Source: an uncultured virus (IMG/VR IMGVR_UViG_3300020125_000260)
Taxonomy: Duplodnaviria; Heunggongvirae; Uroviricota; Caudoviricetes
IMG/VR virus record: IMGVR_UViG_3300020125_000260
Reading direction: 5' to 3' (one strand)
Length of the DNA stretch: 20,000 nucleotides
Made by a program: the position numbers and the translations under genes. Positions within the stretch are counted from its first letter, which is position 1, and every line of letters starts with the position of its first letter. Shown in pieces: positions 1 through 20,000 of the stretch. Under the pieces are notes generated by a model. The model did not search any database. It was given only the letters and a program-made list of their open reading frames with translations, and was not told the DNA's origin.

Positions 1-441
1 TCGCAGTACGGCTACGACCGCTTCCCGCCGTGGCTGGTCGAAGGCTCGAACATGATTCAGCGCGACACCGGCAAGCGAGGGTGGATATCGAACGTCCACA
101 CCCGGCGCGACCTGTGGATTCGCGGCGCCGGACATATCAAACGCCGGAACGTGATCCTCCACTCCCGCCACTTCGTCGAGGAGATGGTGGCCTGCCGCCC
201 GGACAACTTCCTCTCGCTCACCGCGAGGGCACAACGCTCCGGCACCACCGGCCTGAACGACGACCGCGTGGTCGCTGGCCTGATCGCGCTGTGGTTCTGC
301 AATGAATGGGTGATCGGCGCGGAACCTACGGAACCGGCTGCCCGCGTGGACACCGCCGCCCCGGACTGGCAGCTCAGCCCGATGTCGGCGGAGGACATGG
401 CCGAGGCGTGGGAGGCACGGATGGCGGAGTTGCAGGAATGA
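1..441 (+). CDS. terL: Terminase large subunit, C-terminal nuclease domain (5' truncated by window edge)
   Basis: Frame is open from base 1 (SQYGYDRFPPWLVEGSNMIQ...). It carries 'GWISN..TR', 'ILHSRHFVEEM' and the 'G..DDRVVAGLIA' acidic motif typical of TerL RNase H-like C-termini, and lies upstream of the portal. Confidence 0.8.
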   Translation, partial: SQYGYDRFPPWLVEGSNMIQRDTGKRGWISNVHTRRDLWIRGAGHIKRRNVILHSRHFVEEMVACRPDNFLSLTARAQRSGTTGLNDDRVVAGLIALWFCNEWVIGAEPTEPAARVDTAAPDWQLSPMSAEDMAEAWEARMAELQE

Positions 442-713
442 CGCTGATACAAATGCTACCACGAACATTCCATGCCAAGGAATTTGAGGCTGGCGTGTTC
501 AAGCTGGCTGGCACGCTGGACGGCTTCATCGACTTCGCAACACCGCGAGGCATCTATGTCATGAGCCTAGAATGGGCGCAGTCCCTCTGCGATGCCTTGC
601 AGAGCTCCATCGCTGACGTAAAAGCTAACTGCCTCTACGACAAGGACGTACGTTTAGAACCTGTTGACAAAATCCAACCCCCGGAGGAAACTACCCCCAA
701 TGGCCAACGCTAA
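438..713 (+). CDS. Hypothetical phage protein (91 aa, MTLIQMLPRTF...)
   Basis: ATG 438 overlaps the terL stop (ATGA coupling). The ORF-track start at 306 lies inside terL and is unlikely. Confidence 0.6.
   Translation: MTLIQMLPRTFHAKEFEAGVFKLAGTLDGFIDFATPRGIYVMSLEWAQSLCDALQSSIADVKANCLYDKDVRLEPVDKIQPPEETTPNGQR
664..692 (+). promoter_or_regulatory. Possible sigma70-type promoter (perfect -35 TTGACA, weak -10 GAAACT)
   Basis: TTGACA at 664-669, 17-nt spacer, GAAACT at 687-692, ATG 7 nt later at 700. The -10 is a poor match and overlaps the GGAGG SD region. Confidence 0.2.
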
Positions 714-1284
714 CACCTATGGCTCCCGGACGGCCCGGCGCACGGAACACCAATCCTCTCCCGCGCCGGGCCAGCTCAACCAGGTGGTGATCGTCACCTG
801 CCGGGTCGATCTCCCGGAGCACATCTACGACGCCTATGCGGCCCTGGCCGCGCGCTCGAACATCCAGGTGGAAGACCTGATGACCCAGCAGCTGGCGCGC
901 TGCCGCGATATCATCGGCAGCGGTATCTACTTCAACGAATCGCAGAAGAAACGCCTGTCGAATGTGATCGGACATACGGTCGCCGACGCCGAGGGCGCGC
1001 TGCAACGATTGGAGACCTCCACCGTGGTAGATGTCAGCGGCTTCTCCTTCGAACTCGACCCCCGCCTGATCCAGCGGCTGAAGACCCGCGTGTTCCGCGG
1101 CGAGGAGTACTCCGACGTGATGTACCGCGAGATCGTGCGCGCGCTGATGACGTTCGCGGGGATGAATCCTCCGCTGAGCAATACGGGTGGGTGGTGGCGG
1201 CGTGGCACACGATCTCCACACAAGAATGGTAATATCCCAGTAGCGAAGGAGGTTGCCAATGGCGAAACACTCCGCATTCCATGA
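700..1284 (+). CDS. Putative tandem ribbon-helix-helix (CopG/Arc-like) DNA-binding protein (194 aa)
   Basis: GGAGG at 683-687 precedes ATG 700. Two RHH-like segments: 'VTCRVDLPEHIYDAYAALAARSNIQVEDLMTQQL' and 'FSFELDPRLIQRLKTRVFRGEEYSDVMYREIVRAL'. Confidence 0.55.
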   Translation: MANANTYGSRTARRTEHQSSPAPGQLNQVVIVTCRVDLPEHIYDAYAALAARSNIQVEDLMTQQLARCRDIIGSGIYFNESQKKRLSNVIGHTVADAEGALQRLETSTVVDVSGFSFELDPRLIQRLKTRVFRGEEYSDVMYREIVRALMTFAGMNPPLSNTGGWWRRGTRSPHKNGNIPVAKEVANGETLRIP

Positions 1285-1459
1285 AGACTCCCGCCCCGAG
1301 ACCCCGCCTGAATACTCCCGCCGTGTGCAGGACGCGATGGATGAAGACTCATGGCGCGGCACTGACCGCGTAGGGAACGATTTCCCAGAACCGGCGGAGG
1401 TAGTCGAATACCCCGCCGACGAGACCACGCGAATCTACAAGCGGAAGCCGGGGCTATAG
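1259..1459 (+). CDS. Small acidic hypothetical protein (66 aa)
   Basis: Strong SD AAGGAGG at 1246-1252 before ATG 1259; abuts the next ORF. Confidence 0.6.
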   Translation: MAKHSAFHEDSRPETPPEYSRRVQDAMDEDSWRGTDRVGNDFPEPAEVVEYPADETTRIYKRKPGL

Positions 1460-1461
1460 CG

Positions 1462-1656
1462 ATGGTAGATACCGCCCAACGCCTGACTGACGCCGAGTTC
1501 GTGGAGGAGTTACGCTCATACTTGAAGGCTAAGGTGGGCTTTGAGCAGCGGGTGCTGACCTTCCACGCCGCATCTGGTGCTATCGACCGCGAGAAGACGC
1601 TAGCGAATGTGTTGTATGCTGACATCCCTCCAGCCAAGAAGGATAGTCTCCTGTGA
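1462..1656 (+). CDS. Hypothetical protein (64 aa)
   Basis: Starts 2 nt after the previous stop; its stop overlaps the next GTG (GTGA). Confidence 0.55.
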   Translation: MVDTAQRLTDAEFVEELRSYLKAKVGFEQRVLTFHAASGAIDREKTLANVLYADIPPAKKDSLL

Positions 1657-1874
1657 GCAACGGCAAAGACCCGACCACTGGAGGGCCGTTCCCTGGCAGC
1701 TCGCGCTCGCCAATCAACTTCAAGCAGCCAAGGGTGATGGATTTCCGTACCGCGCCGGGACTGGCTGCTGGGATCAAGCGCGTGGGTGGCAGGAGCGGAG
1801 TGTCGCGGCTGGGGAAGTCGCCGATATCGACCGAGAGCAAGCACGGAAGGCTGAGGATCAGCCATAAGTATTGA
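1653..1874 (+). CDS. Small basic Arg/Lys/Gly/Ser-rich protein (73 aa)
   Basis: GTGA coupling with the upstream gene; low-complexity basic composition; ends 1 nt before the next ATG. Confidence 0.55.
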   Translation: MSNGKDPTTGGPFPGSSRSPINFKQPRVMDFRTAPGLAAGIKRVGGRSGVSRLGKSPISTESKHGRLRISHKY

Positions 1875-1875
1875 T

Positions 1876-2277
1876 ATGAGCAAGGATAACTGCCTTCGTA
1901 ATGTGGTCTGCTATTGTCCTCAATGTGGGCAAGAAATGGATGTTGTGTGTCATGAGAGCGACCGCGTTATGTGTCCATTAGATAAAGTTGAGATGGAACA
2001 ACACTGGTGGAAACGCACTACCCGCGACAACACGCAGTGGTCGGAAGCTGACTCGATAGTGGTATTCAAGAAGCCGGACGGTACATTCTCCTACCCAGCA
2101 GTCAACACCAAGCCAACGCCCGATGGCTGCGAACGCATCGTCATGCGCAGCCTCCGCGAGGTCGAACGCCACGAACGCGAGGCTGGAGTCCGCAGCGAAA
2201 TCGCCCACTTCGACCGGGGCTCCGGCAACGGCTTCGACACAAGAGACTTGCCACGCCTCCCGTTCAGTGTGCGATGA
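1876..2277 (+). CDS. Zinc-ribbon (FmdB-like) protein (133 aa)
   Basis: N-terminal 'CYCPQCG...VMCPLD' knuckle pair, with the fourth Cys replaced by Asp; directly precedes the portal. Confidence 0.55.
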   Translation: MSKDNCLRNVVCYCPQCGQEMDVVCHESDRVMCPLDKVEMEQHWWKRTTRDNTQWSEADSIVVFKKPDGTFSYPAVNTKPTPDGCERIVMRSLREVERHEREAGVRSEIAHFDRGSGNGFDTRDLPRLPFSVR

Positions 2278-2286
2278 TAACTCGCG

Positions 2287-4233
2287 ATGGCTGACATCCC
2301 CGCGAAGGACACATCGTTCAAGCAATTCAAAGAATGGGCAGAACTCGCCATCGAGGAAGCCGACGCATTCCTTCACACACAAGAAGGCTATGACAAGTTC
2401 GAGGAGTCCATCGACGCCATCAATGGCGAACTCAAGAACGACCTCGCGCAAGGCGTCTTCGGCGGCGTGACCTACAACCACTTCGGCAAGGTCGCGCTCG
2501 ACATGGTGGCTGCACAGTGCGACATCAAACCGTTCTGGGACTATCGCACGTTCAATCCCAAGTTCCAGCCTCAAGCTCAGCTCGCCAACAAGCTGGCCTC
2601 CGCCTGGTGGATGGGCCGGCACGTCACCCTGCGCTTCGCGGACGTGATCAAATTCGCCCTGCCAATGGGCACGGGTTATGCCCACCAGGTCTATGATCCC
2701 TACCAGAACGGCTTCAGCGGCGGCTATCAGGGTGGCGACATGGAACTCCTACCCGAGGACCCACGGGACGTGCTTCCCATCCGTCCAGGATCGTTCCTCT
2801 CGATCCAGGAATCCGCTGGCGTGATGATCCGCCGGGAACGCTCGGTCAACTGGATACGCGCCAAGTTCGGCGACGCAGCCTCCGAGGTGAAGCCCGACCG
2901 CGAGGGTTCGGTCGCGCAGCTGAACAAGAACACCCGCTATGGTCGCCTGATGACATCGCTCGGCTTGCAATCCGGGTTCATGGAGAACCTGATCTCCTCC
3001 ATCGCCGGGCGCACGCAAGCCAGGCCGATGAAAATCCCATCCGCCGATCTATTCACCCTGTATATTAACGACCCCACCATCAACACCCAGCGATCCGGTA
3101 CCTGGATGGGCCTGCACGACGGCAAGCTCACCAACTGGAGCTACTACGTCCCGGCGGTGGGGGAACTCATCCCCGCCACGGGTCGCGCGGCGAAGGATGA
3201 CGACTGCAAGCTCTACCCGCGCAAACGCTGCGTGATCTTCACTCGCTCGGCGCGAATCTACGACGACACCTCAATCTACTGGCACGGCATGTTCCCGCTG
3301 GCGAAGCTGACCCTCGACCCGTGGCCGTGGCTCTGGCTGGGCAAGGCACCGCTCAAGGATCTGTTGCCCTTGCACAAGGAGATGCAGAAGGTGATGCGGG
3401 TGTTCTCCCGCCATCTCGACCGGATCAAGCGTCCGGGGATGGCAGCGGATAAGAACGCGATCTCCGAGAAGGGATTCGCCAAGATCGACCCCGAGATGCC
3501 GGGGCTTAAGCTGCGCTCTAACCCAGTGAACGGCAAACCCGTGGAGATGATCTACGATCCCGCGCTCGATCCGTGGGTGCAGTGGTACCTCGGCGCGCTG
3601 AAGGACGCGCAGAAGGAACTCGCGGGTACCAGCTCCGCCGCCGACATCATGGCCCTGAACCAGCTCCCGCAGATGGACACGCTGGAGGCGATCATCGCCG
3701 CCGAGGGAGCTATCAACCGGCTGCGGTCGCTGGTCATCGAGGCGTTTATGTCGGAGTTCTCGATGATGCTGCTGATGAATTTCTTTCAGTTCTACACGAA
3801 GGAGCAGCGTATCGCTATCCTCGGGCCGCAGGGTCAGACGTTCGAGGATTTCGACTACGACCCCGGGAATCTGATCCCGCACGACATTATCGACGCGATG
3901 CCGGACGGCAGCCCGGCACCGCGAGCCGAGCGCGCGAGGGAGTTCTTCAAATATTTCACCTACCAGATTGCGCCGGGATCGCTGCTGAACTCCGCCAGCC
4001 AGAGCGAGAAGATGCTCTACATGGCCCTCGCTCGCGCCGGGGTGATTGACATCGCTACGCTGCTAGAAAAGCTCAATGTCCCGAACGTGGGGCTGCCGCC
4101 AGATTACCCGACTGGAATCCTCGCACGGCTACAGAAGCAGCAGGAGCTTGGCATCGGCATGGCAGTATCGCCGCAGGGGCGCAAAGCCTCGGGACAGGAA
4201 GCCCCCCGCATGGTGATGAAGGAGAGCGGATGA
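2287..4233 (+). CDS. Portal protein (P22/SU10-like), 648 aa
   Basis: Size and position between terminase and scaffold/capsid. Motifs 'ALPMGTGYAH', 'DPRDVLP', 'YWHGMFPLAKLTLDPWPWLWLGKAPLKDLLPLHKEM', and a helical Q-rich C-terminus. Confidence 0.85.
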   Translation: MADIPAKDTSFKQFKEWAELAIEEADAFLHTQEGYDKFEESIDAINGELKNDLAQGVFGGVTYNHFGKVALDMVAAQCDIKPFWDYRTFNPKFQPQAQLANKLASAWWMGRHVTLRFADVIKFALPMGTGYAHQVYDPYQNGFSGGYQGGDMELLPEDPRDVLPIRPGSFLSIQESAGVMIRRERSVNWIRAKFGDAASEVKPDREGSVAQLNKNTRYGRLMTSLGLQSGFMENLISSIAGRTQARPMKIPSADLFTLYINDPTINTQRSGTWMGLHDGKLTNWSYYVPAVGELIPATGRAAKDDDCKLYPRKRCVIFTRSARIYDDTSIYWHGMFPLAKLTLDPWPWLWLGKAPLKDLLPLHKEMQKVMRVFSRHLDRIKRPGMAADKNAISEKGFAKIDPEMPGLKLRSNPVNGKPVEMIYDPALDPWVQWYLGALKDAQKELAGTSSAADIMALNQLPQMDTLEAIIAAEGAINRLRSLVIEAFMSEFSMMLLMNFFQFYTKEQRIAILGPQGQTFEDFDYDPGNLIPHDIIDAMPDGSPAPRAERAREFFKYFTYQIAPGSLLNSASQSEKMLYMALARAGVIDIATLLEKLNVPNVGLPPDYPTGILARLQKQQELGIGMAVSPQGRKASGQEAPRMVMKESG

Positions 4234-4517
4234 TCTACACCGGCAAGAAACTCACAACTCCTGGCACCGCCGTGGCACTCGGCGGCCAAGTCCGGGCCTC
4301 ATGGGTCGTCATCCAGTGGCCAGCGGGTGCCACGGGTAACCTCTACATCGGTGGCCCGACTTCCACTGCGCCGTTTTCTGCCAACTGTCCAGCAATCACT
4401 GCTGGTAACAGCGTCACCCTCCCGGCGATGGGCGTGACCCTCCCCTACTCGCTGGATAAAATCCTGATCGACTCCGACAACGCGGGAACCGCCGTGTTCC
4501 TCTACGGGAAGGCATAG
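4230..4517 (+). CDS. Small beta-sandwich virion protein A1 (candidate head-spike base), 95 aa
   Basis: ATGA coupling to the portal stop; clear paralogue of 5080..5403 (TAVAL, WxVIQ, GxTGxxYxGG, GxSxTLPAMG, YGxA). Confidence 0.6.
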   Translation: MIYTGKKLTTPGTAVALGGQVRASWVVIQWPAGATGNLYIGGPTSTAPFSANCPAITAGNSVTLPAMGVTLPYSLDKILIDSDNAGTAVFLYGKA

Positions 4518-4519
4518 CC

Positions 4520-5068
4520 ATGGGCATCGGCGCAGGCGCGCTCATCACAGTATCGACCGGGGGCGGTGGCTCCTCCACTCCGAACACGATGGCGTTTCCG
4601 TGGGGCGGGATGGTAGGGGCGGTCGCTGCCACTGCGTTATCTGCGGCGAACAAAATACAGATTAGCGGCTTCTATCTACCTAACTCAGTCACGGTCAACA
4701 ATATCGTAGTTTCCATCAACACTCCCGACGCAGCGAACAACTATGACTGGGGCGTTTACGATTCCACCGGCGCACTGAAAGTCCATGTCGGTGCACATGT
4801 AGTCCCTGCCTCGGGAGTAGTTGACCTTCCAGTTCTGGCATCGGCCACACTCGCTGCCGGGAAATACTACTTCGCTTATACCGGTAACGCCACGGTCGCA
4901 CTAATTACTGCGGCACCGAACAATGTCTCCACCAAGGAAGTAACCTTCTTGGCGTTGGTGGAATCCGCGACTGCATCCGCTGGTGGCGCGCTACCGGCCA
5001 CGATCACAATCCCAGCCGACACTTGGGCGGCAGCCTCCGCGTCAGTCCACGGCTTCGTGCTTCACTAG
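4520..5068 (+). CDS. Beta-rich virion protein B1 (candidate head fibre / receptor-binding domain), 182 aa
   Basis: N-terminal MGIGAGALI followed by a GGGGSS linker, then an Ala/Thr/Val-rich beta domain ('GVYDSTG', 'TLAAGKYYFAY'). Confidence 0.5.
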   Translation: MGIGAGALITVSTGGGGSSTPNTMAFPWGGMVGAVAATALSAANKIQISGFYLPNSVTVNNIVVSINTPDAANNYDWGVYDSTGALKVHVGAHVVPASGVVDLPVLASATLAAGKYYFAYTGNATVALITAAPNNVSTKEVTFLALVESATASAGGALPATITIPADTWAAASASVHGFVLH

Positions 5069-5079
5069 AGAGGGGAGTC

Positions 5080-5403
5080 ATGAGCATAATTCGTAATTTC
5101 TCTATCACGGGTACTGCAAATACCGCTGTTGCGCTCAAAGACCCAGTGAACGCGCAGGCCAACCGCACTCCCGCTGCATGGGCCGTGATCCAAGCCGCCA
5201 AGGGCAACACTGGCAGCGTCTACGTCGGCGGCACTCCAGCTCCCACCAATGGCACGACCACGACTAACACGGTGGAGTTGGCTAAGGGGGACTCGCTAAC
5301 CCTCCCTGCTATGGGCATCGCTGATTCCTATGACCTCTCAACCGTGTTCATGAACGTCGATACCAACGGCGACAAGGTGCGCGTCGTCTATGGGAGGGCG
5401 TGA
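5080..5403 (+). CDS. Small beta-sandwich virion protein A2, paralogue of A1, 107 aa
   Basis: SD GGGGAG precedes ATG 5080 (MSIIRNF...); aligns by eye along its full length with 4230..4517. Confidence 0.6.
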   Translation: MSIIRNFSITGTANTAVALKDPVNAQANRTPAAWAVIQAAKGNTGSVYVGGTPAPTNGTTTTNTVELAKGDSLTLPAMGIADSYDLSTVFMNVDTNGDKVRVVYGRA

Positions 5404-5852
5404 TGGGCAGCTACATCGACACAGCGGCAACCACTACCATCAACAATACACAGGTCACGGCGGCGGGAATGGCAGCCAACAGCGGAATGGTCAGCTACAC
5501 CGCCGGGCCACTGGACGGAACCACGCTGAACGCGACGCTGAACATCTTCACCACCAGCAACGGGCTGAACTTCTATCCCACGCATCTGATTGTCACCGCA
5601 ACCGCCACCTCCGGAGCGTTCATCAGCGCGGCATCTATCTCCCTCGGTGCTGGAGGCTCAACCTCCAACCTGCTGGCCGCGACTCCGCTTGTAGGAGTCA
5701 ATGCCGCTGGGCTGTATCTCGTGATTCCACTGCCGCTGGTGGCTACCCGCGTGGCCAATGGAGCGACCATAACCGCCAAGATCACCACCGCCGTGGTGGG
5801 ACTCACTCAGCTATCACTCCAGGTGACGGTCGTGGGATTCTATGCGGCGTGA
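5403..5852 (+). CDS. Thr/Ala-rich beta virion protein B2 (candidate fibre/decoration), about 149 aa
   Basis: TGATG coupling with A2 and SD GGGAGG at 5392-5397; almost charge-free beta-strand composition. Confidence 0.55.
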   Translation: MGSYIDTAATTTINNTQVTAAGMAANSGMVSYTAGPLDGTTLNATLNIFTTSNGLNFYPTHLIVTATATSGAFISAASISLGAGGSTSNLLAATPLVGVNAAGLYLVIPLPLVATRVANGATITAKITTAVVGLTQLSLQVTVVGFYAA

Positions 5853-5864
5853 TTCGATGAATCA

Positions 5865-5894
5865 TTGACACAGCCATCCCGCGCGTGGTTCCCT
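5865..5894 (+). promoter_or_regulatory. Possible promoter upstream of the basic-protein/scaffold/capsid block
   Basis: Perfect TTGACA at 5865-5870 in one of the few intergenic gaps; TG-n-TTCCCT as a weak extended -10 at an 18-nt spacing; downstream ATG 5904 has no SD. Confidence 0.3.
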
Positions 5895-5903
5895 GTACAC
5901 GAG

Positions 5904-6071
5904 ATGGCAAAGTATCCACCGAAGGCGGCAATCGAGCGCGCGGGACACGAGATGAAGGTCAATCCGCCGAAGCAACTGGCGAAGACCGCCAAGAAATTCG
6001 GGGCCGCCGATGCTAAGAAGCAGCGAGTGGCGATCATGTTGAGCAAGGCACGTAAATCATCAGGAGGATAA
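5904..6071 (+). CDS. Small Lys-rich protein (55 aa), DUF6496-like
   Basis: 'KKQRVAIMLSKARKS' resembles the QAIAIALSxAR motif of small basic phage proteins; ATG 5904 is preferred over TTG 5865. Confidence 0.55.
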   Translation: MAKYPPKAAIERAGHEMKVNPPKQLAKTAKKFGAADAKKQRVAIMLSKARKSSGG

Positions 6072-6076
6072 CTCAG

Positions 6077-6223
6077 ATGGCATTCGGCAAAGGTGGCAAG
6101 GGCGGAGGCAAGAAATTCGGCAAGTCTGGCGGCTCAATGGGTGGCAAGGGCCTCAGCAAGGCCGGCGGGATGATCGCAACCGGGTCGAACGTGAAGGCGC
6201 TTGGCTCGAAGAAAGCTGGCTGA
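6077..6223 (+). CDS. Gly/Lys-rich micro-protein (48 aa), absent from the ORF track
   Basis: SD AGGAGG at 6062-6067; translation MAFGKGGKGGGKKFGKSGGSMGGKGLSKAGGMIATGSNVKALGSKKAG*; TGATG coupling to 6223. Confidence 0.7.
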   Translation: MAFGKGGKGGGKKFGKSGGSMGGKGLSKAGGMIATGSNVKALGSKKAG

Positions 6224-6555
6224 TGGCATCTCCACTGACAGGCCCGCCCCCGCAACCGACTCCGGTCGGCCAGCCGGGCAGTGCATCGCAACCGCCGCCG
6301 GGAGTCAATCCCTCCGCCGCGGGAGGCGATCAATCCCTCCAGCTGGTGACGCAGCACCTGATGGAGGCGGAGCAGGCCCTCCAGGCCGCAGCCAAGATCA
6401 AGCCGGAACTATCCGCGATCGTGGACAAGTTCGTGAACGAAGTGAAGCCCCAGGCCGGACAGATCCTGTTCGGCGCTGGACAACAGCCACAGATGCAGCC
6501 CCAGCCATCGCTCCAAGGCTTAGTTGCGGGCGGAGCGCAAGGGATGGGCCAGTGA
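6223..6555 (+). CDS. Pro/Gln-rich hypothetical protein (110 aa) with a central helical hairpin
   Basis: TGATG coupling; disordered P/Q-rich ends flank 'LQLVTQHLMEAEQALQAAAKIKPELSAIVDKFVNEV'. Confidence 0.65.
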   Translation: MASPLTGPPPQPTPVGQPGSASQPPPGVNPSAAGGDQSLQLVTQHLMEAEQALQAAAKIKPELSAIVDKFVNEVKPQAGQILFGAGQQPQMQPQPSLQGLVAGGAQGMGQ

Positions 6556-6643
6556 CCACCATCAGCCACATAACCCCTCAATCTCGCGAGGAGCGACCTC
6601 GGACTAACCCTCCGACAGCGCAGAAGGCGACAAGGAGAACACC

Positions 6644-7414
6644 GTGGGACTGAACGAAGATGTAGCAGCATATGCGCAGGAGCTGGCGGACGCAGCCGGG
6701 ATCACCGATGCGACCGCACGCGAGGCGTTCATCAAAAACGACAAGGTACAAGCCAAGGTCAGGACTTCGCTCGAAGCCGTTAGTCGCGAGAAGGGCCGGG
6801 CCGAGGCGGAGTTCAAAAAGCGGCAGGAGGAGTATGCCGCCAACCTGAAGATCGCCGAGTCTAACGCGGCAGTGGTTACCGCAGCCGAGGCCAAGGTGAA
6901 AGCCTATGTGGAGAAGTTCGGAGAACTCCCAGGTGGGGGTGATCCTAACAATCCAACCGCAGCCCGTGCCGCCGTGGCCGACGCCATCGACAAGAAGACC
7001 TTCGACGAGCGGTTCAAATCCACCGAGGCTAACACCATCGGACTAGTGAAGATCGCCAGCAAGATCACGGCGACACACCTGAAGGACTTCAACGAGGTTC
7101 CGGACTTCGATGCGATTGAGAAGATCGCCACCGAACAGGGACTTTCAGCTGACAAGGCCTATCAGGAGTATCGCAAGCCAAAAGACGAGGAACGCGCCAA
7201 GGCCCGGCAGACTGAGGAGTTGAAGAAGGCTCGCGAGGAAGGCGAGATGGAAGGCCGCTCCAAGGTCGCCGCCGCAGTGATCTCCGACCCGGAGCGTAGT
7301 TCTCCATTCATGCAGAACCTGCGCAAGTCCGGCGAGGTCAAAGAAGGCCCGCGTGACTCGTTTGTGAAAGGCTGGCGCGAGGCCGCACAGCCCAAGGGTG
7401 GCGGAGCAGCGTAA
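6644..7414 (+). CDS. Capsid scaffolding protein (256 aa)
   Basis: SD AAGGAG before GTG; highly charged A/E/K coiled-coil; immediately upstream of the major capsid gene; short C-terminal amphipathic helix (RDSFVKGWREA). Confidence 0.7.
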   Translation: MGLNEDVAAYAQELADAAGITDATAREAFIKNDKVQAKVRTSLEAVSREKGRAEAEFKKRQEEYAANLKIAESNAAVVTAAEAKVKAYVEKFGELPGGGDPNNPTAARAAVADAIDKKTFDERFKSTEANTIGLVKIASKITATHLKDFNEVPDFDAIEKIATEQGLSADKAYQEYRKPKDEERAKARQTEELKKAREEGEMEGRSKVAAAVISDPERSSPFMQNLRKSGEVKEGPRDSFVKGWREAAQPKGGGAA

Positions 7415-7462
7415 GGCACGAGCCGCGCTTCCATCATCCCAGCAATACCCCGGTGAACTACC

Positions 7463-8566
7463 GTGGCAGAACTCGATCAGATAAATCTCAGCACCCGACG
7501 CTACATTCGGGACAACCCCAAGCTGGTAGACAACGTATTTCAGAACGACCCTCTGCTGGCCTACCTCAAGCTCAACCTGCGCCAAGACTGGGACGGCGGC
7601 TCTCTTATTCAGGAGAACTTCGTCTACCGTAACCTGATCGGAGGCGGCTACCAGAAGGGTAAGACCTTCGATGGCTCCGAGCGTCAGGTCGAGCAGGGCT
7701 TTCAGATCATCCCCAAGACCTTCCAGGTGGGCGTGACCCTCGCCAAAGAGGACATCCAAGTCTTCAACCGTGGCGAACTCGCAGCCTTCAAGCTGGTGGA
7801 CTCTCGCATGACCACTGCCTACATGACCATGGGCGCATTCCTGGCCATCGGGCAGTACCTCAACGGGCAGGCGAACTTTATCGCCAACCTCAACGGCCTA
7901 GCGGAAATCTGCTCCGACGGCACCAACAATGGCTTCGACGGCGCCACCTACCTGACCTACGGAGGCATCACCCGCGGCGGCCAGACGCTCAATGCGCTAA
8001 AGTCCCCGCCGATTAATGTCAACGGGACCATCGAGTACAATGTGCTGGAGGAATCCTATGGCAACACTTCCTTCGGCAACATCGAGGCTAATCTCGGGGT
8101 GACCACTGTTCTCGGTTACTCCTTCATCAAGGAGAAGTTCCAGACCCAGCAGCGGTTCAACGACACCCAAGACCCAGCCATCGGATTCAACGGGCTGAAG
8201 TTCAACTCCGCGACGCTGATCAAGTCCCGCTACTGCCCTGGCACTGGCTCGGGCGGTTCCGCATCCGCCGACGGGATCGCTACCGCCGGCACCGACGCCA
8301 ACCTCGTGGCCGTGGACTTCCTTCAGCAGACCACCAACGGACTGGTGAACGCATATCCCACCGTGACCGGCGAGACGCTGTTCTGGGTTCAGGCGCGTGA
8401 GCCGTTCCTGAACTTCTACGTGTCCACCGACGCGGAGTATGGCTTCGGCTTCACCGGATTCAAGCCACATCAGCTCAATACATCGCTCGTCGGGCAGGTG
8501 CTATTTGCCGGGAACCTGACCGGGCATCCGCGCTATCAGAAACAGTTATTCGGCATCACCGGATAG
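7463..8566 (+). CDS. Major capsid protein (HK97 fold; P22/SU10-like), 367 aa
   Basis: N-terminus 'LVDNVFQNDPLLAYLK...GGSLIQENFVY' and 'IGFNGLKFNSATLIKSRYCPG' match podovirus-type coat proteins; strongly C-ending codons; follows the scaffold. Confidence 0.85.
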   Translation: MAELDQINLSTRRYIRDNPKLVDNVFQNDPLLAYLKLNLRQDWDGGSLIQENFVYRNLIGGGYQKGKTFDGSERQVEQGFQIIPKTFQVGVTLAKEDIQVFNRGELAAFKLVDSRMTTAYMTMGAFLAIGQYLNGQANFIANLNGLAEICSDGTNNGFDGATYLTYGGITRGGQTLNALKSPPINVNGTIEYNVLEESYGNTSFGNIEANLGVTTVLGYSFIKEKFQTQQRFNDTQDPAIGFNGLKFNSATLIKSRYCPGTGSGGSASADGIATAGTDANLVAVDFLQQTTNGLVNAYPTVTGETLFWVQAREPFLNFYVSTDAEYGFGFTGFKPHQLNTSLVGQVLFAGNLTGHPRYQKQLFGITG

Positions 8567-8572
8567 CCAACC

Positions 8573-8586
8573 GCCTTCTCGAAGGC
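8573..8586 (+). promoter_or_regulatory. Small hairpin after the capsid stop (GCCTT-CTCG-AAGGC), possible mRNA stabiliser or attenuator
   Basis: Perfect 5-bp inverted repeat 6 nt after the TAG; no U-tract, so not a canonical intrinsic terminator. Confidence 0.3.
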
Positions 8587-8634
8587 AAGCACGACTGAGG
8601 CCCGGCGGGGCAGTAAACACGCAGAGGAGGCAAC

Positions 8635-9237
8635 ATGGCAAACATCAGGGTCATTCAATCGCCCTACATCGGGCCGTTCGCCAATATTGAAGCTGTCGTG
8701 GAGCCATCCACTGGCTCGGGCGTGGGCATCCACGTCGGGGAACTCGGTGGCCGCGTGGAACTCACACAGACCGGCGCGGGCACCAAGGAATACCAGAAAG
8801 TGCAGCTCGACTCCGGCGCAGTGGCAGCTACCGCGGCTGGCGCACCGACCACCAACCAGCTACTCTACTGGAAAAATAAGCAGACCTATACCGTGACCAA
8901 CGACTCCCGCTTCGCTATCGGTGGCCAGACCACGCACGGCTGGCGCAACGAAGTCGCGGGCGTGCTCGTCCAACCGCAGGCCGCACTCACCGCCCAGATT
9001 GGCCTCGCGCCGTATATCTGGATTCAACAGAAGGGCAACTGTGCGGCGGTGAAAATCGCTTCCGGTTCCCCGAACCCTGGTGACACGCTCATCTCCGACA
9101 CCTCAGCCACTGCCGCCGAGGGCCTGATTGCCACGGCCTCGACCGCACCGGTTGTCCTGCCGCTGGGCCGGTTCACCACCGTGGGCACGACCGTCACCGT
9201 AGCTCCAGTCGATCTGGACATCCCCGGAATCCCGTAG
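8635..9237 (+). CDS. Capsid cement/decoration protein (200 aa)
   Basis: SD GAGGAGG; directly after the MCP; beta-rich with 'GGRVELTQTGAGTKEYQKVQ' and 'YIWIQQKG' typical of post-capsid decoration proteins. Confidence 0.55.
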   Translation: MANIRVIQSPYIGPFANIEAVVEPSTGSGVGIHVGELGGRVELTQTGAGTKEYQKVQLDSGAVAATAAGAPTTNQLLYWKNKQTYTVTNDSRFAIGGQTTHGWRNEVAGVLVQPQAALTAQIGLAPYIWIQQKGNCAAVKIASGSPNPGDTLISDTSATAAEGLIATASTAPVVLPLGRFTTVGTTVTVAPVDLDIPGIP

Positions 9238-9249
9238 AGAGGAGGCACC

Positions 9250-9516
9250 ATGGCAGCAGTCACAGTAGTACGTCAACGCACGGTTGTCTTCGGCGACCGC
9301 AAGGTGAAGCTCCTGAACATTAACATCGCCAACACGGGAGATTCCTATGCGACCGCCAACTTCGCGCATTCGATTGACGCCGCGCTGGCCGATGCTTCCG
9401 GTACCACGGTGGTGAACACGCAGATCACCACCGCTGGAGGTCCTGGCCCGGTGGTGTTCAACTACGCCGGTGGCGGTGCGCAGAACAACGTCGATGTGAT
9501 GATCATCGGAAGGTGA
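9250..9516 (+). CDS. Small beta-rich structural protein (88 aa)
   Basis: SD GAGGAGG; V/T/A/N-rich; lies in the head-gene block. Confidence 0.6.
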   Translation: MAAVTVVRQRTVVFGDRKVKLLNINIANTGDSYATANFAHSIDAALADASGTTVVNTQITTAGGPGPVVFNYAGGGAQNNVDVMIIGR

Positions 9517-9519
9517 CCC

Positions 9520-10473
9520 ATCGCACTCGACACATATGACCGCATAGTTGATGCCCTCCTGCTCAGGTGCCCCCTGGCAGGAGGGCAGCTCGCTGAGCAG
9601 TTCATCAACTATGCCTTCCGCGACCTGATCGAGAAGCGCAAGTGGTCGTGGTCGATCTCGCAGTCGCAGTTCATCTTTCCTGCGGCGGTCACCGCTGGCA
9701 CCGTAACTGTCACCAACCAGTCGAATGCGGTCGTGGGCATTGGCACCGCGTGGAACGCCACAATGATTGGCCAGCAGTTCCGCACCTCCACGCTGACTCC
9801 GATCTACACGATTACCGCAGTGGGCAGTGCAACCACGCTCACGCTGGATCAGCCGTGGGGAGCGGCATCCGCCAGCGGGCAGGGATATAAGATTTACATC
9901 GCGTACCAGATCCCACCACTCGACTTCCATGCCTTCGTGTCTATCTGGGACCCGAACTTCAGTTGGTCACTCTGGAGTACGGTCTCACAGGCGGAACTAA
10001 ACACCTACGACGCCCAGCGAGCGTCGCAGGGAACTCCCTACGTGGTAGCGGACTTCGACTATACCTCCCTTGCGTTCGGCGGGGCTACCATCACTCCCGC
10101 GCTGCCACGGTTCGAGGTCTGGCCGCACCAACAAGCTGCATACGTAATCCCGTTCATGTATGAGCGCCGCTTCCCCGATCTGAACGACGCGACCGGGCAG
10201 CTCCCACGGTTCATCCCCGGCAATGTCCTGCTGGAGGGCGGCCTTGCAGCCTGCGCGCGCTGGCCGGGGCCGGACGCCGATCACCGCAATCCCTACTTCG
10301 GATTGACCTTGGCAGGGATGCATCAGGAGCGTTACGATAAGGCCGTGCGGGAGCTGGAGCGGAACGATGATGAAGTTTATGGGCGGGATGTGAATTACGG
10401 CATCCAAGACCTGCCGTTCTGTCCGTATCCTTTCCCAGTGAACGCTAGCTACTTGCAACTACACGCAATCTAG
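9520..10473 (+). CDS. Head-tail adaptor/ring protein 1 (about 317 aa) with an inserted beta domain; probable ATC start
   Basis: Frame is open from 9517 with no ATG/GTG/TTG until 9733, yet 9520-9732 encodes an adaptor-type N-terminus (ALDTYDRIVDALLLRCPLAGGQLAEQFINYAFRDLIEKRKWSW). SD-like GAAGGTGA lies just before ATC 9520. The C-terminal part has 'GTPYVVA...FEVWPH...YERRFPDL...LPRFIPGNVLLEG'. Confidence 0.7.
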   Translation: MALDTYDRIVDALLLRCPLAGGQLAEQFINYAFRDLIEKRKWSWSISQSQFIFPAAVTAGTVTVTNQSNAVVGIGTAWNATMIGQQFRTSTLTPIYTITAVGSATTLTLDQPWGAASASGQGYKIYIAYQIPPLDFHAFVSIWDPNFSWSLWSTVSQAELNTYDAQRASQGTPYVVADFDYTSLAFGGATITPALPRFEVWPHQQAAYVIPFMYERRFPDLNDATGQLPRFIPGNVLLEGGLAACARWPGPDADHRNPYFGLTLAGMHQERYDKAVRELERNDDEVYGRDVNYGIQDLPFCPYPFPVNASYLQLHAI

Positions 10474-10481
10474 GAGGAACC

Positions 10482-10676
10482 ATGAGCAAGATGATCAAGA
10501 CCGGAGTCAGCGATTATGGCATGAAGCCATCATGTGAGCCCTCAGGCAACGTTGTCACGGATGGAAAGATGACTACAGTCCCGGTGCCTTCGCGCACATC
10601 GGGGGCAAACTCCATCCCCGAGGTAACGCTCGATCAATCGGCAGGGCTGCCGAGCCGGAGCGGTGGCGGCAAGTGA
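10482..10676 (+). CDS. Small low-complexity hypothetical protein (64 aa)
   Basis: SD AGGAGG at good spacing; GTGA coupling to rmlB. Confidence 0.65.
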   Translation: MSKMIKTGVSDYGMKPSCEPSGNVVTDGKMTTVPVPSRTSGANSIPEVTLDQSAGLPSRSGGGK

Positions 10677-11725
10677 GCCGCGACACCGTATTAATCACTG
10701 GAGGTGCCGGTTTTGGAGGCTCTCATATATGCCAGCACATCCTCGACAATACCGACTGGGACGTGGTGGTTCTGGACCGCATCACCTACGCCGGCTCGCT
10801 CGAACGCCTGGTGGATGTCCGACGCGACTATCCAGACCGGCTGCGATTCGTATATCACGACTTTCGCAGTCAGTATCCCCCGAGCGTCCTGCACGCGCTA
10901 CGGGGGGTACGCTATGTCATCCACAACGGCGCGGAGACGCACGTAGCGCGGTCGCTGGAGTCGCCAGCCGTGTTCGTCGAGTCCAACGTCCTTGGCACGA
11001 TGCACACGCTGAACGCAGCCCGCGTGCTGGGAATCGATCACTTTATCTACGTCTCCACCGACGAGGTGCTGGGCGCCGCTCCCGAGGGCGTGGACTACGA
11101 TGAACTAGCGCAAGTGCAGCCGTCGAATCCCTATGCTGCGTCAAAGGCTGGCGGCGAGGCCCTGGCGTTCAGCTACTGGAAGGCGTTCAAGCTGCCGGTG
11201 ACGATCACTCGCACGATGAACCTCTTCGGCGAGCGTCAGCACCCGGAGAAGTTCGTTCCGATGACGATGCGGAAGCTAATGGCTGCGGAGCCGTTGACGA
11301 TTCACGGCGATGCGACCGGTCGCAGCGGCGCGAGGAAATGGCTGCATGCGAGGAACCAGGCGAGCGCGTTGCTGTTCCTTCTGCGCGAATGGGACTTGGT
11401 AAGCGGCCCCAAGAATGGTCCGCGTCCATTTGGAAAGACCTTCCACATCGCAGGCGAGGAGCACACCAACCTTGAAATCGCGGAGCTGATCGCTGACGAG
11501 CTAAAGACCGACTTCGCCTATGAGATCGTCGATTTCACTCTCGCTCGTCCGGGGCACGACTTCCGCTATAGCCTTGACGATTCCAAGCTCCGTTCCCTCG
11601 GCTGGTTCCCTCCCGTGCCGTTCGAGGAATCGCTCCGTCGCACGGTGGCATGGTCGGCCCGCGCAGAGAACCGCTACTGGCTGGAGGAGTCGCACGTCCC
11701 AGTAGCTACCCTGGCAGGAGGCTAA
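10673..11725 (+). CDS. rmlB: dTDP-glucose 4,6-dehydratase (extended SDR, RmlB/RfbB)
   Basis: VLITGGAGFGG NAD motif, DRITYAG, AETHV.RS, catalytic STDEV and YAASK (YxxxK), QHPEKFVP, RPGHDFRY; all RmlB signatures. Confidence 0.92.
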   Translation: MSRDTVLITGGAGFGGSHICQHILDNTDWDVVVLDRITYAGSLERLVDVRRDYPDRLRFVYHDFRSQYPPSVLHALRGVRYVIHNGAETHVARSLESPAVFVESNVLGTMHTLNAARVLGIDHFIYVSTDEVLGAAPEGVDYDELAQVQPSNPYAASKAGGEALAFSYWKAFKLPVTITRTMNLFGERQHPEKFVPMTMRKLMAAEPLTIHGDATGRSGARKWLHARNQASALLFLLREWDLVSGPKNGPRPFGKTFHIAGEEHTNLEIAELIADELKTDFAYEIVDFTLARPGHDFRYSLDDSKLRSLGWFPPVPFEESLRRTVAWSARAENRYWLEESHVPVATLAGG

Positions 11726-11728
11726 CCC

Positions 11729-13006
11729 TTGCAGCGAGTCACCATCTCGGCGGCGAAGGGGAACGTCCAAGTCAACACGGGTGGCCAGATTTCAACCACT
11801 CTCGTGGAAGGCTCATTCCCCGGTTGCACGGTATCCGTGTTTATTACTGGAACTACGAACCTCGTCCCGGCGATCTACGGTGATAATCTCAATCCCCCGA
11901 CGCCGAAGGCTAATCCGTTTACATCTGATCTGCAAACTGGATTTGCATTCTTCTATGCCCCCAACGGTACGCGATGCGACATCCAACTATCTGGCACTGG
12001 GATTACTACACCGTTCATTGTTGCAGCTGATGTTTTGGTGGATGATCCCTCACTCCTCGCGGTGCTGGCCCCGCAGACCGTGGCCTTCAACGCGACTCCC
12101 ACCTTTGATCTATCGCAGGCGAGCTGGTTCAAGATGACCCTCACTGGGAACGTGACTGGGCCGGTGTTCTTGAACCCCGTCGCTGGATCGATCCTCATCT
12201 TGTCGCTGGCGCAGAACGCCGCCGGCGGCTGGACGTTCGCGTTCCCCGCAGCGTTCATTGACCCTCCAGCGATTGCTGCTGGAGTGAACGCCCGCACGGA
12301 GTTGATATTCAAGTACGACGGTGTGAACTGGACGGCGGTCGCGGCGACTGGCGATAACCTCCAGGTTCCGGGTAGTGGGGCCATCATCGGAGCCTTGACC
12401 GTCGGCGGAGCCCTCGTCGTCACTGGGGCGATCACCGCCGGGAGCTTCACCAACAACCTCTCCGCGTTCGCAGCCACTACCTCGGCACAACTCGCGGGAA
12501 TCCTGACCGACGAGCAGGGCTCTGGGAGAGCGGTATTCGATACGTCGCCGACGCTGACGACTCCAAGTCTTATAGCCCCAGTCGTCCAAGGAATCATTAC
12601 CACTTACAACGCCTTTACCCTTGTAGGAAATGGCATTCCCGTGCTTGCACAGACGATCGATCTCACTGGGCAGACCGCCAACATTGGCTCGACGCAGCTA
12701 ATATCACTGGGGCCAGGCGGCGCGGGCATGTACCGAGTCAGCGTCTATGCCATCGTGACCTCGGTGGGAACGACCTCCACCCTCCCGGCAGTGAATGTCA
12801 TCTTCACCGACAGGAACAACAGCGTGTCGCAGACGATTGCCATCACTGCCACCAACACCGGAAACACGACAACCACACTGGCGCAGGGACAGGCGTTCAT
12901 CTCCGCCAAGGCCAGCACGGTCATCAGCTACTCCACGACGGGATACGCATCCACTGGCGCGGCGATGCAGTACGCGCTGCACATCAAACTGGAGCCGATG
13001 CTGTGA
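11729..13006 (+). CDS. Tail fibre/tailspike-like receptor-binding protein (425 aa)
   Basis: SD AGGAGG before TTG. N-terminal anchor 'TVSVFITGTTNL..IY.D.....ANPFTSD..G...FYA'; fibre module 'DLSQ....TLTGN...Q.AAGG.T..FP...F.YDG.NW'; 'DEQGSG.AVF.TSPTLTTP' motif; C-terminal C1q/TNF-like beta domain (GMYRVSVY). Confidence 0.75.
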   Translation: MQRVTISAAKGNVQVNTGGQISTTLVEGSFPGCTVSVFITGTTNLVPAIYGDNLNPPTPKANPFTSDLQTGFAFFYAPNGTRCDIQLSGTGITTPFIVAADVLVDDPSLLAVLAPQTVAFNATPTFDLSQASWFKMTLTGNVTGPVFLNPVAGSILILSLAQNAAGGWTFAFPAAFIDPPAIAAGVNARTELIFKYDGVNWTAVAATGDNLQVPGSGAIIGALTVGGALVVTGAITAGSFTNNLSAFAATTSAQLAGILTDEQGSGRAVFDTSPTLTTPSLIAPVVQGIITTYNAFTLVGNGIPVLAQTIDLTGQTANIGSTQLISLGPGGAGMYRVSVYAIVTSVGTTSTLPAVNVIFTDRNNSVSQTIAITATNTGNTTTTLAQGQAFISAKASTVISYSTTGYASTGAAMQYALHIKLEPML

Positions 13007-13010
13007 TGCG

Positions 13011-13178
13011 CTACTGGATGCAGAACATGTTGTTGGGCATTGACGGGCACGGAGTCGGAGTCGGCGTGGGAGTAGGAGTTGCTCGGGGTGGCGGGTCGTC
13101 CTGTGGCAACACACGCTGGGCGAGGACGACAAACGCGCTGGACAGCAGCAGGATAACAAGCAAGATGAGTTTTCTCAT
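13011..13178 (-). CDS. Small secreted Pro/Thr-rich peptide (55 aa), antisense to the operon
   Basis: Sec-type signal peptide MRKLILLVILLLSSAFVVLA|Q; mature part QRVLPQDDPPPRATPTPTPTPTPCPSMPNNMFCIQ; perfect TATAAT 10 nt upstream; fits between two + genes without overlap. Confidence 0.6.
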   Translation of the reverse strand: MRKLILLVILLLSSAFVVLAQRVLPQDDPPPRATPTPTPTPTPCPSMPNNMFCIQ

Positions 13179-13188
13179 GAGGCTAGTA

Positions 13189-13194
13189 ATTATA
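13189..13194 (-). promoter_or_regulatory. -10 element TATAAT (possibly part of a bidirectional promoter)
   Basis: AT island GTAATTATATAACACAAT in GC-rich DNA; minus strand reads TGTGTTA-TATAAT; plus strand has TATAAC at 13193-13198; no convincing -35. Confidence 0.5.
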
Positions 13195-13216
13195 TAACAC
13201 AATCTGGAGGTGGCTT

Positions 13217-13387
13217 ATGCCAATCAGCATGTTGTTCTGGTTTCTCTTCATCCTGTGGGTTCTCTTCGGAGGCTGGGTATATCAACCCACCGCTGGAAAC
13301 TGGCGGCCATTCGGCGGCCATCTCCTGCTGTGCCTGCTGATCTTCCTCCTTGGTTGGCATGTGTTTGGCTTCGTCATCAAGGGGTGA
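13217..13387 (+). CDS. Small two-TM membrane protein (56 aa), holin candidate; absent from the ORF track
   Basis: SD GGAGGT at 13206-13211; translation MPISMLFWFLFILWVLFGGWVYQPTAGNWRPFGGHLLLCLLIFLLGWHVFGFVIKG*. Confidence 0.7.
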   Translation: MPISMLFWFLFILWVLFGGWVYQPTAGNWRPFGGHLLLCLLIFLLGWHVFGFVIKG

Positions 13388-13405
13388 GATAATGCAGCAA
13401 CTCAC

Positions 13406-14299
13406 ATGTCCAAGTCGAACGTCAGCCCGAATGTCGAGAAGCTGCACAAGTGCCCACGCTGCAAGGGCAGCGGGTTCGTTCCGCACGGGCGCGAGAAGAA
13501 GGTAGTCATGAAACCAGAATTCCAGAAGATCATCGACGACGCGACTGCTGCGTCCGCACTGGCTGACCAACAGGACCAGAAGATCGCCGACCTACAGGCG
13601 CAGCTGGCTGCCGCGCTCGGGCCAAAGCCTGTGGTCATATCCAACATCCAGTCGGTAATGCCGGAGACGCTCTGGTATGAGGCGCGCGACGCCTCGGCGC
13701 CGAAGACCGGACCACATGGCACGGTGAGCATCGTTCCGGGCAGTCCTGCGACGGCGGATTTCCACCCAATCACACTGCTCAGTGGTCACTCCGATAACTG
13801 CTACAACCTGCGACGACTCTACCCGACGCTAACCGCCGACCAGAAGGCCGCCTTGGACACCGCCAAGAACTTCTCCATCTCCTGCGACTACCTGTTTGAT
13901 CCTACGGCCTCGGTGCAGGCTGGGGAGTTGGACTATCAGATTCGCAAGTCCAATGGTGTGGTAATCAACGTCGGCCCACAGTTGTTACCTTCAGGTAGTG
14001 GCTGGCAGGTTCGCGGTTTCGACTTCATCAACAAGGTCTGGGTTCCACTCGGGGCCAAGGCTCCGGTGATCCCCGGCAAGCCGACGCACCTGGAGGTCTA
14101 TGCTACCTGTGACGATAAGATCGTGCAGTTCGCCAAGGTAGTGGTCGATGGTGTGACGACTCCGGTGACGTTCAGTCATCCGGTGAGCCAAGGCCCAACT
14201 GGACAGCCGTACTGCAACGCCGCGTACCAGCTCGATGCAACCGGCGATGCGAAACCTTACAAGGCCCAGATCAACAACCTAACGGTGACCTTTTCATAG
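13406..14299 (+). CDS. Protein with a CxxCxGxG knuckle, short coiled coil and a ConA/LamG-like beta-sandwich domain (297 aa)
   Basis: 'KCPRCKGSG', heptad 'LADQQDQKIADLQAQLAAAL', then a beta domain 'VQAGELDYQ...THLEV...VVVDG...AYQLD...INNLTVTF'. Alternative start ATG 13508. Confidence 0.55.
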   Translation: MSKSNVSPNVEKLHKCPRCKGSGFVPHGREKKVVMKPEFQKIIDDATAASALADQQDQKIADLQAQLAAALGPKPVVISNIQSVMPETLWYEARDASAPKTGPHGTVSIVPGSPATADFHPITLLSGHSDNCYNLRRLYPTLTADQKAALDTAKNFSISCDYLFDPTASVQAGELDYQIRKSNGVVINVGPQLLPSGSGWQVRGFDFINKVWVPLGAKAPVIPGKPTHLEVYATCDDKIVQFAKVVVDGVTTPVTFSHPVSQGPTGQPYCNAAYQLDATGDAKPYKAQINNLTVTFS

Positions 14300-14318
14300 C
14301 ATTGGCGAGGTGTAATTA

Positions 14319-14639
14319 ATGAACTCCCCCGGCCAAGTTTCATTACGTGAGTATTTGGAACAGCGTATGGACGCCATGGACAAGGAACACAAACTCCAGG
14401 CAGAAGAATTGGCACGGCGGCTGGATGAGTTGAATCATGCCCACGCTAAGCAGGTGCAGGATCGCGGAGAGTTTCTGACCCGTGCTGTGTTTGACCAATC
14501 ACAGAAAGAGGAACGCAGTTGGCGTGAACAGGTGAATAACACGCTGGCCGAGGCCAAGGGCAGAGCCACGATGCTAGCGGCCATCATGTCAACTGCCGTG
14601 GGGATCATAGTGCTCATAATCAGTAAGGTGTGGAAATAG
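14319..14639 (+). CDS. Coiled-coil protein with a single C-terminal TM helix (holin/XhlA-like architecture), 106 aa
   Basis: SD GAGGTG; charged helical body; 'MLAAIMSTAVGIIVLIISKVWK' C-terminus. Confidence 0.55.
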   Translation: MNSPGQVSLREYLEQRMDAMDKEHKLQAEELARRLDELNHAHAKQVQDRGEFLTRAVFDQSQKEERSWREQVNNTLAEAKGRATMLAAIMSTAVGIIVLIISKVWK

Positions 14640-14642
14640 AGA

Positions 14643-15356
14643 ATGGCCTATGTACAGGTCAATCGCGCACAGTTCCGGGCTCTGGTTCGCAACCAGCTTG
14701 GCAGCGGGGGGCTGGCCACATCGTTCTGGCGCGACACCGAGTTGAACTTCATCATCCAGGAGTCCCTTCGCTTCTATAACCTCCTTGTCGGCTACTGGAA
14801 GACCCGCGCCACTATCGTCACTACCGCAGCAACCGTCTGGTACTCCACCCCCAGCATCATCACCTCCGCGATGCGGGTCAGCTTCAACGGTTCCCCCCTG
14901 CGTGGGGAATCGCTCTACAACATGGATTTCGCACGCAGCGGGTGGGAGAGTGAAACCACCACCGACGGCGGCGATGTCCCCACGCGACCGCGCTATTTCG
15001 TCATCGGCGGACTCGCCAAGGTGGGCATCTGGCCAGCGGATGCGGTGGGAGGTAACTCCCTCGTGCTGGATGGTATCGCGGTGACGCCGCTGCTGACGAA
15101 CGACGCTTCAATCATCGACGTGGGACAGGAGGACATGAACCACCTGCTAGACCTCTGCCAGCATCTCGCGGCGTTCAAAGAAGGCGGGATGGAGTTCAAG
15201 AACTCGATGGCGGGATTTAAGTCCTTCCTCGAAGGCGCGGGGGAGCGCAATGCAATTTTAAAGCGGTGCGCGACCTACAAAAAGTGGTTGGGTCTCGATA
15301 CTGGAAGGCAGAAGCGACCGCTGAAAGCCGAGGCTGATGCCGTGGGAGCACGCTGA
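14643..15356 (+). CDS. Head-tail adaptor/ring protein 2 (237 aa)
   Basis: 'RAQFRALVRNQL...FWRDTELNFIIQES', 'PRYFVIGG...VGIWP', 'HLLDLCQHLAAFKEG': adaptor (tail tubular A-type) pattern. Confidence 0.7.
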   Translation: MAYVQVNRAQFRALVRNQLGSGGLATSFWRDTELNFIIQESLRFYNLLVGYWKTRATIVTTAATVWYSTPSIITSAMRVSFNGSPLRGESLYNMDFARSGWESETTTDGGDVPTRPRYFVIGGLAKVGIWPADAVGGNSLVLDGIAVTPLLTNDASIIDVGQEDMNHLLDLCQHLAAFKEGGMEFKNSMAGFKSFLEGAGERNAILKRCATYKKWLGLDTGRQKRPLKAEADAVGAR

Positions 15357-16072
15357 TGGCATGGACTATATTAGATACGAAGCCATCGTGGAATGTTACT
15401 GATCTGGAGATATTGAAACGGATCACATATTATCTCTTGGAGAACGGCGACGCCGACGCGACCGGAACCACGCTGATGACCACGCAGTTCGGCATTCAAG
15501 AGATGCTGGATAATAGCAACCTGATTCAGCGGCGGTTCCTCCGTGACTGCGCTCCAGTGACGCTGCGTGCGACGCAAGGCTCCACTCCGGGGCAGAACCG
15601 CTATGCTCTCCCGCCTGACTGGATACACACTCGCAGGATGACATGGCAGGCGCAACCTGCTGGCTCCAAAGCCAAGACCCTGATCCCAACCGACAGCTAT
15701 TCCCTCGACCGGGGCGCGTCCGACTGGGAGCAGAACACCGGCACACCGCGATACTACAACGAAGGCTCCAACCTTCCCACGTTGGAGTTCGACCTCGCAC
15801 CCACGCCATCGCAGGCTGGCACGATGGGACTTGGCTATGTCCCGCAGCCGCCGACGCTGACTGGTGCAGGAGTGTCGCTGATGGTTCCCGACGAGGCTGA
15901 GTCCGCGATCATCTATGGCACGATAGGAGAGTTGTTAAGTTCAGAAGGGGAAGGATTTGACGCTGACCGCGCGGAGTACTGCGAGCAACGCTATTCCCTC
16001 TGCGTCGAGATGGCCAATGCGCTGATACTCGGGTCGCCCGATCCACCGCAGCAGCCGGGAGGTCAGCAGTAA
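15356..16072 (+). CDS. Head-tail adaptor/ring protein 3 (238 aa)
   Basis: TGATG coupling; 'GQNRYALPPDWI', 'GTPRYY', 'LAPTPSQAGT...YVPQPPTL', 'VPDEAESAIIYG'. Confidence 0.75.
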   Translation: MAWTILDTKPSWNVTDLEILKRITYYLLENGDADATGTTLMTTQFGIQEMLDNSNLIQRRFLRDCAPVTLRATQGSTPGQNRYALPPDWIHTRRMTWQAQPAGSKAKTLIPTDSYSLDRGASDWEQNTGTPRYYNEGSNLPTLEFDLAPTPSQAGTMGLGYVPQPPTLTGAGVSLMVPDEAESAIIYGTIGELLSSEGEGFDADRAEYCEQRYSLCVEMANALILGSPDPPQQPGGQQ

Positions 16073-18966
16073 TGGGCGATATCTATGAACATGATAATAA
16101 GAAGTTCAGTGATGCTGGACTCCAGTTGCGTGTGCCTCCAGATTTGGTTCCGTCGGGACAATTCTCAAAGCTGACCAATGCGATTCCAATTATTGAAGGT
16201 AGGTTAGAGGCCCGCGCTGCCCTTCGTTGGATCGTCAACGTCCCCAATGTGACCTCTCCCGGCAGTGGTCTGCACTCGTTGATGCGGCTGAATCAGTCCA
16301 ACGTCGCTGGCCTCTCCGACCGCATCGCCGGAATCGACACTACCGTCCAGACCTACACCCTACCCTCCGGTGCGACCCCCACCCAGCGCGATACCGTCCG
16401 CACGGGCGACCCGCTCTCCCTCGCCAGCTTCCACTACGCCAACGATGTCTCCGCCTGGGCCATCATTGCCGACCGCAATGGGATGAAGAAATACAAGGGC
16501 GACCCTTCAGGCGGGGTGTATTTCAACCTTGGCGGCCTCGGAACCAACCTCTTGAAGCTGCCCTGTGTGGCCACTGCTGGCGCAGCTGGCAACCTCAACA
16601 ACGGCGCTGGCCCCGGCTACGACTGGGTGGCCACCTATGTCAACACCCAGACCCTCACCGAGACCAATCCCACGCTGCCGAACTATACCGGCAGCATCAA
16701 CACTGCGGCGACTACGGTGGTGACCTCCCCCGATCCCGGATTCGGCGGTGCGGCTGGCACGGGTCTCGGAGTCGATGGCCAGGCGGTACTAGTTGGCAAC
16801 TCCGCAACCGAGTCTCGCCAGTCCGTGCTATTCACCACCATGGGAGCCCTCACCTCCCCATTCATCTACGCCCAGATGAACCTCAGTGTGAACTTCATCT
16901 CCACCGGCGGCAACCTCGGTGGCTGTGGCTACGGCGCGCTCTACATGTCGCTCGACGGGGGCACCACATGGAAGCTGCTGATCGATTCATCAGTGAGCCT
17001 CGACCACGGCGGCGCGGGAGCCAGCAGCCAGCTATTCGTCAACTTCCCTCCCAACCAGGACATGACCCGTGTCCAGTTCCGTGCCGTGGCCCTCGGGGTG
17101 GGAGACACCACCGTCCCGCAGAACGTCACCGCCCGGCGCATCCGCCAGCGCGGGGGCAACCTCAACCTATCGGGACTGCTAACCGGCGGTGGCGGCAACG
17201 CAACCATGACGCTGATCCTCGGCTCGTCCCTCGCGTCCACGGTAACCGCCGGGGCGACCGTCGTGACCCTCGCGCTGGTCAACCAGAAAGGCGTGGTCTG
17301 CGTCCCGGCACCGAGCGATCCACAATACGACGCGATTAACCTCTACCGCCGCGGTGGATCGGTCACCGCATCATGGGCCTTCGTCGGCCAGTTCACCGTG
17401 GCGTCGCTGGCCATCGGCGGCTGCGGCGTGGGAACGCTCCAGATCACCGATAACGTAGCCGATGCCAACCTCGGAGGGTTCGTAAACTTCGGCAACGACG
17501 CGCCGGCGGCGAGCGTCTACGTGCTGAACCGCCCACTGCCCTACGTATGGGGGCCAGCGTTCAATCCCTCGCGGCTGCTGGCCTGTGGGGACTGGGATCG
17601 TCCGGACGCGGTGTATTTCTCCAACCCGGGGAACGCCGACCAGTGGGGCGTAGGGCAGTGGGTGGACGTGTCATCTCCCACCGACCCGATGCAGAACGGC
17701 TGTGTGTTCAACACTCGTGTGTTCGCATTCTCCAAGGAGAAGATGTATGAGCTGATCCCATCGCTGATCGGCGGCACGACTATCACGCCATTCCAGACGC
17801 CCTGCTCGCGGGGGCTGATATCGCCGTGGGGCCTGATCTCCACCGCGAGGATGATCTACTTCGTAGCCAAGGATGGCATCTACTCTACCACCGGCGGGGA
17901 GGAGACCTCGCTCGTGGAGAACGACATCAAACCACTGTTCCCGACGCTGGACAATCCCCTCGGCCGCTCGGTCGAGGGCTATGACCCGGTGAATATGGAG
18001 CGCATCGAAGACATCCGCTTGCGATTCCACAATGACGAACTCTGGTTCATCTATCGCGGCACGAACGAGGGCCAGCTCAACACGCTGGTGTACGACCAGA
18101 ACAAGAAACGCTGGCGGGCAGCGAAGTATCCGGTGAATATCACCACGGTCTACTCCGAGGAGGCCGGGCCAGCCAGCTCCCTCCTGCTGGGTGATTCCAG
18201 CGGTAGTCTCTACTCCACGCAGTCGGGCACCGGCGACGTGTTGCAAGCCTCCACGCAGGACATCGCTGTGACTATCCGCACCGGGGCCTATGATCAAGGG
18301 TTGCCTCTGAACCAGAAGGAATACGGTAACGTTCTATTCGATATCGACCCTGGCGGAGCCACAATCGCCAAGCCCATCATAATCACTCCCTTGCTGAACG
18401 GCGAGGCAATCACCAGCGCGGCGATCACGGTCACCGGGACTGGACGCCAGCAGGTTCCGCTCACGCTGGGTGACGTGTTCGGGTTCAATATCGAATATCA
18501 AATCACCTTCGTGTGTAACTCGACTATTAACCCCGTGCTATACCAGTTCGACACCCTCTGGCGCACAGAACCAGCAGCGGTGACCCACTGGGAAGCGCGC
18601 GAGACCTCCCACGGTCAAATTGGCTGGCAGCATCTCCGCGACGCCAATATCGCCATCCGCAGCACCTCGGCGGTGGTGCTGACGCTGACCTTCGACAGCA
18701 CGGTGACACAGACCTACACGCTGCCGTCCACCGTCGGAGCGCGGCAGAAGCTCTATGTCCCGTTCCATGCGAACAAGTTCAAGCTGGTGCGCTACTCTCT
18801 GGACTCCAGCGACCCCACGCAGCCGTTTCGCCTCTACTCCAGCGATCTTGAAGTCCGCGTGAAACCCTGGGTGACACAGCTCGGCTACACCATTGTGAAG
18901 CCGGTCGGTGAGGAATCATCGCAGGCACCGGAAGCCCTCGCTAGTGAACTCTTGGGAGGTAAATAA
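16072..18966 (+). CDS. Tail nozzle (tail tubular B / P22 gp10-like beta-propeller) with a large insertion, 964 aa
   Basis: TAATG coupling; follows the adaptors. Propeller motifs 'PDAVYFSNPGNADQW', 'RGLISPWGL', 'IYFVAKDGIYSTTGG', 'TLVYDQNKKRW', 'IRTGAYDQG.PLNQKEY'. Confidence 0.75.
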   Translation: MGDIYEHDNKKFSDAGLQLRVPPDLVPSGQFSKLTNAIPIIEGRLEARAALRWIVNVPNVTSPGSGLHSLMRLNQSNVAGLSDRIAGIDTTVQTYTLPSGATPTQRDTVRTGDPLSLASFHYANDVSAWAIIADRNGMKKYKGDPSGGVYFNLGGLGTNLLKLPCVATAGAAGNLNNGAGPGYDWVATYVNTQTLTETNPTLPNYTGSINTAATTVVTSPDPGFGGAAGTGLGVDGQAVLVGNSATESRQSVLFTTMGALTSPFIYAQMNLSVNFISTGGNLGGCGYGALYMSLDGGTTWKLLIDSSVSLDHGGAGASSQLFVNFPPNQDMTRVQFRAVALGVGDTTVPQNVTARRIRQRGGNLNLSGLLTGGGGNATMTLILGSSLASTVTAGATVVTLALVNQKGVVCVPAPSDPQYDAINLYRRGGSVTASWAFVGQFTVASLAIGGCGVGTLQITDNVADANLGGFVNFGNDAPAASVYVLNRPLPYVWGPAFNPSRLLACGDWDRPDAVYFSNPGNADQWGVGQWVDVSSPTDPMQNGCVFNTRVFAFSKEKMYELIPSLIGGTTITPFQTPCSRGLISPWGLISTARMIYFVAKDGIYSTTGGEETSLVENDIKPLFPTLDNPLGRSVEGYDPVNMERIEDIRLRFHNDELWFIYRGTNEGQLNTLVYDQNKKRWRAAKYPVNITTVYSEEAGPASSLLLGDSSGSLYSTQSGTGDVLQASTQDIAVTIRTGAYDQGLPLNQKEYGNVLFDIDPGGATIAKPIIITPLLNGEAITSAAITVTGTGRQQVPLTLGDVFGFNIEYQITFVCNSTINPVLYQFDTLWRTEPAAVTHWEARETSHGQIGWQHLRDANIAIRSTSAVVLTLTFDSTVTQTYTLPSTVGARQKLYVPFHANKFKLVRYSLDSSDPTQPFRLYSSDLEVRVKPWVTQLGYTIVKPVGEESSQAPEALASELLGGK

Positions 18967-19502
18967 TGGGCGTCAATGTCCCTGATCTGACTGGCAACGG
19001 CCCGGATGCTGGTTCTCGTGGCGGCGTGACCGGTAGCAAGGCCATCACCGGTAGCACCTCCGTGGCAACGACAGCCTCAGTGCCGGGGTCACCGCAGAAA
19101 GTGCTCCAGACCCGCTGGCGACCGCCGTCACTGGTGGACTTCCACCAGCAGATCGCACGCAACCCGGCGCAGGCGTCGCGCGAGCTGGACAACGCGATCC
19201 AGCGGGCGTTCACCAATGACTCCCAGCTGGAGAACATGATCGCCTGCACGCAGTTTGGGCAGACGGTGGTCACGGGGAAGTCGCTAAGCATCCCCACGGG
19301 GTTGCTGACCGTGATGCAGGTGACCGTCTCCATCGACATGGGAGCGACTGCGCATAACTTCACCGCTAGCGGCGTGATCTCGCAGCAGCCAGGATGCATC
19401 GACATCTACGTCTGGCAGCCCACCGCCGCTGGGAACACAACTCCCATCGCCTGCACGACTACGGTCACGGTTAGATGGTCAGTCCGGGGGTCATTGTCAT
19501 GA
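18966..19502 (+). CDS. Putative tail-associated protein (178 aa): helical segment plus small C-terminal beta domain
   Basis: TAATG coupling and SD GGAGGT; located after the nozzle; 'ELDNAIQRAF' helix then 'IPTGL...IDIYVW...VRWSVRG'. Confidence 0.55.
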   Translation: MGVNVPDLTGNGPDAGSRGGVTGSKAITGSTSVATTASVPGSPQKVLQTRWRPPSLVDFHQQIARNPAQASRELDNAIQRAFTNDSQLENMIACTQFGQTVVTGKSLSIPTGLLTVMQVTVSIDMGATAHNFTASGVISQQPGCIDIYVWQPTAAGNTTPIACTTTVTVRWSVRGSLS

Positions 19503-19505
19503 TGC

Positions 19506-19535
19506 TTGCAGCACCCCTCGCCGCTGGGCTAAGGT
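19506..19535 (+). promoter_or_regulatory. Possible promoter (TTGCAG-18nt-TAAGGT) with leaderless geometry
   Basis: ATG 19543 lies 7 nt after the TAAGGT hexamer; the same bases could instead act as an SD (AAGGTG). Confidence 0.3.
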
Positions 19536-19542
19536 GTCTCGC

Positions 19543-20000
19543 ATGAGCACTCTCGCATCGCTGGTTGAACCAGTTGGGCCGGGAACACAGAAGAAACCCG
19601 CCGAACCCGACAAGACTCCACACATCGCCTACGACGACGATCACTACGTGGACGTGATCCCCTACAACGCCTACTTCGACGACCGCTGCCGCCACTGGCT
19701 GTTCTGGCTGTACGACAAGCTCCGCGAGGATGATCTCCTGCGGCTGTACTATCCGAATGTAGATGCGACGGACCGCAGCTACCCGATGTTCGTCAGGATG
19801 ATGTCGTCAGACACCACGCAGGTGTTGCTGGTGGTATTGAAGGACAAGCAGACGGATGAGGTAGCGGGGCTGGTGGGGATTGCGACTTGGGAGCGTATGC
19901 AGTTCGGCCCATCGACCCTCGGCCACGCTGGGTTTATCTTCCTGCGCGATTACTGGGATCATCGCACCTCGATGGCCGCTGGTCACCGCATCCTTGACTA
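19543..20000 (+). CDS. GNAT-fold acetyltransferase-like protein (3' truncated by window edge)
   Basis: Open frame MSTLASLVEPVG... runs to the window end; 'GLVGIATWERMQ....GHAGFIFLRDYWDHR' resembles the RimJ/RimL-type GNAT beta4/motif A; position after the nozzle matches GNAT-fold assembly genes of podoviruses. Confidence 0.6.
   Translation, partial: MSTLASLVEPVGPGTQKKPAEPDKTPHIAYDDDHYVDVIPYNAYFDDRCRHWLFWLYDKLREDDLLRLYYPNVDATDRSYPMFVRMMSSDTTQVLLVVLKDKQTDEVAGLVGIATWERMQFGPSTLGHAGFIFLRDYWDHRTSMAAGHRILD

Follow-up and report, generated by a model that had tools for sequence, protein, structure and literature searches.

The stretch of DNA analysed here, called the window, is 20,000 nt long and comes from an uncultured soil phage whose relatives form a soil podophage clade. 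Its major head protein gene, recognized by PHROG, lies at 7463-8566 and is followed by the gene of interest, whose modeled fold is that of a head-to-tail adaptor and which adjoins the 3’-end of a gene for an 88-aa protein (Table 1). The TGA at 9514-9516 closes the 88-aa ORF and, when the sequence is read on in the same frame, CCC (9517) is followed by ATC (9520), GCA, CTC and GAC. On the plus strand, the frame 9517-10473 remains open until the TAG at 10471-10473. The earliest in-frame ATG, GTG or TTG is GTG 9733, which is codon 72 counted from ATC 9520. A preliminary description of this DNA had noted that the frame continues past the TGA without any canonical start codon before GTG 9733, and that observation was accurate in every detail. 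The genes neighboring the adaptor gene are intact in the window.

Table 1. Features of the adaptor gene and its start region; positions refer to the window.
Feature	Position	Strand	Basis or remark
88-aa gene, ATG start, TGA stop	9250..9516	+	Conserved small protein, predicted all-beta, preceding the adaptor in relatives
Predicted RNA hairpin	9490..9531	+	5’ arm: last codons of the 88-aa gene; 3’ arm: GGUGA of the SD and the AUC
Shine-Dalgarno-like GGAAGGTGA	9508..9516	+	Last three bases are the TGA stop of the 88-aa gene
Proposed initiation codon ATC of the adaptor gene	9520..9522	+	Conserved MALDT N-terminus of 61 homologues aligned here
Putative head-to-tail adaptor gene, 317 aa and TAG stop	9520..10473	+	PF24175 in homologues, AlphaFold2, Foldseek, VIA
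Beta domain predicted to be inserted in the adaptor (P0001 residues 55-129)	9679..9903	+	PHROG, VIA; begins 5’ of GTG 9733
GTG, first canonical in-frame codon	9733..9735	+	Inside the inserted beta domain, past both N-terminal helices
ATG opening the public gene call P0081	9763..9765	+	236 aa, 81 residues short

The surroundings of the ATC codon resemble those of a conventional SD-led start. The AAGG core of the Shine-Dalgarno (SD)-like sequence ends 6 nt ahead of ATC 9520, a spacing suited to initiation and one that the preliminary description had also judged favorable, and the gap between the upstream stop codon and the ATC is 3 nt, a proximity compatible with translational coupling. The 19 other genes listed for the window start with ATG (15), GTG (3) or TTG (1), mostly behind GGAGG-type motifs at a similar spacing. 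The second codon of the adaptor gene is GCA (Ala), and the same holds for 6 of those 19 genes, which agrees with the earlier remark that the second codon is like that of neighboring genes. Recoding of TGA was considered and rejected because TGA terminates 8 of the 20 listed genes. One other open frame without a canonical start (13044-13340) is Arg-rich, has no homologue in the related loci and was taken as spurious.

At E≤0.01, Pfam assigned no family to the window protein itself (P0001, the translation of 9517-10470), which falls under the Pfam threshold. Of five homologues scanned, four matched PF24175 (SU10_adaptor) with 27.6-68.8 bits against a cut-off of 27 bits, and one did not. The AlphaFold2 model of the adaptor, built on 62 sequences, has a pLDDT of 86.5, and Foldseek searches with this model returned eight PDB matches at E≤0.001, all of them podophage portal-tail or tail entry chains. 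In VIA comparisons, the model matched Pa223 (Z 12.8, rmsd 3.7, 197 residues aligned), A4 (Z 12.1), GP4 (Z 11.6), SU10 (Z 11.3) and T7 gp11 (Z 8.9). The match to podophage adaptors (SU10 with PF24175, T7 gp11, Pa223, GP4, VP1 and N4) covers nearly the whole length of the fold; the solved podophage adaptors gave Z 8.7-12.8 and rmsd 3.6-5.4 with 161-197 residues aligned to the window model. This whole-chain agreement of the predicted fold identifies the product of 9520-10473 as a podophage head-to-tail adaptor, the identity that the preliminary description had proposed. A tblastn search of the cultured phage collection with P0001 gave no match. Solved relatives form a twelve-fold ring (e.g., 8vb4, ‘C12 portal and adaptor complex’), and the window adaptor would do so by analogy only.

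Two N-terminal helices (residues 7-17 and 19-38) are predicted in the AlphaFold2 model, and both are encoded 5’ of GTG 9733. Since the VIA alignments with solved adaptors have their start at residues 1-5 of the model and 1-7 of the solved structures, the predicted helix pair belongs to the adaptor fold, and the earlier view that this pair is typical of an adaptor is borne out by the model and the alignments. The window adaptor is about 100 residues longer than the solved adaptors (185-243 aa) by virtue of the inserted beta domain. PHROG tail-fibre families match residues 59-127 of this domain (best E 7.7e-09), and VIA aligned residues 55-129 with Bridgette, the LKA1 tailspike and the lambda tail tip at Z 7-8.4; the modeled insert is thus similar to the N-terminal domain found in tail fibres and tailspikes of phages.

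The 70 codons ahead of GTG 9733 are coding and under purifying selection, and are not open by chance. Across codons 2-71, pN/pS was 0.17-0.48 in comparisons with eight close loci, most of the values for the next 70 codons lay in the same range, and the codons just after the start differ from those of relatives almost only by synonymous changes. These values bear on the possibility that the protein starts downstream, at GTG 9733, ATG 9763 or the in-frame ATA 9544 or CTG 9559, and that the segment upstream of that start is untranslated. Gene callers do choose such sites, and the public call P0081 begins at 9763; however, selection on codons 2-71, with synonymous-only changes right after the start codon, speaks against an untranslated segment, and a protein started there would be without its N-terminal helices and the opening strands of the inserted domain. 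On inspection of the sequence, no SD-like motif was seen upstream of GTG 9733, ATA 9544 or CTG 9559, nor does ATG 9763 have one. We consider a downstream start extremely improbable.

To place the ATC codon within its family, homologous proteins and their DNA were collected. Searches found 78 homologues of 174-557 aa, and 61 of these were aligned with P0001 (alignment A1); the 17 left out were short, covered the protein poorly or had a long form of 403-412 aa. The consensus N-terminus of the alignment, MALDT, sits exactly on I-A-L-D-T of the window, that is, on ATC 9520. The preliminary description had allowed that homologues might lack the upstream segment and that the protein might really start at 9733; the segment is present in the homologues, and they carry their start codon at the position of the ATC. 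The DNA loci numbered 32 for viral contigs, 80 of the 92 found for metagenome contigs and 3 for genomes, and removal of exact duplicates and of loci cut before the start left 76 distinct loci, the window included. When 401 genomes from the same class as one of these relatives (G001) were searched, only G001 and four distant matches (E 7e-11 to 9e-17) came up, and no new close loci.

At the aligned start position, the 76 loci have ATG (33), GTG (25), TTG (11), CTG (4; L037, L039, L040 and L116), ATT (1; L043), ATC (1; the window) or an unclear codon (1; L109). The 75 loci related to the window thus comprise 69 with ATG, GTG or TTG, four with CTG, one with ATT and one unclear. The preliminary description had raised the question of whether a near-cognate codon is conserved in homologous loci; CTG and ATT do occur at the same site, but ATC is found in the window only and most loci have a canonical start. 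Because L039 and L040 are near-identical, the near-cognate starts represent five independent lineages, and in the subclade with at least 63% identity they are found in 4 of 10 distinct loci. All five near-cognate relatives have SD motifs of the GGAGG or GGAAGGG type ahead of the near-cognate codon; a canonical codon first appears in frame 12-28 codons further downstream, with no SD. The CTG of L037 and L116 must itself initiate, since the gene before it is in another frame. With the conserved N-terminus aligned on the ATC and no canonical start available to the window gene, sequence comparison points to near-cognate, SD-led initiation.

Public gene calls shorten the adaptor because its probable start codon is ATC, or CTG or ATT in relatives. 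Compared by eye, P0081 (236 aa, JGI/IMG, from a 65,157-nt contig) is the window translation from ATG 9763, and P0028 (294 aa), which was traced to its locus DNA, is the ATT-started gene of L043 called from an internal ATG. In total, 15 of the 61 aligned homologues begin internally, at positions occupied by L or V in the rest. These 15 are confined to the 37 closer homologues, with no case in the 24 more distant ones, and in a maximum-likelihood tree the shortened calls are scattered among full-length ones. For the other 14 shortened homologues we infer a non-canonical start. Callers restricted to ATG, GTG and TTG thus yield an adaptor of 236 aa instead of 317 aa, and structure predictions and family profiles made from shortened calls lose the N-terminal helix pair.

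The gene calls and the related loci also bear on the possibility of an assembly or sequencing error, in which the true codon at 9520-9522 would be canonical (e.g., ATG) and the C at 9522 an artefact. A single base change would be enough, and P0080, a member of the 90% cluster, is a full-length 317-aa call beginning with M. In contrast, five further loci, each assembled independently of the window, have CTG or ATT in this position, and P0002, the window’s nearest neighbor (90% identity), is likewise called from an internal codon. The same protein in P0081 also lacks the N-terminus, although P0081 possibly derives from the same assembly as the window and would then not be independent of it. Consensus errors at one given base are rare. 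Since relatives carry CTG and ATT at this codon, an error is unnecessary as an explanation, and we regard it as very unlikely. A search of sequencing runs listed no RNA run with this sequence and no run with half or more of the window’s words; four DNA runs share 0.05-0.07 of these words and so contain relatives only; a 334-nt contig (X1) obtained from the relatives’ reads spans 9219-9540 with 25 differences, and among the differences listed none is at 9520-9522.

A genuine ATC might instead mark a decaying or attenuated allele, the start codon having been lost in a defective or low-fitness variant that makes little or no adaptor. Metagenome contigs can stem from defective genomes, and in E. 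coli reporters initiation at ATC is poor. Yet purifying selection acts on the ORF, which is intact throughout, the adjacent genes are intact as well, and near-cognate codons turn up in several of the clade’s lineages, each with a strong SD, which would be unexpected for random decay. We give very little credence to this explanation.

Iterated HMM searches placed the 88-aa family directly 5’ of the adaptor in 64 of the 76 distinct loci. The AlphaFold2 model of the 88-aa protein (pLDDT 90.8) has six strands and describes a small beta-sandwich, conserved at about 85 aa in relatives. The protein had no Pfam or PHROG family and no Foldseek PDB match at E≤0.001; its best VIA matches were tail-fibre tip domains, at borderline scores (Z 8.2 and 7.8). 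ATG is the start codon of this upstream gene in 62 of 63 loci and of the adaptor gene in 33 of 75 (Fisher p = 1e-13, uncorrected), and the adaptor therefore has systematically weaker start codons than its neighbor.

The type of start codon is linked to the distance from the upstream stop codon. In near-cognate loci (n=6) the adaptor starts 2, 3, 3, 3, 3 and 10 nt past the upstream stop, whereas in canonical loci (n=58) the median spacer is 16 nt with a range of 0-41 nt (Mann-Whitney p = 0.001, not corrected for relatedness). Spacers of 10 nt or less are present in 6/6 near-cognate loci and in 19/58 canonical loci (Fisher p = 0.002, relatedness ignored); the near-cognate statistics rest on five independent lineages. 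Among the 76 loci, near-cognate start codons were found only beside the upstream stop, and in these cases the SD overlaps or abuts that stop. One layout is common to the window, L043 and L039/L040: an SD ending in TGA (GGGAGGTGA in L043 and CGGAGGTGA in L039/L040) is followed by 3 nt and then by the near-cognate start.

The preliminary description had offered in-frame UGA readthrough into a fusion of about 407 aa as an alternative, and this is considered here as the case in which the adaptor would be made mainly as that fusion with the 88-aa protein (88 + 1 + 318 = 407 residues), with no initiation at AUC. In its favor, a single sense codon separates TGA from ATC and both genes share one frame, spacers divisible by three occur in 40 of 64 loci, and TGA is the upstream stop in 5 of the 6 near-cognate loci. 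In E. coli, a C directly after UGA makes for weak termination. However, the upstream gene ends with TAA or TAG in most relatives, several of which have two or three in-frame stops in the spacer (e.g., L007, L011, L017 and L049), and the genes are out of frame in 24 of the 64 loci, including the CTG-started L037 and L116. No N-terminal fusion was present among the 78 homologues (0/78); seven homologues of 403-412 aa were considered as fusions and rejected, as they have the same MALDT-type N-terminus. Across the three loci with this layout, TGA is followed by C, G or T, and the TGA itself arises naturally from an SD of the form GGAGGTGA. The loci and proteins thus revealed neither a conserved leaky in-frame stop nor fused products, the marks of programmed readthrough. 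The stop codons, the spacer stops and the out-of-frame loci leave the fusion unsupported as a feature of the family, and we judge readthrough highly improbable as the main route to the adaptor. A minor readthrough fusion may be made in the window phage because the UGA(C) lies in frame.

RNA folding of the start region predicted a hairpin that spans the SD and the AUC. When 61 nt were folded, the hairpin had an energy of -20.9 kcal/mol, made up 0.78 of the ensemble and had a z of -2.82, with 2 of 200 shuffles as good; in a 111-nt context the same stem was predicted with a z of -1.68. The start regions of relatives gave different folds that were not significant (z -1.6 to +1.0), so conservation of the hairpin is unsupported. 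As a sign of coupling, the predicted hairpin over the SD and AUC is only suggestive.

We consider SD-led initiation at AUC 9520, coupled to termination of the upstream gene, to be the best reading of this locus and a likely one. The SD GGAAGGUGA (9508-9516) would position the 30S subunit on the AUC, where initiator tRNA would insert Met. The hairpin may bury both the SD and the AUC, and initiation at the AUC would most likely be coupled to ribosomes completing the 88-aa gene, because the SD contains the UGA stop, the gap is 3 nt and the hairpin may bury the site. Such coupling could involve re-binding or re-initiation nearby, or else opening of the hairpin. The weak codon would then fix adaptor output at a small fraction of upstream output, and a low output would suit a part of a 12-fold ring, the copy number being taken from solved relatives.

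A step-down of adaptor expression is plausible because AUC gives about 1-2% (0.02-3%) of the AUG level in E. coli reporters (bioRxiv 10.1101/063800). The same report describes confirmation by mass spectrometry, in E. coli, of N-terminal Met from AUC (bioRxiv 10.1101/063800). A level of 0.02-3% of AUG is low for an essential virion part, and E. coli may differ from the phage’s host, including in IF3 stringency. The preliminary description had pictured the ATC as a device that steps expression down from high-copy capsid proteins. The weaker start codons of the adaptor relative to its ATG-started neighbor fit that idea, but the upstream product is a predicted beta-sandwich and not a shown capsid protein. 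Since ATG is paired with a strong SD in many relatives, the family does not generally require low output, and the weak start codon of the adaptor may be merely tolerated.

A more far-reaching possibility, which we put forward tentatively and think rather unlikely, is that the adaptor of this clade is made only by ribosomes that have just come off the upstream gene. The SD-embedded stop, the short spacer and the near-cognate codon would together act as a ratio setter, allowing about one adaptor for every tens to hundreds of copies of the upstream protein, with the codon tuned evolutionarily (ATG > GTG > TTG > CTG/ATT/ATC) to the packing of stop and start. If this were true, the virion stoichiometry of uncultured phages could be read from the identity of the start codon.

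Near-cognate starts are already known in bacteria and phages. IF3 autoregulates its own gene, infC, in E. coli. The E. coli genes infC and pcnB share with the window adaptor an SD-led AUN or CUG start, read by initiator tRNA (putatively so in the window) with low output; AUU starts of infC and pcnB are named in the reporter study (bioRxiv 10.1101/063800). These two are cellular regulatory genes, whereas the adaptor is a phage virion gene known from sequence alone and, unlike them, its start codon varies among close relatives (ATG, GTG, TTG, CTG, ATT and ATC). The pilus-tip protein EbpA of Enterococcus faecalis is reported to start at ATT, the annotated downstream ATG being wrong, and mutagenesis of ATT to ATG raised its expression (PMC4447247). 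Both EbpA and, with its copy number taken by analogy, the window adaptor are low-copy parts of a larger assembly with a rare start codon; EbpA is bacterial and tested by mutagenesis, and its abstract mentions no coupling to an upstream stop, whereas the window adaptor adjoins one.

Guidance on phage annotation lists TTG, CTG, ATT and ATC as alternative phage start codons missed by automatic callers (PMC8785237), to which the adaptor adds a family view, with one position switching among six codons. Translational coupling is described as needing overlaps or very short distances (PMC10666635; PMC12548453). The window shares with systems coupled by termination-reinitiation or unfolding the 3-nt gap, the SD inside the end of the upstream gene and possibly the hairpin. 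In coupled gene pairs the usual arrangement is a -4 or -1 overlap and a canonical start, whereas the window has a +3 spacer and a near-cognate start, and its coupling is putative. The SPP1 genome paper (codon table only) and the Mecenats66 paper, in which no CTG starts were assumed, have no bearing on these comparisons. Our literature search, confined to one collection of papers, found no account of start-codon turnover in adaptor genes.

What this case adds is seen at the level of the family: a single conserved position alternates among six codons, near-cognate codons are present there only beside the upstream stop, and the neighboring gene keeps its ATG. The adaptor family is thus a natural series of graded start codons at one position, set beside a gene with a near-constant ATG. 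This makes it a simple system for asking whether phages set the ratios of their virion parts by start-codon strength and stop-start coupling.

At the junction between the 88-aa upstream gene and the head-to-tail adaptor gene, the spacer separating the stop codon of the former from the start codon of the latter was divisible by three in 40 of the 64 loci that carry the upstream gene, compared to the one third expected. These spacers were not of a single size, as multiples of three occurred across many lengths from 0 to 36 nt. The excess may reflect inheritance of the junction, with the stop and start codons moved by point mutation. Translation of the upstream gene and the adaptor as one fusion protein is disfavoured because the spacers of several loci contain additional in-frame stop codons.

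Coordinates of the features discussed, in the window
Feature	Position	Details
Open frame of 170 codons	6043-6555	First canonical start at 6223, 60 codons in
Upstream 88-aa protein, conserved	9250-9516	Predicted six-stranded beta-sandwich
Upstream gene/adaptor junction	9514-9522	Counterparts in related DNA loci L001-L116
Inserted beta domain of adaptor	9679-9903	Residues 55-129 of the adaptor translation (P0001)
NAD-dependent nucleotide-sugar epimerase/dehydratase gene	10673-11725	Pfam PF01370 (E = 5.5e-45); phrog_540 (E = 2.7e-75)
425-aa gene, start region	11708-11731	TTG start at 11729

Elsewhere in the window, the start region of the 425-aa gene consists of GGAGG, the upstream stop codon TAA, CCC and then the TTG start, a layout that matches that of the adaptor. 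The epimerase/dehydratase gene lies within the structural module, where it directly follows the adaptor and a 64-aa gene, and its GTG start overlaps the preceding TGA as GTGA. The 170-codon open frame occupies a gap between a gene ending at 5860 and the next, starting at 6644, and may be coding or have a further unusual start.

Three distant members of the adaptor family were found on contigs binned into metagenome-assembled genomes, two (L114 and L115) into Candidatus Sulfotelmatobacter (Acidobacteriota) and one (L116) into a Gemmatimonadota genome. The bins may point to the hosts of these phages, or phage contigs may have been binned with those genomes. A longer adaptor sub-family of 403-412 aa (proteins P0057-P0072), with approximately 90 extra residues, is found at several of the loci L021-L026 and L090-L113. 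The N-terminus of these proteins is the same as in the shorter family members; the additional residues must therefore lie internally or at the C-terminus.

The 88-aa upstream protein was modelled confidently (pLDDT 90.8), and the best structural neighbours of the model were fibre tip domains, from the tail fibre of phage AP22 and from R-type pyocins, with borderline Z scores of 8.2 and 7.8. The beta domain inserted in the window adaptor is similar to the tail fibre/tailspike N-terminal domain; solved adaptors (185-243 aa) do not contain it. The inserted domain may serve as a fibre docking site.

Follow-up and report, generated by a model that had tools for sequence, protein, structure and literature searches.

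A small family of viral loop peptides, predicted to be exported and sharing a naturally minimised core, encoded opposite the virion genes of a probable Acidobacteriota phage

A 55-codon open reading frame (ORF) on the minus strand of an uncultured soil phage is, judged from its homologues, a real gene, and its product belongs to a small undescribed family of viral loop peptides that are predicted to be exported and have a naturally minimised core; the kind to which they belong, small exported phage accessory proteins, is already known. The ORF lies in the window, the 20,000-nt stretch analysed here, which comprises bases 45,158–65,157 of a 65,157-nt virus record that is rated 100% complete and whose ends nearly repeat each other. 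A literature search returned no description of such a peptide; the supplements of small-protein catalogues could list the family without a function. No significant match for the peptide was found in Pfam, PHROG, NCBIfam, or PDB, and no Rfam match at its locus. The peptide is absent from the protein collection, in which the adjoining 56-aa protein is on record, and no RNA dataset holding the region was listed.

The ORF runs from an ATG at 13178–13176 to a stop codon at 13013–13011. An initial annotation had placed the gene at 13011..13202; the gene itself is supported, but its end at 13202, which corresponds to an upstream in-frame TTG and takes in the promoter region, is not, as the relatives start at a Met matching 13178. 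The sequence was also re-read for the other features that had been described, and the 20-aa signal peptide, Gln21, the (TP)5 stretch, both cysteines, and the TATAAT hexamer are all present. Residues 1–20 have the anatomy of a signal peptide, with an MRK start, a best 10-residue hydropathy of 3.52, and Val-Leu-Ala preceding Gln21, and the predicted mature peptide would comprise 35 aa (~3.85 kDa). Cys44 and Cys53 are the only cysteines in the 55 aa, and residues 1–43 contain none. AlphaFold, run on five sequences, modelled only the signal helix (pTM 0.31); the mature part was coil (pLDDT ~60), with no defined loop shape. The positions of the gene, its parts, and its neighbours are listed in Table 1.

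Table 1. Features of the peptide locus in the window
Feature	Position	Strand	Basis
Coding sequence, 55 aa plus stop (P0003)	13011..13178	-	Homology; synonymous differences in close relative
Predicted Sec/SPase I signal peptide, residues 1-20	13119..13178	-	Anatomy, hydropathy; character kept, sequence variable in relatives
Predicted mature N-terminal leader Gln21-Asp28, possible pyroglutamate	13095..13118	-	Q-R-x-L-P in 4/4 stalked members
(Thr-Pro)5 stalk, residues 34-43, apparently dispensable spacer	13050..13079	-	Sequence; variable or absent in relatives
Conserved C-terminal loop Cys44-Cys53 plus Ile-Gln, likely binding element	13014..13049	-	7 positions invariant in 6/6 members
TATAAT, candidate -10 box, no -35 box	13189..13194	-	Motif scan; unchanged in close relative
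Upstream convergent neighbour, 425-aa virion protein, probably tail fibre	11729..13006	+	Weak PHROG 6002 match, E 0.0012; N-terminal part common to related phages
Divergent neighbour, 56-aa two-helix membrane protein	13217..13387	+	Occurs without peptide gene in relatives
Shadow ORF, 63 aa, probably not a gene	13006..13197	+	3/4 differences non-synonymous; frame broken in L123

The peptide gene occupies the sole internal gap of more than 100 nt between + strand genes of the window, a gap of 210 nt that extends from the fibre-like gene to the 56-aa membrane gene; to this extent the layout agrees with the initial annotation, which had called it the only credible minus-strand gene. A filter for a signal plus two cysteines was passed by 1 of the 531 short Met-started ORFs of the genome and by none in 60 Markov-simulated genomes, a weak statistic, as the filter was set after the peptide had been seen. 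Homology is the stronger proof that the ORF is a gene. A phmmer search of 1.84 billion representatives returned four proteins at E ≤ 0.001, including three full-length relatives of 56–61 aa (P0004, P0005, and P0006; E 3e-9 to 2e-5). All three have a divergent but typical signal, a small residue, Gln-Arg-x-Leu-Pro, a Pro/Thr stalk, and the terminal motif C-P-x-x-P-x-N-N-x-F-C-x-Gln. Their source contigs are 1.5–2.0 kb long, and they may not be viral. Small residues precede the conserved Gln in four members, and the sequences suggest signal cleavage in the four stalked ones.

The opposite strand holds the 63-aa shadow ORF, which, as the initial annotation had cautioned, exists and shares its third codon positions with the peptide gene. 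That this ORF is the gene, or that neither frame is, and that the peptide is an antisense by-product is scarcely credible. The shadow ORF is TGATG-coupled to the fibre gene, the wobble positions are common to both frames, and a crude gene caller chose it; codon usage, at −0.3 for the peptide frame vs −2.3 for the shadow, did not favour the peptide frame. Nevertheless, the minus-frame anatomy is kept in five relatives, and the antisense frame that matches the shadow ORF is interrupted by stops in L123, one of the viral contigs described below. We also compared the region with contigs of a close relative from one soil run (~96–97% identity, parts of the region covered, single contigs at depth 2–3). 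Both of the listed differences in the peptide coding sequence are silent, whereas three of the four in the shadow ORF change the + product, in a single contig at depth 2; one further difference on this contig lies outside the listed set. All five differences listed in the fibre gene on contigs of the same run are silent. Searches with the shadow protein itself covered Pfam, PHROG, and an exact look-up in the protein collection, from which it is absent, as is the peptide. Conservation of the + frame among homologues had been named as an outcome that would speak against the peptide; the relatives keep the minus frame, not the + frame, which bears out the earlier description of an independently placed accessory gene for a predicted exported peptide with two conserved cysteines.

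The TATAAT hexamer reads from 13194 to 13189, 10 nt separating its end from the ATG, and no SD is present. The window has no other copy, and the genome has eight in all, both strands counted. A two-hexamer promoter scan listed nothing on the minus strand at the peptide gene, the −10 box having no −35 partner. The first T of the hexamer lies 16 nt before the ATG; the corresponding distance from the −10 first T to the start is ~12 nt in typical leaderless genes, a class that accounts for ~13% of the genes of three Acidobacteria genomes (PMC3160421). The implied leader is thus very short, ~4–6 nt. In the close relative, at depth 2, no change is listed in the hexamer and two between it and the ATG. 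Neither a stable hairpin at the 3′ end of the gene (z 0.37) nor a convincing repeat or insertion scar around it was found.

DNA pattern scans for the loop extended the family. Four scans gave 168 matches (104, 19, 30, and 15), many of which repeat the same few antisense matches arising by chance; only two of the 168 combine a Met and a hydrophobic leader with a stop codon directly behind the loop. These two, encoded by L123 (37 aa) and L129 (41 aa), have no Gln leader and no TP stalk; each has an SD and is packed in a run of small genes. Outside the residues fixed by the pattern, they agree in R, I, L, K, and the position of the stop, and one of them is independently on record as a called protein. 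Their terminal motif is C-P-x-x-P-(I)-N-N-x-F-C-x-[QK]. The residues C, P, P, N, N, F, and C are invariant in all six members, these seven positions being fixed by the search pattern in the two pattern-found ones. The C-x8-C loop of the initial annotation is correct for the window's peptide and fails as a family pattern, being one residue shorter than the C-x9-C spacing of the other five members; the constant element is the last 12–14 residues. Since nothing but a hydrophobic leader and the terminal motif persists in the stalkless members, the C-terminal loop is likely the functional part, and the PT stalk and N-terminal Gln, absent from two of the six members, appear dispensable. The L129 member has neither a basic N-terminus nor a clear cleavage site and may be membrane-anchored.

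In 13 of 401 Acidobacteriota genomes, 16 weak matches were found; they fall on signal and Pro/Thr-rich stretches in longer frames that do not have the loop; most of these stretches are N-terminal, and many start with Gln. Such leaders on loop-free host secreted proteins indicate that the Gln and PT stalk represent a host-style leader and not a signature of the family. As a separate observation, Gln followed by a Pro/Thr-rich linker seems to come directly after the signal in many secreted proteins of Acidobacteriota genomes (L186–L201); together with the glutaminyl cyclase of 13 of 41 genomes (see below), this may point to a Q-rule beyond the Bacteroidota.

Apart from the two pattern-found members, no further ones emerged. 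With the four scans above included, viral pattern scans gave no match, 30 matches with one real member, 15 with none real, and 5 with none real; genome scans gave 104 with none real (flanks short for 24), no match, and 11 with none real; a metagenome scan gave 19 with one real member. The pattern matches L117 and L127 were rejected as chance antisense, and protein-guided locus scans returned Pro/Thr-repeat artefacts (L001 and L006) and nothing in genomes or metagenomes. Word-index homologue searches, the first two of which scored 8000 candidates, found no further members; an Atlas search with the peptide gave no useful match (best 0.78), and a tblastn search of cultured phages and plasmids, run with the low-complexity filter on and weak for short queries, gave none. 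Tunturi 1 contains no match to the peptide. We rejected P0007 (210 aa), the fourth of the phmmer proteins, as a member, as its profile alignment covers the leader and stalk only (residues 1–43) and its two-cysteine resemblance is by eye; it was not found in 201 host-class genomes. P0007 and P0008 represent a 210-aa exported protein that has a lipobox-like Cys17, the same Gln/Pro-Thr leader as the peptide, two cysteines in a C-x11-C arrangement that loosely recalls the loop, and an unassigned C-terminal domain.

Three carriers have sequence context. L123 is a 13-kb contig (13,394 bases) with a ParB-like gene and a 281-aa protein with viral Atlas neighbours. This protein (5814–10738 region) falls among unnamed viral clusters, and the nearest named family is that of P2 capsid domains (double jelly-roll), at a lead-level score of 0.77, on which the assignment of L123 to a probably tailless virus rests. 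L123 also has a 32% match to a record labelled Inoviridae sp. in the cultured-phage collection. L129 is a 50-kb tailed phage with portal and terminase genes (45% GC), whose host is deduced solely from shared accessory genes; among its small genes are a retroviral-type aspartyl protease domain (12525–12905) and an FtsK-like protein (15390–16613). The peptide gene lies opposite the virion-gene strand in all three viruses, a weak pattern that a coin toss would give 1 time in 8. The two tailed carriers share a few accessory genes, and no further gene is common to all three, L123 having been compared over 10,947 of its 13,394 bases.

The + strand of the window encodes a portal-like gene, a major head protein, two SU10-type adaptors, and the fibre-like gene, which give the phage a podovirus-like look; the replication genes (a family A polymerase and two helicases) map to the minus strand, beyond the window. 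The host is probably a member of the Acidobacteriota. Among cultured phages, the head protein matches only Tunturiibacter phages Tunturi 1 and 2 (26% identity), which are 63-kb podoviruses (PMC11924767). Of its three relatives in genome collections (56–58%), two are contigs binned with Ca. Sulfotelmatobacter and a third with Binatia, binning being no proof of host. The slot after the fibre-like gene (window 13007–13216) is hypervariable: it is empty in L003 and holds an 81-aa gene in L002, a pair of small genes in L004, and a 181-aa gene in L005. The peptide gene was not found in any of four related phage records with the 56-aa neighbour (86–89% identity; completeness 94, 94, 66, and 70%). The 56-aa protein itself, which has no family match, is 86–89% identical in phages of 41–57% GC and 38% identical in L175, unusually conserved for an accessory gene; in G773, a dissimilar short hydrophobic ORF occupies the analogous place after the fibre-like gene.

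We give about even weight, for and against, to a reading by analogy with known systems, in which the peptide acts early as an effector in the periplasm and its disulfide loop binds a host envelope protein that is conserved. The gene, read as a mobile accessory of viruses, would be transcribed by host RNA polymerase from its own −10 box soon after infection; the pre-peptide would be exported through Sec and cut by signal peptidase I before Gln21; and the periplasmic oxidation system would close the Cys44–Cys53 disulfide. The resulting 10–11-residue loop, with its invariant P-x-x-P, N-N, and F, would then bind a conserved extracytoplasmic host protein, the leader and stalk acting just as export handle and spacer. 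The likeliest purposes would be superinfection exclusion, shutting out later-arriving viruses, or dampening an envelope sensor or stress response while the cell is infected. The same loop is retained in different viruses that have no partner gene in common, which makes a host-encoded target most likely, and in a two-membrane host the product would more likely stay in the periplasm than leave the cell. Among the roles offered by the initial annotation, receptor blocker or exclusion factor would be the leading option; since tailed and tailless viruses need not share a receptor, classical receptor blocking is weakened.

The likely hosts probably can oxidise and cyclise such a peptide. In the sampled order, VKOR is encoded by 27 of 41 genomes (25 of 39 without G419 and G421, two genomes flagged as unpublished) and a clear glutaminyl cyclase by 13 of 41 (G419 and G421 not among them), whereas DsbB, in only 1 of 41, counts against. 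G419 and G421 are also among the negatives of the 401-genome loop-pattern search described below, and no claim depends on them. Pyroglutamate on Gln21 is an extrapolation, since the Q-rule paper makes no mention of Acidobacteria (PMC5837995).

Three known systems resemble the periplasmic effector that we propose. Spackle (gp61.3) of T4 is an early, periplasmic, disulfide-bonded exclusion protein (PMC7677548), and the likeness consists of a cleaved export signal, a periplasmic location, one disulfide, early expression, and an envelope-level target, each of them predicted for the peptide. In contrast, the 75 aa of Spackle form a helical bundle, which inhibits the tail lysozyme of the phage itself, the peptide has 35 aa and no predicted fold, no PHROG, Pfam, or PDB match links the two, and the low-confidence model has no helix in the mature part. 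T5 Llp, which binds FhuA from the periplasm, and Cor-type proteins are likewise small phage accessory proteins that act from the periplasm on a host envelope protein (PMC9586334); however, they are lipoproteins with a lipid-bearing Cys1, whereas the peptide has no lipobox Cys, and its presence in the carriers is not linked to a receptor-binding gene. MgrB has an N-terminal hydrophobic helix and a C-terminal periplasmic two-cysteine loop (C28–C39) that acts on PhoQ and is essential for function (PMC10576120). The 37- and 41-aa members resemble it in architecture, and its uncleaved-helix layout may fit the L129 member; MgrB is, however, chromosomal, uncleaved, and C-x10-C, while four members of the peptide family look cleaved, and no Pfam or NCBIfam match to the MgrB profile was found.

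It is doubtful, though conceivable, that a 12–13-residue disulfide-closed peptide is passed between tailed and tailless soil Acidobacteriota viruses and either imitates a peptide signal or envelope sensor of the host or blocks it. The related reading, in which the loop mimics or antagonises a secreted cysteine-loop peptide of Acidobacteriota, occupies a membrane or TPR receptor, and alters the infected cell or its neighbours, is unlikely. The precursor layout of signal, variable spacer, and conserved C-terminal core would suit it, as would the same core in different viruses without a viral receptor, yet no host copy of the loop emerged. The pattern occurs in 0 of 401 order-level genomes; at the phylum level, 11 matches in 10 of 401 genomes compare with 14 for a reversed control, and none has a signal peptide; and in class genomes, 17 of 391 matched at E ≤ 0.05, about the chance expectation, with no signal peptide in any of the 16 re-read. 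The host samples overlap and consist mostly of incomplete genomes; in the genomes searched, the sequences point to no host chromosomal copy.

A role in lysis, in which the periplasmic peptide restrains a muralytic enzyme or holin in the manner of Spackle or an antiholin, possibly together with the 56-aa membrane protein, is distinctly improbable. Consistent with such a role, the gene lies in the late region beside the two-helix membrane gene, that block is near lysis genes in relatives, and Spackle inhibits its tail lysozyme from the periplasm (PMC7677548). However, the 56-aa gene occurs without the peptide gene in all four related records, the peptide occurs in the L129 phage with no clear homologue of the 56-aa protein, and the peptide genes of L123 and L129 are not among late genes. 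No endolysin or holin was recognised in the whole record by Pfam, PHROG, or tblastn with the lysis genes of L002, L003, and Tunturi 1, and no lytic gene is common to the three carriers. Outer-membrane spanins of the Rz1 type have a lipoprotein signal and a linked inner spanin gene; the peptide has no lipobox Cys, and no linked gene is conserved across carriers.

A diffusible phage-to-phage signal of the arbitrium type, deciding between lysis and lysogeny, is very unlikely, and the sequence evidence places the peptide outside the arbitrium/RRNPP group. To act in this way, a 3.8-kDa peptide has to cross the outer membrane. Like AimP and RRNPP propeptides, the peptide is a small, predicted Sec-type precursor with a conserved C-terminal part, and it matches two of the five RRNPP criteria, the second only probably (PMC10075063): its 55 aa fall within the propeptide length of 10–100 aa, and its signal anatomy fits by hydropathy and cleavage-site residues. 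L123, moreover, encodes a ParB-like protein and might be temperate. Against this reading, the search for a TPR/RRNPP-type receptor elsewhere in the genome, which the initial annotation had proposed, detected none: TPR_12, as a marker of the 250–500-aa receptor, has no match in either complete carrier (control 14 of 14), and no TPR family occurs among the 59 + 23 ORFs scanned. The adjoining genes are instead those for the 425-aa virion protein and the 56-aa membrane protein, with different small genes in L123 and L129. Tyrosine integrase and resolvase also have no match in either complete carrier, with working controls, a result that applies to integrase-type and not plasmid-type lysogeny. Furthermore, the likely host has two membranes, the peptide has a cysteine loop, and the core is nearly the same across viruses and not diversified into virus-specific forms. 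The arbitrium or lysogeny reading that had been raised for this gene is therefore not supported. The remaining probability goes to roles outside those considered here.

Natural deletions have cut the family down to a synthesizable 13-residue core. Virus-host biology has received little study in Acidobacteriota, a phylum abundant in soil. If this core binds one of their conserved envelope proteins, it would point to a host factor whose blockage benefits each of the different viruses. Should mimicry or blocking of a host signal prove true, viruses would be manipulating peptide signalling in a two-membrane phylum through a single minimal ligand that is shared across virus lineages; as one more exclusion moron, the gene would be of moderate value, as a new small family and a minimal inhibitor scaffold. 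Cultured Acidobacteriota hosts and phages now exist (PMC11924767), which makes a test cheap.

The whole record (G000) showed further features of note. A block at C1:5796–14788 holds five glycosyltransferase-like genes, two methyltransferases, a B12 radical SAM enzyme, and an epimerase, and a second epimerase lies inside the structural module (window 10673–11725); together they possibly serve glycosylation of the virion, the DNA, or the host surface. A lipoprotein-like gene is located at 15280–15687 on the minus strand. The probable terminase large subunit, called by position and look and not by family match, seems split at C1:42706–45598 into 422-aa and 304-aa ORFs with small genes between them, one of which (43980–44300) is on the opposite strand and has a weak tail-protein match. 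The ends of the record (1–150 and 65008–65157) overlap with several mismatches and possibly come from different strains, and a GNAT-like gene spans the overlap.
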